Source: Gammaproteobacteria bacterium
GTDB taxonomy: Bacteria > Pseudomonadota > Gammaproteobacteria > Steroidobacterales > Woeseiaceae
Reading direction: 5' to 3'
Length of the DNA stretch: 64,000 nt
Assembly (NCBI GenBank): GCA_029862045.1
Contig: JAOTYE010000009.1
Location: 39,314-103,313, forward strand
Part shown: piece by piece, positions 1-64,000 of the stretch
How the letters are laid out: every line of letters starts with the position of its first letter
Position numbering within the stretch: position 1 is the stretch's first letter
Notes under the pieces: generated by a model
Seen by the model: only the letters and a program-made list of their open reading frames with translations
The model's database searches: none
Told to the model about the DNA's origin: nothing
Translations under genes and position numbers: made by a program

Positions 1-138
1 CGAACGGCCAGTTCGGAGCAGGTTCGCCAGCCGATCTATAAGGGTGCGGTAGAGCAGTGGCGGCATTACCTGCCGCATCTCGATCCCCTGATCGAGGCAC
101 TCGGGCCCGTCATGGACACGTATGAGCAGATCGACTGA
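1..138 (+). CDS. C-terminal end of a sulfotransferase-family protein (5' part lies outside the window)
   Basis: Frame 1 is open from the window edge to TGA 136-138. The tail [31 protein letters not shown] resembles, from memory, the conserved C-terminal tail of TPR-sulfotransferase proteins. Not searchable here. Confidence 0.45.
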
Positions 139-156
139 AGCTGTGGCAAATCCTGA

Positions 157-185
157 TTGACACTGCAGCAATTCGTTTTTATTGT
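157..185 (+). promoter_or_regulatory. candidate sigma70 promoter of the TonB-dependent receptor gene
   Basis: TTGACA (157-162), 17-nt spacer, TATTGT (180-185), about 85 nt upstream of the preferred start codon. Confidence 0.3.
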
Positions 186-269
186 TGCTTGGCCAAAGAA
201 GAAAGAGTGAGACGGCGCACGGTTAGTGCCGGCGCGGTCATCCATTCAGACAAGAAAGGGGGGGCAGTC

Positions 270-2810
270 ATGAGCAGACAATCCAGCCGTGCAAGCGGGC
301 ATGTCGATATCCGCATGAAGTCAGTCTCGATCGGGGTGCGGAAGGCGCTCCTCAATAAACGCGCCGCACCGCTGATGGCTACGACCCTGCTCGCATCGGC
401 TATGGCCTTTGGTCAGGGCAACGAACCGCTGACGCTCGATGAGGTCATCGTTACCGCACAGAAACGTGCGCAAAGCCTGCAGGAAGTGCCGATCAGTATC
501 ACGGTATTGAACGGCGAGCTGTTGGCGGACCTGGGTGTGAAGAGCTTTGACGATTACGTACGGCTGATGTCCAACGTTTCTTTCTCCGGCCGTGGGCCCA
601 GCCAGGCACAGATTTACATGCGCGGGTGCTCGGATGGCGGTGACGGCAACCTGTCCGGTACCAACCCGAGTAGTTCGGTGTACTTTGACGAGCAGCCTGT
701 TACCTCGATTTTTCGCAACCTGAACCCGCACGTCTATGACATCGACCACATCGAGGCACTCGGCGGGCCGCAGGGGACCTTGTACGGCGCCAGCTCGCAG
801 TGCGGGACGGTGCGCATTGTCACCAACAAGCCGGACACATCCGGATTCGAGGCCGGCTACGATGTCTCGGGGACCTCGACGTCGGGCGGCGAAACGGGCT
901 ACTCAGTCGAGGGTTTTGTGAATGCGCCGCTGTCGGATCGTGCCGCGATCCGACTCGTCGGCTGGTACGTCGAAGAGGGCGGCTGGATCGACAACGTGCC
1001 GGGGACGATTTCCTTTCCGACAGATCCCAATGCGTCGATCAACATCAACGGCAACCCCAATTATTTCCACAGCGGTATCGGCGAAGCCGGGGTGGGCTCA
1101 CCCTTGGGGTCATTGTCGAATACCGGCAATTCAGATTCGGCGCTGAACACGGTCGCGGACGATACGAACGACGTTACGACGCAAGGCCTGCGAGCGGCGC
1201 TCGGCATCGACCTGAACGACAGCTGGACGCTCGAAGTCGGCGTCAACGTGCAGAAGCAGGAAGTCGACGGACTGTTCTCCGATCAGCCCGACACGGTGGG
1301 TGAGGGCAACGTCGTGCGGTTCTATCAGGACAGGAACGACGACGAGTATACTCAGCTTGCGGCGACGCTCGAGGGCGATATTGGCGACTGGGGCAAGTTG
1401 ACGTTGGCCGGGTCTTACCTGGATCGGGATGTCAATTACGATATCGACTACAGCTCTTACGCGGCCTATTCGAGTTACGTCGAGCTTTACTACACCTGTG
1501 ACTATTACGCCTATTACTATAACCCCGGCTTTGTAAGTTACTTGTCGGATGCGGCGCAACAAACCTGCCGCGATCCGCGCATTCAGTACGAGCAGGAGAG
1601 CAACTACAAGCGCTCAACGGTTGAGGCGAGATTGCAGTCACAGGGGGATGGCCGCCTGAACTGGATCGCGGGGTTGTTCTACAACGACGACGACCACGAT
1701 TATTTCAACCAGTGGCATATTCCAACCGTTGATCTGAACAGCGGCAACGGCAACGCGATTCCGACCGACCGCAATATCCAAGGTGAGACGGATCTCTACT
1801 TCGTCACGAATCAGAACCGGCAATTCACAGAAACGGCGTTTTTCGGCGAGATCAGCTACGACTTTAGCGACAAGTTTACCGGCCTGGTCGGGGCGCGTTT
1901 CTTCGAAACCGAAGACGAGGCAACGGGCTTTGTTGGCACGCGCTTCAGCTGCTTCGACCCGGCGACGGGCAACCGCCTCGGCGGACCGACGGCGACCGGC
2001 GCCTGCGGTGCGGGGCTCAAAGTCGACGACAGCGACTCGACGCTCAAGGTGAATCTCACCTATCAGTTCAACGATGATTTCATGGGTTATTTCACGTTTT
2101 CGCAAGGCTTCCGCCCGAGTGGTATCAATCGCGAAGGCACAACCAATATTCCGCAGATCTATGGCTCCGACACGGTGGACAACATCGAGGTGGGCTGGAA
2201 GGCGACGCTCGCGGATGGCCGGGTGCGATTTAACGGGGCGGTCTATCTGATGGAGTGGAGTGATATTCAGCTGACGCGATTTGATCCGGCGGAGTCCTTC
2301 CTTGGTTTGACGTCGAACGCCGGCGATGCGGAGATGATTGGCATCGAGGTCACGATCGACTGGTTGATCAACGACAACTGGGACCTCGCGTTTTCTGCGT
2401 CGCTGAATGAAGCTGAGCTGACCGAAGATTTCGCGAAAGACACATCAGGCTCGCCGGTCGATGCGCCTGATGGTACCGACTTGCCGTTTACGCCCGATCT
2501 CAAATACTCGGTCTCGACCCGGTATACGTGGGATGACTCGAGTCTGCGGCCGTTTATTCAGGCGGCATGGTCCTTTACCGATGATTCATGGAATGATCTG
2601 TTTCTCGCTGACCGCGACAAGCAAGACAGCTACGGTCTGCTTAGCGCACGGTTCGGAATTCAGAAGGAAAACTGGGTGCTCGAATTGTACGGCGACAACC
2701 TGACCGATGAGCATCCGGAGATCTTCAAGTACACGCGTGCCGGCGACAATCGGGTTATAACCAGCCGTCCGGTCAATTACGGCGTGAGATTCAGACAACG
2801 GTTCGATTGA
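270..2810 (+). CDS. TonB-dependent receptor
   Basis: ORF 189-2810. Preferred start is ATG 270 behind AAAGGGGGG (alternative ATG 315). Signal peptide ends ...LLASAMAFGQ. Plug-domain motif DEVIVTAQKRAQSLQEVPISITVL is followed by a long beta-barrel-type sequence. Confidence 0.9.
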   Translation: MSRQSSRASGHVDIRMKSVSIGVRKALLNKRAAPLMATTLLASAMAFGQGNEPLTLDEVIVTAQKRAQSLQEVPISITVLNGELLADLGVKSFDDYVRLMSNVSFSGRGPSQAQIYMRGCSDGGDGNLSGTNPSSSVYFDEQPVTSIFRNLNPHVYDIDHIEALGGPQGTLYGASSQCGTVRIVTNKPDTSGFEAGYDVSGTSTSGGETGYSVEGFVNAPLSDRAAIRLVGWYVEEGGWIDNVPGTISFPTDPNASININGNPNYFHSGIGEAGVGSPLGSLSNTGNSDSALNTVADDTNDVTTQGLRAALGIDLNDSWTLEVGVNVQKQEVDGLFSDQPDTVGEGNVVRFYQDRNDDEYTQLAATLEGDIGDWGKLTLAGSYLDRDVNYDIDYSSYAAYSSYVELYYTCDYYAYYYNPGFVSYLSDAAQQTCRDPRIQYEQESNYKRSTVEARLQSQGDGRLNWIAGLFYNDDDHDYFNQWHIPTVDLNSGNGNAIPTDRNIQGETDLYFVTNQNRQFTETAFFGEISYDFSDKFTGLVGARFFETEDEATGFVGTRFSCFDPATGNRLGGPTATGACGAGLKVDDSDSTLKVNLTYQFNDDFMGYFTFSQGFRPSGINREGTTNIPQIYGSDTVDNIEVGWKATLADGRVRFNGAVYLMEWSDIQLTRFDPAESFLGLTSNAGDAEMIGIEVTIDWLINDNWDLAFSASLNEAELTEDFAKDTSGSPVDAPDGTDLPFTPDLKYSVSTRYTWDDSSLRPFIQAAWSFTDDSWNDLFLADRDKQDSYGLLSARFGIQKENWVLELYGDNLTDEHPEIFKYTRAGDNRVITSRPVNYGVRFRQRFD

Positions 2811-2881
2811 CAAAAGATAGTCAGCCTTCGCGGCGCTGGAGAACGCGGGTCTCGCGGCAGCGGACCCGTGATCTCGATCTC

Positions 2882-2932
2882 GCGGGTGTAAGTTCAACCG
2901 TAGGATATCGTACCCTCAGTTTTACTCTCAGC
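2882..2932 (+). pseudogene. R0: degenerate tRNA-Gly 5' fragment joined directly to the terminal block of the R module (internally deleted copy)
   Basis: gcgggtgtaagttcaaccgtaggatatc aligns with nt 1-27 of the tRNA-Gly gene at 15838 (two 1-nt indels, few mismatches). The following taccctcagttttactctca aligns with the R1 end tatgctcagttttacgctca. Confidence 0.4.
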
Positions 2933-3030
2933 AATTCGACACAAGACCGTTTCGAGATACTATTGGCAGCCGACGAACACACTTTGGGCCGAAGAGGTGC
3001 GCCTGGATTCCAAAGTCAGGAGATGAGTGA

Positions 3031-3546
3031 GTGAAACTGTTCCGAACGAGAATGAAAAGCCATTGGAAGAAGAAGTATGCCAAAGGCTTTAAAGGACACG
3101 AACCTGATAGTGCCCAAGTCGAGGTCGAGCTGAAAAAGGCGCTCGTGCCGGGTACGGTTCTGGAGGTGGGTGCCGGTATTGGGTACTTCTCGGACCTAAT
3201 GCGGGAATGGGGATACGACGTAACTCAAACAGACTTGGTGATGGGCAACCAACTTGACATCACCCGCGAGGCGCGCGGCGAATTCGATAATGTCGTAGCA
3301 ATTGGTGTTATGCACCACATAATCGATCGCGATAAGTTTAACACCGGATTGGCAAATATTGCGGCGATGGCAAAGCAACGCGTAGTGCTTGGTGTAAAAC
3401 TGCCATCAGTGCGTTTCAAAACGAGAACGCGTCACTCGTACCGATATTCTGCAATGGACTACACGGATGTACTTGGTAGTCCGGTAAAGGTAACAGCGTG
3501 CGGTTACCTCAGCTTGCTCGAATGGGAAGTAGGCACCAGCGCATAA
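3031..3546 (+). CDS. class I SAM-dependent methyltransferase
   Basis: GTG 3031 lies 6 nt after AGGAG (alternative ATG 3052). Motif I is VLEVGAGIGYFS. The gene is visibly AT-richer than its flanks. Confidence 0.7.
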   Translation: MKLFRTRMKSHWKKKYAKGFKGHEPDSAQVEVELKKALVPGTVLEVGAGIGYFSDLMREWGYDVTQTDLVMGNQLDITREARGEFDNVVAIGVMHHIIDRDKFNTGLANIAAMAKQRVVLGVKLPSVRFKTRTRHSYRYSAMDYTDVLGSPVKVTACGYLSLLEWEVGTSA

Positions 3547-3675
3547 GGGCCGGGAGGGTCCAATTGCCGAGATCTTTGGCGGGCAGACGCGCCTTACCAA
3601 GCTGGGTCATCCAGGTCGACAATTCGGTCTTTAGGTTACAAACACATCCGCTATGGCGATCCAGCGCAAGACACC

Positions 3676-3946
3676 ATTCTCTTCTCCAATTGCCTCAGAA
3701 TCGCTTAGAATCGAATTACTCTCACTATTATGCTCATTGGGCTGTGGATGAGAGCTAACTCCCTGATAAGCGGGTGTAGTTCAACGGTAGAACATCAGCT
3801 TCCCAATCGGAGTCGCTGAGTTGGCCAGCTCTCTAACCGCTTCATTTCCGTGGTCCTGTGACCACCGGTTTCAACGAGTTAGATCACCCGAAAGTAATCA
3901 ACTGAGTCTCGTAGGCCTTCTGAGTATGCTCAGTTTTACGCTCACT
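3676..3946 (+). repeat. R1: tRNA-Gly upstream arm + tRNA 5' half + conserved ~140-nt non-tRNA tail
   Basis: 3676-3769 aligns with 15745-15837, the region upstream of the intact tRNA. 3770-3806 equals tRNA nt 1-37 with 1 mismatch. 3807-3946 aligns with 13963-14103 of R2. Internal hairpins are GTGGTC-CTGT-GACCAC (3850-3865) and CTGAG-TATG-CTCAG followed by TTTT (3920-3937). Confidence 0.85.
3770..3806 (+). pseudogene. tRNA-Gly(CCC) 5' half (acceptor 5' strand, D arm, anticodon stem 5' strand and loop); no T arm or 3' acceptor strand follows
   Basis: gcgggtgtagttcaacggtagaacatcagcttcccaa differs at one position from nt 1-37 of the intact gene at 15838. Confidence 0.85.
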
Positions 3947-4005
3947 ACTGAATCGGCTTCGTAGAAAATACGGCCGATGGTTTGTCCATACGCCGGCATT
4001 TTGCG

Positions 4006-5517
4006 TCAGAACCGCAGGTTGAGCGACGAAATAAACGCTTCCCTGGACCCAGTGAAACCATTGTATTCGGCGCTCCACGATAACCGTTTGCTGATGTCCC
4101 AGTTGAAGCCCGTGACGATGTTCCAGTGATCCGTGTTCTGCTCGTCGATTCGGTAATCGAGCGTCAGGCCTTCGAGAGCTGGAATCTCGTCTCCCGGAAA
4201 CGTAAAGGATCCGTCGATGGTGACGTCGGAGTCCAGGTAGTTGCCGCCCACGAACACCGCCATGCTGCCGAGGTTGCCCAGATCAAGAAGTCTGCCAATC
4301 CGCGGCGTCACGGTAAGTGAGGACCCGTCCGCGACCCTGTCCTTGGGCTCAGCATAGGTCGCCGTTGCGGGAATCGTTACGAACCAGCCTTTCCAGCCGC
4401 CGGCGAGTAGCGCACCGTAACCCCATGTTTCAACATCGACGTCTGCGCGCACTGGGAAAGAAATGATCTGGTTTTCGAGCGCATCGCAAAGCGGTGGGCG
4501 CACGAGTGGCCTCGAGCAGTCCGTGCCGCGTCGATCGAGTATCAGGTTGCCGTCGAGAAATACGTCGAGATCGACGGAGCCATCGACTTTGCCATACATA
4601 CCAAAAACATTGAGAAACGGAAACAGCCAGGCATCGACCTTCAACTGAAACGACCTGGTGTCGGAGTTTGAATTCTCGAAGGATACGAAGTCGAACCGTT
4701 CGAGGTCGCCGCCGTTGAACCCAACGGACAGGTCGGTAAGGTCCAGGTCCTGGTTGATATCCACATAGGTCACGCCGAGCCCAATGGGTAAGGGCAGGTC
4801 GTAGCCCTTGTCGACAACCTTCTGGCCGAGAAACGGTAGCGTCCGCGTCCAGACCCGCGGCGTATCCCTGCCCTGGCGATCGCTGCGTGGGCCGCCGATG
4901 TTCGGGATGCTTGCAGTCGATATGCCGGTATCTGTCAGTTCCGTGTTGACACTGACCCGCGCGAGCCGCAGGTTTGCCCCGAGTTCTGCTCCGGACTGTG
5001 ACCGCACCCTGACCGACATCTCGTCGCTGATCCACTGCGCGACGCCTTCGGCTTCTCCGGCAACCGACACGAGATCATAAGACGGTATCCAGCGATTCCT
5101 CTTGAAGCTTTTCACCGTGTCGACGTCATTAAGCACAGCCAGTAATTGCACCTCACTAGCGCCGACGCCCAGACCGAAAGCGAATTCGTCGATATTTACA
5201 AAAGTTCGCGTGTTGTCAGTGCGGTCATACAAGATTCCGGTGGTGTCCCCGCGGCCAATCAGGCCGATCAGGAGGTCTGTGCCTGTTGCGACGATGTAGC
5301 CGGGGGATGACTCGATCTCTCTTTCGACATCCGGGTCCTCAGCTTTGAACGCCGCTAGCGCTTCATTGGAAGCCGTTGTCACTTCCTGACGAACCTGTTC
5401 GCGCTCTTCTACCGGGATGCTGCTGCAGCCAGCCAGGCTGAAGACAGCGAGTACAGCTATTGCGCTGAGACACACGCGGTCTCGAATTATCCTGGCCGTC
5501 ACTATTGTTTGCTCCAT
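4006..5517 (-). CDS. hypothetical outer-membrane-associated lipoprotein
   Basis: 503-aa ORF with lipoprotein signal ...LAVFSLAGC|SS. The C-terminal half is rich in alternating beta-strand-like segments and ends ...SSLNLRF (aromatic terminal residue typical of OMPs). Transcribed divergently from the TetR gene. Confidence 0.7.
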   Translation of the reverse strand: MEQTIVTARIIRDRVCLSAIAVLAVFSLAGCSSIPVEEREQVRQEVTTASNEALAAFKAEDPDVEREIESSPGYIVATGTDLLIGLIGRGDTTGILYDRTDNTRTFVNIDEFAFGLGVGASEVQLLAVLNDVDTVKSFKRNRWIPSYDLVSVAGEAEGVAQWISDEMSVRVRSQSGAELGANLRLARVSVNTELTDTGISTASIPNIGGPRSDRQGRDTPRVWTRTLPFLGQKVVDKGYDLPLPIGLGVTYVDINQDLDLTDLSVGFNGGDLERFDFVSFENSNSDTRSFQLKVDAWLFPFLNVFGMYGKVDGSVDLDVFLDGNLILDRRGTDCSRPLVRPPLCDALENQIISFPVRADVDVETWGYGALLAGGWKGWFVTIPATATYAEPKDRVADGSSLTVTPRIGRLLDLGNLGSMAVFVGGNYLDSDVTIDGSFTFPGDEIPALEGLTLDYRIDEQNTDHWNIVTGFNWDISKRLSWSAEYNGFTGSREAFISSLNLRF

Positions 5518-5533
5518 TGCCTACCTTGACGCG

Positions 5534-5569
5534 GTGACATGGTGTCACTAGAGTGTGACGCAATGTCAC
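5534..5569. promoter_or_regulatory. two palindromic candidate TetR operators in the divergent promoter region
   Basis: GTGACAtggTGTCAC (5534-5548) and GTGACgcaatGTCAC (5555-5569) lie between the lipoprotein start (5517) and the TetR start (5539 or 5563). Confidence 0.5.
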
Positions 5570-6237
5570 CTAGTCGGTCAAACAAACGCCCGGTCATTCA
5601 GCCGGAGCCAATAGCCCGGATCGGCACGGCAGAGCGCACTCGTGCCGAAATACTGGATGCGGCGTTCGAGTTCCTGTGGTCTCGCCCGTTTCGGGACATG
5701 ACGGTGAACGTCCTGATGGCGATGATTCCGCAAGGCCGGACCGCCTTTTACAAGTATTTCGATGATATCCATGGGGTCATGGCGGAGATGCTGAAGAGAC
5801 TGGAGGCCGAGATTCTCGAAGGTGCCAGCGCATGGCTCTCAGACGACGGCGATCCGGTCGCCTTGTTATACAAAAGTCTCGCGGCCGAGGTTCAAATCGG
5901 CTATCGCTATGGGCCGTTCATCAAGGCTGTCAGCGATGCCGCGGGGACCAATGCAGAGGTGGAAGACGAGTGGAACTGGCTCCTGGATCGGTTTGACGAT
6001 GCCGTGAGCGAGCGTATTGCTGCGGACCAGGAACTCGGCTTGATCGAAGCCTTCGATCCCGGCCCGGTCGCGACCGCGCTAAATCGGGTCGATGCCGCTA
6101 TGTATATTCGGCAATTTGGACACAGGCCGCGCAGCCGGCCGCAGCCGGTGGTGGATGCAATCACGCGCGTCTGGATCTCCACGCTGTACGGTCAAAGGTG
6201 GGCGACGAGCCGCAGATCCACACTGGTTCGAGAGTAG
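5539..6237 (+). CDS. TetR/AcrR family transcriptional regulator
   Basis: N-terminal HTH region RTRAEILDAAFEFLWSRPFRDMTVNVLMAMIPQGRTAFYKYF. The start is ATG 5539 or ATG 5563. Confidence 0.85.
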   Translation: MVSLECDAMSPSRSNKRPVIQPEPIARIGTAERTRAEILDAAFEFLWSRPFRDMTVNVLMAMIPQGRTAFYKYFDDIHGVMAEMLKRLEAEILEGASAWLSDDGDPVALLYKSLAAEVQIGYRYGPFIKAVSDAAGTNAEVEDEWNWLLDRFDDAVSERIAADQELGLIEAFDPGPVATALNRVDAAMYIRQFGHRPRSRPQPVVDAITRVWISTLYGQRWATSRRSTLVRE

Positions 6238-6337
6238 GTACCGTATTCGCACCAGCCAGGGGGGCGGAACGGCAGTAGCGCAGGCAGTTTTGGGTCTCAC
6301 TACAAAAATGAAGAAACGATAAGGGGAGGAGCGAACA

Positions 6338-8284
6338 ATGACGGGAATGATCTACAGGCTAATAACGACCTCGGCTGTTCTGTGCCTTGCGGCGTCAACT
6401 TTCACCACGAGCGTAGCCGTCGCACAGACCCATGCCGGTCAGCCCGAGAGTGTGGTGGACCCGGTAAAGATCTACTCGCCGTACGTCGAGCGCACGGCCT
6501 TGGATTCGAATCTCGCTGAGGGTGTCTACTGGGGCGACACGCATTTGCATACATCGTACTCGACCGACGCCGGCATGATGGGCAACAAACTCGGTCCGGA
6601 AGAGGCTTATCGTTTCGCCCGAGGCGAGGAAGTCCTGACGTCACATGGGGAGCGGGTTCGCCTGATCCGTCCACTGGATTTCTTGGTTGTGGCGGATCAT
6701 GCCGAAAACCTTGGCCTGGCGCCTTTTATTGCGGAGTCGCACCCCGAGCTGTTAAAGAGCGAGTGGGGCAAGGCGGTTCACGACATGGTCAAGGCCGGCG
6801 ATTCCCGAGGCGCCTTCCAGAGATGGCTCAGCGACGCGGTCACCCCCGGGACGGACCCGATCAACAACCCGAAGATGGCCCGGACAGTATGGGACCGCGA
6901 GATCGAATTCGCTGACAAGTACAACGAACCCGGCCGCTTCACTGCGCTGATCGGGTTCGAGTGGACGTCCATCTCGACCCGCGAAAACCCGGGCAACCTG
7001 CACCGCGTGGTGATCTTCAAGGATGGCCGCGACAAGGCCTCGCAGGTAGTGCCGTTCTCCACGTTCGACTCCTACGACCCGGAGAAACTGTGGGACTACA
7101 TGGCGGACTACGAGGAGAAGACCGGCGGCAGCATGCTGGCGATTGCGCACAACGGCAACGTGTCCAATGGGCAGATGTTTGCCACCGAACGCCTGAATGG
7201 CCGACCGATCAAGCGGGAATATGCGGAGATGCGCGCCCGCTTCGAGCCACTGTACGAAGTGACGCAGATCAAGGGCGACGGTGAGGCGCACCCGTTCCTG
7301 TCACCGAACGATGAATTCGCTGACTACGGTACCTGGGACAAGTCCGACATCGTTGGCATGAATCCCAAGGAAGACTGGATGCTGAAGCATGAATACGCTC
7401 GCTCGGCGTTGCAGATCGGCATGCAACTCGAAGAAAAGCTGGGCGTCAATCCCTACAAATTCGGCATGATCGGTAGCACCGACGCCCACACGTCGTTGGC
7501 GACGACCCGCGAAGAAAATTTCTACGGCAAAGCAGCGCACCTCGAGCCCGAAGCGAACCGCTGGGAACATACAATTATTGCGTCTCTGTCCGGTAACCCG
7601 GAATTTTCCAGCTATTCCTACGAATCGATTGGCGCCGGTCTCGCGGCGGTCTGGGCGCGTGAGAACACGCGTGAAGGCATCTTCAATGCAATGATTCGGA
7701 AGGAAACCTACGCCACGACGGGTACCCGCATCGTCGTTCGGTTCTTCGGCGGCTGGGACTACGAGAACGACGAGGTATATCGTCCCGACGTGATATCCAT
7801 CGGTTATCGCAAGGGGGTGCCGATGGGCGGTGACCTGGCGGTAAGACCTGAGGGCAAGGCAGCGCCGACATTCATGGTGGGGGCACTGAAAGACTCGTGG
7901 TCCGGCAACCTGGATCGCATCCAGATCATCAAGGGTTGGATCGACAGCGACGGCGAGCGCCAGGAGCGCGTATACGATGTGGCTGTATCCGATGGTCGGA
8001 CCATTGACGCCGACGGCCGCTGCCGAACCCCGGTCGGCGATACCGTTGATGTGGCAGACGCAAGCTATCTCAACACGATCGGCGACGCGGAATTGCGCGC
8101 CGTCTGGACCGACCCGGACTTCAATCCCGAGCACCGGGCCTTTTACTACGCGCGAGTGCTGGAAATTCCAACGCCCACCTGGCAGGCCTATGACGCGAAG
8201 TTTTACGAGGTCGAGATGCCCGATACCGTAATGATGAAGGGCCAGGAGCGAGCCTACACGTCACCGATCTGGTACACGCCCTAG
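6338..8284 (+). CDS. DUF3604 domain-containing secreted protein (paralogue 1)
   Basis: RBS AGGGGAGGAG and a signal peptide. Motif [16 protein letters not shown] and C-terminus [12 protein letters not shown] are typical of DUF3604 as I recall it. Confidence 0.85.
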
Positions 8285-8310
8285 ACAACAACAAGAGCGA
8301 GGAGCGAATC

Positions 8311-10257
8311 ATGACTGGAACCAACTCGAGAGCGATAACGGCCCTGGCCGTCATGTGCCTGGCGTCTGCGTTTTTGCCAGGGAACGCGCGCGCACAAATC
8401 AACCCTGAGGTGACGGAAGAGGATGCCGCCAAGCTATACCCGGGGAAAACGTATTCTCCTTATGCACAGCGGGCGTTCCCCAGCAACGTTTACTGGGGCG
8501 AGACGCATCTGCATACGGGGTTGTCGCTAGACGCGGGCTTGTTCGGCAACACGCTGACACCCGATGACGCGTACCGATTCGCCCGTGGCGAGGAGGTCAA
8601 ATCGTCGACCGGCCTGCCCGTCAAGCTCGGCCGGCCGCTTGACTTTCTCGTTGTCGCCGATCATTCCGACGCAATGGGTCTCGCCCTCGACATCAAGAAG
8701 GGGACTCCGAATATCCTGGCAGATCCGACAGGCAAGCGTTGGCACGAGGCCTTCATGAAGGGCGGCCAGGAAGCGGGCAAGGCTGCGTTTGAACTGATCC
8801 AGGCATTTGCCCAGTTCAAACTGCCCGAGAAGATGGTGGCGGATTATTCGCCCGGATCCGCACCGTTTGCCACGGTGTGGGATACGATCGTCGACTCAGC
8901 GGAAAAATACAACGAACCCGGTCGATTTACGGCGTTCATCGGCTACGAGTGGACTGCGGTTCCCCAGGGTAACAACCTGCATCGAAACGTCATTCTCCGC
9001 GACGGTGGTGACCGGGCCCGGCAGATCCTGCCGTTGACCACACAGCCGCCGATCGGGACGACCGATCCGCTGGATCTGTACCATTGGCTCGAGAACTACG
9101 AATCGAAGACCGGTGGACAGGCTCTTGCTATCGCGCACAACGGTAACCTGTCGAACGGCTGGTTGTTCCCGATGGACAAGCGCTATTCGGGTGGCCGGGT
9201 CAACAAGGAGTATGTGGCGCTGCGAGCTGAGTGGGAGCCGCTTTACGAGGTTACGCAGATGAAGGGCGATGGGGAAACGCATCCGGCCCTTTCTCTTAAC
9301 GATGAATTCGCCGACTACGGTACCTGGGACAAGGGCAACCTCGACCTGTCGGCCCTGAAGAAGCCCGAGATGCTCGCGGGCGAATATGCCCGTGAGGCAC
9401 TGAAGAACGGCTTGGTGCTCGAAGAGAAGTTCGGCACGAATCCCTACAAGTTCGGCATGGTCGGTGCGACCGACAGTCACACGGCGCTGGCAACAGCAGA
9501 GGAAGAGAACTTCTTCAGCAAGTCCGTGAGCGTAGAACCGTCGCCGACCCGAATCGAGCATCCATTTATCAAGTCCGATCTCGCCGCTATCGAGGGAGAT
9601 GAAATCGTCGGTGCCGGCTACCAGGGCATCTGGGCGACCGAGAACACGCGCGAGGCGCTGTTCGATGCGATGGAGCGAAAGGAAACCTATGCGACGACCG
9701 GCCCACGCATGGTCGTGCGATTCTTCGGCGGCTGGGATTACACGGACGATGACCTGCGTAGCCGCGCGCCCGCATTCCGCGGCTATGAGAAAGGTGTGCC
9801 GATGGGCGGTGACCTGACGATGGCGCCTCAGGGAAAGGTGCCGACGTTCATGGTGTACGCGCTCCGCGATCCAATTGGCGCGAATCTTGATCGTATTCAG
9901 GTCGTCAAAGGCTGGGTCGACGATCGGGGTAAGACCCAGGAGAAGGTCTACGATGTTGCCTGGTCGGGTGACCGGAGTCCCGGCGCGGATGGCAAGCTGC
10001 CGGCTGTCGGCAATACGGTCGACATCGAGGCGGCCAACTGGACCAACACGATCGGCGCATCAGAGCTGGCAACGGTCTGGACCGATCCGGACTTCGATGC
10101 GGATCAGCGAGCGTTTTACTACGCGCGCGTGCTCGAAATCCCGACGCCACGCTGGGTGCTCTATGACAAGGTCCGCTTCGGCATCGAACTACCCGAACGT
10201 GCGGAATTGATTCACCAGGAGCGCGCCTACACGTCACCTATCTGGTACACGCCCTAG
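8311..10257 (+). CDS. DUF3604 domain-containing secreted protein (paralogue 2)
   Basis: Same length (648 aa) as the upstream gene. Motif [16 protein letters not shown] and an identical C-terminus [12 protein letters not shown]. The two are collinear over the full length. Confidence 0.85.
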
Positions 10258-10291
10258 GCAAGAAGCACATCATCAACGACGGAGAGGCGCA

Positions 10292-11734
10292 ATGGAGATT
10301 TTAAGAAGCTTGGCATTAACGCTGCTCCTCAGCGTTTTCGGCCAAGCGGCCCTGGCCCAGGACAAGCCGAACATCGTCCTGGTCTTCATGGACAACTTCG
10401 GCTGGGGCGAACCCGGGTTCAACGGCGGCGGCATCATTCGTGGCGCCGCGACACCGCAGATTGACTCACTGGCCGCCGAGGGGCTTCGGCTCACCAACTT
10501 CAACGTGGAGGTCCAGTGCACGCCGTCGCGCTCGACATTGATGACGGGCCGCTATGCGATCCGCAGCGGCAACGGCACGGTACCGCTGGGCGAAGGAGTT
10601 TATGGCCTCGTGCAGTGGGAAGTGACCATGGCGGAGATGCTCGCTGACGCCGGGTATGCCACCGGCATGTTCGGCAAGTGGCATCTCGGTCGCACGGAAG
10701 GCCGCTTCCCGACCGACCAGGGTTTCGACGAGTGGTACGGCATCCCCAACTCGACCGACGAATCGGTTTATTCAGAGTTGCAGGATTTCGCCGAAAGCGG
10801 TGTTGCGGAATCCTGGGTCATGGAAGGCAAGAAGGGCAGCGCGCCGAAAAAGGTACGTCCCTATCGGCTGGACTACCGGCCGCTGATCGATCGCGACCTG
10901 ACCGACAAAGCGATCAGCTTCATGCGCCGCCAGGCGAAGGCCGACAAGCCGTTCTTCGTTTACCTGCCGTACACGGCCACGCATTTTCCGGCGATCCCGC
11001 ACCCCGACTTCGACGGCAAATCCGGCAACGGGCCGTGGGGCGACATGCTGATGCAGATCGACAGCTACGTTGGCGAGTTGCTCGAGACGATCGATGACCT
11101 CGGGTTGGCAGACGACACGATCTTCATCTTCACGGCGGACAATGGCCCCGAGGCGCTGAGCGCCGGCGAAACATCGATGACCGTGGAAACGGCCCTGCAT
11201 GGTTCCGCCGGCCCGTGGCGCTCGACGCTGTTCACAGGGTATGAGGGCGCCCTTCGCGTACCGTTTGCCGTCCGGTGGCCCGATAAGATTGAAGCGGGTC
11301 GGGTGAGCGATGAGATCGTGCATGCGATGGACCTCTTCCCGACACTGGCCGGGATCGCTGGTGGCAAGGTGCCGTTGGACCGAGTCATCGACGGCATCGA
11401 CATGTCCGGTTTCTTCCTTGGTAAAACGCAGCAATCAGGCAGAGAGGGCTTCATCGTCTACATGGGTAATGACGTGTTTGGCGTGAAGTGGCGCGACTGG
11501 AAACTCCATTTCAAGGAGCAGACCGGGTGGAACGGCGTGCTGCGCGAGTACACGATGCCCCGCCTCTACAACCTGATCAACGATCCCCAGGAACGCGACA
11601 ACGTGCTTTTCCCACACACGTGGGTGCCGAAGGCGGCTTTGCCGCAGTTGCAGGAACACGTCCTTTCGCTCAGGAAGAATCCGCCGATCCCGAGCGGAGC
11701 GCCCGACCCCTACAAGCCGGCCGGAAAGAAGTGA
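10292..11734 (+). CDS. arylsulfatase (formylglycine-dependent sulfatase family)
   Basis: Signal peptide. Sulfatase signature CTPSRSTLMTGRY (C-x-P-x-R) follows NIVLVFMDNFGWGEPG. Confidence 0.9.
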   Translation: MEILRSLALTLLLSVFGQAALAQDKPNIVLVFMDNFGWGEPGFNGGGIIRGAATPQIDSLAAEGLRLTNFNVEVQCTPSRSTLMTGRYAIRSGNGTVPLGEGVYGLVQWEVTMAEMLADAGYATGMFGKWHLGRTEGRFPTDQGFDEWYGIPNSTDESVYSELQDFAESGVAESWVMEGKKGSAPKKVRPYRLDYRPLIDRDLTDKAISFMRRQAKADKPFFVYLPYTATHFPAIPHPDFDGKSGNGPWGDMLMQIDSYVGELLETIDDLGLADDTIFIFTADNGPEALSAGETSMTVETALHGSAGPWRSTLFTGYEGALRVPFAVRWPDKIEAGRVSDEIVHAMDLFPTLAGIAGGKVPLDRVIDGIDMSGFFLGKTQQSGREGFIVYMGNDVFGVKWRDWKLHFKEQTGWNGVLREYTMPRLYNLINDPQERDNVLFPHTWVPKAALPQLQEHVLSLRKNPPIPSGAPDPYKPAGKK

Positions 11735-11739
11735 ACGGG

Positions 11740-12690
11740 ATGCTGTTTCGGGCGTTCGCGCTCGCCGGCCTTTGCCTGCTGTTCCTGTACCCGCTGGCGG
11801 CTCAGGCGCAACTGTCCGGCCACAATACCCGGGGCGACTATGGACTCATGTCAGGTACGCAAGTGCCCGTGGGTACCTATGGGGTGGGAATGTACTATGA
11901 CTTCGCGGCCGACACGCTGCGCGATAGAAACGGGAACTCATTTCCGGCCATTTCCGACGGCGGCTCGGTGGACATACGGGCCGCTGTCGCGGGTCTGATA
12001 AAAACGACAGACAGAAAATTGTTCGGCGGCAACTACGGGTTTGGAATCTATGTCGCTGCGACCAACAATGCCGTGGAACTACCCGCTCTGCAAACCGACA
12101 CCGAGACCAGCACCGGCCTTGCGGACACCTACATTCAACCCCTGATACTTGGTTGGACAACGAAACGCGCTGATTTCATGGCTGGATTGGGGGTTTATGC
12201 GCCTACTGGGCGTTACGACCCCGATGCGGACGATAATCGCGGGCTGGGCATGTGGAGCTACGAGGCGTTCGCAGGAACGACGGTCTATTTCGACGAGGCA
12301 CGCACGTGGCACTTCGCGGGAACAGCGTTCTACGAAACCCATGGCAAGAAAGAAGACACGGACATTCGCGTCGGCGATATTCTTACCATCGAAGGAGGCT
12401 TCGGCAAATCGTTTATGGACGGTGCCGCAAGCGCCGGTCTGGCCTATTACGCGCAGTGGAAAGTCAGCAGGGACGACTTCGGCGTAACGCCGCCCGGTGG
12501 ACCTTTCCTTGGTAAACACGAGGTGTATGGTGTCGGTGCGGAACTCACGTTGCCTCTGGCCAGCAAGTCCAAGTTATACGGCTTTGCGAATCTTCGTTAC
12601 TTTTGGGAAACAGGGGTAAAAACCACGCTGGAGGGCGAGACCCTTCTGCTAACGCTAAGCTTTCCCTTCCCCAGCATTCCTCTGCAATGA
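11740..12690 (+). CDS. outer-membrane beta-barrel channel, MetA-pathway/'transporter' family-like (tentative)
   Basis: True start is ATG 11740 (MLFRAFALAGLCLLFLYPLAAQAQ signal peptide). The ORF-track start at 11488 overlaps the sulfatase gene in another frame. Alternating beta-strand pattern. Confidence 0.65.
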   Translation: MLFRAFALAGLCLLFLYPLAAQAQLSGHNTRGDYGLMSGTQVPVGTYGVGMYYDFAADTLRDRNGNSFPAISDGGSVDIRAAVAGLIKTTDRKLFGGNYGFGIYVAATNNAVELPALQTDTETSTGLADTYIQPLILGWTTKRADFMAGLGVYAPTGRYDPDADDNRGLGMWSYEAFAGTTVYFDEARTWHFAGTAFYETHGKKEDTDIRVGDILTIEGGFGKSFMDGAASAGLAYYAQWKVSRDDFGVTPPGGPFLGKHEVYGVGAELTLPLASKSKLYGFANLRYFWETGVKTTLEGETLLLTLSFPFPSIPLQ

Positions 12691-12771
12691 GGCAACTGTC
12701 GGCGGCCGAATGTTAAACGCAGAAAAGAAACATGCCGGCCTATTATCGAAACTTCCCCAGGAGGACCTGCA

Positions 12772-13080
12772 ATGAAATTCAAACAATGGCTGCTTGGTGC
12801 GGCACTATGCTCCGTATTCAGTTTTGCGGCGACCGCCGCAGATGCACCCGACAACGGACTGGCCGTACTTGGCTGGAGCGAAGCGACCCTCGTTGCGGAT
12901 CGAGATGACCGTAAGGACCGGCGGGACGAGCGTGGTCGCGCAGATGAACGCCAGGAGAAGCGCGACTGCCGCCAGGAAGAAGGCCGCGTCGGCAAAGACA
13001 AGCGCGAATGCAAGCAGGATGAGGTGCGCGACGGCGTCCGGGGCCAAAAAGATGACGACGACAAGGAAGAGGACGCCTAA
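12772..13080 (+). CDS. small secreted, extremely charged (D/E/R/K-rich) protein of unknown function
   Basis: Strong RBS CAGGAGG 7 nt upstream. Clear signal peptide MKFKQWLLGAALCSVFSFAATAADA. The mature part is a low-complexity charged sequence with two Cys. Confidence 0.55.
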   Translation: MKFKQWLLGAALCSVFSFAATAADAPDNGLAVLGWSEATLVADRDDRKDRRDERGRADERQEKRDCRQEEGRVGKDKRECKQDEVRDGVRGQKDDDDKEEDA

Positions 13081-13159
13081 AGCGGACCGGGAGTGGTGGA
13101 CGGCCGGCAGTCTCGCAAAAGGCTGTGGAAACACCAAAAGGGTCTCTTGAAGCAGCCAT

Positions 13160-13807
13160 ATGAAAGTTGAACAGAACAAGAATGCCGCTGCCCCTCTGAT
13201 AACCGGCGTCCTGGTTCTCGCCGTTTCATACGCTGTGCTCCGTTATCACGTCGTGGGACCGGTGCCGTGGAAGGACTTTCCGTTTTTCATCCTGAACAAG
13301 GGGTTTTCGCTCGCGGCGTTTGTCTTGATTGCATGCAATTTCGGCTTCGGCCCTCTGAGAAACATCGGAGTCCGTGTACCGGAGAGCTGGTTGGCCGCCC
13401 GCAAGGCCGTCGGTATGACCGGGTTTCTGCTGGTTCTTATTCACGCGCTGATGAGCTTCTTGCTGTTCAAACCGGCGGTATACGGCAACTTCTTTTCCCA
13501 GGACGGGACTTTGACCTTATTCGCCGGTCTGAGCATGCTCACAGGGGTCCTGGCGTTTGTGGTCCTCTGGGCCTACAACCTGAGTTTCCAGACATTCCTG
13601 CGCGAAGACAAAGCCTTCATTTCACTCATCACATCGCGCCGATTTCTGCTCGTCGCATTCATACTTGGCGGTGCCCACCTGTTGTTCATGGGCTACGAGG
13701 GTTGGATGAAGCCCGGGCGCTGGCACGGCGGACTGCCGCCTATCAGTCTGGTCGCTTTCGCTGTTTTCGCGATGGCCTACATCGTCAACCTGTTTGGCCG
13801 TGAATGA
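13160..13807 (+). CDS. integral membrane protein, ferric-reductase/YedZ(MsrQ)-like topology (tentative)
   Basis: 215 aa with about six hydrophobic helices. Conserved-looking His residues in LVLIHALMSF and GGAHLLFMG. Confidence 0.6.
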   Translation: MKVEQNKNAAAPLITGVLVLAVSYAVLRYHVVGPVPWKDFPFFILNKGFSLAAFVLIACNFGFGPLRNIGVRVPESWLAARKAVGMTGFLLVLIHALMSFLLFKPAVYGNFFSQDGTLTLFAGLSMLTGVLAFVVLWAYNLSFQTFLREDKAFISLITSRRFLLVAFILGGAHLLFMGYEGWMKPGRWHGGLPPISLVAFAVFAMAYIVNLFGRE

Positions 13808-13834
13808 TCGGCAAACTCTTGCCAACGCGACGAT

Positions 13835-14103
13835 CCCTTCTCCGTAGCCGAGAGATTGGTTTAGAATCCGAGTACTCTCACTTTTATGCTCAGCCAGACC
13901 TGAGTGAGACGTAACTCCCTGATATGCGGGTGTCGTTCAATGGTAGGACATCAGCTTCCCAATCGGAGTCGCTGAGTTGGGCGCTCGTATAACTGCTTGA
14001 TTATCGTGGTGCTGTGACCACCGGTTTCAACGAGTTAGATCACCCGAAAGTAACCAACTGAGTCCTGTGGACTTTCTGAGTATGCTCAGTTGTACGCTCA
14101 CTT
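13835..14103 (+). repeat. R2: second copy of the tRNA-Gly upstream arm + tRNA 5' half + conserved non-tRNA tail
   Basis: 13861-13925 aligns with the region upstream of the intact tRNA. 13926-13962 equals tRNA nt 1-37 with 3 mismatches. 13963-14103 aligns block-wise with the R1 tail, including a 59-nt block with only 2 differences. Confidence 0.85.
13926..13962 (+). pseudogene. tRNA-Gly(CCC) 5' half, second truncated copy
   Basis: gcgggtgtcgttcaatggtaggacatcagcttcccaa. The D stem is still pairable (one G-U). No T arm or 3' acceptor strand follows. Confidence 0.85.
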
Positions 14104-14193
14104 CTTGGATGGTCGATGACGAGACGCTTCGCGAATGATCAGCACCCACACGAGCACGAACGCAGCCAATGGGATAATGACAAACCATTCCAT
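14098..14193 (-). CDS. possible 31-aa hydrophobic peptide (below the ORF-track cutoff)
   Basis: ATG 14193 lies 1 nt after the stop of the 75-aa ORF (TGAcATG). Product MEWFVIIPLAAFVLVWVLIIREASRHRPSKK is one TM helix with a basic tail. Its stop lies inside the right end of R2. Confidence 0.25.
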   Translation of the reverse strand: MEWFVIIPLAAFVLVWVLIIREASRHRPSKK

Positions 14194-14194
14194 G

Positions 14195-14422
14195 TCAGTT
14201 TTCCTCGAGATCGTCAATGAGACGATACGCAATGCGGTTAATTTGGAAGATACCGCTGGTGACTACTATAGCAGCAACGCCGGCAGCAGCGACGAGGATC
14301 GGGTTTGCTTTGGTGTAAGACTGCGCCAGCCAACCAAGCAAGGATGCATCGATCACAGCGAGAAGGCCGAACGGAACTTTCAACCATCCGATTTCTTCCT
14401 TGATTCTGTTGACTCTCGCCAT
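14195..14422 (-). CDS. small two-TM membrane protein, unknown function
   Basis: 75-aa ORF with two hydrophobic segments, in an AT-richer stretch. No recognisable motif. Confidence 0.45.
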   Translation of the reverse strand: MARVNRIKEEIGWLKVPFGLLAVIDASLLGWLAQSYTKANPILVAAAGVAAIVVTSGIFQINRIAYRLIDDLEEN

Positions 14423-14512
14423 GTCACAGTACCCGCTGCCTGCCTTCCTTCATTTTTGATGGATTGAACACGGGCGTCTATGTCGATTTGCGGTCAATTC
14501 CTTCCGATTCCC

Positions 14513-15706
14513 TCAGTTCAGCAGGTCAACACGGCCTGATTTGAGCCAGTCCGACTGCTCCGTTCTCTCGCTGCGATCAGGCGGTCCTGCCGGTTGAGGA
14601 GGCGCGGCAGGCCATGCCTCATCGGTGCCGATGACCCTTCGTACACGAATACCGTCTGCGTTGACGTTCCAGACCAACAGGTCGTCCGCGAGGGTTAACG
14701 GTCCATCATAGGTCTTGCGAATCTCTTCGAGGGTGCCCGGTGCGACATTGAAGTCGGCGAAGTTGTGGTAAGCAATCGCCATGCGAGGCTGCAGTCGCGA
14801 GAAGATCTTGCCGCATGACGACGGCGGTGTGTGAAGTACCGTCGAGACAATTCGGGCTCGCTCAGGATCATATTTTTTCAGGTCAATGAGTTGCTGCACC
14901 GTGAAATAGCATTCGTGAATCAGCAGATCGGCATCGCCGGATTCAGCAAGAAACCACTTGTTGGGGACAGTATCCCCTGAGTAAACGAACTTCTTGCCAT
15001 TCCACTCCAGGCTGTAGCTGACGGCCCCGTCGATCGTATGCACGGCAGGCCACGCCTTGATCTTTACGCCATTCTGTTCATAGATGACGTGGCTCTTGCG
15101 GTAGTCAAACTCCGTCACTTCTATGTGGCCGCCCGCCGACGGCATGTTGCCTCTGCGGCCTGTCAGGTCCCAGGTGAACATCTCACGCATACGGTCGATG
15201 GCGTATTTCGTCCCGGTCTCCGGTTTAAGGCCACTAGGACCCCAGACCCGCAGTGGCCCAGTCCGGTTCGAGACCCAGCCGCCTATGAACATGGCATCCA
15301 GATCGCCGATATGGTCGACGTGCAAATGACTGATGAATATCTTGTCCAGGTAGGTGTAAGGAATTTCCAGCGCTCCGAGATTCGCAAGCGACCCGGTGCC
15401 GATATCGAAAAGGAACTTATCCCCGTTATCCAACTCGACCAGCCACGATGCAGATGCCTGCGAGCGGCGAAAGTTCGGTGTACCTGTTCCCAATGCAATC
15501 ACACGCATCTCGTCCGAACCGAGTGGTTCGGTATTCGGGAAATAATTGTCCCTCGAAGCTGTCTCTTCCTCCGCAGCCATCGCAGCATCGACGGCTGCGG
15601 ACATCACCGTCTTTGGCATGTCGCCGATGCCGGAGATAGCGACCGCCAATGCGCTGATTAGCACGATCACGGGTATTGTCGTTCTTAGTGAAGGAGTGAC
15701 TCTCAT
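14513..15706 (-). CDS. MBL-fold metallo-hydrolase, exported
   Basis: N-terminal signal/anchor. Metallo-beta-lactamase motif SHLHVDHIGD (HxHxDH). RNase Z-like N-terminal block RVIALGTGTP. Confidence 0.85.
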   Translation of the reverse strand: MRVTPSLRTTIPVIVLISALAVAISGIGDMPKTVMSAAVDAAMAAEEETASRDNYFPNTEPLGSDEMRVIALGTGTPNFRRSQASASWLVELDNGDKFLFDIGTGSLANLGALEIPYTYLDKIFISHLHVDHIGDLDAMFIGGWVSNRTGPLRVWGPSGLKPETGTKYAIDRMREMFTWDLTGRRGNMPSAGGHIEVTEFDYRKSHVIYEQNGVKIKAWPAVHTIDGAVSYSLEWNGKKFVYSGDTVPNKWFLAESGDADLLIHECYFTVQQLIDLKKYDPERARIVSTVLHTPPSSCGKIFSRLQPRMAIAYHNFADFNVAPGTLEEIRKTYDGPLTLADDLLVWNVNADGIRVRRVIGTDEAWPAAPPQPAGPPDRSERTEQSDWLKSGRVDLLN

Positions 15707-15744
15707 CTTTCTTCCTCAGGGGGAGGGTGCTCTCGCACAGCCCA

Positions 15745-15837
15745 ATCTCTTCTCCAATCGGCTCAGAATAGCTTAGAATCCGAGTACTCTCACTTTTATG
15801 CTCAGCCAAGCCCAAGTGAGACGTAACCCCCTGATTT
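15745..15837 (+). repeat. R3: upstream arm shared with R1 and R2, here joined to the intact tRNA-Gly gene
   Basis: aatctcttctccaatcggctcagaatagcttagaatccgagtactctcacttttatgctcagcc... aligns with 3676-3769 and 13835-13925. Confidence 0.8.
15773..15799 (+). promoter_or_regulatory. promoter-like hexamers upstream of tRNA-Gly (also present in R1 and R2)
   Basis: TTAGAA, 15 nt, TTTTAT (TATTAT in R1). The spacing is suboptimal, so this is only a candidate. Confidence 0.3.
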
Positions 15838-15911
15838 GCGGGTGTAGTTCAATGGTAGAACATCAGCTTCCCAAGCTGAGAATGAGGGTTCGATTCCCTT
15901 CACCCGCTCCA
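15838..15911 (+). tRNA. tRNA-Gly (anticodon CCC), CCA encoded
   Basis: 74 nt. Acceptor stem GCGGGUG/CACCCGC, D stem GUUC/GAAC, anticodon stem UCAGC/GCUGA with loop UUCCCAA, T arm GAGGG-UUCGAUU-CCCUU, discriminator U then CCA. Confidence 0.95.
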
Positions 15912-15934
15912 GTTATTCGTATACTCACAGGACC

Positions 15935-16771
15935 ATGAGCAGTATCGTTTGGCTGGGCTCGTATCCGAAGTCGGGGAATACCTGGGTCCGTGCCTTTTTG
16001 CAGAACTTTCTCGACGCTTCCGACCGGCCGTCGGACATCAATGCACTGGACAAGTACTTCGCCGACGAGTCGAAGCCGAACTGGTACCAGCCGCATGTGC
16101 AGGGATCATTGGCCGAACTCGATCTCGCGCAGATATGTGCATTGCGGCCAAAGGTGCAGAAGAACATCGCTGCCAGCCGGCCGGGTTCGGTTTTCGTCAA
16201 GACACACAATTTTTTGGGCGCGTACGACGGCATGCCACTCCACGAGATGTCGGTGACGGCTGGCGCGGTGTACGTCGTTCGGAATCCGCTGGATGTAGTC
16301 CTGTCTCTGGCCGATCACTTCGGGTTAACAGTCGATGACGCCATCCTGTTTATGAATAATGAGACGACCGGTTCGCCGACTGACGAAGCCAACGTGGCCA
16401 GCGTGTTGAGTTCCTGGTCTGCGCACGTCCGCAGTTGGACCGAGGGCGGAGAAGACGCGACGTGTGTGCTGCGATACGAGGATCTGCTGATCAAGCCGGC
16501 CAAAGGGTTCAGGAGTCTCGTCAGTTTCCTCGGTCTGAACCCCGATCCCGCGCTTCTGAGGAGGGCGATTCGCTTCAGTTCGTTCCCCGAGATGCGCAAA
16601 CAGGAGCAGGCGCAGGGATTCATTGAACGCAGCCCCAATTCGAGGCGCTTTTTCCGCGCCGGTCGCAAGGACCAGTGGCGGACCGGACTTAGCCGCGAAC
16701 AAATCGGCTTGATCGTCGACGCGCACCGTGAACAGATGCAGCATTTCAAGTATGTGCCGCCAGGCTATTGA
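15935..16771 (+). CDS. sulfotransferase domain-containing protein
   Basis: PAPS-binding 5'-PSB loop WLGSYPKSGNTWVRAF near the N-terminus; 278 aa. Confidence 0.85.
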   Translation: MSSIVWLGSYPKSGNTWVRAFLQNFLDASDRPSDINALDKYFADESKPNWYQPHVQGSLAELDLAQICALRPKVQKNIAASRPGSVFVKTHNFLGAYDGMPLHEMSVTAGAVYVVRNPLDVVLSLADHFGLTVDDAILFMNNETTGSPTDEANVASVLSSWSAHVRSWTEGGEDATCVLRYEDLLIKPAKGFRSLVSFLGLNPDPALLRRAIRFSSFPEMRKQEQAQGFIERSPNSRRFFRAGRKDQWRTGLSREQIGLIVDAHREQMQHFKYVPPGY

Positions 16772-16775
16772 GCGA

Positions 16776-17786
16776 CTACAAATAATTAAAGAGTGTCGCG
16801 ACCAGCAGGATCTGCGGCACCGTCACCGCAGGTAGCCACAACGCCGTTCGTTTGCCGATGTTTGACCAGAGCAATCCGATTTCGGTGTAGTCGGTCGCAA
16901 CGCCGGCCATCAGGAAAATGAACGGATTGCCGAGCGCGCCGGTCTTTGCGAATATTTCGAATGCGATCGGCGAGGTTCCTTCGCTACAAACTTCGAGAAT
17001 AGTCGCAAAGAGTAATGTCACGAGCATGCCGGTCACGTCGGGACCAACGTACTGCATGAACCAGTGTTCCGGAACGTATGCGCCAATGATTGCCGCGGCG
17101 AGAATGCCGATCAGGATCCACCACAGCACCATGTTCGCGAGCGAAACGGCGCCTGCGGTGATTCCTTTTACCGACTGGCCGGCGTCGAAGTTCTTCACGC
17201 GAGTCCAAGAGACGTCCGCCGCCTCTGCGGTATCGGATGAGCCTTCGATCCAGCCCAGGCGGTCGAGCAGCGTGAAAACGAGGCCCGTGACCAGAGCAAT
17301 CGTCATCGCGCCGATGACAATATAAGCCGCCTTCCAGCCGAAAAAGCCGAACATCAGTATGGTCATTGGCAGATTCGCCCACGGCGACGCGAGCAAGAAC
17401 GTTATGACCGCGGGAACGCTCGCACCTTTCTTGTAGAGTTGTATCGCAATCGCGAGAATGCCGTGCGAGCAGGCCGACATCAGAAACCCGGCAACGACTG
17501 CGTATATGAGAGTCAGTTTGCGGCGTTGACCAAGAAAACGAATGATGAAGCCATCCGGTACGAAGTAATCAATGACACCGCCGAACAACAGGCCCAGTAA
17601 TACGGCCCACCAGACAATCTGCAGGTACTCGATCAGGCTGTCATTGAGCGGCTGCAATGGTGCAGTGAACGACAACAGCAATACCGCGATGAACAGCGCG
17701 CCAACAATCTTGAGCTTGCGCCCAAGCGCCGGTATGCCGGGCTGCTCCGCGGCGTGGCTGTGACAGCAGTGGCTTTCGCTGGCCAT
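16776..17786 (-). CDS. permease (ArsP/YraQ-type, PF03773-like)
   Basis: 336 aa, polytopic, with a Cys/His-rich N-terminus MASESHCCHSHAAEQ. The overall pattern resembles the predicted-permease family as recalled. Confidence 0.75.
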   Translation of the reverse strand: MASESHCCHSHAAEQPGIPALGRKLKIVGALFIAVLLLSFTAPLQPLNDSLIEYLQIVWWAVLLGLLFGGVIDYFVPDGFIIRFLGQRRKLTLIYAVVAGFLMSACSHGILAIAIQLYKKGASVPAVITFLLASPWANLPMTILMFGFFGWKAAYIVIGAMTIALVTGLVFTLLDRLGWIEGSSDTAEAADVSWTRVKNFDAGQSVKGITAGAVSLANMVLWWILIGILAAAIIGAYVPEHWFMQYVGPDVTGMLVTLLFATILEVCSEGTSPIAFEIFAKTGALGNPFIFLMAGVATDYTEIGLLWSNIGKRTALWLPAVTVPQILLVATLFNYL

Positions 17787-17867
17787 TTATCGTGAATCCT
17801 GGTCTGGCAAGGTCCGAATCGACATCATGGACAATGTACCGCGACGATGAACTGTGACAAGTACTTA

Positions 17868-17895
17868 CTTGTGTTCGCGATTGGTGCCCCGAGAT
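17868..17895 (+). promoter_or_regulatory. candidate sigma32 (heat-shock) promoter of the Hsp20 gene
   Basis: CTTGTGT, 12 nt, CCCCGAGAT, compared with the consensus CTTGAAA-N13/14-CCCCATNT. Confidence 0.3.
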
Positions 17896-17952
17896 TCCCA
17901 ATGGTCTGCTCATGCGGGGCATGTCTGCACATTCTATCGAAGGAGTGAAACG

Positions 17953-18393
17953 ATGAATCTTGTGAACTGGACGCCCGTCCGGGACATGGAGGGTTTTTTT
18001 GACCGTTATAACAATACGATGGCGCCACGAGCCCGGCCTGGTGGTGAGGTCGGCAAAGCCATTGACTGGCGGCCGAGCGTCGATATCAGCGAGACGAACA
18101 AAGACTACTTAATCAAAGTGGAATTGCCGGAAGTGGAAAAAGACGGTGTCCAGGTCACCGTCGATAATGGCTTGCTGACGATCAGTGGTGAGCGCAAATA
18201 CGAGAAGGAAGACGAGACCGAGACCCAGCATCATGTCGAGAGCATGTACGGTCGATTCTCGCGGAAATTCACGTTGCCCGCTGATGCTGAAGAAATGCAG
18301 ATTTCGGCCAGGTCGAAGAATGGCGTACTGAAAATACGCATTCCAAAGACCAAGGCAACGGTCGAGGAACCGATCAAAATCGCTGTCGAATAA
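17953..18393 (+). CDS. Hsp20/alpha-crystallin family small heat-shock protein
   Basis: ATG 17953 behind AAGGAG. Alpha-crystallin core motifs are present: DWRPSVDISETNKDYLIKVELPEVEKDGVQVTVDNGLLTISGER. Confidence 0.9.
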   Translation: MNLVNWTPVRDMEGFFDRYNNTMAPRARPGGEVGKAIDWRPSVDISETNKDYLIKVELPEVEKDGVQVTVDNGLLTISGERKYEKEDETETQHHVESMYGRFSRKFTLPADAEEMQISARSKNGVLKIRIPKTKATVEEPIKIAVE

Positions 18394-18443
18394 TCGCGCA
18401 TAACCGGCCATAATCGCCTTGTTCTCAACGAGGTCGAACTCCA

Positions 18444-19169
18444 ATGGCAGATGCTGCAAGAATTGTTGGCGTACTGGGCGGCATGGGCCCGGACGCAACT
18501 GTGGACTTCATGGCGAAAGTTATCGCGCTGACGCCGGCCGGGAAGGACCAGGACCACTTGCACATGCTGGTCGATCACAATCCGACGGTGCCGAACCGGC
18601 AAGCGGCCATTCTCGCGGATGGTGAAGACCCGAAGCCCGCACTTGCAGCGATGGCGCAACGACTGCAAGAGGCCGGCGCGGAATTCCTGGTGATGCCCTG
18701 CAATACGGCGTATGTATTTCAGGATGCGATTACGACCGCCACGAGCATTCCTCTCGTGTCGATCATCGATGTGACGATCGACGTAATCGCGAAGCAAAGC
18801 CCCGCCATCACAAAGGTCGGTATTCTTGCAACAGATGGTTGCCTGGCCGCCGGTGTCTATCAAAAACCCCTTGCAGCCGCAGGCTTCGAACCAATATTGC
18901 CGAACGACAATGAATTGACCGAACTGATGGCCCTGCTCGACAAAGTCAAGGGCGGGTATCAGGGCGAGGTTATTTCTGGCGCCATGCGCAAACTCGGACA
19001 AGCGTTGGAGAGTCGAGGCGCACAGGTGATCATCGCCGGCTGTACTGAAATACCGCTGGTGCTCGATGCTTCGATGTTGGACGTACCGTTGATCTCGTCC
19101 ACCGACGTGCTCGCGCAAGTAACGGTGCAACTCGCGCGCGGCGAATTACCGTTACCAATTCGGGAGTAG
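18444..19169 (+). CDS. aspartate/glutamate racemase family protein
   Basis: GVLGGMGPDAT N-terminal motif. Two catalytic-Cys motifs, VMPCNTAY and AGCTEIPLV. Confidence 0.85.
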   Translation: MADAARIVGVLGGMGPDATVDFMAKVIALTPAGKDQDHLHMLVDHNPTVPNRQAAILADGEDPKPALAAMAQRLQEAGAEFLVMPCNTAYVFQDAITTATSIPLVSIIDVTIDVIAKQSPAITKVGILATDGCLAAGVYQKPLAAAGFEPILPNDNELTELMALLDKVKGGYQGEVISGAMRKLGQALESRGAQVIIAGCTEIPLVLDASMLDVPLISSTDVLAQVTVQLARGELPLPIRE

Positions 19170-19172
19170 ACG

Positions 19173-20168
19173 GTGCTGTTATCTAATTTCCCCAGGGTGT
19201 CACTGGCTCACTTGCCGACACCGCTAGAGCACCTGCCGCGACTGAGCAAGCACCTCGGCGGCCCCGACATATACGTCAAGCGCGACGACTGCACCGGGCT
19301 CGCAACCGGGGGCAACAAGACTCGCAAACTTGAATTCTCGATGGCTGAGGCGATGCAGCAAGGCGCGGACACGATTGTGACGGTCGGTGCGGTGCAATCG
19401 AATCACGTACGACAGACTGCCGCTGCCGCGTGCAAGCTCGGCCTCAAATGCGAGGTGCTGCTCGAGCACCGCGTCGTCGATCCGAGTGAGCCGTACAGCC
19501 ACTCGGGCAATGTGCTTCTCGACAAAATCTTTGGTGCCAATCTGCGCGAGTATCCGGGTGGCACTGATTTCGATCAGGCGATGAGTGAAGTGGCCGATGA
19601 GGTAACGGCGAGTGGTGGCAAGCCATACCTGATCCCGGGCGGCGCATCCAATACGGTCGGTGCACTCGGCTATGTCAATTGTGCGATCGAATTACTGGAT
19701 CAGATCGAGGATCAGGGCCTAGATATCGGTCACATCGTGACGGCGACCGGGAGCGCAGGTACACAAGGCGGGCTCATCGTCGGACTCAAGGCGATGGCAA
19801 TCGACATTCCGTTGCTCGGTATCGGCGTCAATGCACCGCGGGAAAAGCAGGAGGAGAAGGTGTATCAGCTTGCTTGTGAGACAGCTGAATTCATCGGCAA
19901 GCCGGGAATCGTCGCGCGCGAAGACGTCGTTGCGAATTGCGACTATGTTGGCGCTGGTTACGGCGTGCCGACCGAGGGCATGAATGAGGCGGTGCTCATG
20001 TTGGCGCGTTACGAGGGATTGTTGTTCGATCCGGTTTACAGCGGCAAGGGCCTGGCTGGCATGATCGACCTGATACGCAGCGATTCGCTAGGTCCGGGCA
20101 ACATCGTGTTTCTGCACACGGGCGGCGCGGCAGCTTTGTTCGCCTACGCGGATCAGCTACAGACATGA
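19173..20168 (+). CDS. D-cysteine desulfhydrase / ACC deaminase family PLP enzyme
   Basis: GTG start after GGGAG. PLP-lysine motif [10 protein letters not shown] followed by [15 protein letters not shown]. Confidence 0.85.
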
Positions 20169-20713
20169 CCGCCTATGTCGCGTTATTTCGCGGCATCAAT
20201 GTGGGCGGCAAACACAGTCTGCCGATGCAAGACTTGCGTGACATTCTGTCGTCGCTTGGTTGCGAGGATGTCCAGACCTATATTCAAAGCGGTAACGCCG
20301 TCTTTTCTTCGGTAGTGGACGCACAGTCTCTGTCCGGGCAAATCAAGGACGCGATCGAGAAGCGCTGCGGATTCGGTCCACCGGTCTTGTTGCTAACAGT
20401 CGAGCGATTTCAGGCGATTGCAGCGGCCAATCCGTTTCCGGACGGTGAAGAAACACCGAAGCTCCTGCATGTGGCATTTCTCACTGCGGTTGCGCCGAAT
20501 CCGGACCTGGAAGCTTTGCACGCTCTGAAGGCGCCGTCCGAACAATTCTTGCTGTGTGGCGACGCGTTCTACCTGTACGCACCCGACGGCATCGGTCGCT
20601 CCAAACTCGCAGTGAAAATCGATCGGCACCTCGGTGTCGCGACGACGGCGAGAAACTGGCGCACGGTTACGAAGCTTCTCAAGATTTGTAAGGAATCAAA
20701 GTGGATACAGTAA
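20165..20713 (+). CDS. DUF1697 domain-containing protein
   Basis: The start overlaps the upstream stop (ATGA). The N-terminus [25 protein letters not shown] is typical of DUF1697. Confidence 0.8.
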
Positions 20714-21426
20714 TCAAGGCAATCACGTTACAGGGCCTGGTTCTGGCTTTCTTGCCGGCGGTCATTGTCATCGGCATTATGTTTCGATGGTCGGCCGGCG
20801 CGAAGACAGCAGTGTATGCGACGATTCGCATGTTGATTCAGTTGCTGCTCATTGGCTATGTGCTCGTGTATGTCTTTGAGACCGATCATCCTGCCGTCAT
20901 CATTGCCGTACTAATGATCATGCTCGCTGTTGCGAGTTGGATCGCGATTCGACCCATACACGACAAGCAGCCGCATGTATATGGCAATGCGCTTTTTGCA
21001 ATATCCGTCGGCGGCGTTCTAACTCTGGCACTCGTCAGCCAGGTTGTCATCGGTGTCGAACCCTGGTTCAGCCCGCAGTACGTGGTTCCGCTGGCAGGAA
21101 TGATATTCGCCGGCGCGATGAACTCGGTCAGTCTCGCCGCCGAAAGGCTGCAGGCGGAAAGCGAGAGAGGAACCGCGGCCCTGGAAGCGCGGCGAATCGC
21201 ATTGCAGGCGTCATTGATTCCGATCATCAACTCGCTATTCGCGGTCGGAGTGGTGGCGCTGCCTGGAATGATGACCGGCCAGATTTTGTCCGGGGTGTCG
21301 CCGCTGGTCGCGGCCAAGTATCAGATCGTCGTCATGTCCATGTTATTCGGTGTCTCGGGCATATCGGCGGCGCTGTATCTGGCACTGGCGAACCGAAGGA
21401 CGCGCTCCCGGGCGCCCGCCGGATAG
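20701..21426 (+). CDS. fetB: FetB-family (UPF0014) ABC-type permease, no cognate FetA ATPase adjacent
   Basis: VALPGMMTGQILSGVSPLVAAKYQIVVM aligns with E. coli FetB VSLPGMMSGLIFAGIDPVKAIKYQIMV (recalled). Polytopic. Confidence 0.75.
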   Translation: MDTVIKAITLQGLVLAFLPAVIVIGIMFRWSAGAKTAVYATIRMLIQLLLIGYVLVYVFETDHPAVIIAVLMIMLAVASWIAIRPIHDKQPHVYGNALFAISVGGVLTLALVSQVVIGVEPWFSPQYVVPLAGMIFAGAMNSVSLAAERLQAESERGTAALEARRIALQASLIPIINSLFAVGVVALPGMMTGQILSGVSPLVAAKYQIVVMSMLFGVSGISAALYLALANRRTRSRAPAG

Positions 21427-21446
21427 CGTCGCTCGCTCTGAATCAA

Positions 21447-22316
21447 TTACTCAGCGCGATTCAGCGACCAGTCGTAGTCGCGAAATACGACATCGTAGCC
21501 TTGAGTAGCATCGAGATCGGCTCGCAGAGAGTCGGGCGCGATACTCGCTACGTAGTCGATCAGCCCGCGCTCTGACGGGCGGCCGCGCTTCGCAAGATCG
21601 TTGATAAAGTCCTTTCTGAACCATTTGAAAATGCTCGAAAGAACGACTTGTTTGCTTGCGTGGTCGATCGACACGTTTTTCGGGTCACTGACAAACTCTA
21701 CGGACGCCGACGCCAGGAGGTCCTGTAGTGCGTCTCCCGTTGGCAGGGCCGGTCGCATGACCGGGCAGCTGTCGCTCGCGCAATTCAGGACGAAATGAAT
21801 GCGGGCATCCTGAAATTGTTTGCGGATCTTGCCGTTCTCAACGGCCAGCAGGCTGTAGCTTTTGCCACCGAACTGGAAGCGCAGCCGATAGAAAAAACCC
21901 ATCCCGGTGATGACTTCGAGCGGTGCTTTCACATCTGTAACGCTTTCAATCGGCCAGTTATCAAGCACGCTCTTGATGACATAGGCGTTGTAACCGTACA
22001 TCCAGTACGCGAGTTCATCATTGCGCGATGCGAAACGATCAGGGGCATTGTCCGGACTGTATCGACTGACGGCCGCAAGGTAGGACTCCAGTTGTGCTGC
22101 AGACTCGGTCGAGTTGCGCCAGCCTTCGTAGTCGACGTTGCCGTCTGCGTCGACGTATTTCCTGAGCAAGCTCTCGAAATCCAGGTGCGAGAAGCCCGCC
22201 ACCGGAAAATCAGCAGGAATTTCGGCATCGACGAGCACATGTTGTGGGCGATTTATCCAGGCGAAACCGCCCACCGCGAGTACAACAAGAACCAATATGA
22301 CAATTACAGTTTGCAA
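21447..22316 (-). CDS. DUF547 domain-containing membrane-anchored protein
   Basis: Motifs LAYWMYGYNAYVIKSVL and RIHFVLNCASDSCPVMR. Proposed TTG start at 22316, 5 nt after GGAGG, gives an N-terminal TM anchor. The ORF-track extension to 22865 runs antisense into the ABC ATPase gene. Confidence 0.75.
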   Translation of the reverse strand: MQTVIVILVLVVLAVGGFAWINRPQHVLVDAEIPADFPVAGFSHLDFESLLRKYVDADGNVDYEGWRNSTESAAQLESYLAAVSRYSPDNAPDRFASRNDELAYWMYGYNAYVIKSVLDNWPIESVTDVKAPLEVITGMGFFYRLRFQFGGKSYSLLAVENGKIRKQFQDARIHFVLNCASDSCPVMRPALPTGDALQDLLASASVEFVSDPKNVSIDHASKQVVLSSIFKWFRKDFINDLAKRGRPSERGLIDYVASIAPDSLRADLDATQGYDVVFRDYDWSLNRAE

Positions 22317-22412
22317 GTCGTCCTCCAGACAACGCCAGATAATCCTGTCTACTGAGACCGTGGCGAGAAGCCGGATATTACAGTGCGGGCAATCGCTGTA
22401 TGATCCGGCACC

Positions 22413-23339
22413 ATGCAGCCAGTCATCAGCATCACAGATCTGACGAAGACCTACGCCGGAGGATTCGAAGCGCTCAAAGCCGTGAACCTCGAAATCAACC
22501 GTGGTGAGATCTTCGGCTTGCTTGGTCCAAACGGGGCCGGCAAGACGACGCTGATCAATATCGTCTGCGGCATTGTGACGAAGACCAGCGGTACCGTGCT
22601 CGTCGATGGCTACGACAATGTCGATAACTATCGAGCTACGCGCTCGCGAATCGGTCTCGTGCCGCAGGAGTTGCCGACCGATTCTTTCGAGACGCCGCTC
22701 AGGGTGTGTCGTTTCAGCCGCGGGCTGTTCGGCAAGCCGGAGAATCCCGGCCACATCGAAAACGTCCTGAAGTCGCTTTCTTTGTGGGACAAGAAAGACG
22801 AAAAGAGCATGACGCTCTCGGGCGGAATGAAACGCCGCGTGTTGATCGCCAAGGCGCTCGCGCATGAGCCCGACATCCTGTTTCTGGATGAGCCGACGGC
22901 CGGCGTCGACGTGGAGCTTCGGCAGGACATGTGGAACGTCGTGCAGACATTGCGCGAGTCAGGCGTCACGGTCATCCTGACGACCCATTACATAGAAGAG
23001 GCAGAGCAGCTCGCGGATCGCGTCGGTGTTATCAATCACGGCGAGATTATTCTCGTCGAGGAAAAGAACAAACTGATGCGCGAGCTGGGTAAGAAACAGC
23101 TCGTTCTGCACTTGCCAGATCTGTTGGCCAGCATTCCGCCCGAACTCGGCAAATACCAACTGGAGTTGAGTGACTGTGGTCGCGAATTGACCTATCACTA
23201 CGACACCAAGCGGGAGCACACCGGCATTACTGCGTTACTGGCTGCGCTGCACGATGCCGGCATCAAGTTTAATGATCTGAATACGTCGCAGAGTTCGCTC
23301 GAGGAAATTTTCGTCGGTCTGGTGAACAAAGGCCGATGA
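22413..23339 (+). CDS. ABC transporter ATP-binding protein (ABC-2/YadG type)
   Basis: Walker [10 protein letters not shown], signature LSGGMKRR, Walker B ILFLDEPT. Confidence 0.9.
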
Positions 23340-24097
23340 ATTTCTTCGCAATAAAGGCGATTTACCGCTCGGAAATGGCGCGCATGATGCGGACGGTAGT
23401 GCAGAGCATCGTTGCACCTGTGCTATCAACTTCTCTTTATTTCGTGATATTCGGTGCCGCGATCGGCTCGCGCATTACCGAAATTGACGGCGTTAGCTAC
23501 GGCGCGTTCATCGTGCCGGGTCTGATCATGTTGTCGATTATGACCGAGAGTATTTCCAATTCATCGTTTGCGATCTACTTTCCCAAATTCACGGGCACGA
23601 TTTTCGAGGTTTTGTCGGCACCCGTGTCGTTCGTCGAAGTTCTGCTCGGCTATGTCGGCGCGGCAGCAAGCAAATCCGTCATTATCGGCGGCATCATTTT
23701 GTTTACGGCGAGCTTCTTCGTGGATATCGAAATCGCGCATCCGGCAATCATGTTGCTGTTCCTTGTCCTCATATCCGTATCGTTCAGCCTGTTCGGCTTC
23801 ATTCTCGGGGTTTGGGCGGACGGCTGGGAAAAACTGACGATCGTGCCGATTCTGGTCATCATGCCGCTGACGTTTCTCGGCGGTACGTTCTATTCCATCA
23901 GCATGCTGCCGGCCGCCTGGCAGACCGTCAGCCTGTTCAATCCCGTCGTATACCTGATCAGCGGTTTTCGCTGGAGCTTCTATGGGACTGCCGACGTGGC
24001 CGTCGGCCTAAGCCTCGCCATGGTATTTACGTTTTTGTCGCTTTGCCTTGTGACCGTATGGTGGATCTTCAAGACAGGGTACAAGCTGCGAACCTGA
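23336..24097 (+). CDS. ABC-2 type transporter permease (YadH-like)
   Basis: ATGA overlap with the ATPase gene. 253 aa with six hydrophobic helices. Confidence 0.85.
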
Positions 24098-24217
24098 CAG
24101 CAGCGGAATACCGCTAGTACTTGTCCGGCTCCTGAGGCGCGCACGCGCCCAGTACGGCAAGGCCCGCTTATTGTCATGAAGCGAGTCACTGGACGCTTCG
24201 CAGCTCGTGTCGTTCCG

Positions 24218-25630
24218 CTATTCCGGCGCCAGAGTGTACTCGTCGATAACTTTATTGATGGCTGAGCGGCAAACGAGGCAAAACTGCTCATACCGGGTGA
24301 ACATCAGGCAATTCTGCTCGGACCGGTAGTAGCCCTCAGCCTCATAGTTCGCACCCTCGAACGCGCCAACCGAATTGCGATATTCGGACGTTGAAAAGAG
24401 GTTGTCGACATGATCCTTTGTGAACCGGAACAGCTCGTTCATTTCGGCCTCGGGTACGTTTTCGGCACGCATTCGCGCGCGACGTTCCTGCACAGCAATC
24501 GAATGCTCCTCATATGCGGCTTTTGGCCATGGCGTCGGCAACGGTGTGATGGGCGCAACCAGATGTTTCCACTTGAGGTTTTCGGGATCCAACAGGGCTG
24601 TCACGTTCGGCTCGTATGGCTCGATTAACTCAGCCGGCGACTCATAGGCCACTGAGCTTGTGTAGTACTCATCGGCAAGGCCGGCAAAGTGGTGGCCAAA
24701 TTCGTGCACGAACAGGTACGGCGCCCACTCGCCGTTCGCAGCAGCCGTGCTGAACAAGCCATAGATGCCGCCGCCACCGTAGGTCTCGGTGTTCGTCAGA
24801 ATTTCGATAAAATCGTACGGTGTCGACGAAGCAATACGTCGCATCGACTTGTTATCGAATGTAAGCACATAGCGCTCTGATCGAAACGAGTCGTAAGTCG
24901 TGCCGACTGGCGAATCACGGTAGGTGTTTGTCGATGGCCGGGAAATGCCCGACTCTGCGGCAGCCGGCGCCAGAGCCCAGACGTTGAAGTCATCCCTGCG
25001 CTCTTTGAAAGGCGATGTCGCGAACAGTATTTCGGTCAGCTCATGCGCCTTGGCAATGAATTGTTCGTGTTCTTCCGCGGTGTAACCATCGCCGAGCAAC
25101 AGCAGGTCAACTTTCCGTGCCGGGTCGCCCCTTTCTTGAATGGCAACCACTTGATTCTCATACATTGCGGACTCGCGGTGCACCATGTAGTCATTGGGAT
25201 CGACAGGGAGTCGCCATATCTCGACAAAGTCGTTACCGGGATCGCGTTTCTTCAGGACGAGTTCGAATTCTTTCTCCGGTTGCGGGAATCGCAACGACTC
25301 ATGCAGCGTGCGATTCATCTCGCGTGCTTCACCCGTCGTTTCCCACTCGCCGAATATGCTGCTGAAGCTTCTTGACCACTCAATATCGCCGGTGTCGGGA
25401 GCGACGATCTCGAACATGTATTTGCCGCGCAGCGTCTGGTCGATCGGCTGGTGCATGTTTCCGGTCCAGCGCGTCGGCTCGATGACGACCTGATCGAGGC
25501 TGAAAAGCTCCGTTTCGTGATTGCCGGTGTGGAAGTAGTCGACGCGCATGGTTGCGGGAGTCTCGTCCGCGGCGGAGACACCACAAAGCAACAAGCCGAA
25601 AGCGCCGATTATCGCTGTAAGTCTCATCAT
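24218..25630 (-). CDS. M64 family (IgA-peptidase-like) secreted metallopeptidase
   Basis: Zinc motif HEFGHHFAGLADEY. Signal peptide MMRLTAIIGAFGLLLCGVSAA; start ATG 25630 or 25627. The ORF-track start at 25759 would overlap the divergent MFS gene. Confidence 0.8.
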   Translation of the reverse strand: MMRLTAIIGAFGLLLCGVSAADETPATMRVDYFHTGNHETELFSLDQVVIEPTRWTGNMHQPIDQTLRGKYMFEIVAPDTGDIEWSRSFSSIFGEWETTGEAREMNRTLHESLRFPQPEKEFELVLKKRDPGNDFVEIWRLPVDPNDYMVHRESAMYENQVVAIQERGDPARKVDLLLLGDGYTAEEHEQFIAKAHELTEILFATSPFKERRDDFNVWALAPAAAESGISRPSTNTYRDSPVGTTYDSFRSERYVLTFDNKSMRRIASSTPYDFIEILTNTETYGGGGIYGLFSTAAANGEWAPYLFVHEFGHHFAGLADEYYTSSVAYESPAELIEPYEPNVTALLDPENLKWKHLVAPITPLPTPWPKAAYEEHSIAVQERRARMRAENVPEAEMNELFRFTKDHVDNLFSTSEYRNSVGAFEGANYEAEGYYRSEQNCLMFTRYEQFCLVCRSAINKVIDEYTLAPE

Positions 25631-25690
25631 GTTCCCCCGCATTGCGTGTGCTAGTGTGTTGCAGACAGCGTACCAATAACAGAATAACTC

Positions 25691-26947
25691 GTGTCGCGAT
25701 ATCTTTACATTGCCACGCTCGTAATTGCGGGCGAGATGGTCTTCGGTTTGCCGTTTCATACGGCGCGGTTTTTTCGCCCGACGCTGTTGCAGGTCTTCGA
25801 TTTCACGAACACACAGCTCGGCGATCTGTTTGCGGTATACGGCATCACGGCGATGTTGTCCTATTTTCCGGGCGGCGCGATCGCCGATCGATTCTCTGCA
25901 CGATTTCTGCTGACGGCTTCACTCGTCGCGACCGGGTGTGGCGGTCTGTACATGGCCACGATTCCGGGCGCATGGCAGATGGCCGCGCTGTACGGGTTCT
26001 GGGGAATCACAACAATATTCCTGTTCTGGGGCGCCCTGATTCGCGCGACACGCGAGTGGGGCGGCCAGTCGGCACAAGGAGCGGCGTTCGGAATCCTGGA
26101 GGCGGGCAGGGGTGCTGCGGCCGCCTTATTCGCGGTGTTTTCAGTTGCCGTGCTTGCCTGGTATTTGCCCGATGATGCGACCCTGGCTACTGATATGGAG
26201 CGCCGGGCCGGACTGCAGGCCGTCATTCTCATCTATTCTGCCGTCGCGTTCGCGGCGGGAGCGCTCGCCTGGCTCGTAATCCCCGGTCCGGGTGAGGTAT
26301 CCGCGGCGCGCCGCAATCCGTTCGCGAACATGGCCCTTGTCGTGCGACGCCCTGTCGTCTGGGCGCAAGCTGCGATCATCGTTTGTGCCTATTGTGGCTA
26401 CAAAGGAGCCGATTACTACTCGCTATATGCTGTCCAGGTTCTCGGCACGGACGAGGTACAAGGCGCGCGGCTTGCGGCATACGGCGCCTACATCCGACCC
26501 GTCGCGGCCCTTGCCGCCGGATTCATTGCCGATCGTTTCGGCGCGACGCGCTCGATTGGTCTGGCGTTTGTTGTACTGGCAGTTGTTTATGCGGTGTTGG
26601 CGTTTTCGGTGCCCGCTGCCACGGGCCTGTTCGTCATCTACCTGAACCTGGGAATCAGTCTGTTCGCCGTCTTTGCACTTCGCGGCATCTACTTCGCATT
26701 GCTGCAGGAAACCCGCACTCCGCTGCACGTTACAGGTGCTGCAGTCGGCATGATTTCGCTGGTCGGCTATACACCCGAGGTTTTCTTCGCACCAATCGCC
26801 GGGCGTATTCTTGATGCGACGCCGGGCGCCGGCGGGCACTACGACCTGTTTCTGTTCCTCGCAGCTATTGCGGCCTGTGGCGTTGTCGTCGCCGCCTGGC
26901 TGCTGCGTCTCAAGCGAAATAAAATGACCGGCGAAGCGGTCTACTGA
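25691..26947 (+). CDS. MFS transporter
   Basis: GTG start, 418 aa, about 12 hydrophobic helices with a central loop. Confidence 0.85.
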   Translation: MSRYLYIATLVIAGEMVFGLPFHTARFFRPTLLQVFDFTNTQLGDLFAVYGITAMLSYFPGGAIADRFSARFLLTASLVATGCGGLYMATIPGAWQMAALYGFWGITTIFLFWGALIRATREWGGQSAQGAAFGILEAGRGAAAALFAVFSVAVLAWYLPDDATLATDMERRAGLQAVILIYSAVAFAAGALAWLVIPGPGEVSAARRNPFANMALVVRRPVVWAQAAIIVCAYCGYKGADYYSLYAVQVLGTDEVQGARLAAYGAYIRPVAALAAGFIADRFGATRSIGLAFVVLAVVYAVLAFSVPAATGLFVIYLNLGISLFAVFALRGIYFALLQETRTPLHVTGAAVGMISLVGYTPEVFFAPIAGRILDATPGAGGHYDLFLFLAAIAACGVVVAAWLLRLKRNKMTGEAVY

Positions 26948-26977
26948 ATACACCAATGTCTGCGGCGCGGAGCTGAT

Positions 26978-27415
26978 ATGCCAATCAACAACAGTCTCAA
27001 GGAACAGGTGCGGCGCAACATGGTCGCGCTGATCAGTCTCGTCGTCGCAATCACGAGCCTTGGTTACAACACCTGGCGCAATGAGCAAAGTGAGGAGAAT
27101 CGGACACAACGGCTCGTCGCTATCGAAGCTTTACTGAAACTTGGCGAGCTGCAGCAGCTCGTGTATCACAATCACTATGACCACGACACGCAGGACAAAG
27201 GTAATCCGCGGACGGGCTGGACTCTGGTCTTGACCATTCGGGATATTGCGACGATTCTCGATGCGCCCCTGCCCGAAGCGTCTGAGACGCTGCGGGCTAC
27301 CTGGGCTGATCATTGGAAAAAACTGGGCGATAGCACAGAATCGAAGGACGCCGTCGAGGACGGTATCGAGGCATTGCGTGGCGAGTTACTTGCTATGCTC
27401 AAAGCTCTCGATTAA
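26978..27415 (+). CDS. hypothetical membrane-anchored helical protein
   Basis: 145 aa with one N-terminal TM helix (MVALISLVVAITSLGY), then a helical soluble part. No motif recognised. Confidence 0.5.
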   Translation: MPINNSLKEQVRRNMVALISLVVAITSLGYNTWRNEQSEENRTQRLVAIEALLKLGELQQLVYHNHYDHDTQDKGNPRTGWTLVLTIRDIATILDAPLPEASETLRATWADHWKKLGDSTESKDAVEDGIEALRGELLAMLKALD

Positions 27416-27447
27416 ACCGCTTGCTTTGTTGAGTTGATGGGCCCGGA

Positions 27448-27849
27448 ATGAAGACAAAATGGCTGATGATGTCGAGTGCGGTATTCCTTGCCGCACTTGG
27501 TCTTGCGACTTCGTATATGCCGGAAAGAGTACTGGGAATGCACGGCACGGTTCCCGATAACGCGACACTCTTACTCGTGCAAATGATGGGTGCTCTGTAC
27601 CTCGGTTTCGCGCTGCTCAACTGGACTGCGCGCGGCGTACTGATGGGCGGCATCTATGCGCGGCCGCTCGCGCTCGGCAATTTCCTGCACTTCGCGATGG
27701 TTGCCGTGATGCTAACCAGGGCTGCGATCGCACACGGCGTTGTTCAGCTCGCGACGAGCGCGTTCGTGTTCTCCGTATTCGCGATCTGGTTCGGTGTCGT
27801 GCTGTTCACGCACCCCGGCAAGCCTGCTTCGAACGGGGTCTCGAAGTAA
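27448..27849 (+). CDS. hypothetical four-TM membrane protein
   Basis: 133 aa with four clear hydrophobic helices. Its 3' end overlaps the convergent protease ORF by 138 nt. Confidence 0.55.
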   Translation: MKTKWLMMSSAVFLAALGLATSYMPERVLGMHGTVPDNATLLLVQMMGALYLGFALLNWTARGVLMGGIYARPLALGNFLHFAMVAVMLTRAAIAHGVVQLATSAFVFSVFAIWFGVVLFTHPGKPASNGVSK

Positions 27850-28818
27850 CAACTGAGAGCTATCTCCTGTGCCGGTTACATCCATCTCATCCATTGCAGC
27901 TTTGACAAGCAAGCGGGTCCGGGCGAAGTCGATAATAAAGTCGCGCTGGGTGAACAGGCCGGCACCCAAAATCGCACACGGGCCGTCACCCCTTAATAAC
28001 TTTGTAAAGATTTCGAGTTCAGCGATCGAAAACACTTCATTTCGCCAACGTATGCGTCCTGTCGTCACTTCGTCGATCCTGAACCGGGCCACAACGTCCG
28101 TCGTCTCAATCGCCCCAGAGAACTGATCGTCGCCTCGCGAATCGACCGGGTCGAGGCCAAGACTGTTCGCCGCAGGCCAGTTGATCATATTTGGGCCGGC
28201 GCCGAGGTCGAATATCGCCGGTATCCTCTGACCCGCGATTTCGATCTCGAAAAAGTACAATGCTGCACCGCTTTTCCCGACGGGTTCGGGTTGCAGCTGG
28301 ATGGAGGTCCAGTCGCGAAAAGATCTGCCGCTGATAAGGTCGGGTGGGTACAGGCGTACGACACGATCTCGAACGGAAAACCCAACGGCGTACCGCCGCA
28401 GGAAATCGACACCCAGGATGCCGTCAATGCCGCGGCTGACAAGGGTCTCGCCAGGGATTGAGGCAATCCTGGGTGCGGCCCAAACCTCACGTCCGACGGA
28501 CAGGTGGTCGATATTGAGTAATGGAAATTGCCCCGTGGCCACGGCCCCGTGAATGGTCACCGCTTCGCCCTGAACGGGTTCAAGTGCAAGGTCGTTTCGA
28601 AGTTTGTCGAAGACGACGGAGATACTGGCGGCAGTATCAAGCGCGAACTCAAAAGGTCCTTGTCCGTTTACTCTCACTTCAACGATGATTAGCCCGTTAT
28701 CATTGATGTCATAGGGCGCGACCGCGAGCGCACTATCCTGGTCGATCACGGCGGCGCAACCCCACAGCACAAAGACCGCTGCCAGCCCAAGGATTTCGAG
28801 GATCAGCTTCACAGGCAC
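27712..28818 (-). CDS. retropepsin-like (clan AA) aspartic protease lipoprotein, two-lobed
   Basis: Lipobox VLWGC|AA. First lobe IIVEVRVNGQGPFEFALDTAASISVV (D-T-A), second lobe IPAIFDLGAGPNMI (D-L-G). The last ~46 codons are low-quality sequence antisense to the 133-aa membrane protein gene. Confidence 0.7.
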   Translation of the reverse strand: MPVKLILEILGLAAVFVLWGCAAVIDQDSALAVAPYDINDNGLIIVEVRVNGQGPFEFALDTAASISVVFDKLRNDLALEPVQGEAVTIHGAVATGQFPLLNIDHLSVGREVWAAPRIASIPGETLVSRGIDGILGVDFLRRYAVGFSVRDRVVRLYPPDLISGRSFRDWTSIQLQPEPVGKSGAALYFFEIEIAGQRIPAIFDLGAGPNMINWPAANSLGLDPVDSRGDDQFSGAIETTDVVARFRIDEVTTGRIRWRNEVFSIAELEIFTKLLRGDGPCAILGAGLFTQRDFIIDFARTRLLVKAAMDEMDVTGTGDSSQLLLRDPVRSRLAGVREQHDTEPDREYGEHERARRELNNAVCDRSPG

Positions 28819-28844
28819 GACTCACTCATCTTGTGTCACCTGAT

Positions 28845-30710
28845 CTATAGACTGAGATCCAGTCCGACAATCAGCGGATCGTGATCGGAGGCCCGATACG
28901 GCGTGGCACCGTCAAACAGCGCCGGGTCACGACCCGATTCGAGGTTGTAATCGAGTACGCGCGGTTCGTCCGCGTTGATATGCCACTCCACGACGTCTGC
29001 GACTTGCGGGGTCAGGCTCGCCGAAGACAGCGCGTGATCCAGAGCGCCGGATTGTCCGTCGAAAACGAAAGAGTAGGTATCGAGCCCGGTTGCCGTCGCG
29101 GTGAGATTGCTGAAGCCGGCGCTCTTGAACGTCGTGATCGGGTCTTCGAGCATGTACGCATTCAGGTCGCCGATAATCAAAAAGTCCGGATCCCCGCTCG
29201 CGGTCGGGTCGGAGTTGAGCCAGTCTGCGATCGCGGCGGCCGCGTCAGTCCGGGTGCCATTGCAATTACCCTGGCCATCACTGAGGTTGAGGTCGCCGGC
29301 GGCGTCGCAATCCGACCCTTTGGACTTCAGATGATTCACGACGACGGTCAGCCGGGCGCCGTTCGAACTTTGCGCAAACGTCTGCGCGAGTGCCGGTCGG
29401 TTGCGCGAGTCGTCGAATCTCGCGTCAATGCTGGCATCGAGAGTCACGGGAGATCCAACAGGAGTTATGGACGCCGGCTTATAAAGAAAGCCTGTCTTGA
29501 TGGCATCATCACCAATCGTACCTGTGTTCACGAAAGCGTAAGTGCCGGCGCCGAGCCGGGAATTCAGTTCATCGATGATCTGCTGCAGAGAATCACTCGC
29601 ATTGTTCTCGAGTTCGATCAGTCCGACGATATCGGCATCAATCATCGCGAGAGCAGTAACAACTTTCGCGAGCTGTCGCCGCAGCTCCTCGCTGCTATCA
29701 GCGCCTCGGCAGTTCGCGTTCGCCGCAGGACCACATACAGGCTGACCGGCATCTATGCCCGTAAAGAAATTCAGTACGTTCATACTTGCGATGCGAATCC
29801 CGCCGTTGACGACAGGTGCTCCTGGTCTGGGATTCATCGAAGTAAACTGCGGATCCTCGGTCGGCATCAACCGATACGTCTCGGTGCCGTCTGCACCACT
29901 ACCCCTCGAAAAACGTAGTACGCCTGTTACGCCACTGATCTGATCGCCAACGCGAATCGAATAACCAGGTGCCGGGCCTGCTGTGAGATAACGAATGGGC
30001 GTTGCGTTCGATACGCGCAGGCCATCATCAAGAACAATACGCCGTGCGGCGATCGCTTCGCGATACGCGCCATAACCCGCTACATCGGGAACATTACGAT
30101 TTGTGAACTGATACTGCCGGCCACCCCCGGTCAGCACGACGTCTCCAAAACGCTCGATGTCACGTAGCTCCGACACAGTCAGCGCTTGCGGAAACCGAAC
30201 AAGCATGCCCTCATAGCGTTCGAGATCGGCGATCAAAATCCCGTCACTGTTCATGCGGGTTGCGGCCACGGGCAAGTTGATGGGGGCCGCCAGGAGTCCC
30301 CCGCTGCCAATTATCGTCACATTGTCGACCGTGATCTGTGTTTCACCGAAGTACTCGTTGACTGTGCCTGTAACACGCACGACATCACCCGCGGAAACAC
30401 CAACGACCGGATTGTTGCCGTCGAACACGAACACACCGTCTGATGTAGCAAAATCAGCGTCCGGTACATTCTGAACAAAAAAACCGCCGAGATTTCGCGC
30501 GCTGTCAGTGTCGCCGTCCTGGAAGTCTCCGGTTACGATGCCTTCGACGGTTACGGACTGCCCATCCAGTGGACTGGATGCACCGTCTCCCTGAACGTCA
30601 TATATCGCCGTGAGCACCGAGTCATTTGGTGGGGGCGAATTGGAATTGCCACCACCACCGCAAGACGCGAGGCAAGCGATGCAATATAAAAAGACACACA
30701 GCTGGCGCAT
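28845..30710 (-). CDS. ExeM/NucH family extracellular endonuclease (EEP fold) lipoprotein
   Basis: Start ATG 30710 gives MRQLCVFLYCIACLASC|GGG. N-terminal block IYDVQGDGASSPLDGQSVTVEGIVTGDF, EEP motifs IASMNVLNFF and C-terminal SDHDPLIVGLDL. Confidence 0.85.
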   Translation of the reverse strand: MRQLCVFLYCIACLASCGGGGNSNSPPPNDSVLTAIYDVQGDGASSPLDGQSVTVEGIVTGDFQDGDTDSARNLGGFFVQNVPDADFATSDGVFVFDGNNPVVGVSAGDVVRVTGTVNEYFGETQITVDNVTIIGSGGLLAAPINLPVAATRMNSDGILIADLERYEGMLVRFPQALTVSELRDIERFGDVVLTGGGRQYQFTNRNVPDVAGYGAYREAIAARRIVLDDGLRVSNATPIRYLTAGPAPGYSIRVGDQISGVTGVLRFSRGSGADGTETYRLMPTEDPQFTSMNPRPGAPVVNGGIRIASMNVLNFFTGIDAGQPVCGPAANANCRGADSSEELRRQLAKVVTALAMIDADIVGLIELENNASDSLQQIIDELNSRLGAGTYAFVNTGTIGDDAIKTGFLYKPASITPVGSPVTLDASIDARFDDSRNRPALAQTFAQSSNGARLTVVVNHLKSKGSDCDAAGDLNLSDGQGNCNGTRTDAAAAIADWLNSDPTASGDPDFLIIGDLNAYMLEDPITTFKSAGFSNLTATATGLDTYSFVFDGQSGALDHALSSASLTPQVADVVEWHINADEPRVLDYNLESGRDPALFDGATPYRASDHDPLIVGLDLSL

Positions 30711-30756
30711 ATCGCGAATTTTGCGCCAGATCAGGGCGAAAGTCTTGCGTTCGGCA

Positions 30757-31455
30757 TCACGCCATGTCGAACAGCAGCATCTCCGATCTTGCGGCCGCAC
30801 GAATCGACAACGATTCCTGATCCTGTGTTGCAATAGCATCACCGGCGACCAGTTTCTGACCTTCTATATCGACAGCGCCTTTCACAATCTGCAGGAACCC
30901 GCGGCGACGGCCATCGAACGTAAAGTCGATCGTATCGTTTTCGTCGAGCACACTCGAGTACAGATTAACGTCCTGATGAATCGTCAATGAGCCATCACGA
31001 CCGTCGCGGGATCCGACGAGGCGCCATTGCTTGCGTTTCTCGTCCGTCGGAAACAGTTTTTGTTCGTATCCCGGCTCGAGACCGTTGCGCTCCGGCAATA
31101 TCCAGATCTGCAAGAGGTGTGCCTGGTCATCCGCCGAATGATTGAACTCGCTGTGCATTACGCCCGTGCCGGCCGTCATTCTCTGCAACTCGCCGGGCCG
31201 GATTATGGACCCATTACCCATGCTGTCTTTGTGCTCCAGCGCGCCGTCGATCATGTAAGTAACAATCTCCATGTCGCGGTGCGGGTGTGTACCGAAACCC
31301 TGGCCGGGCTCGATCCAGTCCTCGTTGACGACGCGCAGTTTGGCGAAACCCATTCTCGATGGGTTGTGATAGTCCGCAAATGAAAACGTGTGCTTGCTCT
31401 TCAGCCAGCCATGGTCAGCAGTACCGCGACTATTTGAGCGGATTACATCAATCAC
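30757..31455 (-). CDS. pirin family protein
   Basis: GTG 31455 lies 6 nt after GGAG. Motifs RGTADHGWLKSKHTFSFADY and GFGTHPHRDMEIVTY. Confidence 0.9.
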   Translation of the reverse strand: MIDVIRSNSRGTADHGWLKSKHTFSFADYHNPSRMGFAKLRVVNEDWIEPGQGFGTHPHRDMEIVTYMIDGALEHKDSMGNGSIIRPGELQRMTAGTGVMHSEFNHSADDQAHLLQIWILPERNGLEPGYEQKLFPTDEKRKQWRLVGSRDGRDGSLTIHQDVNLYSSVLDENDTIDFTFDGRRRGFLQIVKGAVDIEGQKLVAGDAIATQDQESLSIRAAARSEMLLFDMA

Positions 31456-31606
31456 TTGTATCTCCAGTTGATTATTGACCGATATAATACAGACAAGCAT
31501 ATCCTAGCCGATTTTGAGCAAGCTGGGTCTGCTGCACTTGCCCGGCTGGTATGAACGCTGGCTGTTGAGACTTGTCAAAAACGACAGTGGTGTTAGGAAT
31601 TATCGA

Positions 31607-31987
31607 ATGATACGAATGATCTTGTTTACATTGCTGATGATTGTCGCGTCCCTTACCGGCGCGAGCCAAACCGTCAAAGAGTTTTCGGGCAGCGCAAATA
31701 CGACGACGCCGATGTTCACCGTGGACTCCCCGTGGCTCCTGGACTGGCGCCTGGACGGCGATTATGATTCGCTCGTCGCTTTGGATATCACGCTCGTCGA
31801 AGCGCGGACCGGGCGTCACGTTGGACGCGTGCTGCATACCAAGTACAAGGGCAATGGCGTCAAATTGTTTAACGACGGTGGCAGCTATCAACTGCGCGTC
31901 AGTTCGACGTTTGGGCGCTGGCGCATCAAGATTCAACAGATCACGCACGAAGAAGCAAAGCTCTACACGCCACGGCGAAATAACTAG
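31607..31987 (+). CDS. hypothetical small periplasmic protein
   Basis: ATG 31607 after AGGA. Signal peptide MIRMILFTLLMIVASLTGASQ. 126 aa, no recognised motif. Confidence 0.5.
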   Translation: MIRMILFTLLMIVASLTGASQTVKEFSGSANTTTPMFTVDSPWLLDWRLDGDYDSLVALDITLVEARTGRHVGRVLHTKYKGNGVKLFNDGGSYQLRVSSTFGRWRIKIQQITHEEAKLYTPRRNN

Positions 31988-32553
31988 AAATAATCGGGCT
32001 CGTTACCCGGTTTCCATTTGATACTGCAGCCGATACTCGGCTTCTGCCTTGAGCTGACCTCTTCACCGGACAGGATCGCATCGAGTGCGGCCCTGACGTC
32101 GCGGCCATCCACAGGTTCACTGTTCGATGGGCGGCTGTCGTCGAGTTGTCCGCGGTATACCAGTAACCGCTCGGCATCGAAGACAAACACATCAGGTGTG
32201 CACGCGGCCATATAGGCTTTCGCGACCGATTGGTCGGCATCGAACAGGTAGGGAAAAGAATACCCCCATTTCGCCGCCTCTTGCTTCATTTTTGATGGGC
32301 TATCGTCCGGGTATCTTTCTATGTCGTTGCTGTTTATCGCATAAATGGCCACGTTGCGCCTGCCGTAGGCTCGTCCCAGACGAGCGAGTTCCTCGCGAAC
32401 GTGCATAACGAACGGGCAGTGGTTGCAGATGAACATGACGACATAGGCATCGGCGCCATCCGCGAGGGAGTGCAAATTCCCGTCGGAGTCCGGCAACGAG
32501 AATTCCAGTGCCTTCGTCCCGATAGGGAGCATTTGTGATTCGACTGCAGGCAT
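31984..32553 (-). CDS. thioredoxin-fold (AhpC/TSA-like) protein
   Basis: Redox motif FICNHCPFV (CxxC) following LPDSDGNLHSL. 189 aa. Confidence 0.85.
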   Translation of the reverse strand: MPAVESQMLPIGTKALEFSLPDSDGNLHSLADGADAYVVMFICNHCPFVMHVREELARLGRAYGRRNVAIYAINSNDIERYPDDSPSKMKQEAAKWGYSFPYLFDADQSVAKAYMAACTPDVFVFDAERLLVYRGQLDDSRPSNSEPVDGRDVRAALDAILSGEEVSSRQKPSIGCSIKWKPGNEPDYF

Positions 32554-32625
32554 ATTTGCGCTTCTTCAGCAGGGTGTTTCATCTTATGCGATCATGCGGG
32601 TACGATACAATCGGCGGCTAAGCGC

Positions 32626-33693
32626 TTGATCGATACGACACAAAACAGGGGCAGCGGCGTAATCAGTTTCGCTGCTGTTATCGTCATCGTTATTGGCCTG
32701 CAAATGGCCAAAGACCTGCTCGTGCCGTTTCTGGTTGCAGCGTTTCTCGCGCTGATCACGGTCCGACCCATGTTGTGGATGCAAAAAAACCGCGTCCCGG
32801 CCATTCTCGCTGCGTTGATCATCGTGTCGGTCATCATGCTGATACTCGCGATCGTCGGCACGATCGTCGGCGCGTCGATCGCAGAGTTCACTGCCGCATT
32901 GCCAGGCTACCAGGAGCGGCTCGACGCGATTGTCGAGGGTGTTATTAGCTTCGTTGCCAGGCTGTTCGGCGGCGAAGAAGCGTTCGAAAACCTCGGGGAC
33001 ATGATCGATCCTGGTTGGGCGATGGGTCTTGCGGCGACAATCCTGAACAGTCTCAAGGATGTGTTGACCAATTTTTTCCTGATTATTTTCACGATGGTTT
33101 TCATGTTGCTTGAGGCGTCTACGGTCGAGACGAAAGTCGCAGCCGCATTCGGGCGCAGCACCCAGTCGCTGAAGCGCCCGCGCATTTTTCTGGCAAATCT
33201 GGGTCGCTACCTCGGCATCAAGACCGTGGTCAGCATCGCGACCGGGCTTGCAGCAGGCCTTTTGACATGGGCGCTCGGCCTCGACTTCCCGCTGTTGTGG
33301 GCGATGTTGGCTTTTCTTTTGAATTATGTACCGAACATCGGTTCGATTATCGCGGCTGTTCCTGCGGTGCTGATGGCGCTCGTGCAGCTCGGTCCGGGTG
33401 GGGCCTCGGCAACGGCGATCGGTTTCATCGCGATAAACATGATCTTCGGCAATATGATCGAGCCGCGACTGATGGGCTATGGCGTCGGTATCTCGCCGCT
33501 CATCGTATTCATCGGCCTGGTGTTTTGGGGCTGGGTGTTCGGTCCGGTCGGATTGCTGTTGTCGGTGCCACTGACGATGACGCTTAAGCTCGCGCTCGAA
33601 AGCGACAAGCGGACGCGTTGGATCGCGATATTGATAGGGTCGGAGGGCGATGCTCAGTACGCGCTGATGAAAAAGCAGCAAGCGCAGAGTTGA
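32626..33693 (+). CDS. AI-2E family (PerM/UPF0118) transporter
   Basis: 355 aa, polytopic. C-terminal block VFWGWVFGPVGLLLSVPLT is typical of the family. Confidence 0.85.
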   Translation: MIDTTQNRGSGVISFAAVIVIVIGLQMAKDLLVPFLVAAFLALITVRPMLWMQKNRVPAILAALIIVSVIMLILAIVGTIVGASIAEFTAALPGYQERLDAIVEGVISFVARLFGGEEAFENLGDMIDPGWAMGLAATILNSLKDVLTNFFLIIFTMVFMLLEASTVETKVAAAFGRSTQSLKRPRIFLANLGRYLGIKTVVSIATGLAAGLLTWALGLDFPLLWAMLAFLLNYVPNIGSIIAAVPAVLMALVQLGPGGASATAIGFIAINMIFGNMIEPRLMGYGVGISPLIVFIGLVFWGWVFGPVGLLLSVPLTMTLKLALESDKRTRWIAILIGSEGDAQYALMKKQQAQS

Positions 33694-33702
33694 TCCGGTT
33701 TC

Positions 33703-34146
33703 TTAAGCGTACTCCCGCTCGACCGGTTCAGTAGTCTCTATTTGCTCGAGCAGATTAATTGCCACACCGACGAAGTCGGTGTCCGTGATAATGCCACGGA
33801 GCTTGCCGTCCGTAACGACAGGCAGGCAGCCTATCTTGTGTTTTTCGAGGAATAGCGCCGCCTGTCTCAGGCTCGCATGTTCGTCGACGGTCGCGAGATC
33901 CGTGACCATGACGTCCTTAACGCAGATGTCCTCGGCGTGAATGCGGTTCTCGCGGTCGCGCAGCGATGAATCGGTGCCAGCCAAAACGTTTGTCAGTGTA
34001 ATCAAACCGACAAGCTCCCGATCGTCAGCCACGATGGGCAGGTGGTGGATACGGTTGGACTGCATAAGTGACCTGGCCTCAGCCAGATTCGCTGTCGGTG
34101 GCAGCGTAATCAGGTCGGTACTCATGATGGCCTCGATGCTGAACAT
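33703..34146 (-). CDS. CBS domain-pair protein
   Basis: 147 aa with two CBS repeats (IHHLPIVADDRELVGLIT and IGCLPVVTDGKLRGIIT). Confidence 0.85.
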   Translation of the reverse strand: MFSIEAIMSTDLITLPPTANLAEARSLMQSNRIHHLPIVADDRELVGLITLTNVLAGTDSSLRDRENRIHAEDICVKDVMVTDLATVDEHASLRQAALFLEKHKIGCLPVVTDGKLRGIITDTDFVGVAINLLEQIETTEPVEREYA

Positions 34147-34299
34147 GACCTTATCCTCTGCTCTTCGAATACCTTCAGTCTATCCCCTGAGGCCACCTGC
34201 ACCATTGCGAAAAACACGTATTTCTCGATGCGCTGGCCTGGCTGTACCATCAGATCATGGTTCAGGGACGATTCAGCCAATACTGCTCTATACTGAAGC

Positions 34300-35085
34300 A
34301 TGCAACGCTTTCACGAGTTTAGGGGGACGCCATTGATTGCATGTGCATTGCTGGTCACCCTCGTGGCGATGCCGTTGAATATTGCCGAGTCGGCGCAACG
34401 CGATGCGACACAGATCGTGCGTGACGCCGTCAACCACTGGCGTGGTCTTTCGTCGGATGGTGTTATGACAATGGTAATTCATCGCCCGGACTGGGAGCGT
34501 TCGATGACGATGCGCGCATGGACCAAAGGCGACGACCGCACACTCGTGAGGGTTCTCGAACCACGCAAGGATCGGGGCAACGGTACGCTGACGGACGAAG
34601 ACAGCATGTGGACGTATTCGCCCAAGGTGAATCGAGTCATCAAGATACCGTCATCGATGATGGGCCAGAGCTGGATGGGCTCCGACTTCTCGAACAAAGA
34701 CGTTGCGCGTATGGACGACATTATTGATCAATACGATCATTCAATCCTCAGTGTCGAGGAAGTCGATGGCGTTACCGTCTACGAAATCCAGTCCATCCCG
34801 CATGAAGATGCCGCGGTTGTATGGGGCAGGGAAGTGCTTCGCATCAGTGAGGATCATGTCGTCCTGACGCACAAATTTTATGATCAGGATGACGAGCTCG
34901 TAAAAGTGCTGACGTCGCTCGAGATCGGCGAGATGGGTGGGCGAGTGATCGCTCAGCGTCAACGTATGGGTAAGGTCGATACGCCCGATGAGTGGACCGA
35001 AATACAGGTTGTATCAGTAGATTACGAGGTGGAACTCAAAGACAGTCTGTTTACACTATCTAATCTACGCAACCCAAGAGACTGA
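34300..35085 (+). CDS. LolA-like outer-membrane lipoprotein-sorting protein
   Basis: Signal peptide. Blocks TMRAWTKGDDRTLVRVLEPRKDRGNGTL and MWTYSPKVNRVIKIPSSMMGQSWMGSDFSNKD resemble the LolA-like family as recalled. Confidence 0.7.
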   Translation: MQRFHEFRGTPLIACALLVTLVAMPLNIAESAQRDATQIVRDAVNHWRGLSSDGVMTMVIHRPDWERSMTMRAWTKGDDRTLVRVLEPRKDRGNGTLTDEDSMWTYSPKVNRVIKIPSSMMGQSWMGSDFSNKDVARMDDIIDQYDHSILSVEEVDGVTVYEIQSIPHEDAAVVWGREVLRISEDHVVLTHKFYDQDDELVKVLTSLEIGEMGGRVIAQRQRMGKVDTPDEWTEIQVVSVDYEVELKDSLFTLSNLRNPRD

Positions 35086-35090
35086 TCCGC

Positions 35091-36320
35091 GTGAACCTTG
35101 TCTTTCGGCTGGCGTGGCGCAACCTGTGGCGGCATCCACGACGCACCTGGCTAACGACTGGTGCGATGGTGTTTTCGAACACACTGCTCGTGTTCATGAT
35201 CGCGCTGCAATTCGGCATGTACGATCTCATGATCGACAACACACTGCAGGCGTTTACGGGACATTTGCAGATTCAGGCGCCGGGATACAAAGACGATCAG
35301 AAGATGCGCCAGACCGTGGCCGATATCGTGCCGCTGGCCGAGTCATTGCGCGCCGAATTGACGACGGCAAGCATCGCAGCACGCGGCACCGCTTTCGCGC
35401 TGGTTTCGAGCGAGGAGCGCAGTTATGGCATCGCCGTATTCGGCGTCGAGCCTGAGTTCGAATCAAACGTCTCGACGATTCCCGGCCTGATCTCGAAAGG
35501 GCGCTTTCTCGGCGCCAGCGATGCGGCCGAGATTATCATCGGCGCGGCGCTGGCGCGAAATCTGCGCGTGGATCTCGGCGATGAGCTGACTTTACTCGGC
35601 AGCGGTCGCGACGGTTCGTTCGCTGCCGCCGTCGTCAATATCGTTGGGATATTCGACAGCGGTGTCGCCGACTTCGATCGCAGCATGACCGAGATACCCC
35701 TTGGCTTGTTTCAGGACGTCTTTTACATGAATGGCAGCGGCCATCATGTCGTGTTCGACGCGGGTGGTATCGACGGCGTTGCCGAATTGCAGAGCCGCGT
35801 CGGATCGCTGTTACCGCCCGGACAGGATCTCGTTGTACACGACTGGGACGCCCTGCAGCCGGGACTCAAACAGGCTATTAAAGCGGATATGAGCAGCGCC
35901 TTCTTCATGTACGGAATTCTCGTCATTCTCGTCGCGTTCAGTGTGCTCAACACACAATTGATGTCGGTGCTCGAACGCACGCATGAGTTCGGCATTGTCA
36001 TGTCACTGGGTCTGACGCCCGGACGACTCGGACGCCTCGTGTTGCTGGAGACCGCGATCATGGGGGCACTCGGACTCATACTCGGCGCGATTCTTGGTGG
36101 GGTCATAACCTTCTGGCTTGGCATTAGAGGTTTCGCCTATCCCGGCATGGAAGAACTGGCCGCCAAATTCAATCTGCCGGCGCGTTTCTTCCCGCAGGTA
36201 TCTGCGATGACCCTGCTGATAGGCCCGGCGGTCGTGTTTCTGTTTACGCTACTTGCGGCGGTCTACCCGGCGTTGCGGCTACACCGATTGCACCCCGTCG
36301 AAGCGATGCGGGCCGTCTGA
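35091..36320 (+). CDS. ABC transporter permease, FtsX/LolCE-like (copy 1)
   Basis: GTG start. N-terminus LAWRNLWRHPRRT. Large periplasmic loop followed by a C-terminal three-TM FtsX domain. 409 aa. Confidence 0.85.
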   Translation: MNLVFRLAWRNLWRHPRRTWLTTGAMVFSNTLLVFMIALQFGMYDLMIDNTLQAFTGHLQIQAPGYKDDQKMRQTVADIVPLAESLRAELTTASIAARGTAFALVSSEERSYGIAVFGVEPEFESNVSTIPGLISKGRFLGASDAAEIIIGAALARNLRVDLGDELTLLGSGRDGSFAAAVVNIVGIFDSGVADFDRSMTEIPLGLFQDVFYMNGSGHHVVFDAGGIDGVAELQSRVGSLLPPGQDLVVHDWDALQPGLKQAIKADMSSAFFMYGILVILVAFSVLNTQLMSVLERTHEFGIVMSLGLTPGRLGRLVLLETAIMGALGLILGAILGGVITFWLGIRGFAYPGMEELAAKFNLPARFFPQVSAMTLLIGPAVVFLFTLLAAVYPALRLHRLHPVEAMRAV

Positions 36321-37549
36321 TGCACAGGCTTGAAATACTTTTCCGGCTGGCCTGGCGCAACCTGTGGCGCAATCACCGCCGCACGCTGATCATGCTCATG
36401 GCCGTCGTGCTGGGCACCTGGGCCATGATTTTCATGACCGCGCTGATGCGCGGCATGGTTACCGACGTGGTCAAGGACGGCATCAGCGCGTTGCCGGGCC
36501 ATGTGCAGGTGCATCACCCCGACTATCGTGACGATCCAAGCGTAGCGAACCTGATTGCTGTCAGCGATGCGGATCTGTCCGCGCGATTCAACGCGGCCGG
36601 GTTCGTCAAGTGGGCGACGCGCGTCCGTGTACCTGCCGTCATCACAAGTGAATACGATTCTCGCGGCGTGACCTTGCTCGGTGTCGATCCCGAGTACGAA
36701 AGAGACCTGACGTTCGTCGATTACGATAGTGTAAGCGGCAGGTTCCTGGAGTCCGCCGACGACTCGGGCATAGTGATTGGTAAGAAGCTGGCTGAGACGC
36801 TTAACACCAAAGTGGGTAAGCGCATTGTGCTGATGAGCCAGGACCCCGACAACGACATCGCGGACCGCGGGTTCCGCGTTGTCGGGATGTTCGAGGCGAA
36901 TATCAAAGCCTTTGAAGAGAACTACGTCTTCGCTGGTAAAACCACGGTGCAGAAGATGTTGCGTATCGGTGATCAGGTTTCCGAACTCGTTGTTCTTGGC
37001 GGTGACTACCGCGACGTAGAAGCGGAGTACAACAAGACCGTCGAACTCATCGATGGTAGCGGCGAGGTCAAGCGTTGGTTCGAACTCGATCCTTACCTTG
37101 GCTCCATGCTCGGCGTCATGGACGGTTTCGTACTGGTCTGGATCATCGTAATCTTCCTGGCGCTGTCATTCGGCCTCGTCAATACATTGGTCATGGCGGT
37201 GTTCGAGCGTGTACGCGAAATCGGACTAATGCTGGCGCTCGGCATGCGGCCTATTAATATCCTGGGCCAGATCGTCGTCGAATCGTCGCTGCTCCTCGCA
37301 ATCGGCCTGGCCATCGGTACCGGACTATCGTGGGCGAGCGTGCAGCCGATCAAGGACGGCATCGACATATCGATTGTCGGCGATGGCCTGGACATGTGGG
37401 GCATGTCGAGTGTTCTTTATCCTGAGCTCCTGCTTTCCGACGTCATTCTGGCGAATGTCGTCGTTCTTGTACTCGGGTTTCTTGCGAGCCTGTCGCCGGC
37501 GTGGCGCGCCGCAAACTACGAACCGATCGAAGCCATAACAAAGGTCTGA
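36320..37549 (+). CDS. ABC transporter permease, FtsX/LolCE-like (copy 2)
   Basis: ATG overlaps the upstream TGA. N-terminus LAWRNLWRNHRRT. Same length (409 aa) and architecture as copy 1. Confidence 0.85.
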   Translation: MHRLEILFRLAWRNLWRNHRRTLIMLMAVVLGTWAMIFMTALMRGMVTDVVKDGISALPGHVQVHHPDYRDDPSVANLIAVSDADLSARFNAAGFVKWATRVRVPAVITSEYDSRGVTLLGVDPEYERDLTFVDYDSVSGRFLESADDSGIVIGKKLAETLNTKVGKRIVLMSQDPDNDIADRGFRVVGMFEANIKAFEENYVFAGKTTVQKMLRIGDQVSELVVLGGDYRDVEAEYNKTVELIDGSGEVKRWFELDPYLGSMLGVMDGFVLVWIIVIFLALSFGLVNTLVMAVFERVREIGLMLALGMRPINILGQIVVESSLLLAIGLAIGTGLSWASVQPIKDGIDISIVGDGLDMWGMSSVLYPELLLSDVILANVVVLVLGFLASLSPAWRAANYEPIEAITKV

Positions 37550-37551
37550 AC

Positions 37552-38244
37552 ATGACTGCAGTACGTTGCGTTGATTTGTGCAAAACCTATCGCCAGGGTG
37601 AAGAAGACATCAAGGCTCTCGACCACGTCAGCATCGACATCGCGGAGGGCGGATTCGTGTGTCTCTCGGCGCCATCGGGCGGCGGCAAGACCACCCTGCT
37701 TAACGCGATAGGCGGGCTCGACAAGCCGGACAGCGGCGAGATCTACATCGCGGGCCGGCGCATCGACAACCTGTCCAAGGGTGAGCTGGCCGAGCTGCGC
37801 CTGCGACAAATCGGCTTCGTCTTTCAGGCGTTCAACCTGATTCCCGTCCTGACGGCGAGAGAAAACGTCGAATTCGTGATGCAGGTGCAGGGCGTTCCTG
37901 CAGGTGAACGGCAAAAACTGGCCGGTGAGATTCTCGACGAGGTGGGGCTTGCCGGTCTCGATGATCGCCGTCCCGCCGACATGTCGGGCGGTCAGCAGCA
38001 ACGCGTCGCCGTTGCTCGTGCCATCGTTTCACGGCCGGAGTTGGTGCTTGCCGACGAGCCGACCGCAAACCTCGATTCAAAGACCGCCGACGGGCTCATG
38101 GAGTTGTTCCGCGAGCTCAATGAACACCACCACACGACCTTTGTCATTGCGACGCACGACAAGCGCGTCATGAGTTATGCGAAACGGCTCATACGCATGC
38201 TCGATGGACGTATCGTTGATGACATCGTTCAAGATGCGGCCTAG
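37552..38244 (+). CDS. ABC transporter ATP-binding protein (LolD/MacB-type)
   Basis: ATG 37552. Walker A APSGGGKTT, signature MSGGQQQRVAVARA, Walker B LVLADEPT. Confidence 0.9.
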   Translation: MTAVRCVDLCKTYRQGEEDIKALDHVSIDIAEGGFVCLSAPSGGGKTTLLNAIGGLDKPDSGEIYIAGRRIDNLSKGELAELRLRQIGFVFQAFNLIPVLTARENVEFVMQVQGVPAGERQKLAGEILDEVGLAGLDDRRPADMSGGQQQRVAVARAIVSRPELVLADEPTANLDSKTADGLMELFRELNEHHHTTFVIATHDKRVMSYAKRLIRMLDGRIVDDIVQDAA

Positions 38245-39490
38245 CCACGCGTTACTGTTACTTCTCTCGTGTGCTGTCGCACTTGCCGATGACAGCCCCT
38301 ACGACTTCGGCGGCCACACCAAGTTTCGGCTCGTTGGTCAAAGCTTTCCCGATGACAGCCTGTTTCGCGATGTCATTGGCTCGGATGCGATCGATGTGGA
38401 AGGTGATCTTCGACTGAATCTCTCAACGAGCCGTGGCCGGTGGTCGTTCAATTCGGACTATCAGTTGTTTGCGCTGCATGGTGACAGCGTCCAGCTCGCT
38501 CGTGAACTCGGTGCTTTGAGCAGCTTGTCTGCCGATCGCTTTCCCGACGATCAACGCCGCCTGTTCGATTTGACGCACATCATCGATGACAGCAGTCAGA
38601 GCGTTTCCGCGCATCGTCTCGACCGGCTCTGGGTTGGCTACACAAGCGAAAAGGCTGTCGTGCGCTTTGGTCGCCAGGCGCTGTCCTGGGGTAACGGCCT
38701 CTTCTATTCGCCGATGGACCTCGTCAACCCGTTCGATCCCGCGGCGATCGACACCGAATTCAAAACCGGTGATGACATGCTCTATCTGCAGTACCTGCGC
38801 GACAGCGGTGACGATGTGCAGGGGGCAGCCGTATTTCGTCGCGACCCGTTGAGCGGTGATGTCGAATCCGATCAGGCGACGGTTGCGCTGAAGTACCACG
38901 GATTTCTCGGCGAGAGCGAGTATGACGTCCTGGTAGCAGAGAGTTATGGCGACACCGTGCTCGGCGTCGGCGGAGTCCGCAGCATCGGCGGTGCGGTCGT
39001 TCGCGGTGATGTCGTCGTGACCGATACGTCGAGCGACACCTATGTCCAGGCCGTCGCCAACGTCAGCTACTCCTGGACATGGGGCGGCAGAAACATAAGC
39101 GGCGCTGTCGAGTACTATTTCAACGGTTTCGGACAGCAAGGCGAGCGGTACGACCCGCTGAGCCTCGCCAGTAACCCGGACTTGCTCGTGCGCCTTGCAC
39201 GCTCTGAATTGTTTACGCTGGGCCGCAACTATCTTGCAGGAAGCCTGATGATCGAGATGTCCCCGTTGTGGACATTGACTCCGACGCTTCTTGCTAACCT
39301 GAATGATCCGAGCGCGCTGCTGCAGTTCGTGACGCAGCACAGTTTGTCCGACAACATGACGTTCCTTGGCAGCCTGAACATACCGCTTGGCTCGAACGGC
39401 ACGGAATTCGGTGGCATCGACTCCGGTATTCCCGACCGCTACCTGTCTTCAAGCGCTGGGGTATTCGCGCAGTTCGCCTGGTACTTTTAG
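38234..39490 (+). CDS. hypothetical outer-membrane beta-barrel protein
   Basis: ATG 38234 gives signal peptide MRPSHALLLLLSCAVALA. Alternating beta-strand pattern and C-terminus FAQFAWYF. Overlaps the ATPase gene end by 11 nt. Confidence 0.65.
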   Translation: MRPSHALLLLLSCAVALADDSPYDFGGHTKFRLVGQSFPDDSLFRDVIGSDAIDVEGDLRLNLSTSRGRWSFNSDYQLFALHGDSVQLARELGALSSLSADRFPDDQRRLFDLTHIIDDSSQSVSAHRLDRLWVGYTSEKAVVRFGRQALSWGNGLFYSPMDLVNPFDPAAIDTEFKTGDDMLYLQYLRDSGDDVQGAAVFRRDPLSGDVESDQATVALKYHGFLGESEYDVLVAESYGDTVLGVGGVRSIGGAVVRGDVVVTDTSSDTYVQAVANVSYSWTWGGRNISGAVEYYFNGFGQQGERYDPLSLASNPDLLVRLARSELFTLGRNYLAGSLMIEMSPLWTLTPTLLANLNDPSALLQFVTQHSLSDNMTFLGSLNIPLGSNGTEFGGIDSGIPDRYLSSSAGVFAQFAWYF

Positions 39491-39547
39491 CCGCTACGCC
39501 CGCCAGCTATGTGCCCTCGGGCAAGGTGGGCTCCGACAGGTGGGCTA

Positions 39548-40144
39548 TTACGACCTGGATAAGTCTTTGATGTTTTCCAACAGGTTTGCGAACGAATGCT
39601 CGCGCTCGGGGCCGAACACCGGATCGAGGAGATCCAGGTGGGAAATATCGACAAATAGTTCACCCTCATCCTGCACCAGCGCATCAGCACGGCGGAACAA
39701 GTCGTCTTCTTCCCAGGCCATATGCTCGCGAAGACGCTGAACATAGTCGGTCGCATCAGCGACAAGCCGGTCTCGAGTCACGGCCGCACCTGAAGCGACC
39801 GCTTCGATATCGTTGCGCAGCGTCTCGCCGAGTCTGGCGATCTCCTCGTGCTCCGGTTCGACCTGTTCTAGGCCTGCGGCGAGTTCCGGCCGCTCTTTTT
39901 TCATAGCGCCGTACAGCACATCTTCTTTCGGGTGATGCACGGCGTCCGAATAGACCGTCATGTATCGCATGATGTCGTGTATCAGTTCGTAGTCGGGTTT
40001 TTCGCCTTCGCGAACGTGTTCGATCTCACGCGCAAGGAGGTCGAGCATGACCGTCATGTTGCGATGGTCTTCGTGCAGGTCACTAAGAATGTCAGCTAGT
40101 TGAATAGTCACATCGGCGCCTCGTTGCAAATGGCGAAAACTCAT
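39548..40144 (-). CDS. hemerythrin domain-containing protein
   Basis: Metal-ligand-type motifs LHEDHRNM, AVHHPKEDVLY and REHMAWEEDDLF. Confidence 0.8.
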   Translation of the reverse strand: MSFRHLQRGADVTIQLADILSDLHEDHRNMTVMLDLLAREIEHVREGEKPDYELIHDIMRYMTVYSDAVHHPKEDVLYGAMKKERPELAAGLEQVEPEHEEIARLGETLRNDIEAVASGAAVTRDRLVADATDYVQRLREHMAWEEDDLFRRADALVQDEGELFVDISHLDLLDPVFGPEREHSFANLLENIKDLSRS

Positions 40145-40223
40145 GTTGCGCGTACACCCGAATCGCGAAAATCCGGGTTTTCACCTACCTCATGGCCGGG
40201 ATATTTATGAGTTCGTCCCGCGG

Positions 40224-40760
40224 CTAGAAGAATTTTTTGGCGAGCCCCATTACGTCATCAAGACCGAATCCGTCGCCGCCACCGATCAGGTCACCAAGCG
40301 GTCCGAGGCCTCCTTCACTTGCTGACGAGCCGAGATCACGGCCACCCGAGCTTTTCTTGCTCATCGCACCCATCGCGAGTCCCGCCAGCAATGGCAGCGC
40401 CTTCTTGATCAGGCCCGCGTCAATACCGGTTTCCTTGGCGGCATGGGCTGCAACATTGCGGCTGACATCTTTGCTGCCAAACAGATGGCCAAGAATATTG
40501 TTGCCGTCGGACCGTGTCGCGTCGTCGCGCAGCAACTTGGGGTTGTCGACGTAGCGCTCGTGGCCGCCGGATTGCAGTGCGTTTCTCAGGCCCTTGAGCC
40601 CGTCGTCGCTGGCCGTGTTTTTTTGCAGGCCGCTCAGCAGCGCCGGCGCGAGGGCGCCTATCAGTTTGTTTGTGTCCGAAGAGCCCAGACCAACAGCGCC
40701 CGCAAGCTCGCCAATGCTGTTATCGCCGCCCGTGCTCTTGAGTAAGTCCAGTAAGTCCAT
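40224..40760 (-). CDS. DUF937-like protein
   Basis: ATG 40760 after AAGGA. The N-terminus MDLLDLLKSTGGDNSIGELAGAVGL and Gly/Ser-rich repeats resemble DUF937 as recalled. Confidence 0.6.
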   Translation of the reverse strand: MDLLDLLKSTGGDNSIGELAGAVGLGSSDTNKLIGALAPALLSGLQKNTASDDGLKGLRNALQSGGHERYVDNPKLLRDDATRSDGNNILGHLFGSKDVSRNVAAHAAKETGIDAGLIKKALPLLAGLAMGAMSKKSSGGRDLGSSASEGGLGPLGDLIGGGDGFGLDDVMGLAKKFF

Positions 40761-40839
40761 ATCTAATCCTTGGTTCAGTTTGCCAGCGGCTATACTATTC
40801 AGGCCGCACTTCAGTGAGATAACAACACAGGACTGCAAC

Positions 40840-42372
40840 ATGCGCAATCAAACTATTTGGTGCCTGGCTCTCAGCACATTTTTTGCCGGATGCGCCGTCA
40901 ATCCGGTTACGGGTGATCGCGAGCTCATACTCGTCAGCGGCGAACAGGAACTCGCCATGGGTGCACAGAACTACGTACCGATGCAGCAGTCCCAGGGCGG
41001 CCCTTACGATGTTGACCCTGCGCTGACCCAGTACGTGCAAGCCGTCGGCATGCAGCTCGCCGAGGCCAGCGGCGTTGCCCTGCCTTATGAATTCACTGTG
41101 TTGAACAACTCCGTACCGAACGCCTGGGCGCTGCCCGGCGGCAAAATCGCGATCAATCGCGGGCTACTCACCGAGTTGAAGTCCGAAGCGGAGCTGGCCG
41201 CTGTCCTCGGACACGAAATTGTCCACGCGGCCGGGCGACACACGGCCAAGCAAATGTCTCGTGGCATGCTGATGCAAGGCCTCGTGGTTGCGACCAGCGT
41301 TGCGACCAACGACAGCAGCTACGGCGACCTGGCGGTTGGCGGCGCGAGCGTCGCTGCGCAGATGACGATGATGAAATACGGCCGCGACGCGGAACTCGAG
41401 TCCGACAAATACGGTATGCGCTACATGTCGAAAGCCGGCTATGACCCACAGGGTGCAGTCACTTTGCAGGAGACGTTCGTGCGCCTGAGCGAGGGCAAGA
41501 ACCAGGATTGGCTGAGCGGTCTCTTTGCCAGCCATCCGCCGTCACAGGAGCGGGTCAAGGCAAACAGGAAATCCGCGGCTAAACGGCCGGCTGGCGGCAA
41601 GCTTGGTGTCGAGAGTTTCAATGCCGCGATGAAAAGGACGCTGGCGGCCAAGCCCGCCTATGACGCTTATGACGAGGGCCGCAAAGCGCTCTCCGAAAAG
41701 GAAACCGATGCAGCGCTCGCGCATGCCAACGAAGCGCTTACGCTGTTCCCGAACGAAGCGCATTTCCATGCGCTGCGCGGCGATGTCCGACTGGTCAATG
41801 ATCAATACGACATGGCCGTGACGAACTACAATCGAGCGATCGATCGGCGTGGCGACTTCTTCTACTACCATCTGCAACGTGGAATCGCGAAGCATGAACT
41901 CGGACAGATCGACGCCGCGATTTCAGATCTCGAAACCAGTCTTCAGCTGTTGCCCACTGCACCCGCACATTTCACGTTGGGTACGATCAAGGAACAGCGC
42001 GGGCCGCTGGAAGAGGCGATAAATCACTACAAAGTTGTTGCCAAGAGCGGCGGCGAGTACGGCAAGGTCGCCTACGCCGCGCTTGTCCGACTTGAACTAC
42101 CGCAACAGCCTGCAGCGTACGTTGCATCCGTTTGCGGTGATGACGGCAGTGGCCAAATCGTCGTGCAGGTACGTAATGACACGTCCGTGATCATAGCCGG
42201 CGTACAGGCGCAGTTTCAGTACGTGGACAGTGGCGGAGACCCGCGCTTGCGCACGCAGAATTTCAGCGGCCAGATCGCGCCGGGCAAGATCGCCAGCGTC
42301 AGGACCGGCCTGGCCCCGTACGCTGGCACGCGATGCGAGGCAAAGGTAACTAACGCGCGGATAGTTGAATAG
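40840..42372 (+). CDS. M48 family metalloprotease with C-terminal TPR repeats, lipoprotein
   Basis: ATG 40840 gives MRNQTIWCLALSTFFAGC|A. Zinc motif LGHEIVHAAGRH. TPR-like repeats downstream. Confidence 0.85.
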   Translation: MRNQTIWCLALSTFFAGCAVNPVTGDRELILVSGEQELAMGAQNYVPMQQSQGGPYDVDPALTQYVQAVGMQLAEASGVALPYEFTVLNNSVPNAWALPGGKIAINRGLLTELKSEAELAAVLGHEIVHAAGRHTAKQMSRGMLMQGLVVATSVATNDSSYGDLAVGGASVAAQMTMMKYGRDAELESDKYGMRYMSKAGYDPQGAVTLQETFVRLSEGKNQDWLSGLFASHPPSQERVKANRKSAAKRPAGGKLGVESFNAAMKRTLAAKPAYDAYDEGRKALSEKETDAALAHANEALTLFPNEAHFHALRGDVRLVNDQYDMAVTNYNRAIDRRGDFFYYHLQRGIAKHELGQIDAAISDLETSLQLLPTAPAHFTLGTIKEQRGPLEEAINHYKVVAKSGGEYGKVAYAALVRLELPQQPAAYVASVCGDDGSGQIVVQVRNDTSVIIAGVQAQFQYVDSGGDPRLRTQNFSGQIAPGKIASVRTGLAPYAGTRCEAKVTNARIVE

Positions 42373-44236
42373 ACGGGTCGTCCAGCAACCGCTCCATCTC
42401 ATCCATAATCGCATTCATCTTCGCGATAATGGCCTGGTAGGGTTCCGGTTTTGCCAGATCGACGCCAGCTTCTACCAGCAACAGGTACGGATAATTCGAA
42501 CCGCCGGCCCGTAGCAGGTTCTTGTAGTTCTCTACGCCGGCTTCGCCTTCGCTCACGATTTTCGAGTACAGGGCCGTGCCGGCAGTCTTCGACGTCGAGT
42601 ACTGGAATACGTACATGTTGTAATAGAAGTGCTGGATGAACATCCATTCGTTCGTGTACAGGTCATCGATGATGACGATGCCTTCGTCATGCCCATGGTA
42701 GCGTCGCAGGATCTCTCCATAGATTTCCGAGATGCGATCACCCGACAAGGCCTCGCCACGTTCCGCGGCTTCATACAGTGCCAGCTCGAACTCGGCGAAC
42801 ATGGTCTGGCGGAAGAACGTTCCGCGCATGCCTTCAAGCGCGTGACCAAGATAAAAGAGCTTTTCATCGATCGTCTCGGCGTTCTTCTGCATGTAGTCCT
42901 GCAGGATCAATTCCAGCGACGTCGACGGAATTTCGGCGATAAATGTCGCGTAGCCGGCGGTCTCGAACGGCTGTTCCTGACGTGCGTACAGTGTGTGCAT
43001 CGCATGGCCCCACTCATGCGCGAGTGTTGACAGAGAAGCGTAGTTATCATTGTGGTTTAGCAACACGTAAGGGTGCACGTCGTACGCGATACCCGCCATG
43101 TAGGCACCCGATTGCTTGCCGCGCTGCGGATAAACATGCATCCAGCGCTCATCCATCGCGGCCTTTTGCATCTCGACCCAGTCTTCTCCGAGAACAGACA
43201 TCGCTTCGAGAGTGATCTGCTTGCTCGTCTCGATATCGAATTCCTTGTCGAGCGATACAAGCGGTGGATAGATGTCGTAGTAATGCATCTGCTCGACGCC
43301 AAGCATGCGCCCACGTAATCGAAAGTAGCGGTGCAGCGTCGGTAGCGCCTTGTTCACTTCTTCAACCAGCGTGTGGTAGACCGCGGCCGGAAGGTTGTCC
43401 TGGTGCAGTTCGCGGTGCAGAACGCTGTCGTAGTTTCTGGCCTTCGCCAATCCGACCTGGGTCTGAATGTGGGAGTTCAGCACCATGCCGACCGAATTGC
43501 GGTATTCGCGCCACTTGCCCCAATAGGTATCGAATGCCAGTTTGCGATCATCGCGATTGGTGCTGCTGCGCGCGCGACCATAGCCTTGCGCGTCAACGGT
43601 GACTTCCTCACCATCCGACAAGGTTATTGTCGGCCACGGGATATCGGAGTTAGCGATCAGGCTATACGTGTTCGACGGCGCACCGAATGTTTGCGACAAA
43701 TACGACAGTGTCTGTTCGGCCTCCATGCCAAGCGTGTGCGGCGCGTTTCTGAGGCTGTCGTCCAGTTGATAGGCAAACGGCGCCAGGCGCTCGTCTTCCT
43801 TGATGTATGACTCGATCACCTCGCGACCGACCTCGATAAGTTCGGGTTGCATCCATGCCGTGGCTTCATTGAATTGCGCGAACATGATATCGGCAAGTTG
43901 CACGCGCTCCTGTGTTTCGCTGACACGCAAATCTTCGTCGCTATTCAGCGAGGCATAGACATATACGCGATAACTTTTTCGAAGCGTGTCGGAGACATGG
44001 CGATAAGTCCGGTACAGCGAATCGGCACTGTCGCCGAGTGTGCCGCGCCGGGCCTCTATCGCCTCGAACTCCGCCAGGACCTCCTCGCGGGCCTCCTCCC
44101 AGGCTTCGACAGTCGGGAAGAGCTCAGTCAGATCCCAGGTGTAGCGTGGATCAACGGTGGCCTCTTCTTGAGCGAACGTATGGCTGAGCGGCAAGGCGGC
44201 GACCAATGCAGTCGCAACTAATAGAATTCTTCTCAT
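42350..44236 (-). CDS. pepF: M3 family oligoendopeptidase (PepF-like), exported
   Basis: Signal peptide. Zinc motif LAHEWGHAMH. 628 aa. Confidence 0.85.
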   Translation of the reverse strand: MRRILLVATALVAALPLSHTFAQEEATVDPRYTWDLTELFPTVEAWEEAREEVLAEFEAIEARRGTLGDSADSLYRTYRHVSDTLRKSYRVYVYASLNSDEDLRVSETQERVQLADIMFAQFNEATAWMQPELIEVGREVIESYIKEDERLAPFAYQLDDSLRNAPHTLGMEAEQTLSYLSQTFGAPSNTYSLIANSDIPWPTITLSDGEEVTVDAQGYGRARSSTNRDDRKLAFDTYWGKWREYRNSVGMVLNSHIQTQVGLAKARNYDSVLHRELHQDNLPAAVYHTLVEEVNKALPTLHRYFRLRGRMLGVEQMHYYDIYPPLVSLDKEFDIETSKQITLEAMSVLGEDWVEMQKAAMDERWMHVYPQRGKQSGAYMAGIAYDVHPYVLLNHNDNYASLSTLAHEWGHAMHTLYARQEQPFETAGYATFIAEIPSTSLELILQDYMQKNAETIDEKLFYLGHALEGMRGTFFRQTMFAEFELALYEAAERGEALSGDRISEIYGEILRRYHGHDEGIVIIDDLYTNEWMFIQHFYYNMYVFQYSTSKTAGTALYSKIVSEGEAGVENYKNLLRAGGSNYPYLLLVEAGVDLAKPEPYQAIIAKMNAIMDEMERLLDDPSIQLSAR

Positions 44237-44282
44237 GATTGGCTACCCCAAATATTGTTTCCGTGTTAGACACAGGAACTCG

Positions 44283-46004
44283 TTAATGTTCCGCGATCCA
44301 GGCATCGATGACCGTGCCAAGCATCGGCAGGGTAACGCCGCCGTTGGCAAGAATTCGATCGTGGAATTCTCTTATGTCGAACTGATGCCCCATGGCTTCC
44401 TCGGCTTTTCTGCGCAGGCGTTGAATCTCGAGGCTTCCCATCAGGTACGACGTCGCCTGGCCCGGCACTGCCGCATAGCGATCGATTTGCGCCGCAACCC
44501 CGTCGTAGTTCCTGGCTGTGTGCTCGAGCAGGTACTGGATGGCATCGTCCCGTGTCCAGCCAAAGACGTGGATGCCCGTATCGACAACCATGCGCGCAGC
44601 TCGCAGAGACTCGGCCGACATCATGCCGAGACGTGTAACGTCGCTTGAATACAGGCCCATCTCGTCCGCGAGTCGCTCGGAATACAGGCCCCATCCTTCG
44701 GCAAAACCTGATACGAACATGTAGCGCAAGATGGGGTGCAACGAGTCGTTGAGCAGGGCGATCGATGCCTGCAGATGATGTCCGGGATAGCCTTCGTGGA
44801 ACGTCAACGACTCTTCGCCGGCTTTACTGATCGTGGTCGGGTTGTAGGTGCCGACCTGAATGATGGCCGGGCGGCTGCCATCAGCGGCACCAGAAGAATA
44901 AAAGCCGCTGCCGGAGTCTTTTTCATAGGCCGGCGATGGAATGACAACGACAGCAGCATCCGGCACGTAGCCAAACCAGTTATTTGCGGCGTTGCGGCTA
45001 CGTTCGACCGCATTGTTGACGAAATCGAGTACCGCTTGTTCAGTCTTGAATGTGTACGCGGGATTGGAGCGCATTTCCTCGAGCAAGCCGCCAACGTCGT
45101 CCGTATCGAACGACTCCCTGGCAAGCGCCAGCATCTCGCTCTGGATACGCGCCATCTCCGATAGACCGGTGCGATGAATATCCACGGCACTGGTCGGTAA
45201 CGATGCCCAGTATCTTACGGATGCCGCGTAGCACGCCGCGCCGTCAGGGTTGGCACCGACGCCGATCTCGTCGCGACCCTGATATTCATCAGCGAGAAAA
45301 TCACGATAAGCAATCATCGCCGGATTTATCGTCGACGAGAGGACGTTTCGATACTCGGCAACAAATGCCTCGTCATCGGAACGGGCGGCCGGACTGAAGA
45401 ACGGCGACTCTTCGGCCGGCATTTCAATGAGCGAGGTCACCTGATCGATCACTTTGATGACGTTGCTCTGCGGCGCCAGATAGCCTTGGTCCACGCCGCG
45501 CCGCAGATTGCCGATGTCGACCTGCAGGAAGCGGGCGATGTCGTTCGCTCGAGCCAGTGCCTCCTGGCGCTCTTTCCCGGTACTGACCGGCTGAATGGCA
45601 AGCGTTCCTGCGATCATGAATTGCCAACCGGTGTAGGTCGGACTGACGTTCCACAGCGCGTTTTGGCAAATACGCCAATCGACGAGAGCCTGCAGTCGTT
45701 CGTGAGCGAAGACCCAGGTGATAGCTTCAGGTGTGCCGGCGAGAGTGGCGATGTCGATCTCGTCGAGAGCATTGAGCCAGCCGTTGACCTTTACGTCCCA
45801 CGCTGCCAGTGTCTCCGGACTGTGATCGCCGAAGCGGTCTGTTGGCGAGTCGGGATAGCCGACCTCGTAAACCTCTTCGGGAAACTGCATGTAGTAGCCG
45901 TGTACAAATTCGGAAGCAATTTCATTGACGCGATCGGCCGGTGCCTGTGAACAGGCGGTCACGGCAAACCCAGCAAGGCCCAAAAGCAGGCATTTTGGCA
46001 ACAC
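44283..46004 (-). CDS. DUF885 domain-containing lipoprotein
   Basis: Lipobox FAVTAC|SQ. Characteristic HEGYPGHHLQ motif. Confidence 0.85.
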   Translation of the reverse strand: MLPKCLLLGLAGFAVTACSQAPADRVNEIASEFVHGYYMQFPEEVYEVGYPDSPTDRFGDHSPETLAAWDVKVNGWLNALDEIDIATLAGTPEAITWVFAHERLQALVDWRICQNALWNVSPTYTGWQFMIAGTLAIQPVSTGKERQEALARANDIARFLQVDIGNLRRGVDQGYLAPQSNVIKVIDQVTSLIEMPAEESPFFSPAARSDDEAFVAEYRNVLSSTINPAMIAYRDFLADEYQGRDEIGVGANPDGAACYAASVRYWASLPTSAVDIHRTGLSEMARIQSEMLALARESFDTDDVGGLLEEMRSNPAYTFKTEQAVLDFVNNAVERSRNAANNWFGYVPDAAVVVIPSPAYEKDSGSGFYSSGAADGSRPAIIQVGTYNPTTISKAGEESLTFHEGYPGHHLQASIALLNDSLHPILRYMFVSGFAEGWGLYSERLADEMGLYSSDVTRLGMMSAESLRAARMVVDTGIHVFGWTRDDAIQYLLEHTARNYDGVAAQIDRYAAVPGQATSYLMGSLEIQRLRRKAEEAMGHQFDIREFHDRILANGGVTLPMLGTVIDAWIAEH

Positions 46005-46092
46005 GGCTGGCTCCAGAAATGATAAAAACAGTGCAGCATATCAGCACAAATGTTGTCTGATTACAGCAAGACCCGGCTTCCGGAGTTGTCCC

Positions 46093-46929
46093 ATGAACAA
46101 GATCGTTATTGCTATCGCAATTGGCCTGCCCGCCGGACTTGCGGTAGCCGCCTACATGATTAGTGCCCCGCAACCCCAGCCGATCGCGGCTTCGAGTGCC
46201 AGTCCAGGCGACTATTTTGATCAATCCGCGGCTACGGATGAGCGCATTAGTGCGCTCGAGGCCGCCGTTGCCGAGGAGCGCAATGCTCGACAATTGCTCG
46301 AGGAAGAGTTGCAGGTTCTCTATGCCGAAATCGAGGAAATAGGCAGCGATCGACGGCGCAGTAATGAGCTACTGGTTGCCGAAGGACAAGATGTTCGTGA
46401 AGTGAGGCGACAGAGGGCCGCTATGGCGTCCGCTGTCAACAGCGCGGACGGGCGCGTAGCCCGGCTTATCGAGGCGGGGTTTCCTCCGGATCGCGCTGAC
46501 TGGATCGTGCGGCGCGAGTCCGAACTGCAAATGGCGGCAATGCAGGCGCAGTTCGAGGCGCGGCGATCCGGCGAGCCGATCAATCGTTTTGATCCAGCTT
46601 TCAATTCGACCGCGACCCTGCGCGCCGAACTGGGTGAAGTCGAATACGAGCAATACCTGGAGGCGAATGGTCGTTCCACGTCGGTCATGGTCGGTAGTGT
46701 CATTGAGTCATCGCCCGGCCAACGTGCGGGGCTGCAGGCGGGCGACCAGATCGTCAGCTACGACGGCAGTCGCGTCTTTAACACCTGGGAGTTGAATCAG
46801 CAGACGATACTGGGCGAACCAGGGCAGTCGGTGGTGGTCGGCATTGTTCGCGATGGTGCGCCGATGCAGGTCGTGTTGCCTCGCGGGCCTATTGGCGTCT
46901 CGACAGGCCGCTTTCAAGGGCGGCGCTAG
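46093..46929 (+). CDS. membrane-anchored coiled-coil PDZ domain protein
   Basis: ATG 46093 after GGAG. N-terminal TM helix, a coiled-coil segment, and a C-terminal PDZ-like block SPGQRAGLQAGDQIVSYDGSRV. Confidence 0.7.
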   Translation: MNKIVIAIAIGLPAGLAVAAYMISAPQPQPIAASSASPGDYFDQSAATDERISALEAAVAEERNARQLLEEELQVLYAEIEEIGSDRRRSNELLVAEGQDVREVRRQRAAMASAVNSADGRVARLIEAGFPPDRADWIVRRESELQMAAMQAQFEARRSGEPINRFDPAFNSTATLRAELGEVEYEQYLEANGRSTSVMVGSVIESSPGQRAGLQAGDQIVSYDGSRVFNTWELNQQTILGEPGQSVVVGIVRDGAPMQVVLPRGPIGVSTGRFQGRR

Positions 46930-47045
46930 GCTGGCGTCCCGCTGCTAAGCGCAATCAGCGCGTGCCCGCATGGGCCGCCACTGGATTAACCGGGGGTCCG
47001 CATGCAGAATGGTCCGCAATAAGAATGACAATCTGAGCGCAGACC

Positions 47046-47774
47046 TTGGGGAAACTCCGCTACACAGTTCCGAACAGTTTTACGGCGCTGAGCTTGCTGC
47101 TCGGGCTCGGCTCGATCATAACCACGCAGGTCGGCGATCTTGAGTTCGCGGCTTGGTTGATCGTCTGGTGCGGCCTCCTCGACACGATGGACGGCGTCGC
47201 CGCGAGACTTCTCAAAGCTACGTCTGGTTTCGGGGCTGAATTCGATTCTATGGCGGATCTCGTATCGTTCGGCGTTGCTCCGGCGGTACTCGTTTTCAAT
47301 GCGGGGCTGCAGATAGCGGGCGTGGAACTGGAGTCCGGGCAGTTCTGGGTGCTGGTGACAGCCTGCGGCGTCTTTGTGCTCGCGGGCGCAATGCGACTGG
47401 CGCGTTTCAATCTGGCAACGGGGGCACCGCGAACGGGCTGGTTTACAGGCGTGCCGATCACGGCATGCGGTGGCGGGCTTGTCTCGTCGATGGTGCTGGT
47501 GCTGATCCATCATGAGGACATCGCGACCTCGCTGCCGTTGCATCTCTACCTGCCGATAATCATGTTCGTGCTCGCGATTCTAATGGTGTCCCGGCTGCGC
47601 TTCCCGAAAGCCGTCATCCGCAAGAGCATGATCATTAACGTTTTCATGTTTGCAAATATCGCCGGCATTTTCTTTTGCGGCATCTTCCGCATATTTCCGG
47701 AATACCTGTTCGGCATCGGTTTGTTCCTGCTCATCTCAGGAATCATCGCCGGCCGCATCACTCGCGACGAGTAA
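47046..47774 (+). CDS. pssA: CDP-diacylglycerol--serine O-phosphatidyltransferase (CDP-alcohol phosphatidyltransferase family)
   Basis: Motif DTMDGVAARLLKATSGFGAEFDSMADLVSFGVAP (D-G-x2-A-R...G-x3-D-x3-D). TTG start; there is no in-frame ATG upstream of the motif. Confidence 0.8.
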   Translation: MGKLRYTVPNSFTALSLLLGLGSIITTQVGDLEFAAWLIVWCGLLDTMDGVAARLLKATSGFGAEFDSMADLVSFGVAPAVLVFNAGLQIAGVELESGQFWVLVTACGVFVLAGAMRLARFNLATGAPRTGWFTGVPITACGGGLVSSMVLVLIHHEDIATSLPLHLYLPIIMFVLAILMVSRLRFPKAVIRKSMIINVFMFANIAGIFFCGIFRIFPEYLFGIGLFLLISGIIAGRITRDE

Positions 47775-47789
47775 CAATAAGGGAACGCC

Positions 47790-49229
47790 ATGAGTCCTGT
47801 CATTGCGGTAATGATCATTTATCTCGGCCTGCTCGCTGCGTTTGCGATCTGGAGCCGTCGCGAGACTGGCACGCTCAAAGGCTTCTATCTCGCGGGCAAA
47901 AAGCTCCCGTTCTGGGTCGTCGCATTCAGCACGAACGCGACGGGCGAGAGTGGCTGGCTGTTGCTCGGCCTCACCGGCATGGGCTACGCCGTCGGTGCGC
48001 AAGCCTACTGGGTCGTGGTTGGCGAAATTCTGGGCATATGGTTGTCGTGGACACTGATATCGCGTCGGCTCAAGCGACTCAGTGACGCCACCGACTCGAT
48101 TACAGTACCGGACGTGCTTGCGGCGAAGTTCGAAGACCGGTGGCACCTGATCCGCGGTGTCGCGGTCATCATCATCCTGACGATGGTGACGACGTATGTC
48201 ACGGCACAAATGGTCGCGTCGGGTAAGGCGCTCAACGGTTTTGTTGGCATCGATTATGAGATAGGCGTCGTTGTCGGCTCGGCGATCATCATCGTTTACA
48301 CATTCGTGGGCGGCCACAAGGCCGTTTCCTACACCGATGTCCTGCAAGGTGTGTTGATGCTGCTCGGCCTGATCTTCGTGCCGATTGTCGCGCTTGATGC
48401 TGCGGGCGGCTGGGACAGCGTGATGTCAAACCTGGCTGCACAGGACCCCAAGCTCGTGAGCATGTTCTCACTGACCGAGGGCGGTATTAGCGGCTGGGTA
48501 GCAGCCGCAAGTTTCGTCGCTATCGGGTTGCCGTTCCTGGGCGTTCCTCAGTTGCTCGTGCGTTACATGTCTGCGAGAGACGAAAACGAACTCGGGAAAG
48601 CACGCTGGGTCTCCGTATTTGTGTTGTTGTTTTTCACATTTGGCGCGGTTACCGCCGGTATCGCGGGCAGGGCGCTGTTTCCAGGGCTCGAGGATTCCGA
48701 GAAGATATTCCCGACCTTGTCGAGCGAGCTTTTCTCACCACTGGTCGCGGGAATTCTGCTGGTCATCGTCTTGTCGGCGATCATGTCGACGGCCGATTCC
48801 CTGTTGCTGCTCGCATCCTCGGCCATCGTGCGCGACACGATGCAGCAAATGCTCGGTAGCAAGAAAAGTGATCATCAGCTCGCCCAATACGGCAAGATTG
48901 TGACGATATTGATTGGAGTCGTCGCCATCGCCATCGCGATCCCCGACGCCAAGTTCATTTTCGATTTCGTCCTCTACGCCTGGTCCGGGCTGGGGGCGGC
49001 GTTTGGGCCAACGTTGGTCTGCTTGCTCTATTACAAAAAGACGACGTGGGCAGGCGTTGTTGTGGGCATGGTGGCGGGTTTCACCACGAGTATCGTGTGG
49101 GTCGAGCAATTCAAAGAGCAATCGCATGGTCTGTACGAGGCCATACCGGGCTTTATCGTTGGCATCGTGCTGACGATCGTTGTCAGTGCGATGACCTACA
49201 AGCCGGTGCCGCAAGAGAACAGTGGCTGA
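47790..49229 (+). CDS. sodium:solute symporter family protein (PutP-like)
   Basis: 479 aa, about 13 TM helices. N-terminal block FYLAGKKLPFWVVAFSTNATGESGWLLLGLTG is typical of the SSF family. Confidence 0.85.
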   Translation: MSPVIAVMIIYLGLLAAFAIWSRRETGTLKGFYLAGKKLPFWVVAFSTNATGESGWLLLGLTGMGYAVGAQAYWVVVGEILGIWLSWTLISRRLKRLSDATDSITVPDVLAAKFEDRWHLIRGVAVIIILTMVTTYVTAQMVASGKALNGFVGIDYEIGVVVGSAIIIVYTFVGGHKAVSYTDVLQGVLMLLGLIFVPIVALDAAGGWDSVMSNLAAQDPKLVSMFSLTEGGISGWVAAASFVAIGLPFLGVPQLLVRYMSARDENELGKARWVSVFVLLFFTFGAVTAGIAGRALFPGLEDSEKIFPTLSSELFSPLVAGILLVIVLSAIMSTADSLLLLASSAIVRDTMQQMLGSKKSDHQLAQYGKIVTILIGVVAIAIAIPDAKFIFDFVLYAWSGLGAAFGPTLVCLLYYKKTTWAGVVVGMVAGFTTSIVWVEQFKEQSHGLYEAIPGFIVGIVLTIVVSAMTYKPVPQENSG

Positions 49230-49344
49230 CAGGCTGAACATCACTCGCCGCGACTTCCTGAAACGAGCAGCTTGCGACGATGTAACCTTTTGCGCCATTC
49301 GACGCTATAAGCAAGTAACAGAAACGAAATTCAAGGACACGCTC

Positions 49345-50277
49345 ATGCGTATTTTGCGATATCTGGTCATTTTCTTCCTCTTCATCGCCGCGCCAGCAGC
49401 ATTGCTTGCGGGCGTTGGACCCGCCGACCTCCCGGAGACGTCGAAGTGGTACTTCCATGCCGACTTCGAGGAGATGCGCTCCAGCGAGGCGGGCCAGCAC
49501 CTCTATGGCTGGCTGCAGCACGAAGTGTTCGAGGACGTTCGCGAAGATGCCGGCGTGGACCTCGACAAGGAAGCCGATTTCCTGACAGCGTTCGCGACAG
49601 CCGAGGAGGGGCTTGTCGTACTGATCGAAGGCAAGATCAGTCAGGAGACGAAGGACAAGTTGCTCGCAATGGGAGCGGCATCCGGCGCACTCGATAAGCT
49701 CGAGTCAGGCGGCAGGACGTTTTATCACGCCAAGGGCGACGGCGACGGTCATGTTGGTGGCAACGGCAACATCGATATCGAGATCGACTCGTTCGAAGAT
49801 GGCGCTTACTTCAGCTTTGCCATCAAGAACAAGCTAATTGTGACGTCAACAAAAGAACGGATGCAGGCATTACTTGCCGACAAAGGCAGCGTGTCTCGCG
49901 GCAAGAGCGAGAAAGGCGCGCTTTTCGTGCTGAGTGCAGAACGCAGCCTGATGCAGGCTGGCGCGAGAGCTGGCGATCTCGGCGCCAATGTGGCTTGGGA
50001 CTCGAACATCCTGCGCAACACCGAACAGGTGGCGCTGCTGATCGCCGACAAGGCCGGCAAGATCTCAATCGAAGTACAGCTCGTCACGACCGAAAAGGAA
50101 ATGGCGGACTCGCTTGCGAGTATCGTTCGCGGACTGATCAGCTTGCAGGTGTTTAACGACGACCTTGATCCGGAGATCGCCGAGTTCCTGCAAAACACTT
50201 CGGTTGACGTTGAGGACAAAATGCTGACGATTCGGGTAGCTCTCGATCCCGAGGTCGTAGTCGCCGCGATCGAGTGA
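49345..50277 (+). CDS. hypothetical secreted protein
   Basis: ATG 49345 after AAGGA. Signal peptide MRILRYLVIFFLFIAAPAALLA. No motif recognised. Lies directly upstream of the ECF sigma gene. Confidence 0.55.
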   Translation: MRILRYLVIFFLFIAAPAALLAGVGPADLPETSKWYFHADFEEMRSSEAGQHLYGWLQHEVFEDVREDAGVDLDKEADFLTAFATAEEGLVVLIEGKISQETKDKLLAMGAASGALDKLESGGRTFYHAKGDGDGHVGGNGNIDIEIDSFEDGAYFSFAIKNKLIVTSTKERMQALLADKGSVSRGKSEKGALFVLSAERSLMQAGARAGDLGANVAWDSNILRNTEQVALLIADKAGKISIEVQLVTTEKEMADSLASIVRGLISLQVFNDDLDPEIAEFLQNTSVDVEDKMLTIRVALDPEVVVAAIE

Positions 50278-50303
50278 CATGAGGTCGGAGGTTTGGATCG
50301 GAT

Positions 50304-50852
50304 GTGAGTAACGAAGCTGCGTTAATCGAGGCGGCAAAAAAAGGGTCGGCAACGGCCTTTGCCAATCTCGTGCACGGCTATCGCGAGGGGCTGCTGCGCT
50401 TTCTGGTCACACGCTCGTCGAGCTATGCCGATGCAGAGGATGCGTTGCAGGATACGTTGATCAACGCCTATCGCTACCTGCACAGCTACGATTCGCGCTG
50501 GCGATTCAGTACCTGGTTGTATCGCATCGCAATTAACAATGCGGCCAGACTCCGATCTGCGGATACGGTGGAGCTTGGTGACCTCCGTGATGATGAAAGC
50601 GACCCCCTCGCATACTGTATCGCCGCCTCGGATCGGGAAAACCTCTGGCAATGCGCACGCCGGCAACTCTCGGACGAGGTGTATACGGCGATGTGGTTGC
50701 GCTATGTCGAGGACATGTCGGTCAATGACATATCGGCAGTCCTCGAACGGTCCGCGTCATGGACCAAAGTGAATCTAATGCGAGGGCGTAAGACCCTCGA
50801 CGCGGAATTGAACAAAGACGCTACTGACGACAAGAGTAAGGCCTATGGATAA
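50304..50852 (+). CDS. ECF-type RNA polymerase sigma-70 family factor
   Basis: GTG start. Region 2 (DAEDALQDTLINAYRYL, WLYRIAINN) and region 4 (VEDMSVNDISAVLERSASWTKVNLMRGRKTL). Confidence 0.85.
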   Translation: MSNEAALIEAAKKGSATAFANLVHGYREGLLRFLVTRSSSYADAEDALQDTLINAYRYLHSYDSRWRFSTWLYRIAINNAARLRSADTVELGDLRDDESDPLAYCIAASDRENLWQCARRQLSDEVYTAMWLRYVEDMSVNDISAVLERSASWTKVNLMRGRKTLDAELNKDATDDKSKAYG

Positions 50853-51246
50853 GCTCGCCAAACAGCTGCGCGAAGACGCAGATCAAATCGCATGCAACAT
50901 CTCCCCCGAGCTCGATGAGCGCATCCGTGCGTCGCTGCACGGCATTACACCCAAACCCGTCGACAAGCCGGGGCCCGCCTCGAGGCCAGCCGCGTTCTGG
51001 TGGGCAAGCAGTCTAACCGGGGTGGCGGCGGCGGTCGCGATCATTGCGGTGGTCAACCTGCAGGCGCCCGAACCCGGGCCCGAAGCGGCAAATTCCGGTG
51101 CGGTGCCGCTGATTTTGCCAACGATCAAATGGAATACCGAGACAGCGGTTCTGACGAGTCCGCTCGAGCAGGAAATCGAGGACCTGCAGTCTGACCTCAA
51201 AAAGGCTGAAGAGGCCGTCAGGCAAGACATCGATCGCCTGTTTTAG
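50845..51246 (+). CDS. putative anti-sigma factor (single-pass membrane protein)
   Basis: Overlaps the sigma gene by 8 nt. 133 aa with a central TM helix (FWWASSLTGVAAAVAIIAVV). Confidence 0.5.
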   Translation: MDKLAKQLREDADQIACNISPELDERIRASLHGITPKPVDKPGPASRPAAFWWASSLTGVAAAVAIIAVVNLQAPEPGPEAANSGAVPLILPTIKWNTETAVLTSPLEQEIEDLQSDLKKAEEAVRQDIDRLF

Positions 51247-51338
51247 TATCCTTCGGTTTATACGTATAAGAAGACCGGCAGCGGCCCGTCGTTGCTGGCG
51301 ATACAAATCGCGTTGATCAACCAAAGGATGCATGAAGT

Positions 51339-52691
51339 ATGCCTTTAGCTGTTGTTTTGATCCTGCTCGTCGTCGGTTCCCTCGTCTTTCACGTTCTCAG
51401 TCCCTGGACTTTTACCCCGTTGGCTTCCAACTGGGGATTGATCGATTTCACGATCGATATCACTTTCTGGGTGACCGGTGCTGTCTTTGTCGCGGTCAAC
51501 CTGTTCATGGCTTACTGCGTCATCAAGTTCCGGTACAAAAAGGACGCGCGGGCAACCTACGAACCCGAAAACAAGAAACTCGAAACCTGGCTGACGGCTC
51601 TGACCGCCGTGGGCGTGGCCGCAATGCTGACACCGGGTTTGTTCGTCTGGGCAGATTTCGTCAACGTTCCCGAGGATGCCCACGAAGTTGAGGCTGTCGG
51701 TCAGCAGTGGCACTGGAGCTATCGCTACCCGGGCGACGATGGCAGGTTCGGCGAGGTCGATGCCGAACGCATCAGTGCTGACAATCCGTTCGGCATGGAT
51801 CCCGACGATCCAAATGGGCAGGACGACGTGCTGGTAATGCACCCCGAAGCGCGTCTCCCGATCAACAAGCCAGTGAAATTCCTGCTGCGCTCGAAAGATG
51901 TGCTGCATGACTTCGCGATCGCTCAGTTTCGGGTCAAGATGGACCTCGTTCCCGGCATGGAGACCTTTCTCTGGCTGACACCGACAGAACTCGGTCGATT
52001 CGAGCTTTTGTGCGAGGAACTCTGCGGTATTGCACACCATACGATGCGTGGTGCGGTGATCGTCGAGGAGCAGGATGACTTCGATGCCTGGTTAGCTGCG
52101 CAAGCGACCTACAGCGAAATCAACGCGCAGCCCGCAGGCAACGCGGCGGTCGGTGCGGCACAGTACGCCGTTTGCGCAGCCTGTCATGGACAGCAGGGCG
52201 AGGGCCTTGCCGCGCTTAACGCGCCGAAAATCGCGGGCCAGGATGCCTGGTACATGAAGCGCCAGCTGCAAAACTACAAGAGTGGCTCGCGCGGTGCGCA
52301 TCCTGATGACACTTTCGGCAAGCAGATGGCGCCGATGGCCGCGATGCTGCTTGACGATACCGCGATCAATAATGTTATTGCACACATCCAGACGTTCCCG
52401 GACGAGCCGGCGCCGGCGACGATCGAAGGCAATGTCGCGAACGGTGCGAAACTGTACAACATCTGTGCCTATTGTCACGGCGCCGCGGGGCAAGGCATAC
52501 AGGCGATGAATGCGCCACGCGCAGCCGGCATGACCGACTGGTACCTGGCGCGTCAGCTACAGAACTTCAAAGACGGGGTTCGTGGCGCGCATCCAACCGA
52601 CTTCTACGGATTTCAGATGGGTCTAATGGCCAACGTCTTGCATGACGAGCAGGCCATCAATGATCTGGTCGCTTACATCAACACGCTTTAA
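51339..52691 (+). CDS. coxB: cytochrome c oxidase subunit II fused to two c-type cytochrome domains
   Basis: CuA motif CEELCGIAHHTM. Two heme-binding sites, CAACHG and CAYCHG, in the C-terminal extension. Confidence 0.9.
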   Translation: MPLAVVLILLVVGSLVFHVLSPWTFTPLASNWGLIDFTIDITFWVTGAVFVAVNLFMAYCVIKFRYKKDARATYEPENKKLETWLTALTAVGVAAMLTPGLFVWADFVNVPEDAHEVEAVGQQWHWSYRYPGDDGRFGEVDAERISADNPFGMDPDDPNGQDDVLVMHPEARLPINKPVKFLLRSKDVLHDFAIAQFRVKMDLVPGMETFLWLTPTELGRFELLCEELCGIAHHTMRGAVIVEEQDDFDAWLAAQATYSEINAQPAGNAAVGAAQYAVCAACHGQQGEGLAALNAPKIAGQDAWYMKRQLQNYKSGSRGAHPDDTFGKQMAPMAAMLLDDTAINNVIAHIQTFPDEPAPATIEGNVANGAKLYNICAYCHGAAGQGIQAMNAPRAAGMTDWYLARQLQNFKDGVRGAHPTDFYGFQMGLMANVLHDEQAINDLVAYINTL

Positions 52692-52703
52692 TAGGATAGC
52701 CGC

Positions 52704-54467
52704 ATGGGATACGTTGCAATCGCCGATCGCGATCATGAGATAGAACATCACGATCCGCAGACGTTTATTACCAAATACGTCTGGAGCCAGGACCACAAGG
52801 TCATCGCAATCCAGTACGCCGGCACGGCAATCTTCGTTGGCGTCATCGCGCTGATTTTGTCGGCCATGATGCGGCTGCAGCTGGGCTTCCCGGACACGTT
52901 CTCGTTCATTAACCCGGAGAACTATTACCAGTTCATCACGATGCACGGCATGATCATGGTGATCTACCTGCTGACGGCGCTGTTTCTGGGTGGTTTTGGC
53001 AATTACCTGATCCCGCTCATGTGTGGCTCGCGAGACATGGTGTTCCCGTACCTGAATATGCTCAGTTACTGGGTATACCTGCTGTCTGTCATCATTCTGC
53101 TCATCAGCTTTTTCGTGCCGGGTGGCTCGACCGGGGCTGGCTGGACCCTGTATCCGCCGCAGGCGATTCTTCCCGGAACGCCGGGCGTCGAGTGGGGCAT
53201 CCTGCTCATGCTCGGGTCGTTGGCCGTATTCATCGTGGCTTTCACCATGGGTGGCCTGAATTACGTCACGACAGTATTGCAGGCGCGTTGCCGGGGCATG
53301 ACGCTGATGCGCATGCCGTTGTCGGTTTGGGGCATCTTCATCGCAACGATCCTCGGATTGCTCGCATTCCCGGCATTACTGGTCAGCGCGATCATGATGC
53401 TGCTCGACAAGACCATCGCGACGAGCTTCTTCATGCCTGCCATCAGTTCAATGGGTGTGGATCCGGGCCACACGGGCGGCAGCCCGATTCTGTTCCAGCA
53501 TTTGTTCTGGTTCTTCGGTCATCCCGAGGTTTACATCGTCGCGTTGCCGGCTTTCGGTATCGTCTCCGATCTCCTGAGCACGCACGCACGCAAGAACATC
53601 TTCGGCTACCGCATGATGGTCTGGGCGATCATCGCGATCGGCGGCCTGAGCTTCATCGTCTGGGCGCATCACATGTACGTCAGCGGCATGAATCCGTATT
53701 TCGGTTTTTTCTTCGCAACGACGACGCTGATCATTGCCGTGCCCACCGCGATCAAGGTGTACAACTGGGTGTTGACGCTCTGGGAAGGCAACATTCATCT
53801 CAGGGTGCCGATGCTGTTCGCTATCGCATTCATATTCACGTTTATTCATGGCGGCCTGACTGGCCTGTTCCTGGGTAACGTGACGATCGATTTGCCGCTG
53901 TCTGATACTTATTTCGTTGTCGCCCATTTCCACATGGTGATGGGCGTGTCGCCGGTGCTTGTCGTATTCGGCGCTATCTATCACTGGTGGCCGAAGATCA
54001 CGGGCAGGATGTACAACGAGACGCTTGGCAAATGGCATTTCTGGATGACGTTCCTGGGCACGTATTCGATTTACCTGCCGATGCATTACCTCGGTTTTGC
54101 GGGTGTCCCAAGACGCTATTTCGCGATGGGCAATACGGACTTTTTGCCCGAATCGGCGCAGACGCTTAACGCGAGCATTACGTTGTCGGCATTGTTCGTG
54201 GCCGCGACGCAGATTCTGTTTTTTGTCAACGTCTTCTGGAGTCTGCGTAAAGGCCCGAAGGCAGATCCGAACCCCTGGGATGCAACGACGCTCGAGTGGC
54301 AGACGCCGGATACGCCACCAAAGCACGGCAACTGGGGCCATGATTTGCCCGAGTGCCATCGCTGGGCCTACGACTACAGCGTGCCGGGCTACGAGGATGA
54401 CTTCATCCCGCAAAATGTTCCGGCGGATGTCGCGCCGGTGGGCCGCGACCACGGAGTAGAGCACTAG
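52704..54467 (+). CDS. coxA: cytochrome c oxidase subunit I
   Basis: 587 aa. Hallmark blocks GGFGNYLIPLM, HLFWFFGHPEVY and WAHHMY. Confidence 0.95.
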   Translation: MGYVAIADRDHEIEHHDPQTFITKYVWSQDHKVIAIQYAGTAIFVGVIALILSAMMRLQLGFPDTFSFINPENYYQFITMHGMIMVIYLLTALFLGGFGNYLIPLMCGSRDMVFPYLNMLSYWVYLLSVIILLISFFVPGGSTGAGWTLYPPQAILPGTPGVEWGILLMLGSLAVFIVAFTMGGLNYVTTVLQARCRGMTLMRMPLSVWGIFIATILGLLAFPALLVSAIMMLLDKTIATSFFMPAISSMGVDPGHTGGSPILFQHLFWFFGHPEVYIVALPAFGIVSDLLSTHARKNIFGYRMMVWAIIAIGGLSFIVWAHHMYVSGMNPYFGFFFATTTLIIAVPTAIKVYNWVLTLWEGNIHLRVPMLFAIAFIFTFIHGGLTGLFLGNVTIDLPLSDTYFVVAHFHMVMGVSPVLVVFGAIYHWWPKITGRMYNETLGKWHFWMTFLGTYSIYLPMHYLGFAGVPRRYFAMGNTDFLPESAQTLNASITLSALFVAATQILFFVNVFWSLRKGPKADPNPWDATTLEWQTPDTPPKHGNWGHDLPECHRWAYDYSVPGYEDDFIPQNVPADVAPVGRDHGVEH

Positions 54468-55129
54468 TGGAAATCGGACTCATTGTCCTGGCGACTATGC
54501 TCGCCACGCTGCTGGGCTGGCTTTTAAAGCAGTCATTCAATACTCAGCCGTGGGTTGCCGAGGCGGTCGATGAGGCCTCTTATCAGGCGCCATTCAATGC
54601 GAGACCGAAGCTCGTCGCGCTGACGACGTTTCTGGCTGTCGCCACATCGTTTTTCGCCCTTATTCTGAGTGCGTATTCCTTACGCATGGAACTCGGTGAC
54701 TGGATTCCGCTCACTGAGCCGCAGCTATTGTGGGTCAATACAGGTGTTCTGGTGCTGGCCAGCGTCGCTTTTCAGTGGACACGTAACCTCGCCGTTAGTG
54801 GTCGCACGTCGCAAATAAAGCCGGGGCTTTTTCTAGCGGGTGTTTTGACAGTTGCATTTCTCGTCGGTCAGTTGATCGCTTGGCAACAGCTTAATGCGTC
54901 GGGTCAATATATGACCAGTAACCCGTCCAACGCATTTTTCTTTTTGTTGACTGGCATCCACGCCCTGCACATTCTCGGCGGAATGTATGTGTGGGCACGC
55001 GCCACCATCAAGACTCTTAATGGCGGTGATGCAGTTGAAGTCAGCCACAGTATTGAACTGTGCACGATCTACTGGCACTTCCTGTTGCTGGTCTGGCTCG
55101 TGCTATTCGGATTGATGTTATCGACCTAG
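54467..55129 (+). CDS. heme-copper oxidase subunit III family protein (divergent first copy)
   Basis: GTG overlaps the coxA stop. Contains FFLLTGIHALHILGG and YWHFLLLVWLVLF. Confidence 0.7.
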   Translation: MEIGLIVLATMLATLLGWLLKQSFNTQPWVAEAVDEASYQAPFNARPKLVALTTFLAVATSFFALILSAYSLRMELGDWIPLTEPQLLWVNTGVLVLASVAFQWTRNLAVSGRTSQIKPGLFLAGVLTVAFLVGQLIAWQQLNASGQYMTSNPSNAFFFLLTGIHALHILGGMYVWARATIKTLNGGDAVEVSHSIELCTIYWHFLLLVWLVLFGLMLST

Positions 55130-55156
55130 TATTGTCGACTTGATTTGGGGTTATCT

Positions 55157-55831
55157 ATGTCAGAAGCGGTAATGGAACCAATCGGCACTGAGGGTGTCGT
55201 CCACGACTTCTCCAGGGACAAGCAGGCTTTCGGCATGCCCTGGGGCAAGGCGATGATGTGGATCTTCCTGCTTAGCGACACGTTCATCTTCAGTTGCTTT
55301 CTGGTCGGTTACATGTCGGTTCGTCTGGCAACGACGGACCCGTGGCCGATTCCGAGCGAGGTCTTCGCACTGTCATTCGGTGGTGAACCCATTCCGCTGA
55401 TTCTGATCGCGATCATGACGTTCATTCTGATCACGTCGTCCGGCACGATGGCCATGGCCGTCAACATGGGGTATCGCAAGGACCGCAAAAAGACGTTTTG
55501 GCTCATGGTAGCGACCGCCGCGCTCGGCGCATCATTTGTCGGCATGCAGGCGTTCGAGTGGACCAAACTGATCGTCGAAGAAGGCGTCCGGCCCTGGGGC
55601 AACCCGATGGGTGCCGCACAATTCGGCTCCAGCTTCTTCATGATCACGGGCTTCCACGGCATGCACGTGTCGGCAGGTGTCATTTATTTGCTGGTCATAG
55701 CCAACCGTGTCAGAAATGGCTTCTACGAGAAGCGCGGCGGCAAATATGAAATCGTCGAGATCACGGGCCTGTATTGGCACTTCGTCGACCTCGTCTGGGT
55801 ATTCATTTTCGCATTCTTCTATCTCTGGTAA
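55157..55831 (+). CDS. coxC: cytochrome c oxidase subunit III
   Basis: ATG 55157 after GGGG. Contains FFMITGFHGMHVSAGV and YWHFVDLVWVFIF. Confidence 0.85.
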   Translation: MSEAVMEPIGTEGVVHDFSRDKQAFGMPWGKAMMWIFLLSDTFIFSCFLVGYMSVRLATTDPWPIPSEVFALSFGGEPIPLILIAIMTFILITSSGTMAMAVNMGYRKDRKKTFWLMVATAALGASFVGMQAFEWTKLIVEEGVRPWGNPMGAAQFGSSFFMITGFHGMHVSAGVIYLLVIANRVRNGFYEKRGGKYEIVEITGLYWHFVDLVWVFIFAFFYLW

Positions 55832-55841
55832 GGGACTTCAT

Positions 55842-56192
55842 ATGGCAAGTGAAGACGGTCAACAACACCCTCTCAGTGTCTACTTCTGGATCTGGGGCCT
55901 GCTGTTTGTACTCAGCTTCTTTTCCTACATGGTTGATTACCTCAACCTTCAGGGGAACCTGAGGTGGGGTTTGATCTTGTTATTCATGTTCCTGAAGGCC
56001 GGCTTCATCATCGCAATTTTCATGCATATGAAGTGGGAGCGATTGGCGCTGAAGATAGCGATTCTGGGACCGCCAGTGGCGATAATCGTGTTGATCTGGC
56101 TTATGTCGGCTGAAGGCCTTTACATCGAAGAAACTCGCATCGATTACTACGGTGAGAGCACGTTCGAACCAGAGGCTCCGCCACACCACTAA
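55842..56192 (+). CDS. cytochrome c oxidase subunit IV-like small membrane protein
   Basis: ATG 55842. 116 aa with three TM helices (HPLSVYFWIWGLLFVLSFFSY...). Its position after subunit III supports the call. Confidence 0.65.
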   Translation: MASEDGQQHPLSVYFWIWGLLFVLSFFSYMVDYLNLQGNLRWGLILLFMFLKAGFIIAIFMHMKWERLALKIAILGPPVAIIVLIWLMSAEGLYIEETRIDYYGESTFEPEAPPHH

Positions 56193-56217
56193 TCGATTCG
56201 CTCGCGACGGCGCGGCA

Positions 56218-56275
56218 CAGCGCGAACGCCCTGCTTCACTTAATACCCCATGCGCTCAGCACGGCGTTCGCACTG
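56218..56275 (+). repeat. long stem-loop A (13-bp stem with 1 mismatch, 32-nt loop)
   Basis: CAGCGCGAACGCC (56218-56230) pairs with GGCGTTCGCACTG (56263-56275). The loop is homologous to the reverse complement of the loop of stem-loop B. Confidence 0.6.
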
Positions 56276-56294
56276 CACCACACCGTTACGCGCG

Positions 56295-56358
56295 GAGTGT
56301 GGCGACAGTCTTGCCGATCGCATGGGGTTCTAAGTGAGGCGAGGCTGTCGCCACACTC
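56295..56358 (-). repeat. long stem-loop B (14-bp perfect stem, 36-nt loop), homologous to A in inverted orientation
   Basis: GAGTGTGGCGACAG (56295-56308) pairs with CTGTCGCCACACTC (56345-56358). The reverse complement of its loop matches loop A at 23 of 32 aligned positions. Confidence 0.6.
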
Positions 56359-56408
56359 TGACTGACATCGCGGTGCGCTGTTCTGGACGGTTCTGCTAAG
56401 GTATACGT

Positions 56409-57614
56409 ATGGGTAGGGCAATCATTCTCGTGTTGGATTCGTTTGGTATCGGCGCCACGGCCGATGCCGGGCGCTTTGGTGATGCCGGTTCCGACACCTT
56501 TGGCCACATAGCGCGTGAGCGTTCGTTGTCGCCCGAAGGACCGTTGAGGTTGCCCAATTTAGCTCGACTTGGGCTCTATCATGCGAGCCGCGACAGCACC
56601 GGTAACTTTCCTGACGGTGCCATTACCGATACTGAGATAGAGGGGGCCTACGGCTTTGCCGAGGAGCTCTCCAGCGGTAAAGACACGCCGAGCGGGCATT
56701 GGGAAATCGCCGGTGTTCCCGTGTTGTTCGACTGGGGGTACTTCACCGAGAAGATCAACACGTTTCCGCAAGCATTGCTCGATAGGCTCGTCGAACGAGC
56801 GGACTTGCCTGGATTTCTCGGCAATTGTCATTCATCCGGTACGACGATCATTGCCGAACTCGGTGATGAGCATGTGCAAACCGGCAAGCCGATTTTTTAC
56901 ACGTCGGCCGACAGCGTGTTTCAGATAGCCTGTCACGAGGAAGCATTCGGTCTGGATCGCCTGTACGAGCTTTGTGACATTGCGCGCGAACTTGTCGATG
57001 AGTACGACATCGGCCGCGTGATCGCGCGACCGTTTGTTGGCGACGGACCTGACAGCTACGTTCGCACCGGCAACCGCCGCGACCTGACCACTCCGCCGCA
57101 CGCCGATACTGTTCTCGACAAGCTTGTCGCAAACGGTGGTGATGTCGTTAGCATCGGCAAGATTGCGGACATCTATGCGCATCAGGGCATTACCAGGAAG
57201 GTCAAAGCATCAGGCAACGCAGCACTCTTCGATGCAACACTCGAGGCGCTGCGTGACGCTGGCAATCGATCCATCGTATTCACAAATTTTGTCGACTTCG
57301 ACATGCTGTACGGCCACCGGCGCGACGTTGATGGCTATGCCGCGGCGCTCGAGTATTTTGATGAGCGGCTTCCCGAACTGCTCGACCTGATAGCCGATGA
57401 CGATGTGCTGTTCATTTGCGCCGACCACGGTTGTGATCCGACCTGGGAGGGTTCGGACCATACGCGCGAGCACATTCCGGTGTTGGCCTATGGCGCTGGG
57501 ATTAAGGCTGGCCCGCTCGGCAAACGCGAATCGTTCGCCGACATCGGCCAGAGCATTGCAGCATTTTTCGATCTGTCGCCGATGGACTACGGCACGAGTT
57601 TTCTGCAGAACTAG
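56409..57614 (+). CDS. deoB: phosphopentomutase
   Basis: N-terminus [33 protein letters not shown] and later [22 protein letters not shown] are typical of DeoB. Confidence 0.9.
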
Positions 57615-58033
57615 TCAGAGTCGTCGGGCAGGCCCTTCGGGCCGGGTGCGATCTGCAGGGCGAGCCAGGCGCTCGCAACAATGCCGAGAGCGGAAATAAT
57701 CGAGAACCAAAGCGGGTGCGGAATCACGATCAGATTCGCGATCGTAGCCGCAAGCACGAGGCCTCCGACGACGCCCACGAATAAAATTGGTCTCGCTTCG
57801 CCGATATAACAGGCAACGAGCGAGCCCGCAAACGTGCCGACGAACCACGCGAACATCGGGAACAATAGCGCGAGGACCGGCAAGGTCGCGATGTAGGGCC
57901 GAATGGCCTCTGGGTCGCTGAAGTCGAGGTCGGCCGGCGGCGGATAAATCGTGTGGCCGAGCAATTCTATGAACCAGATCAGTCCAAACGCGGTGACGAT
58001 GCCAACGACAAAAGCAGCAGCGTTGCGAATCAT
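57611..58033 (-). CDS. hypothetical four-TM membrane protein
   Basis: 140 aa. The start overlaps the amidohydrolase stop (ATGA), suggesting co-translation. No motif recognised. Confidence 0.55.
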
Positions 58034-59475
58034 TTTCGATTCCTCTCTTGCAGGGCGCTCTGTATCTTTGCAGCCAGGGCCCTGGCCTCGGCCGTGACGC
58101 GATCTGTATCCACTGTCAATATCTCGCCTTCGCGCATGAGCACTGTACCATCGACGACCACCGATGCTACATCTTGTTCGTCACTGACGTAAACAAGATG
58201 TGAGACGACGTCATAGGTCGGCACATGATGAACATCATCGAAAGCGACCTGAATCACGTCAGCACGCTTGCCAACTTCGAGCGAACCAATCTCGGTTCCG
58301 AGGCCGATGGCCGTCGCGCCACCGCTTGTTGCCATCCGCAAGACGGTCCTGGCGGGCAGTACCTCCGGATTCATCTGCTCGACCTTCTGCAGGAATGCCG
58401 CCAGTCGCATTTCTTCCCACATGTCGAGATCGTTGTTGCTCGCCGCGCCATCTGTGCCGAGTCCGACGCGAACACCCGCCGCAAGCATGTCGGCAACCGG
58501 CGAGATTCCCGAAGCGATCTTCATGTTTGATGTCGGATTATGAATCACGCCAACCTTGCGCTCGGCGAGTATCAGGATCTCCGCATCGGTGGGCCAGACG
58601 ACGTGCGCCGCTATCGTCGGACCGTCGAAAAAGCCAATCGAGTCGAGCATTTCGATACTGGTCTTGCCGTAAGTGTCCTTCGCGTACTGCACCTCAAATG
58701 GTGACTCGGAGACATGAATGCTGATCGGTGTATCGAACTGCATCGCAACCTGACGTGTTTTTGCCAGTTGTTCGGCGTTCAGCGTGTAATTCGCATGCGG
58801 GCCGAAAATAGGTGTAATACGGCTGTTCTTGCCCTGCCAGCGCTCGATGTATCCGCTGCCTTTCTGTATTGAATCCGCCGCGCTCTCGGCGTCGGGGCTA
58901 CGTTGATCGATCACAGTCGCGGAAATCAGCGCGCGCATGCCGCAGTTGTCCACAACCTGTGCGATCGTATCCGGGTAGTAGTACATGTCGACAAACGTCG
59001 TGGTACCGCCGCGAATCATTTCCCAGCACGCGAGTTCGGTACCGATACGAACGAACTCGGCGTCGACGAATTGCACTTCGGCAGGGAACATATAGTTGTT
59101 GAGCCAGTCCATCAATGCGAGGTCGTCCGCAACGCCGCGCAAAAGAGTCATTGCTGCGTGCGAATGGCCATTGACGAGACCCGGCATGACAATTCGATTT
59201 TTGCCATCAAGTGTCTCGTGTGCCGGGTATTCCGCAGCAATTTCGGCGGCCGGGCCGATCGCGATGATTACGCCATCATCTATCGCGATAGCGCTGCCTT
59301 TGTGAACGGTTGCAGCCTCGTCCATGGTCACGATGTAATCACCAGCCACGATGAGGTCGATTTGGTTCCCGGACGTGTCAGTGGTCGGATCGGTGAGCGG
59401 CGCGGTGTCCTGACTGCAGGCAAGGAGTGCGAGCAGCGGCGTTATGAGTGCGGAGCGTTTGAGTATGTTCTTCAT
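58030..59475 (-). CDS. amidohydrolase family (TRZ/ATZ, nucleobase/nucleoside-deaminase-like) lipoprotein
   Basis: ATG 59475 gives MKNILKRSALITPLLALLAC|SQ. Metal motif PGLVNGHSHAAMT (HxH), later ISIHVSE and GLGTDGAASNN. Confidence 0.85.
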   Translation of the reverse strand: MKNILKRSALITPLLALLACSQDTAPLTDPTTDTSGNQIDLIVAGDYIVTMDEAATVHKGSAIAIDDGVIIAIGPAAEIAAEYPAHETLDGKNRIVMPGLVNGHSHAAMTLLRGVADDLALMDWLNNYMFPAEVQFVDAEFVRIGTELACWEMIRGGTTTFVDMYYYPDTIAQVVDNCGMRALISATVIDQRSPDAESAADSIQKGSGYIERWQGKNSRITPIFGPHANYTLNAEQLAKTRQVAMQFDTPISIHVSESPFEVQYAKDTYGKTSIEMLDSIGFFDGPTIAAHVVWPTDAEILILAERKVGVIHNPTSNMKIASGISPVADMLAAGVRVGLGTDGAASNNDLDMWEEMRLAAFLQKVEQMNPEVLPARTVLRMATSGGATAIGLGTEIGSLEVGKRADVIQVAFDDVHHVPTYDVVSHLVYVSDEQDVASVVVDGTVLMREGEILTVDTDRVTAEARALAAKIQSALQERNRK

Positions 59476-59491
59476 CCAGCCATTTTGACAC

Positions 59492-59517
59492 AAAAAAAGG
59501 GGCAGCAAAGCTGCCCC
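59492..59517 (-). terminator. rho-independent terminator downstream of the TonB-dependent receptor gene
   Basis: On the minus strand: GGGGCAGC-TTT-GCTGCCCC followed by TTTTTTT, 28 nt after the receptor stop codon. Confidence 0.75.
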
Positions 59518-59544
59518 TCATTGTCCCGCCTTGTACGTGTTTGC

Positions 59545-62500
59545 TCAGAAGCGGAAATTCAAGCCGAATTGGATTCGGTAGACCGAGGGCAGCCGCGCAA
59601 TCGCCGGCTCCGGCGCCATTGTGTCAGGACTGACCTGCGCGCTTGAAATCGGAGCATAGACATACTGTCCGCCTGCGATCGTAACATTGGCGAGCGCGAC
59701 GTTAGACGGCGCAGAGTAACTTTCCACCCGACCCCAGTCATCGTTGATCATGTTGCCAAGATTTTCGATATCCAGAGTCAACTCCAGTTTCTTGTCACTC
59801 CAGAGACTGACTTCCTGGCTTAGCCGCATGCTGACAATGTTGGTCCACCCGGTCTCGCAGGAATTTCGGGTCGTGATCTGGCCACGTCTTCCCCTAAGGC
59901 ATTTATTGCTGTCGATGAAGCTGTCGAGGTTGGACAGAAAAGTGGGGTCGCCGGTAACAATCGGGTCGGCGATGCCTGTCGGCACATAAAACAGGTGCGA
60001 ACCGGGGTTGTCGCCTTCGCTGCCGAAGTCAGCCAGGAATGTGCCGCCAAATGCCGCGTCTCCGCTGCCAAACACATAGGAGAAATGTCGTCCCGAGTTT
60101 CCGAGATAAATCAGGCTCACGCGACTCGCGTTGTCACCAAACAGCATGTGTTGCCAGTCGAAGGTCGCGGTAAACCGGTCCGAAACCTCGTACTTCGATG
60201 ACGACGTGGTCATGTTGTTGAAATCTGTGGTCGCGTCGAAGGCAAAGGACTCGTAGGTAATGAAACGGTTGTAAGCCCGGAGCTCGTCGGCATCGGTACT
60301 GGTGTATCCCACGGTGGCGTCAAACGTGCCGACATTGGTGTCCCAGGATTTGGCGACGTTGAGTGTGATAACCGTGCTATCGCCCTTGTTTGTGTTTTCC
60401 AGGATGTAGTCGCCGCCCAAGGGGGTGTTGTATATGTTGCGGCCATCAGGCGCGGTGCCGGTCACCGTGCGCCGACCTTCCCTGACGCTGAAGCCGTCTT
60501 TGACATCGGAGAAAATGATATCGGCAGACAGGTTCCAGTCGTCACCCAGGATGTACTCGGCGCCCAAACTGTATTTCCAGGTGCTCAGCGTTTCGAAATC
60601 TGGCGAAATTGCCTCGACATCCCCAGTTGGATCGATAGCATTGAACGGCTGCAGGAGTTCAAATGCGATGGTTGGGCTTGGCAATGCCGCGGCCAGTTCA
60701 TCGATGACTCCGAACGCGGCCCCGATACAAGGCACGCAGACAATATTGCGGGTAATCGCGTTGCCCTGGTAGCTGTTGGACAACATGATCAACGGTTCGC
60801 CACCGCCAAACAAGCCGGCGCCGCCCCTGATCGTAAGACGATCGGTAGGCGTCCAGTCAAAGCCAAACCGCGGCATCACCAAATCGTTGCCGTCGAGATT
60901 GAAGGTATTGTCAAACCCGTTTCGAGCTTCGAAGTTAGCGTTCAGCGGAACCTGGTCATCGTTGTCGTGCTCGTCGAAGCGCAGGCCGAATTTTAGTACC
61001 AGTTCGTCGGAGGCCGTCCACTCGTCCTGAACGTAGAAACTATTGGTGACCAGCTCGAACGCGCCGACCGCATCGGCAACCACTCCGCTCGTGGAGCCAC
61101 CGAATAACACCAGGCCGATATTACGCTGCTCAAAGTTATCAATGCCCGTGCGCTCGTCACCGGTACCAGGCAGACCATCGGGACCGTCATCGGGGAAGAA
61201 CGAATACTGACCGCGGGTAAACGGGACGAACGTATTGACGGTTTTCTTCGCCTCGCGTTCATAACCGACGGTGATGACATGATCGCCAATCGAATAGTCG
61301 GCTTTGAGTCGGAGCTGGTCAGACTCGTTGTCAAGCTGATTGTTGTGCCGGAAACGGTCGCCACCCGCGGTAATGAGCCCGCCACCGCCGGCCGTGATGG
61401 CAAAATCCGGTGTTGATGAGTCGATGCTCACCTGACGGTTCTTTACCTCTTTAGTACCGTATTTGAATTCCGTCGACAGGTTGTCTGTCCAGTTGGAGAA
61501 CAACTGGAACGAAAAGGCATCCAGTTCCTCGTTGATGTCATAGCGATTGGATTGCAGCACGGCCAGGTCCGGAAAATCATCGAACAGCACATCGCCGTCC
61601 GCGTTCTGGTAGCTGATGACCGCACGGTGATCGTCGTTGATGTACCAATCCAGTTTCAACAGGATTTTTTCATCCTCGTCGACATCGGTTGCGTCGAACG
61701 TACCGGGGTCGAAACCATATTCGGTCTGAAAGATGTTAATAACCCGGTCGACCTCCGCCGGAGTAACACCGACAATGTTTTCGATGGTCTGCGAGTTGGA
61801 CGGCCGGGTGGTCTCGAATTTTTCGTAATTCGCGAAGAAGAACAGCTTGTCCTTAATAATTGGCCCACCCAGAGTGAAGCCGTAAGTTTCCTCGTCAAAA
61901 TCGGCGATGCCGAGATCCACACCGTCTGATTTGTCGCCGGTGAAGCTGTCATCGGTTGAAAAATAGTAGGCGCTGCCTTCTAAATCGTTGGTACCTGACT
62001 TGGTGACAATATTGATATTGCCGCCGATAAAGGAGCCGAAAGTCACGTCGTATGGCGCCACATTGACAGTCAGGGCCTCGATCGCGTCGATCGAGATTGG
62101 CGTGCGCTGGGTAGCGGAAGCATTCTTGGACAAGCCGAAGTTATCGTTCTGCGCCACGCCATCGATCGTCAGGTTGTTATAGCGGAAATTGGCCCCCGCG
62201 ATCGATACGGCGGGTCCTCGGGCCACGCTATTGTCGACGAGGATTTTCGGATCTGTCGCCAAAGTGTTAACGAAATCGCGCGAAAGAGAAGGTGTGCCAT
62301 CGATCCTGCTACGGTCGAAAGAGCTGCCTACACCGACTGCCACGTCACCAGTCGGCGCTTCGGCAGTCACCGTGATTTCTTCGATCATTGGCCGCACCGG
62401 GAGATCGATGGTCTCGGTTTGGTCAAGCTTGACGTAGATGTCCTGCAGGACGTCAGCCGCATACTGACCGCCACTGATGACAGACACCTCGTAGGGCCCG

Positions 62501-62748
62501 CCAACGGCAAGGCCGCGAGCTGTCACGACGCCTTGATTGTTTGAAATAATAGTCTGCGAACGTCCGGTCGGCACATGAGTAACAGCTACAGAAACGCCGG
62601 TTGCAGGACCTCCGTCAACGGCCGTAACGTTTACACGGATCGACCCTGAAGTATTCTGCGCAAAGGCGGAGCCGAAAGATAGAATTGAAGACAGCGCGAC
62701 AAGCGCGCACAAGACAGGTAAACGTTTGATATTAAGAGATGTTTTCAC
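59545..62748 (-). CDS. TonB-dependent receptor with N-terminal carboxypeptidase-regulatory-like domain
   Basis: 1067 aa with a signal peptide. N-terminal Ig-like block GSIRVNVTAVDGGPATGVSVAVTHVPTGRS, then plug and barrel. C-terminus FGLNFRF. Confidence 0.9.
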   Translation of the reverse strand: MKTSLNIKRLPVLCALVALSSILSFGSAFAQNTSGSIRVNVTAVDGGPATGVSVAVTHVPTGRSQTIISNNQGVVTARGLAVGGPYEVSVISGGQYAADVLQDIYVKLDQTETIDLPVRPMIEEITVTAEAPTGDVAVGVGSSFDRSRIDGTPSLSRDFVNTLATDPKILVDNSVARGPAVSIAGANFRYNNLTIDGVAQNDNFGLSKNASATQRTPISIDAIEALTVNVAPYDVTFGSFIGGNINIVTKSGTNDLEGSAYYFSTDDSFTGDKSDGVDLGIADFDEETYGFTLGGPIIKDKLFFFANYEKFETTRPSNSQTIENIVGVTPAEVDRVINIFQTEYGFDPGTFDATDVDEDEKILLKLDWYINDDHRAVISYQNADGDVLFDDFPDLAVLQSNRYDINEELDAFSFQLFSNWTDNLSTEFKYGTKEVKNRQVSIDSSTPDFAITAGGGGLITAGGDRFRHNNQLDNESDQLRLKADYSIGDHVITVGYEREAKKTVNTFVPFTRGQYSFFPDDGPDGLPGTGDERTGIDNFEQRNIGLVLFGGSTSGVVADAVGAFELVTNSFYVQDEWTASDELVLKFGLRFDEHDNDDQVPLNANFEARNGFDNTFNLDGNDLVMPRFGFDWTPTDRLTIRGGAGLFGGGEPLIMLSNSYQGNAITRNIVCVPCIGAAFGVIDELAAALPSPTIAFELLQPFNAIDPTGDVEAISPDFETLSTWKYSLGAEYILGDDWNLSADIIFSDVKDGFSVREGRRTVTGTAPDGRNIYNTPLGGDYILENTNKGDSTVITLNVAKSWDTNVGTFDATVGYTSTDADELRAYNRFITYESFAFDATTDFNNMTTSSSKYEVSDRFTATFDWQHMLFGDNASRVSLIYLGNSGRHFSYVFGSGDAAFGGTFLADFGSEGDNPGSHLFYVPTGIADPIVTGDPTFLSNLDSFIDSNKCLRGRRGQITTRNSCETGWTNIVSMRLSQEVSLWSDKKLELTLDIENLGNMINDDWGRVESYSAPSNVALANVTIAGGQYVYAPISSAQVSPDTMAPEPAIARLPSVYRIQFGLNFRF

Positions 62749-62869
62749 GACTATCCCCCTAGTCTTCTTACGTTATTAGTGGCGAAAGTATAGCTCACGA
62801 ACAGCTACTCGACACGTATTTCGGCAGCTGTTACGAAATTGTTTTCAAGCAGATAGAATGGCCGCTTAA

Positions 62870-63751
62870 ATGAGTAAGCTACCGACATATACCACTCCGG
62901 AGGGAGGGCAGCTCACCGAGGCCATGCTAGCCGATTATGAGGAGGCTGGCGTGCTGATCCTGCAGGGGTTCGTCGCGACCGAGCAATGTCAGCGGCTGCG
63001 CGAGCATACGCTCGAACTCATCGATGCATTTGATCCGGCCGAAGTAAGGCACGTGTTTTCGGCGATGGAGCAAACGCAACTCGACGACCGCTATTTCGAA
63101 GAATCGGGCGACAAGATTCGTTTCTTTTTTGAGAGCGATGCGTTCGACGAGGCGGGCAATTTGCGGCAGGACAAAGAGCACAGCCTCAACAAGATGGGCC
63201 ATGCGATGCATGATCTCGATCCGGTGTTTGATGCGTTTTCGCGAACGCCGGAACTCAGGGAAGCGGCACGATGCATCGGTTTCGCGGATCCGGCCATTAT
63301 CCAGTCGATGTACATCTTCAAGCCACCGCGCATCGGCGGTGAAGTCTATTGCCACCAGGACTCGACGTTCATTTATACCGAACCCGAGTCCTGTGTCGGT
63401 TTCTGGTTCGCGCTCGAAGATGCGACGGTCGAGAACGGTTGTATGCATTTCATCCCGGGCGGACACCGGATGGGGTTGAAAGAACGTCATTACCGTGGGC
63501 CCGACGGCAAACTGTTGTTCGAGACGCTGGACGAGACGCCATGGCCCGAAGGTGCCGAGATCGCGGCCGAAGCGCCTGCCGGCACGTTGGTCATCTTCGA
63601 TGGCCGCGCGCCGCATTTGAGTGGCCCGAACCTGTCGGACAAATCGCGTCATGCCTATACGCTCCACCTTATCGACCAGGCCAGTCATTACCCTGCCGAG
63701 AACTGGCTGCAACGCAGCCCGGATTTGCCACTACGCGGCTTCCCTGCCTGA
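62870..63751 (+). CDS. phytanoyl-CoA dioxygenase (PhyH) family Fe(II)/2-oxoglutarate oxygenase
   Basis: Facial-triad candidates YCHQDSTF (H-x-D) and distal RHAYTLH. 293 aa. Confidence 0.8.
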   Translation: MSKLPTYTTPEGGQLTEAMLADYEEAGVLILQGFVATEQCQRLREHTLELIDAFDPAEVRHVFSAMEQTQLDDRYFEESGDKIRFFFESDAFDEAGNLRQDKEHSLNKMGHAMHDLDPVFDAFSRTPELREAARCIGFADPAIIQSMYIFKPPRIGGEVYCHQDSTFIYTEPESCVGFWFALEDATVENGCMHFIPGGHRMGLKERHYRGPDGKLLFETLDETPWPEGAEIAAEAPAGTLVIFDGRAPHLSGPNLSDKSRHAYTLHLIDQASHYPAENWLQRSPDLPLRGFPA

Positions 63752-63999
63752 TGCTGTTTACCGACGTTATTCGCACCAAGCGCGACGGGGGCGAGCTGTC
63801 CGATGAGCAGATTCAGTTTCTCGTCGACGGGCTCGCCGACGAAAGCATCCCGGCCGAGCAGGTATCGGCGCTGGCAATGGCCGTTGTCTTCAACTCGATG
63901 AGCTTTGACGAGACAGCGAACCTGACACTTGCGATGGCATCATCGGGTACCGTGCTCGACTGGTCGCAAGAAGAACTTGACGGTCCCGTTGTCGACAAA
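63751..63999 (+). CDS. deoA: thymidine phosphorylase, N-terminal part (3' end outside the window)
   Basis: ATG 63751 overlaps the PhyH stop (TGATG). MLFTDVIRTKRDGGELSDEQIQFLVDGLADESIPAEQVSALAMAVVFNSMSFDETANLTLAMASSGTVLDWS...GPVVDK aligns with the E. coli DeoA N-terminus as recalled. Confidence 0.85.
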   Translation, partial: MLFTDVIRTKRDGGELSDEQIQFLVDGLADESIPAEQVSALAMAVVFNSMSFDETANLTLAMASSGTVLDWSQEELDGPVVDK

Positions 64000-64000
64000 C

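Follow-up and report, generated by a model that had tools for sequence, protein, structure and literature searches.

A row of small gene blocks 5' of a tRNA-Gly gene points to a candidate gene-capture site in a Woeseiaceae-like bacterium

Members of the Woeseiaceae are abundant marine-sediment bacteria. In the genome of a Woeseiaceae-like gammaproteobacterium from marine sediment, a 64,000-nucleotide stretch of DNA (hereafter the window) carries several copies of the 5' end of one tRNA gene, separated by unrelated groups of genes and placed in front of the intact gene. We have asked how such an arrangement could have been built. Judged from its sequence, this row of small gene blocks 5' of tRNA-Gly points to a candidate gene-capture site.

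ARAGORN detected one tRNA only in the window, a tRNA-Gly(CCC) encoded on the + strand at 15838-15911. The pattern GCGGGTGTN{1,2}GTTCAA had four matches (2882, 3770, 13926 and 15838), all of them on the + strand, with 0.00 expected from shuffled sequences. This confirmed the first-pass annotation, which had reported four same-strand tRNA-Gly 5' ends of which only the last is intact. The gene content that it had described for the three intervening blocks also agreed with the Pfam results. The array is composed of the following elements:

2882..2909, + strand: relic of the tRNA-Gly 5' end, ~28 nt, forming the array's left edge (pattern match, 0 by chance)
2910..2930, + strand: double 8-mer of the tail-end type, joined to the relic (motif search)
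2931..3696, + strand: block 1, 0.77 kb, GC 0.52, with a class I SAM methyltransferase at 3031-3546 (Pfam)
3697..3769, + strand: upstream (P) arm of junction R1, double motif at 3717-3736 (repeat alignment, motif)
3770..3806, + strand: displaced tRNA-Gly 5' half, copy 1, from position 1 to the anticodon loop end (pattern match)
3807..3949, + strand: tail of R1, which is the left arm of block 2, double motif at 3925-3944 (repeat alignment, motif)
3950..13852, no single strand: block 2, 9.9 kb (gene calls, Pfam), containing the next six entries
4006-5517, - strand: 503-aa lipoprotein
5539-6237: TetR
6338-8284 and 8311-10257: two DUF3604 genes
10292-11734: sulfatase
11488-12690 (ORF), probable start ~11740: MetA-type outer-membrane protein
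13160-13807: 215-aa protein, accompanied in the block by small ORFs
13853..13925, + strand: upstream (P) arm of junction R2, double motif at 13873-13892 (repeat alignment, motif)
13926..13962, + strand: displaced tRNA-Gly 5' half, copy 2 (pattern match)
13963..14105, + strand: tail of R2, which is the left arm of block 3, double motif at 14081-14100 (repeat alignment, motif)
14106..15764, no single strand: block 3, 1.66 kb (Pfam/NCBIfam), containing the next two entries
~14110-14440, - strand: conserved 31-aa and 75-aa membrane ORFs
14513-15706, - strand: MBL-fold hydrolase, matched by NCBIfam GntH above cut-off
15765..15837, + strand: upstream (P) arm before the functional tRNA, double motif at 15785-15804, presumed promoter region
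15838..15911, + strand: intact tRNA-Gly(CCC), the array's right-hand anchor (ARAGORN; Rfam 73.8 bits)

R1 (3697-3949) and R2 (13853-14105) are 83-85% identical across 253 nt, and each is 81-89% identical to the segment 15765-15880, which comprises the upstream arm and the tRNA 5' half. The junction, termed R, consists of a 73-nt upstream arm, a 37-nt tRNA 5' half and a 143-nt tail, with a total of ~253-255 nt. Identity to the tRNA stops past the anticodon loop (...CTTCCCAA), and the conserved tail begins at that point. The R1 tail contains a hypervariable segment of ~13 nt, the hairpin GTGGTCCTGTGACCAC, an invariant 24-mer and the double motif. The latter (TAYNCTCA-N4-TAYNCTCA) occurs six times in the window, exclusively at junctions and always on the + strand (chance expectation 0.00), being located 5' of each 5' half (3717, 13873 and 15785), at the tail ends (3925 and 14081) and after the relic (2911). 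The relic itself matches the tRNA 5' end at 23 of 27 bases, has one base inserted, is fused to the double motif and has no upstream arm. No further copy of R was detected within the 64-kb window. Among Islander islands, anticodon-centred attP sites are known and attP measures ~250 bp (PMC4383910), and R agrees in size and layout with the attP-like site that had been proposed.

The junction is not confined to this genome. An exact word of the tail retrieved 67 metagenome contigs and 15 MAG loci, from Woeseiaceae and other marine-sediment Gammaproteobacteria, and a search with an R profile gave 163 hits that were co-oriented within each contig without exception. In all contigs with an intact tRNA-Gly(CCC), the tRNA was found to the right of the tails and on the same strand. 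Hence, the geometry of a co-oriented array ending at an intact tRNA, as first described for the window, is seen again at over 80 related loci. The 33 distinct complete blocks range from 0.66 to 9.9 kb, with a median of 2.4 kb, and variants of block 2 (81-92% identity) follow tails in two other loci (L068 and L024). Across the family, the cargo includes sulfatases, DUF3604 proteins, amidohydrolases, porins, TonB receptors and regulators. Some related arrays also hold toxin-antitoxin-like pairs and IS elements.

In an alignment of 36 non-redundant units the edges of R are sharp: conservation is 0.40-0.49 in the flanks, 0.75 in the upstream arm, 0.97 in the 5' half and 0.84-0.96 in the tail segments, the tail being on a par with the tRNA half, and ends just past a short hairpin and a T run. 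Three variant junctions were also found. Class B carries a 105-nt insertion in the D-loop, class C has an arm that is not tRNA-derived, and class D is formed by just the final ~90 nt of the tail, present at independent sites with a common left limit.

The two sides of R are associated with different blocks. The tail is co-inherited with the right-hand block and the upstream arm with the left-hand block, the switch occurring inside the tRNA-derived 37 nt. In 12 pairs with right flanks 98-100% identical and left flanks unrelated, the tails agreed at 0.94-1.00 (0.75 in one pair) and the upstream arms at 0.52-0.89. Likewise, the functional tRNA genes of different genomes carry different arm variants, each matching the adjacent block. 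A 2-kb block common to L012/L057/L053 and L023 is flanked by different neighbours left and right, and its right limit falls exactly at the anticodon loop end. Identical blocks with differing neighbours indicate that the blocks still move or moved recently. The crossover position is resolvable no finer than the invariant ~37-55 nt. The first-pass annotation had placed the crossover in the anticodon loop, with the incoming DNA supplying the 5' half; the switch within the 37 nt is as expected from that proposal, but RecA-dependent exchange predicts the same linkage.

With moderate confidence, we lean towards an array, anchored at tRNA-Gly(CCC), of small integrative cassettes that are non-autonomous, were serially inserted at the anticodon stem-loop and were moved in trans. 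We infer a circular intermediate, a crossover that is site-specific and not homologous, a promoter function of the arm and an enzyme acting in trans. Each cassette would end on the left with the ~143-nt tail and on the right with the ~75-nt arm plus the first 37 nt of the tRNA, and upon circularization these ends would join to form a single ~255-bp attP-like site. The circle would then insert by a crossover in the anticodon stem-loop, either in the resident tRNA gene or in a junction already present. The functional tRNA would thereby receive the arm and 5' half of the incoming cassette as its new front, and the old arm and 5' half would be displaced to the left, now joined to the incomer's tail. 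Repeated insertion would generate the array, with each junction between neighbours corresponding to a reconstituted P-core-P' site, and the recombinase would be supplied in trans and not encoded by the cassettes. The double 8-mer, found in each of the two arms, is placed as expected of arm-type binding sites and is a candidate for them. The class B, C and D junctions are unforeseen by a simple insertion model. It had also been proposed that each incomer brings a new promoter together with the 5' half. The observed switch is as expected if the arm and 5' half are replaced in this way, and the arm is a presumed promoter region in which the sigma-70 scan makes no call.

The observed linkage could also result from RecA-mediated homologous recombination alone, with R being a ~255-bp repeat that derived once from the tRNA-Gly region and no dedicated recombinase operating at present. 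Blocks would loop out and re-insert, or be swapped after DNA uptake, by crossover in the 5' half and the proximal tail, which are nearly identical between copies. Consistent with this, the switch point coincides with the longest and most identical stretch of R, and no recombinase was found in the window or in the related loci (see below). In addition, the hypervariable tail segment differs among contigs with the same right block (L009, L016, L017 and L059), suggesting some exchange or conversion inside the tail, as conversion between repeats would give. However, homologous recombination does not account for the initial joining of the tail to the anticodon loop, nor for a distal tail and double motifs conserved far above the flanks, nor for the finding that the terminal ~90 nt of the tail recur alone, with one common left limit, at sites independent of each other. 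Moreover, the anticodon stem-loop is a classical core of tyrosine integrases (PMC4383910). We thus regard homologous recombination alone as an unlikely origin of the arrays.

We have searched the window and the related loci for an enzyme that could move the cassettes. Pfam and six-frame phmmer/hmmsearch revealed no recombinase, transposase, relaxase or phage families in the 64-kb window, which confirmed that it has no integrase; several window ORFs have no family assignment in Pfam. Among the 33 complete blocks and ~160 junctions, no integrase gene or fragment was linked to R. A cognate recombinase was not found in the related loci either, with ~30 of the 134 cluster representatives analyzed by Pfam and the rest by phmmer/hmmsearch. 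The latter searches covered the remaining representatives and every six-frame ORF from the loci and the window; the queries were rve, the integrases encountered in this analysis, and hand-entered sequences of XerD and gamma-delta resolvase. Viral contigs (IMG/VR) searched with tail and core words gave no match, and no autonomous element with the att specificity of R was found among the R-bearing contigs or in IMG/VR. Two integrases were considered as the cognate enzyme and rejected. The 404-aa integrase of L009 adjoins the 3' fragment of a different tRNA and is therefore part of an ordinary island. The 208-aa integrase of L016 and L049 seemed promising, being encoded directly 5' of class C junctions. 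Its family is multicopy, however, with inverted-repeat flanks, and its other copies occur without R.

These results also bear on the possibility that the blocks are decayed remnants of integrase-bearing tRNA islands, which would have integrated serially, lost their integrase and most other genes later and become fixed debris. Decayed islands are the usual source of partial-tRNA arrays (Islander tandems, PMC4383910; degenerate elements in tycheposon islands, 10.1101/2020.12.28.424599), and the truncated junctions (class D and the relic) as well as the toxin-antitoxin-like pairs and IS elements of some arrays would be compatible with such an origin. The absence of any R-linked integrase gene or fragment among the complete blocks and junctions speaks against it, as do the sizes of the blocks, many of which are too small for decayed islands. 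In addition, the arms are held at 75-96% identity though the adjacent DNA is unrelated, and the same blocks appear with different neighbours. Given the median size of 2.4 kb and the conserved arms (0.75-0.96), we consider decay, which had been offered as one option for the window, quite unlikely.

We have also considered that R may be a gene or a regulatory module, namely a chimeric small RNA made of the 5' tRNA half and the 143-nt tail and driven by the tRNA promoter, or a promoter cassette for the downstream block. Its layout would suit a transcript, since an upstream region, the 5' half and a conserved body are followed by the hairpin CTGAG-TATG-CTCAG-TTTT, right after which conservation ends, and a hypervariable 13-nt segment is embedded in the conserved scaffold. 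Nevertheless, RNAalifold analysis of 58 distinct tails (-4.9 kcal/mol) revealed no compensatory pairs and no consensus fold or covariation, a result that favours DNA-level sites. Rfam searches of the window region and nine related loci recognized the tRNA itself and, below threshold, a tRNA-like stretch at R1 (22.9 bits on 3770-3841), and nothing else. Sigma-70 and terminator scans made no call in arms or tails, the arm at 15765..15837 and the hairpin included, and the genes downstream of R are found on both strands. An RNA or regulatory module would also leave unexplained the linkage between arms and blocks and the strict co-orientation with the tRNA, and we find it highly improbable. Other identities of the repeats were rejected on structural grounds. 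They are not integron sites, with neither attC nor intI present; their ends are direct and not inverted repeats, contrary to a MITE or transposon; the tail is not succeeded by a 3' half, as in a tRNA intron; and the complementary 3' half gene of split tRNA halves is absent.

Returning to the cassette array, we have looked for its empty and circular states. The first-pass annotation had envisaged an empty state in which the TonB receptor gene is followed directly by tRNA-Gly and the sulfotransferase gene. This was not what relatives displayed: TonB orthologues with 61-77% identity have SDR, ADH and GcvT genes immediately 3' of them, without a tRNA, and the window lacks those genes. Conservation with relatives in the intergenic region 3' of the TonB gene ends at ~2876. 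The left edge of the array is thus a synteny break and not an ancestral attB. A sulfotransferase search of genome contigs retrieved no relatives, and among the related loci we have seen no clean presence/absence polymorphism of whole blocks (one internal indel only), no circular form and no empty site. The search for circular contigs returned L064 only, with a 24-nt terminal repeat inside the conserved arm; it is most readily accounted for by an assembly unit bounded by repeats and was rejected as a cassette circle.

More tentatively, and we would call this possible but doubtful, Woeseiaceae and related sediment Gammaproteobacteria may own a dedicated integron-like capture platform, in which the tRNA-Gly(CCC) anticodon stem-loop is the acceptor, the 255-bp site is split between cassette ends, and a chromosomal recombinase inserts and excises cassettes of one to few genes, each insertion replacing the promoter and 5' half of the tRNA gene. 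If cassettes truly move through one tRNA-anchored site by means of an enzyme in trans, the integron would be joined by a second natural design of cassette capture. It would also follow that a cell can withstand having the promoter and 5' half of a tRNA gene replaced time and again, the long recognizable junction would allow direct cassette mining from metagenomes, and finding the enzyme would yield a recombinase/att pair of defined specificity. The cargo of the blocks is of the kind that tunes substrate use. Should homologous recombination maintain the arrays instead, they would still be a clear case of a repeat-organized hypervariable locus.

Several known systems resemble the arrays in part. 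IMEX elements have no integrase and exploit the host XerCD at dif, forming tandem arrays at one chromosomal site; the core here is instead a tRNA anticodon stem-loop with, by eye, no likeness to dif. CIMEs, known from the ICE accretion arrays of Streptococcus thermophilus (ICESt1/ICESt3), are att-bounded, devoid of recombination and transfer genes, arranged in tandem at one site and presumed to be moved by the integrase of a related element. The blocks described here share the att-like bounds and the absence of recombination and transfer genes. They differ from CIMEs in that the searches yielded no cognate autonomous element, that the cassettes are a good deal smaller and occur in far greater number and variety, and that the 5' side of a tRNA is targeted and not, as for ICESt, the 3' end of fda.

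The closest geometry is that of the Islander islands with displaced 5' fragments, which number 159 of 3919 (Hudson, Lau and Williams 2015, PMC4383910). Duplication of the 5' part, put forward by the first-pass annotation as a departure from the 3' norm, is therefore unusual but has precedent in these islands. As in that class, an intact tDNA lies at one end, a co-oriented 5' fragment is found upstream, tandems occur, and the crossover would fall in the anticodon stem-loop. At least three tandem islands are found in 4 of 3919 cases, lengths are bounded at 2-200 kb, and candidates below 2 kb or without an integrase are rejected (PMC4383910). Here, by contrast, no unit has an integrase, the units are mostly smaller than 3 kb, at least three of them occur in the window, and the complete P-core-P' junction is conserved lineage-wide. 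In the tycheposon islands of Prochlorococcus, serial integration beside a specific tRNA pushes older elements inward, the modules are set apart by partial tRNAs, at any given time the majority of islands are integrase-free, and the cargo is niche-adaptive (Hackl et al., 10.1101/2020.12.28.424599). The arrays are likewise tRNA-proximal additive islands with partial tRNA repeats; they differ in that tycheposons bear their own large tyrosine recombinase, whereas none is found here, and in that the modules keep long conserved arms.

Finally, the arrays differ from integrons in having no intI, no attI and no attC with its imperfect palindrome and folded single strand, in their 255-bp tRNA-derived junctions, and in cassettes that are often multigenic, with their own regulators and genes on either strand. 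Still, they resemble an integron array in their co-oriented, small, integrase-less cassettes, in the conserved site-like repeat and in the toxin-antitoxin-like cassettes, and would also do so in the insertion at one end and in the enzyme acting in trans.

The sole tRNA gene in the window, a tRNA-Gly(CCC) (Rfam, 73.8 bits), is preceded on the same strand by three further copies of its first 15-16 nt (chance expectation 0.00). The tRNA call and the pattern count against chance recovered all four 5' copies reported by the first-pass annotation, and the ORF annotation reproduced the cargo it had listed for the three blocks between them:

2882, tRNA strand: relic, ~28 nt of tRNA joined straight to a TAYNCTCA doublet, without upstream arm
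2931-3696: block 1 (methyltransferase)
3697-3949, tRNA strand: junction R1, with the 5' copy at 3770
3950-13852: block 2 (TetR, lipoprotein, two DUF3604 genes, sulfatase, OMP, membrane proteins)
13853-14105, tRNA strand: junction R2, with the 5' copy at 13926
14106-15764: block 3 (small membrane proteins, MBL-fold hydrolase)
15838-15911: intact tRNA-Gly(CCC)

The 5' copies at 3770 and 13926 are 37 nt long and stop where the anticodon loop ends. The ~73 nt upstream of them also precede the intact gene (81-89% identity) and a 143-nt tail follows both, R1 and R2 being 83-85% identical across the full 253-nt unit. The doublet TAYNCTCA-N4-TAYNCTCA occurred six times in the 64 kb (0.00 expected by chance), always on the + strand and confined to the array junctions, 5' of each tRNA 5' half and at each tail's end.

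Several window ORFs had no Pfam or NCBIfam family, the biggest in the array (503 aa) being a lipoprotein by sequence. The DUF3604 paralogues of block 2 stand in tandem (6338-8284 and 8311-10257; ~72-78% DNA identity in stretches). Two related loci (L068 and L024) carried a shorter block 2 with a single DUF3604 copy and without the lipoprotein gene; thus, blocks evolve by internal duplication and indels. The block 3 hydrolase (14513-15706, minus) matched NCBIfam NF041257 (GntH, guanitoxin biosynthesis hydrolase; 439 bits against a 333-bit cut-off), with no further guanitoxin-pathway genes nearby. Immediately 3' of the tail (14110-14440, minus) lie membrane ORFs of 75 aa (MARV.RIKEEIGWLKVPFGLLAV...) and 31 aa, which recurred after the tail in L005, L022, L037, L007, L066 and L026 (83-89% DNA identity), the cargo beyond them differing from array to array. 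This pair may be the backbone module of one cassette subfamily.

We have searched for R elsewhere. An exact tail 24-mer retrieved 67 sediment-metagenome contigs, and a 21-mer 15 MAG loci labelled Woeseiaceae, Chromatiales or uncultured Gammaproteobacteria, plus one Gemmatimonadota-labelled bin that may be mis-binned. A protein identical to the window TonB receptor was annotated as from a Gammaproteobacteria MAG. Word searches of IMG/VR did not find R. A nucleotide profile built on 36 non-redundant units gave 163 matches in the retrieved loci, in a single orientation inside every contig and at most four per contig. Where an intact tRNA-Gly(CCC) was on the contig (L006, L051, L055, L058, L085 and the window locus), it shared the strand of the tails and stood to their right. 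The 33 distinct complete blocks, each with a full tail at the left end and an arm at the right end, measured 0.66-9.9 kb (median 2.4 kb). Sulfatases, DUF3604 proteins, TetR and AraC regulators, TPR proteins and TonB receptors were repeated cargo; amidohydrolases and porins were assigned by eye only. Toxin-antitoxin-like pairs (~93 aa and ~86 aa, the latter XRE-type HTH-looking by eye) recurred in L015, L029, L038, L042 and L076, often adjoining truncated junctions, and recall the stabilising TA cassettes of chromosomal integrons.

The association of arm and tail with the blocks was then examined. In 12 contig pairs with right flanks 98-100% identical and left flanks unrelated, tail identity was 0.94-1.00 (0.75 in one pair), with upstream arm identity of only 0.52-0.89. 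A 2.07-kb block (96% identity) was common to L012/L057/L053 and L023, where its neighbours differed on either side. It ended on the right at the anticodon loop's last base and on the left inside the 5' half of the junction before it. Hence, each block has a tail as its left end and an arm with 5' half as its right end. As judged from these alignments, the exchange point is inside the tRNA-derived 37 nt. The arm variant in front of the functional tRNA-Gly differed between genomes, consistent with an arm arriving with the last block.

Over the 36 units, mean column identity rose from 0.40-0.49 in the flanks to 0.75 in the arm and 0.97 in the 5' half; the tail stood at 0.84-0.96, and conservation returned to background straight after ...CTCTCAC. 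A ~13-nt hypervariable stretch (0.72), ~19-31 nt past the anticodon loop (3825-3837 and 13981-13993 in the window), varied even among L009, L016, L017 and L059, which have one downstream block in common. A RecA-mediated homologous crossover within the invariant 37-55 nt fits as well as a site-specific one; tails with different hypervariable segments before one block hint at some homologous exchange. That R is an RNA gene is unlikely, as structure is lacking: RNAalifold on 58 distinct tails gave a nearly structureless fold (-4.9 kcal/mol) with zero compensatory pairs. Since Rfam also had no match for R in the window region and related loci, the constraint is most simply DNA-level, and would resemble that on the protein-binding arms of an att site.

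Three variant junction classes were found. Class B is a normal R with a ~105-nt insert (GAGCC...CCAC) at one fixed D-loop position, between GTTCAATGG and TGGTAAGAC, with TGG duplicated and no terminal inverted repeats; the insert is conserved over many contigs:

L005:431-526; L044, L047, L050, L065, L069, L012, L038, L055, L057: class B junctions

In class C, a non-tRNA arm (75-130 nt) is joined to the D-loop-to-anticodon segment, which suggests that internal junctions were also used for insertion, besides the tRNA. Class D is reduced to the final ~90 nt of the tail, starting at the hairpin GTGGTCCTGTGACCAC. The three classes show decay and secondary events inside arrays. Contig L028 has, besides its class C junction and weak tRNA match, a c-di-GMP-I-GGC riboswitch (974-1078, original coordinates; 66 bits, above the gathering score).

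TonB orthologues (77, 73 and 61% identity) retained the upstream TPR-sulfotransferase gene and were followed, ~77 nt further, by SDR, ADH and GcvT genes, absent from the window, with no tRNA. The intergenic alignment persisted to ~2876, just short of the relic, placing a synteny break exactly 3' of the TonB receptor (2811-2881; compare L090, L091 and L095), before relic and array. Because these orthologues run into SDR/ADH/GcvT, the empty site envisaged earlier, TonB followed by tRNA-Gly, does not exist in the relatives compared. To the right of the array lies chromosomal backbone: L006 and the window have a racemase-PALP synteny 3' of tRNA-Gly in common, though the genes separating tRNA-Gly from the racemase-PALP pair differ between them. 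L055 (9313-9383), L058 (6593-6663) and L006 (3959-4032) shared the last block, the arm and the 5' part of the tRNA; the L055/L058 tRNA had an imperfect, substituted 3' end (GGTTCAATTGCCCTCACCGGTC) and a right flank unlike L006. These 3' ends and the differing spacing genes indicate that the tRNA 3' side is variable too.

Pfam found no mobility gene among the 0-20 kb or 27-64 kb ORFs, the latter encoding chromosomal functions (cytochrome oxidase, peptidases, transporters, sigma factor). Six-frame phmmer/hmmsearch of the window gave no match to XerD, gamma-delta resolvase, rve transposases or three integrases found in related loci, bearing out the first-pass annotation, which saw no mobility gene in the 64 kb. 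Across all R-bearing contigs, Pfam on about 30 of 134 protein-cluster representatives and phmmer/hmmsearch with a few query recombinases on the six-frame ORFs turned up no more than four genes of tyrosine-recombinase type and two IS transposases, with no cognate recombinase for R among them. The two recombinase genes of L009 adjoin a 3' fragment of another tRNA on the opposite strand and were rejected as belonging to an ordinary island. L016:2420-3284 and L049:122-1482 (tail on + strand) encode a 208-221-aa tyrosine recombinase with PF00589 only, in opposite orientations, within a 0.9-1.4-kb unit bounded by 37-48-nt inverted repeats (GGGTCATT... / ...AATGACCC). This family had >7,900 homologues (E<1e-40), almost every one on a contig of 1-4 kb, and the other copies examined had no R nearby; it was rejected as a separate multicopy element, which suggests an IS-like or invertible element in Woeseiaceae.

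The sequence data are best fitted by a model in which small non-autonomous cassettes inserted one after another, in Campbell fashion, at the anticodon stem-loop, a plausible but unproven mechanism. Each cassette would bring an attP split in two: the tail would form one arm, the upstream arm together with the 5' half the other. The enzyme would be supplied in trans. Arm/tail linkage, orientation, conservation and block sizes support this insertion model, as first proposed for the window; the other option then raised, pure decay of the blocks, is unlikely, as block sizes and arm conservation speak against it.

The cassette array anchored on the 5' side of tRNA-Gly(CCC) is real, lacks an integrase and extends across the lineage. 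The island anatomy with a 5' rather than 3' fragment, remarked upon by the first-pass annotation, is present here, but the geometry was already known: Islander lists a displaced 5' fragment in 159 of 3919 islands, and an anticodon-centred attP in 2083, with attP of ~250 bp (PMC4383910). The array also resembles the tRNA-proximal islands built by successive integrations described for tycheposons (Hackl et al., bioRxiv 10.1101/2020.12.28.424599). Its elements are tRNA-targeted integrative elements comparable to CIMEs, in an integron-like organisation.

Follow-up and report, generated by a model that had tools for sequence, protein, structure and literature searches.

Results

Organization of the locus upstream of tRNA-Gly(CCC)

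The window analysed here is a continuous stretch of DNA of 64,000 nt. What the first-pass annotation had described in it as a chimeric tRNA, named R1 (3676-3947, + strand), is one copy of a repeat of about 280 bp located between accessory-gene blocks upstream of tRNA-Gly. R1 is composed of a conserved upstream region, nucleotides 1-37 of tRNA-Gly(CCC) and a 140-nt non-tRNA tail; R1, a second copy R2 and the intact tRNA-Gly gene all lie on the + strand. The features of the array are as follows.

3676..3769 (+): left arm of R1 ("A-up"), about 95 nt homologous, in alignments, to the upstream regions of intact tRNA-Gly and of other modules
3770..3806 (+): displaced 5' fragment of tRNA-Gly(CCC), nt 1-37, with the acceptor 5' strand, the D arm and the anticodon 5' stem
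3800-3806 (+): anticodon loop TTCCCAA at the end of the tRNA fragment, putative crossover core and meeting point of all junction types
3807..3849 (+): segment B, junction-proximal tail, with TCGGAGTC, GCTGAG, a variable spacer (~3823-3833) and the palindrome left arm TAACCGCTTCA
3834..3881 (+): 48-nt imperfect palindrome, TAACCGCTTCA...GTGGTC-CTGT-GACCAC...TCAACGAGTTA (RNAalifold consensus, columns 65-112)
3850..3947 (+): segment C, conserved tail core with a sharp end at ...TACGCTCAC, which occurs also without any tRNA part
3948..13831 (no strand): cargo block 1, without recombinase in Pfam, NCBIfam and integrase motif scans
4006-5517 (-): outer-membrane-type lipoprotein in cargo block 1 (Pfam/NCBIfam results)
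13832..14103 (+): module R2, second full copy, with the left arm, tRNA nt 1-37 at 13926-13962, then B and C
14104..15743 (no strand): cargo block 2, small membrane proteins and an MBL-fold hydrolase
14513-15706 (-): the MBL-fold hydrolase
15744..15911 (+): conserved left arm (15744-15837) joined to the intact tRNA-Gly(CCC) gene (15838-15911)

The four-part anatomy that the first-pass annotation had assigned to R1 was borne out by the sequence itself, by the alignment of R1 with R2 (83% identity across 253 nt) and by the tail copies found elsewhere. Its upstream part aligns, as claimed, with the region upstream of the intact tRNA-Gly, and the conservation profile of 46 upstream regions begins at ...ATCTCTTCTC. 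The tRNA part exhibits a single mismatch with nt 1-37 of the intact gene, C for T at nt 16, and is followed by TCGGAGTC and GCTGAG as described. The hairpin GTGGTC-CTGT-GACCAC (3850-3865), which lies within the palindrome together with several rearrangement breakpoints, the hexamer CACCCG (3885-3890) and the hairpin CTGAG-TATG-CTCAG with TTTT (3920-3937), the last two in segment C, are likewise all present. The conserved unit starts at about 3676 and ends sharply at 3945-3947. The variable part of segment B corresponds to columns 52-64 of the module alignment, and a second sequence variant of this segment was found in L020, L026, L038 and L053. The "59-nt core" of the tail seems invariant owing to the closeness of R1 and R2; among copies not picked by the search key, 2-5 of the 22 central positions differ. 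R1 has neither a T arm nor a 3' acceptor strand, and ARAGORN identified just the intact gene as a tRNA.

The other genes of cargo block 1 code for a TetR regulator, two DUF3604 paralogues, a sulfatase, a MetA-pathway porin and small unknown proteins. Cargo block 2 shares 83.5% identity with the cargo located behind a different module type in L014. The TonB receptor, looked up from its first TTG start, gave no record. R2 is an internal array junction with an attP-like arrangement (P-O-P'), and 15744..15911 is the regenerated target at the array end, attR-like (P-O-B'). The word TACTCAC, downstream of the intact tRNA of the window, was rejected as a shared motif, being absent downstream of intact tRNAs in other genomes.

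Tandem 9-mers in the two arms of the module

The left arm of R1 carries two tandem 9-mers, TACTCTCAC (3717-3725) and TATGCTCAT (3729-3737), and segment C carries two more, TATGCTCAG (3925-3933) and TACGCTCAC (3937-3945). They share the consensus TA(C/T)(T/G)CTCA(C/G), with one tandem pair per arm, and the two pairs are 196 and 220 nt apart in R1 as in R2, for a background rate of 0.02 matches per 280 nt. In the att-site reading discussed below, these pairs would be arm-type sites for protein binding. Enriched GAGT words were also considered as arm sites and were abandoned in favour of the 9-mer pairs, since these words are unconserved across copies.

The first-pass annotation had described promoter-like and terminator-like sites in these two arms. 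TTAGAA (3705-3710), the 15-nt spacer and TATTAT (3726-3731) are indeed located where claimed; neither the promoter-like nor the terminator-like site passes a simple consensus scan, and one repeated 9-mer, TATGCTCA(G), accounts for both the "promoter -10" and the "terminator hairpin", each being a copy of it. In the att-site reading, transcripts that start at the displaced tRNA promoter may be kept out of the cargo by the weak hairpin and T-run with which the tail ends on its outer side.

The module forms co-oriented arrays in uncultured sediment Gammaproteobacteria

The homologue search proposed for the tail gave, with nhmmer, 72 copies in 45 contigs of uncultured sediment Gammaproteobacteria. 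All 72 significant plus-strand copies are co-oriented within contigs, the sole other match being a weak palindromic self-overlap, and this, together with the similarity of R1 and R2, is far beyond chance. The copies are spaced by 0.6-10 kb within a contig, with up to 4 modules in 9.5 kb (L053) and 3 in 13.6 kb (L047) in the densest arrays, and module identities range from 83 to 95%. The intact tRNA-Gly(CCC), where present, is co-oriented with the modules and is the last element in six of six independent loci (window, L012, L020, L024, L036, L042), all of which carry the 5' fragment upstream of the intact gene. Every tail-only copy has a co-oriented gene upstream of it, and such copies directly follow a gene stop codon.

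The cargo is variable. We found 48 distinct right flanks among the 65 copies with a complete right end, and one cargo can be located behind differing left parts (L047 compared with L017, L021 with L013, the window with L056 and with L014). Toxin-antitoxin cassettes recur across the arrays, an identical one having three different following flanks in L015, L036 and L049, and the cargo units are small. In the strain variant L056, segment B and most of C are deleted and the cargo is kept. Recurring tRNA-derived repeats thus punctuate variable cargo beside a tRNA gene, with shuffling among related contigs, as in flexible islands. No clean empty site and no circular form were recovered, and searches of phage, plasmid and viral-contig collections with tail, junction and left-arm words as queries showed no module.

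A constant junction at the anticodon loop joins interchangeable arms

In all 31 standard modules the identity with the tRNA stops after CCCAA. The end of the fragment at the anticodon loop corresponds to one of the known crossover locations of integrases, the other being the T loop. Other right arms are attached at the same loop, CCCAA being joined to GCGGTG... in L012 and CCCAAGCTGA to CAACGC... in L030, and in L040 an alternative left arm, a toxin-antitoxin operon, is joined at ...TCCG to TTTCCCAAT. The left arms of L017 and L030 keep of the tRNA the anticodon stem-loop alone; these two loci also share a short similarity just left of the core, which may be a dispersed repeat, TTCGAATGTCCGC, found also in L010 and, inverted, elsewhere in L030. 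In L020 the upstream flank of the module is species-specific and the intact tRNA, 2 kb downstream, bears the conserved left arm, as expected for the attL and attR of one insertion.

A further left-arm variant bears a 106-nt insert in the D-loop, and modules of this type are unable to rebuild a working tRNA. The insert contains no ORF, and as a structured RNA it was rejected as well, with no Rfam match, z-scores of +0.3 to +1.8 against shuffles and no convincing covariation.

Across the 31 modules both arms and the 5' half are conserved, the latter being nearly invariant, and the spacer columns 52-64 are not, a pattern that suits att sites in current use and not scars in decay. When related contigs are compared, some breakpoints fall outside the anticodon loop, in the palindrome, the D-loop region or the outer end of segment C, so homologous or illegitimate recombination between modules contributes too.

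Search for a structured RNA

The first-pass annotation had proposed that R1 is a new RNA gene of about 170 nt with a tRNA-like head. The covariation of the proposed helices in 31 distinct copies was 0.045 compared to 0.044 in shuffles, 143 of 500 shuffles reaching as high a score, with a power limited by the mean column identity of 89%; the RNAalifold covariation term was -0.08. Substitutions disrupt the proposed pairs no less often than they preserve them: of the 31 copies, 6 cannot form pair 82-95 and 7 cannot form pair 2-121. CACCCG, supposed to pair with the acceptor strand, persists in tail copies without the tRNA 5' half (L009, L013, L015/L036/L049). R1 matched no Rfam family, and Rfam searches of the window, both modules and related loci, at gathering and permissive thresholds, returned a sub-threshold tRNA match alone. 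The scores of the modules with the tRNA family RF00005, 22.9 (R1) and 20.1 bits, are below the gathering threshold of 29 and their cloverleaf is incomplete, which led us to reject them as tRNAs. A split or intron-containing tRNA was discarded in the same way, since a 3'-half query matched intact genes only and Rfam showed neither a group I intron nor any other match. The RNA-gene claim was therefore not upheld: there is no covariation, no Rfam family, and CACCCG is kept without the 5' half. The fallback of the same annotation, a recombination junction in an island array, is favoured by the evidence. A by-product RNA may be transcribed from the module.

Search for a recombinase

Pfam and motif scans of the 64-kb window, of 10 kb further to the left and of the arrays, about 250 kb of contigs in total, revealed no integrase or other recombinase within the islands. 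The 503-aa outer-membrane-like protein beside R1 was considered and rejected, having no Pfam/NCBIfam match, a lipoprotein signal and a C-terminal F. The sole integrase seen, in L017, is not the cognate enzyme: its homologues, 70-93% identical, have tRNA-Arg(ACG) as their neighbour and csrA and tRNA-Ser upstream, and a matching tRNA 3' fragment is present in L017. The putative recombinase presumably acts in trans, and the cargo units look like cassettes moved in trans.

Discussion

R1 as a probable att junction in a stack of cassettes

The module family, the co-oriented arrays terminated by a tRNA, the constant junction, the reshuffled cargo and the nil RNA covariation are direct observations. 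A constant anticodon-loop junction with interchangeable arms is characteristic of tyrosine-integrase att sites centred on the anticodon, here of the less common "5' tDNA fragment" type. We consider it probable that R1 is a recombination junction, an att site, in a stack of small integrative cassettes located 5' of tRNA-Gly(CCC). Most likely the module is both a landing site for site-specific insertion and the scar that such insertion leaves, and not a new RNA gene.

In such a mechanism, a circular element would carry an attP of about 280 bp, with a left arm formed by a copy of the tRNA upstream region and tRNA nt 1-30, a core formed by the 7-nt anticodon loop, and a right arm formed by the tail (segments B and C). 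A tyrosine-type recombinase would exchange strands with the chromosomal tRNA gene within its anticodon loop. Joined to the chromosomal 3' half, the element's left arm would then give a working tRNA gene with its own promoter, of which 15744-15911 would be the example in the window, and the displaced resident promoter and 5' half would stay fused to the right arm of the element, giving R1. With repeated insertions the older cassettes would be displaced to the left, separated from one another by complete attP-like modules such as R2. In this scheme the recombinase, the crossover position and the roles of the 9-mers and of the hairpin are all putative. Some observations count against the att model: R1, the leftmost module here, has an upstream arm of the conserved type and not an obviously native one, neither a cognate integrase nor a circular form nor a clean empty site was found, the viral, plasmid and phage collections searched lack the module, modules with the 106-nt D-loop insert could not restore the tRNA, and some breakpoints lie beyond the anticodon loop.

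The att model may be extended, tentatively and with less than even confidence, to a tRNA-anchored cassette platform analogous to integrons, of which the modules would be the recombination sites. Integrase-less units, down to about 1 kb and each with a complete attP, would be inserted, excised and reshuffled by an unlinked chromosomal or helper recombinase, and the internal modules would serve as landing pads. Since such internal modules would be non-essential and safe to land on, variants with the 106-nt D-loop insert could persist. Some of the smallest of these units consist of a toxin-antitoxin pair alone, and the attP would also encode the tRNA-Gly(CCC) promoter and 5' half.

Alternative explanations

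Three other explanations have been weighed. It is improbable, in our judgement, that the modules were shuffled without any dedicated recombinase, by a process in which a single ancient fusion made the module, RecA crossing-over between the direct repeats of about 280 bp loops out or re-inserts circles and swaps cargo, and the 5' halves are kept alike through gene conversion with the live tRNA gene. An integrase is seen nowhere, the breakpoints are scattered (tail-model position 61, D-loop region, end of C), and modules of this length with 83-95% identity are similar enough for homologous exchange. However, several unrelated left and right arms meet precisely at or beside the 7-nt anticodon loop, which requires repeated independent events at one short site; in L020 it is the intact tRNA, not the displaced fragment, that bears the conserved upstream arm, tandem 9-mers are conserved in both arms, and anticodon-centred integrase sites with a 5' fragment are an established class (PMC4383910). 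We regard as highly improbable an integron-like system whose attC-like site, a folded single strand present once per cassette, would be formed by the palindromic part of the tail. The 48-nt imperfect palindrome has bulged bases, and its terminal GTTAGAT agrees with GTTRRRY, the consensus of attC R', but the conservation extends 65 nt past GTTAGAT with no stop between G and TT, and the left (R'') box is in most copies merely ...TAAC instead of RYYYAAC. Small cassettes (0.6-7 kb), the recurrence of toxin-antitoxin pairs among them and the gene stop codon directly before tail-only copies speak for such a system; yet these copies are conserved despite missing the left arm of the palindrome, the constant junction is the anticodon loop and not the palindrome, and motif scans revealed no IntI-type integrase.

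Very unlikely, too, is a functional chimeric non-coding RNA, for which the tRNA promoter would drive the 170-nt transcript, with a cellular or element-related role, from modules that would be paralogous RNA genes. Its head would be made of an acceptor-like helix CGGGUG/CACCCG, a D arm and an enlarged anticodon arm. The proposed helices are formable in 94-98% of sequence-by-pair cells, but the mismatches pile up uncompensated and covariation stays at the shuffled level. The minimum-free-energy folds of R1 and R2 both contain the CGGGUG/CACCCG pairing, with z-scores of just -1.8 and -0.9, respectively, whereas CACCCG and the rest of segment C are conserved where the 5' half is entirely missing. 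The whole upstream region of a real tRNA gene and the nearly invariant 5' half are retained, the tail ends in a hairpin followed by a T-run, and a co-oriented gene always lies upstream of tail-only copies, all of which would suit a transcribed unit; against this, neither promoter nor terminator passes the consensus scans, a single DNA word recurs in both the "-10" and the hairpin, no Rfam family matches, a separate 3' half for a split tRNA is absent, and the L056 variant keeps its cargo with B and most of C deleted.

Significance and comparison with known systems

If the att reading is correct, part of the flexible genome in this lineage of uncultured sediment Gammaproteobacteria, which protein names suggest to be Woeseiaceae, is made of small cassettes stacked before one tRNA gene, at an att site unusually long and well conserved that replaces the promoter and 5' half of the tRNA rather than its 3' end. 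The module would then be a precise sequence marker for such cassettes in metagenomes, whose arrays would escape island finders demanding an integrase per unit. A trans-acting recombinase with a defined substrate of about 280 bp should exist, with possible practical use, and a tRNA-like "chimeric RNA gene" could arise as a by-product of integration.

The attP of lambda type has about 240 bp and arm-type sites on both arms. The module is similar in size and in having a short core between two arms, each with tandem direct repeats of one motif, and differs in that its left arm doubles as tRNA promoter and 5' half. CIMEs, as in the ICESt1/ICESt3 accretion, are att-flanked cargo without recombination genes of their own, which implies mobilisation by a related autonomous element. 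In the same way, the cargo here lies between functional-looking att sites and has no own recombination genes; unlike in CIMEs, the target is the 5' side of a tRNA and not the 3' end of a protein gene, and the arrays reach at least 4 units. No autonomous partner element was identified. With integron arrays the locus shares small co-oriented cassettes, including toxin-antitoxin pairs, and a conserved, partly palindromic element of about 100 nt after genes, whereas it has no IntI, a boundary that is not at GTTRRRY, a tRNA-gene anchor and cargo with its own promoters and mixed orientations.

In the Islander collection, a 5' fragment was found in 159 of 3919 tDNA islands and an anticodon-centred att site in 2083; by its configuration rule the 5' fragment lies upstream of the intact gene, and tandem arrays, known in the 5'-fragment class, are called only with an integrase per island (PMC4383910). 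As in these 5'-fragment islands, a co-oriented upstream tRNA fragment ends here at the anticodon loop and element sequence regenerates the gene (PMC4383910). Unlike them, the present units are very small (0.6-10 kb) and have no integrase of their own, and the repeat is more than a tRNA fragment, being a composite of promoter region, 5' half and 140-nt arm. Additive flexible islands punctuated by recurring tRNA-fragment repeats have also been described (PMC10872708). The arrays resemble these islands and those of tycheposons (PMC10872708; bioRxiv 10.1101/2020.12.28.424599) in that partial-tRNA repeats punctuate variable accessory cargo, successive insertions push older ones inward and content varies at the strain level. 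Tycheposons carry tyrosine recombinases, whereas no recombinase is linked to the present arrays; and the repeats of additive islands and tycheposons are short 3'-end fragments, such as the last 20 bp of tRNA-Lys, whereas the present repeat combines promoter, 5' half and a long conserved arm.

Anatomy of the R1 and R2 modules

R1 and R2 each join an upstream left arm and the tRNA-Gly(CCC) 5' half to a non-tRNA tail made of a junction-proximal segment B and a conserved core, segment C. The parts described for R1 at 3676-3946 in the first-pass annotation were all recovered in the window sequence at those positions. The region 5' of 3770 matches the region 5' of the intact tRNA gene, 3770-3806 corresponds to tRNA nucleotides 1-37 with a single mismatch, nucleotide 37 is followed by TCGGAGTC and then GCTGAG, and the tail of about 130 nt lacks both a T arm and a 3' acceptor strand.

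R1 and its surroundings (window positions)
3717-3737: 9-mer tandem pair, R1 upstream arm
3834-3881: 48-nt imperfect palindrome, R1 tail
3850-3865: hairpin, R1 tail
3885-3890: CACCCG hexamer, R1 tail
3920-3937: terminal CTGAG-TATG-CTCAG-TTTT of R1
3925-3945: 9-mer tandem pair, outer end of R1 tail
4006-5517, minus: outer-membrane-lipoprotein-like gene, convergent with R1, no family match
between R1 and R2 (cargo block 1): TetR regulator, two DUF3604 paralogues, sulfatase, porin
about 13832-14103: R2, second module copy, 83% identity to R1 over 253 nt
between R2 and the tRNA (cargo block 2): small membrane proteins, MBL-fold hydrolase
15838-15911: intact tRNA-Gly(CCC), sole tRNA gene of the window

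An Rfam search with R1 and R2 returned only sub-threshold tRNA matches of 22.9 and 20.1 bits (gathering score 29 bits), and the module belongs to no Rfam family. The 9-mer TA(C/T)(T/G)CTCA(C/G) forms two tandem pairs of the same orientation in both R1 and R2, and the repeats are spaced identically in the two, by 196 and 220 nt; its background outside the modules is 0.02 per 280 nt. Since the pairs lie in both arms, the "-10" box and "terminator hairpin" annotated earlier are copies of one repeated DNA word, and these words may be arm-type protein-binding sites. A simple promoter/terminator scan reported neither the proposed promoter nor the terminator hairpin, a weak negative because the scan overlooks the intact tRNA gene's own promoter as well.

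In cargo block 1 the DUF3604 paralogues stand in tandem (6338-8284 and 8311-10257; 648 aa each, DNA identity 72-78%), and DUF3604 genes are also recurrent cargo in contigs L012, L026, L027 and L035. The hydrolase of cargo block 2 (14513-15706, minus) matches NCBIfam NF041257 ("guanitoxin biosynthesis MBL fold metallo-hydrolase GntH") at 439 bits, over a cutoff of 333, and stands alone there, without other guanitoxin pathway genes nearby. Elsewhere in the window, two adjacent 409-aa paralogues (35091-36320 and 36320-37549) have a common N-terminal FRLAWRNLWR motif (repeat D10); they may be a pair of FtsX-type ABC permeases.

Modules form co-oriented arrays

Searches with a tail 22-mer and a tail 20-mer retrieved five MAG contigs of uncultured Gammaproteobacteria and 40 sediment-metagenome contigs, respectively, and a profile built from the collected contigs gave 72 tail copies, co-oriented within every contig; the lone minus-strand match is weak and reflects self-overlap of the palindrome. 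Conserved upstream region, tRNA 5' half and tail are all present in most copies. Modules are spaced 0.6-10 kb apart in arrays (four in 9.5 kb in L053, three in 13.6 kb in L047, three or four in L011), and every contig that includes an intact tRNA-Gly(CCC) has it in the module orientation and as the last element (window, L012, L020, L024, L036, L042). The module starts some 100 nt ahead of tRNA +1 and ends sharply at ...TA-NN-CTCAC, with 48 different sequences following the 65 copies that have a complete right end.

We found also a second module type. After AATGG, the D loop of its tRNA 5' half holds an insert with a constant length of 106 nt, and the D stem is degenerate. The insert is confined to modules, and it showed no Rfam match, no ORF and folding no better than shuffles. 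A module with this insert could not restore a functional tRNA, yet many different cargos stand behind modules of the type. A dispersed short word, TTCGAATGTCCGC(TTTC), occurs at several unrelated positions in both orientations, often within a hairpin, and is a possible REP-like repeat in the genomes concerned.

Further features of related contigs
L014 420-543; L015 117-240; L018 595-718; L023 3067-3190; L027 4923-5046; L039 1222-1345 and 2264-2387; L041 4918-5041; L051 5242-5365: D-loop-insert copies (tail-oriented coordinates)
L010 right flank of module, about 4880-4950 (oriented); L017 4075-4127; L030 2645-2696 and about 7270-7290: word TTCGAATGTCCGC(TTTC)
L012 3321-3358; L030 7218-7265 (oriented): tRNA-Gly(CCC) 5' fragments joined, at the anticodon loop or stem, to tails unrelated to B and C
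L009 (two, flanking a RelE/XRE pair); L013/L052; L015/L036/L049 (directly after the antitoxin stop codon): examples of tail copies without tRNA part
L009 739-2247 (oriented); L015, L036, L049; L023 2353-2948, 3421-3980 and 5807-6402; L039; L040 1817-2376: toxin-antitoxin cassettes
L056 2504-2564 (minus), equivalent to window 3770-3947: CCCAAT joined to ATGCTCAGTTTTACGCTCAC; right cargo the same, upstream arm and left flank different
L017 983-3850; L065 8899-11261; L066 8390-11243: highly conserved island integrase (70-93% identity among many Woeseiaceae-like genomes) with an Integrase_1-family gene before it

Different arms meet at the anticodon loop

R1 is probably the att junction of an element integrated into tDNA. 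In 31 of 31 distinct standard modules, tRNA identity ends after the anticodon loop, at CCCAA. Two 5' fragments carry tails unrelated to B and C, reading CCCAA/GCGGTGAACG in L012 and CCCAAGCTGA/CAACGC in L030, implying use of this site by other element families. Conversely, the B and C tail is found behind varied left sides: a toxin-antitoxin operon in L040 (joint ...TCCG/TTTCCCAAT), sequence keeping the anticodon stem-loop only in L017 and L030, a 5' half with the 106-nt insert in about a dozen copies, and a complete 5' half under species-specific upstream sequence in L014, L020, L025, L026 and L049. L020 has the conserved upstream arm 2 kb downstream, before the intact tRNA, the layout expected from a single insertion: attL would run from native flank through the core into an element arm, and attR from an element arm through the core into the native 3' half. 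Arms that can be swapped on either side of a single 7-nt core (the loop TTCCCAA) are the hallmark of site-specific recombination. Both site types are established classes: among the 3919 islands of Islander, att sites are anticodon-centred in 2083 and 5' fragments are displaced in 159, its configuration rule being that the 5' fragment must be upstream of the gene (PMC4383910).

The first-pass annotation had preferred to read the module as a transcription unit for an RNA of about 170 nt with a tRNA-like head, and the proposed helices can indeed form across 31 distinct full modules (acceptor-like helix in 95% of cells, hairpin in 94%, terminal hairpin in 96%; mean column identity 89%). Yet nothing in this set, whose power is limited because the copies are similar, favours selected structure: the covariation score was 0.045 against 0.044 in shuffles, with 143 of 500 shuffles reaching it, and pairs changed on both sides numbered 3 for 2.0 expected. 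The RNAalifold covariation term was -0.08, pair-breaking changes were frequent (pair 82-95 in 6/31, pair 2-121 in 7/31), and the folds of R1 and R2 were not unusually stable (z-scores -1.8 and -0.9). CACCCG and the remaining segment C are conserved in copies without any tRNA part, and L056, a strain variant of R1 itself, has CCCAAT directly abutting the final 20 nt of the tail, with the same cargo behind it. A query with the tRNA 3' half matched nothing but the intact genes, so that no separate half exists for a split tRNA. The annotated anatomy is retained and the fallback of a recombination junction in an island array is favoured; the new RNA gene is not supported, given the lack of covariation and the persistence of segment C without a tRNA part.

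Mobility of the cargo

Related contigs have one side of a module in common and the other side different. L047 and L017 have the right cargo in common and differ on the left, L021 matches L013/L052 at 97% identity only rightwards from tail-model position 61, and one and the same Gp49-like/XRE cassette, tail included, has a different flank behind it in each of L015, L036 and L049. Over 565 nt, R2 with its cargo shows 83.5% identity to a D-loop-insert module with its cargo in L014, and cassettes of HigBA and of RelE/XRE reappear across four or five arrays (protein identity 81-100%). Not every breakpoint falls at the anticodon loop, and several independent ones lie inside the 48-nt palindrome of the tail when related contigs are compared; homologous or illegitimate exchange between modules occurs too.

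The smallest array cassettes are toxin-antitoxin pairs (RelE-like/XRE, HigB/HigA, Gp49-like/XRE), with 81-100% protein identity between contigs; in some, a tail-only copy begins right after the antitoxin stop codon.

Search for a recombinase

No recombinase lies near R1 in the window, two motif scans of the window gave no tyrosine recombinase, and ten recombinase-sized ORFs in its remainder belong to ordinary housekeeping or transport families or have no match. The 10 kb to the left, covered by same-strain contigs, contain neither another module nor an integrase; the genes there are two TonB receptors, a TPR-sulfotransferase and an ABC transporter. Across about 250 kb of contigs with arrays there is one tyrosine integrase only, in L017. 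It was rejected as the cognate enzyme because its homologues (70-93% identity; named from Woeseia, Woeseiaceae and Lentisalinibacter) adjoin tRNA-Arg(ACG), downstream of csrA and tRNA-Ser, and a tRNA 3' fragment lies beside the integrase in L017. There the integrase abuts a truncated tRNA-Gly module, versus tRNA-Arg(ACG) in other genomes.

The cassettes have no integrase and are presumably moved in trans, which is at once the largest gap in the att-junction reading and its main point of novelty. It seems rather unlikely that the arrays are an integron-like platform for cassettes, anchored on the tRNA gene and dependent on an unlinked recombinase. An integron proper was ruled out, with no IntI and boundaries not at GTTRRRY.

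Comparison with known systems

Islander-type finders accept tandem arrays only if every unit has its own integrase (PMC4383910). Fragment repeats of tRNA-Lys recur in Methylophilaceae flexible islands (PMC10872708), and tycheposons show partial tRNAs and tandem insertions (bioRxiv 10.1101/2020.12.28.424599). The module array behaves as an additive flexible genomic island and the single module as an att junction; compared with tDNA-integrated elements and flexible islands, the units described here have no linked recombinase and are very small, the conserved unit is about 280 bp long, and R1-type modules use the tRNA 5' half with its promoter.

Follow-up and report, generated by a model that had tools for sequence, protein, structure and literature searches.

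Why should the first half of a tRNA gene stand two further times upstream of the intact gene, each time fused to the same 140-nt tail in which nearly invariant blocks alternate with scrambled spacers? The question is raised by a 64,000-nt stretch of DNA from a bacterium of the Woeseiaceae (contig JAOTYE010000009.1 of assembly GCA_029862045.1, positions 39,314 to 103,313; the whole stretch is called the window, and positions are counted from its first letter). The Woeseiaceae, or JTB255 group, count among the most abundant marine-sediment bacteria and, to our knowledge, little is known of the turnover of their accessory genomes. A sequence-only reading of the second of the two modules attributed the alternating pattern to functional constraint, in the form of either protein-binding sites or RNA helices, and held that the modules are not recent duplicates of one another.

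The only tRNA gene called in the window by ARAGORN and Rfam is a tRNA-Gly(CCC) at 15838-15911 (plus strand, Rfam 73.8 bits), which together with its upstream region occupies 15746-15911 and forms the proximal end at which the array in the window is anchored. A repeat finder places a stretch composed of ~75 nt upstream of this gene and its first 37-43 nt at three positions on the plus strand (3697-3812, 13853-13968, and 15765-15880), and shows the first two modules, R1 and R2, to be collinear, with no gap at an offset of 10156, over 253 nt. In a three-way alignment the homology of the upstream regions runs from TCTCTTCTCC at 3678, 13834, and 15746, and the two modules of about 270 bp, R1 (3678-3946) and R2 (13834-14102), have in common the upstream region of tRNA-Gly(CCC), tRNA positions 1-37, and the 140-nt tail. 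Past the sequence ...TTCCCAA the intact gene runs on with GCTGAGAATGAGGGTTCGATTCCC..., while R1 and R2 run on with the tail. R1, on the plus strand, consists of an upstream-region copy at 3678-3769 (TCTCTTCTCC ... GCTTAGAATC ... TACTCTCAC-TAT-TATGCTCA ... leader), which aligns with those of R2 and the intact tRNA, tRNA positions 1-37 from the acceptor 5′ strand to the anticodon loop at 3770-3806 (36 of 37 as in the intact tRNA), and the tail at 3807-3946 (186.6 bits with the nhmmer tail profile). R2, on the same strand, opens with its own upstream-region copy and leader at 13834-13925, of which 63 nt match the region upstream of the intact tRNA at 92%, followed at 13926-13962 by tRNA positions 1-37 in a variant with C9 and G23 (35 of 37 as in the intact tRNA). 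The complete cloverleaf of a functional tRNA gene is not found in the module: ARAGORN calls neither R1 nor R2, and R1 scores 22.9 bits against the Rfam tRNA model at permissive settings, below the gathering score of 29, with the T arm absent.

Between the modules lie cassettes of accessory genes. According to Pfam, the R1-R2 cassette (3947-13833) encodes a 503-aa protein of unknown kind on the minus strand, a TetR/EthR regulator, two DUF3604 paralogs, a sulfatase, a MetA-type porin, a 215-aa membrane protein, and small ORFs. The cassette from R2 to the tRNA gene (14103-15745) has a 75-aa ORF and a 397-aa secreted protein of metallo-beta-lactamase fold, both on the minus strand. R1 is the most distal module in this strain, the 10 kb upstream of it containing no other.

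A base-by-base comparison reproduces every count of differences between R1 and R2 in the sequence-only reading. The tRNA halves differ at 3 of 37 positions (9, 16, and 23), the 18 nt that follow (TCGGAGTCGCTGAGTTGG) are identical, and the remainder of the tail has 11 differences in a 25-nt stretch, 2 in a block of 59 nt, 5 in a stretch of 11 nt, and 1 in the last 27 nt, giving 19 differences in 140 nt, or an identity of 0.86. The longest run in the two tails with no more than two differences is 60 nt, which is equalled in ~2% of permutations, and on R1 and R2 alone the clumping of differences is modestly significant. The tails of R1 and R2 are each 0.90-0.91 identical to copies on other contigs, so that each is nearer to copies in foreign genomes than to the other, and recent local duplication, against which the earlier reading had argued, is not how the two arose.

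The wider family was collected by an exact-match metagenome scan with 24 nt of the 59-nt block (23 contigs), a second such scan with 20 nt across one genome per species (21 stretches), and an nhmmer search with a tail profile (77 tail matches, 63 of them distinct). It comprises 39 distinct full-length modules, which form alignment A5, and partial ones, from ~45 contigs. Their hosts, all from marine and estuarine sediments, are Woeseiaceae and other, unclassified gammaproteobacterial MAGs, with one contig binned as Gemmatimonadota. Contigs with homologs of the window proteins come from estuarine sediment metagenomes. In this alignment the pattern of blocks and spacers is unambiguous. The majority base has a frequency of 0.93-0.96 in the blocks, which drops to 0.64 in the first spacer and 0.61 in the second, and the mean pairwise identity of the 39 copies is 0.91 in blocks and 0.56 in spacers. 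Copies were fetched by 20-24 nt inside the 59-nt block and the conservation of that stretch is partly by construction, but block identity is still 0.91 when it is excluded, and the other blocks and the extra copies that nhmmer found at the same loci are free of this bias. The 59-nt block thus stays better conserved than the spacers in the further copies, as expected if, as had been proposed, selection acts on the tail: the 39 copies come from many genomes and agree in which blocks are kept and which spacers are scrambled.

In R2, whose tail lies on the plus strand throughout, block 1 (TCGGAGTCGCTGAGTTGG, majority frequency 0.95) is at 13963-13980, hypervariable spacer 1 (0.64 in the 39 copies) at 13981-13990, block 2 (TAACYGCTTGATT..CGTGGTSCTGTGACCACCGGTTTCAACGAGTTAGATCACCCGAAAGTAACCAACTGA, 0.89-0.95) at 13991-14061, hypervariable spacer 2 (0.61) at 14062-14071, and block 3 (CTTTCTGAGTATGCTCAG-TTGTACGCTCACT, 0.96 and 0.85, respectively) at 14072-14102. 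The 25-nt spacer described from the two copies is therefore only partly a spacer, since its first ~10 nt are hypervariable but the remainder, TAACCGCTTGATTTCC, is conserved across the family. Block 2 holds the palindrome GTGGTC-N4-GACCAC and bits that resemble the tRNA 3′ half (GGTTTCAA and TCACCCG), and the end of block 3 is the limit of family-wide homology, with flanks that differ straight after CTCAC.

One explanation for such a pattern would be neutral, with the modules as decaying duplicates of a tRNA pseudogene, the blocks as the product of gene conversion or very recent spread, and the tail as functionless. Modules are direct repeats, which favors conversion, their similarity is star-like around the consensus, and there is patchy recombination (mosaicism) between modules, including those of a single contig; in one pair that is otherwise 96% identical, spacer 2 is a patch of ~10 differences. 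Conversion alone, however, leaves unexplained why particular 10-nt windows always escape it. The 39 copies, drawn from many MAGs and samples, keep the same blocks and have the same two spacers at saturation (0.56), and the blocks (0.91) exceed in conservation the homologous protein-coding genes of neighboring cassettes (65-84% nucleotide identity), all of which makes a neutral origin very improbable. A second explanation, also unlikely but less so, is that the module is a functional non-coding RNA gene, whose upstream region would drive a transcript of the tRNA 5′ half and tail that acts either like a tRNA or, through a conserved single-stranded seed, as an sRNA. In its favor, the upstream region, presumably a promoter to judge from its position, is retained in 24 of 39 modules, GCTGAG, GGTTTCAA, and TCACCCG are kept in the tail in tRNA order, RNAalifold on two sequences pairs the acceptor 5′ strand with CACCCG, the 3′ part of the consensus folds slightly better than shuffled sequences (z about −2.2), and strong conservation of primary sequence is compatible with an sRNA seed. 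On the other hand, the tail is as conserved in the 15 modules in which the acceptor strand or the upstream region is missing as in the 24 that have them, and tail blocks are 0.94 identical to the consensus in all three classes of left side; in addition, a sister strain is without 118 nt of the tail. Consensus scans of the module detected neither a sigma-70 promoter nor an intrinsic terminator, and at gathering score no Rfam family in the window matches it, the only hit being the sub-threshold one to tRNA with permissive settings.

Further evidence against a folded RNA is that variants break the proposed pairs and do not compensate for them. For the 39 copies RNAalifold finds a consensus energy of −10.7 kcal/mol, of which covariation contributes +0.06, and a double change in 1 of 28 predicted pairs, in a test whose power is limited by the high conservation of the modules, and double changes are confined to the D stem, a genuine tRNA helix. 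Counted over the cells of alignment A5, helix GTGGTC/GACCAC has 15 broken, 1 compensated, and 3 wobble pairs, GGTT/AAYC has 14, 0, and 3, CTGAG/CTCAG has 10, 0, and 2, and the acceptor-like helix GCGGGTG/CACCCG has 59, 0, and 2, respectively, so that pair-breaking variants number 10-59 per helix compared with 0-1 compensated. The RNA helices of the sequence-only reading fail on this evidence. The U-to-C change that it saw as a G-U pair becoming G-C in GGUU/AAYC is part of no covariation pattern, and the change at the loop-closing position of the GUGGU hairpin (C to G in R2) merely breaks a pair. Neither module folds unusually well relative to shuffled sequences (z = −0.37 for R2 and −1.47 for R1), and folds as single-strand DNA are at best slightly better than those of shuffled sequences, with a z of about −2.2 to −2.4 for the 3′ part of the consensus and −0.7 to −0.8 for R2. 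Structured non-coding RNAs are recognized by a curated covariance model and by compensatory substitutions, and the module has neither. Because covariation is absent and the tail is equally conserved with or without the parts to its left, the constraint is on primary sequence and not on pairing.

Several more specific candidates were rejected along the way. The tRNA-like fold with an acceptor stem GCGGGTG/CACCCG falls because the base opposite C2 of the acceptor strand varies freely and because the 15 modules without the 5′ strand still keep the tail. The longer helix GTAAC..AACTGAG/CTCAGTT..TTAC, which appears in both single-strand DNA and RNA folds, shows only breaks among the variants in A5, and CTGAG-TATG-CTCAG as a terminator hairpin is of 5 bp, uncompensated, and negative in the scans. 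A coding tail is incompatible with stops in all frames on both strands and with the lack of 3-nt periodicity in its variation on direct reading.

The edges of the module point instead to a recombination site. On its right side, homology to the tRNA always breaks off at position 37, after ...TTCCCAA, and what follows is one of four partners, namely the 3′ half of the tRNA, the tail, just the end of the tail (L054), or unrelated sequence (L046). L054 is the sister strain in which 118 nt of the tail are missing and about the last 30 nt are left, and its downstream cassette is otherwise near-identical to that of R1. The breakpoint is of the anticodon-loop type of tRNA-gene attachment site. At the left edge, homology in three loci (L010, L035, and L038) begins at exactly tRNA +1 with unrelated DNA upstream, as it should where the left arm belongs to the host and the right arm to the element, and two further left arms (X_B and X_C) retain only tRNA positions 19-37. 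The tail of L035 begins GCTGAG-TC-GCTGAG, which shows the TCGGAG in block 1 of the family to be a mutated duplicate of GCTGAG, the 3′ strand of the anticodon stem. The part of the tail from GTGGTC-N4-GACCAC onward, its 3′ 105 nt, also occurs alone behind other genes.

Modules form arrays. On each of the 18 contigs with more than one module, all modules are on one strand, at a spacing of 0.7-10 kb (median 3.1 kb), and on one 92.8-kb contig of a Woeseiaceae MAG, CBFHSG010000015.1, they are spread from 14.9 kb to 82 kb. Where the end of an array is visible (the window, L020/L027, and L046) it is an intact tRNA-Gly(CCC). Many pairs of modules match in the flank on one side, upstream or downstream, but not on the other, which identifies modules as junctions between independently assorting cassettes. 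Cassettes across the family carry genes in both orientations, such as those for DUF3604 and DUF1254/1214 proteins, sulfatases, amidohydrolases, TetR/MarR/AraC regulators, and TonB receptors, and a cassette with a RelE/XRE toxin-antitoxin pair has a partial tail (the 3′ 105 nt) on each side. Cassettes related to the one between R1 and R2 occur beside different neighbors in L011 and L016, and the first ~400 nt of the R2-to-tRNA cassette recur behind another module in L005/L017. R2 and L005 have the downstream cassette in common, but the body of the tail was not inherited with it, which calls either for modules to have recombined internally at a later time or for an additional point of crossover. 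The GC content of the cassettes is native-like, and a search for foreign base composition found none. Of 17 adjacent pairs, 11 have the proximal module nearer the consensus than the distal one (p = 0.066, Wilcoxon), a weak trend toward an age gradient along the arrays.

A search for repeated short motifs, of the kind suggested by the sequence-only reading, found them in the 267-nt consensus module. CTGAG/CTCAG occurs seven times, a number that none of 5000 shuffles reaches, and CTGAGT is present as four direct repeats. The consensus has two copies each of TATGCTCAG and TACTCTCAC, their order swapped between upstream region and tail end, as tail block 3 repeats TATGCTCAG and TAC(T/G)CTCAC of the upstream region in reversed order. 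The resemblance of TACTCTCAC at the tail end to sequence downstream of the intact tRNA was discarded, as it is not kept in other genomes. This pattern fits protein-binding DNA better than folded RNA, and the motifs are, by analogy, plausible candidates for arm-type sites.

The reading of R1 and R2 that is on balance probable is that they are attL-type junctions left by the serial insertion of cassettes into tRNA-Gly(CCC), the crossover lying where the anticodon loop ends on its 3′ side. The incoming element would carry at one end the upstream region of tRNA-Gly and positions 1-37, which would join the resident 3′ half to restore a working gene, and at the other end the 140-nt tail. Insertion would be in the less common orientation, displacing the 5′ part of the tRNA gene, and each event would shift the earlier upstream region and 5′ half further upstream, now fused to the tail of the newcomer, so that repeated insertion would build up an array in which modules, all on one strand, alternate with cassettes and which ends at the tRNA. 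The tail would be the conserved arm of the attachment site of the element, with blocks fixed as DNA sequence and spacers free to vary, and the CTGAG(T) repeats and the palindrome GTGGTC-N4-GACCAC are candidate sites for the recombinase or an accessory protein. In the mobile form, selection would preserve the binding sites of the arm together with the 5′ half and upstream region, the recombinase would act in trans or have been lost, and modules within an array would recombine with one another to give shuffled cassettes and mosaics. The C9/G23 variant of R2, which is also present in the modules of L005 and L027, fits 5′ halves that were once at work in a real tRNA, and the weak tendency of proximal modules to be nearer the consensus fits the age gradient of serial insertion. 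The stand-alone 3′ 105 nt of the tail, however, is not predicted by a simple anticodon-loop model, and the left arms X_B and X_C could not rebuild a working tRNA and count against serial insertion, as do the native-like GC content and the failure of searches for a recombinase and for a circular or attP form of the element.

Those searches covered the module surroundings as well as mobile forms. No integrase was found by tblastn in the 64-kb window or among the 25 most frequent Pfam families listed for it, none recurs in the 25 most frequent families listed for the 123 ORFs around modules, and none was seen beside intact tRNAs or at array ends, these being sampled in part. The only integrase adjoining a module, in L007, was set aside as part of a tRNA-Arg(ACG) island family separate from the tRNA-Gly modules; it is 70-93% identical across Woeseiaceae and is always followed, on the other strand, by tRNA-Arg(ACG) or its 3′ fragment. 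Neither tail nor module has a copy in INPHARED (phage), PLSDB (plasmid), or IMG/VR, and an origin of the tail in phages or plasmids was rejected for this reason. The absent recombinase, the lone 3′ sub-module, the X_B and X_C arms, and the breakpoints inside tails leave room for a trans-acting, integron-like system of gene capture in Woeseiaceae, in which the cassettes would be non-autonomous and the recombination site would be the tRNA-Gly-derived module or the 105-nt 3′ core of the tail, although the same misfits leave room also for later homologous or patchy recombination between modules. In such a system, which is rather unlikely, a recombinase encoded elsewhere in the genome would capture, excise, and reshuffle cassettes, and the tRNA-Gly gene would be their entry site. 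Long arrays of direct repeats that separate cassettes of 1-10 kb without an integrase speak for it, as do a toxin-antitoxin cassette between two partial tails, as in chromosomal integrons, the recurrence of cassettes in other orders and beside other modules, and a tail that is conserved to the same degree whatever stands to its left. Against these are the lack of a candidate recombinase in the searches made, cassettes that are multi-gene and in both orientations, and a module that has neither an attC-like paired structure nor covariation. Two attC-like R″/R′ boxes, TTTCAAC and GTTAGAT, are near the consensus but only 2 nt apart, and were put down to chance. The data as a whole do not separate an integron-like platform from decayed tandem islands.

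Under serial insertion, the locus would have an unusual geometry, in that insertion takes place 5′ of the tRNA gene and the upstream region is carried along. The repeat family is a sequence tag for a hypervariable region of sulfatases, DUF3604 and DUF1254/1214 proteins, regulators, and toxin-antitoxin pairs. Should there be a trans-acting recombinase, the arrays would be a new platform for cassette capture, and if the integron-like reading is true, accessory arrays of tens of kb would be built without an element-borne integrase. If there is no such recombinase, the modules would be a well-documented case of conserved attachment-site arms that mimic structured RNA to a reader of sequence alone.

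How the modules relate to known systems can be judged from several of these. The attC sites of integrons are imperfect inverted repeats (R″/L″...L′/R′) in which structure is conserved rather than sequence. Module arrays resemble chromosomal integrons (attC, Vibrio VCRs) in their long series of similar direct repeats between promoter-less accessory cassettes, in having toxin-antitoxin cassettes, and in a recombinase that lies outside the cassettes, but they differ in that neither IntI, in the array ends sampled, nor an attC hairpin architecture was detected, that sequence and not structure is conserved, that cassettes are multi-gene and bidirectional, and that the repeat derives from a tRNA gene. 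The attP arms of the lambda type likewise have short conserved blocks and free spacers beside a core crossover, with the four direct CTGAGT as the counterpart in the module, where motifs are assigned by analogy only.

A further comparison is with the class of tRNA-gene islands cataloged by Islander. Among 3919 islands, 159 displace a 5′ tRNA-gene fragment, and only four tandems of three or more are recorded (PMC4383910). As in this class, an intact tRNA stands at one end with 5′ fragments upstream in the same orientation (found in the window, L020/L027, and L046), the breakpoint is at the canonical sublocation, TTCCCAA in the anticodon loop, in all classes of module, the array is tandem, and the element would supply the replaced part of the tRNA gene. 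Unlike it, the integrase that belongs inside each tandem island was found neither in the window nor in or beside module cassettes among the nearby ORFs listed, the arrays are far longer than the recorded tandems, and the module duplicates ~90 nt of upstream region and has a 140-nt conserved arm with nearly every fragment. Additive, tRNA-linked cassette islands are known in marine bacteria (PMC4898812; tycheposon preprint), and the modules differ from them in consisting of 5′ halves with an upstream region and a long conserved tail, and in lacking hallmark genes in the searches made. The repeats of those islands are short partial tRNAs, placed in Alteromonas downstream of the inserted cassette, and tycheposons have their own tyrosine recombinase and replication genes, whereas the search for a tyrosine recombinase with replication or packaging hallmarks in the module cassettes gave only metabolic or regulatory ORFs. 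The additive islands of Alteromonas and the tycheposon-seeded islands of Prochlorococcus are nonetheless, like the arrays described here, tRNA-anchored hot spots whose accessory cassettes differ between close relatives and in which partial tRNA repeats mark old insertions, and the simplest account of this locus is a tRNA-anchored additive island that is a variant of the type known in marine bacteria.

Among the modules of the other contig stretches compared with the window (designated by L-numbers), one sub-family (L018 2182-2542, L005 362-708, L039 6860-7218, and others) has a distinct order, in which the upstream region and tRNA positions 1-18 are followed by an insert of ~95 nt, X_C, one of the alternative left arms of modules, then by positions 1-18 once more, in degenerate form, and finally by positions 19-37 and the tail. 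The insert is conserved among the modules of this sub-family. Such a layout points to a second recurrent breakpoint, located in the D loop. The tRNA 5′ half also occurs in a form with both C9 and G23, found in R2 (window 13926-13962), at L005 6673-6709 and in the L027 module near 7282. In tRNA structure, positions 9 and 23 belong to the 9-12-23 base triple, and the linked change may be a trace of past function in an intact tRNA.

Two modules lying 5.6 kb apart on one contig (CAVOVJ010000008.1; L041 3770-3947 and L030 1403-1510) are 96-100% identical across ~340 nt outside a single 27-nt patch around the hypervariable spacer 2, where they show ~10 differences, which implies either local hypervariability or short-patch conversion. 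In a sister strain (L054), in which the 503-aa gene of the R1-R2 cassette is identical to that of the window, the junction homologous to window 3640-4010 (L054 2440-2684, minus strand) joins tRNA positions 1-37 directly to TATGCTCAGTTTTACGCTCAC; compared with R1, 118 nt of the tail are missing and the upstream region is different. Partial tails, both beginning at the GTGGTC-N4-GACCAC palindrome, lie one on each side of a minus-strand RelE-like toxin/XRE antitoxin cassette of ~640 bp (L032 6300-7300), truncated remnants of which adjoin partial tails in L033 and L048, the toxin gene of the latter having the upstream region of the module fused into it.

The R1-R2 cassette contains two adjacent DUF3604 paralogs of 648 aa each (window 6338-8284 and 8311-10257) with a DNA identity of ~72-78%, and DUF3604 genes recur in the cassettes of other arrays. 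A 102-aa ORF in the same cassette (window 12772-13080) has an extreme content of charged residues (K/R/D/E); it has no Pfam match, and its gene call is present in all related contigs.

A tyrosine integrase family (L007 2548-3759; L049, L050 and L051 10001-11180), with 70-93% identity across Woeseiaceae, is preceded by an Integrase_1 (PF12835) gene and always directly adjoins tRNA-Arg(ACG) or the 3′ fragment of that tRNA, whose cut lies within the anticodon loop. The family represents a classical island system, separate from the tRNA-Gly modules.
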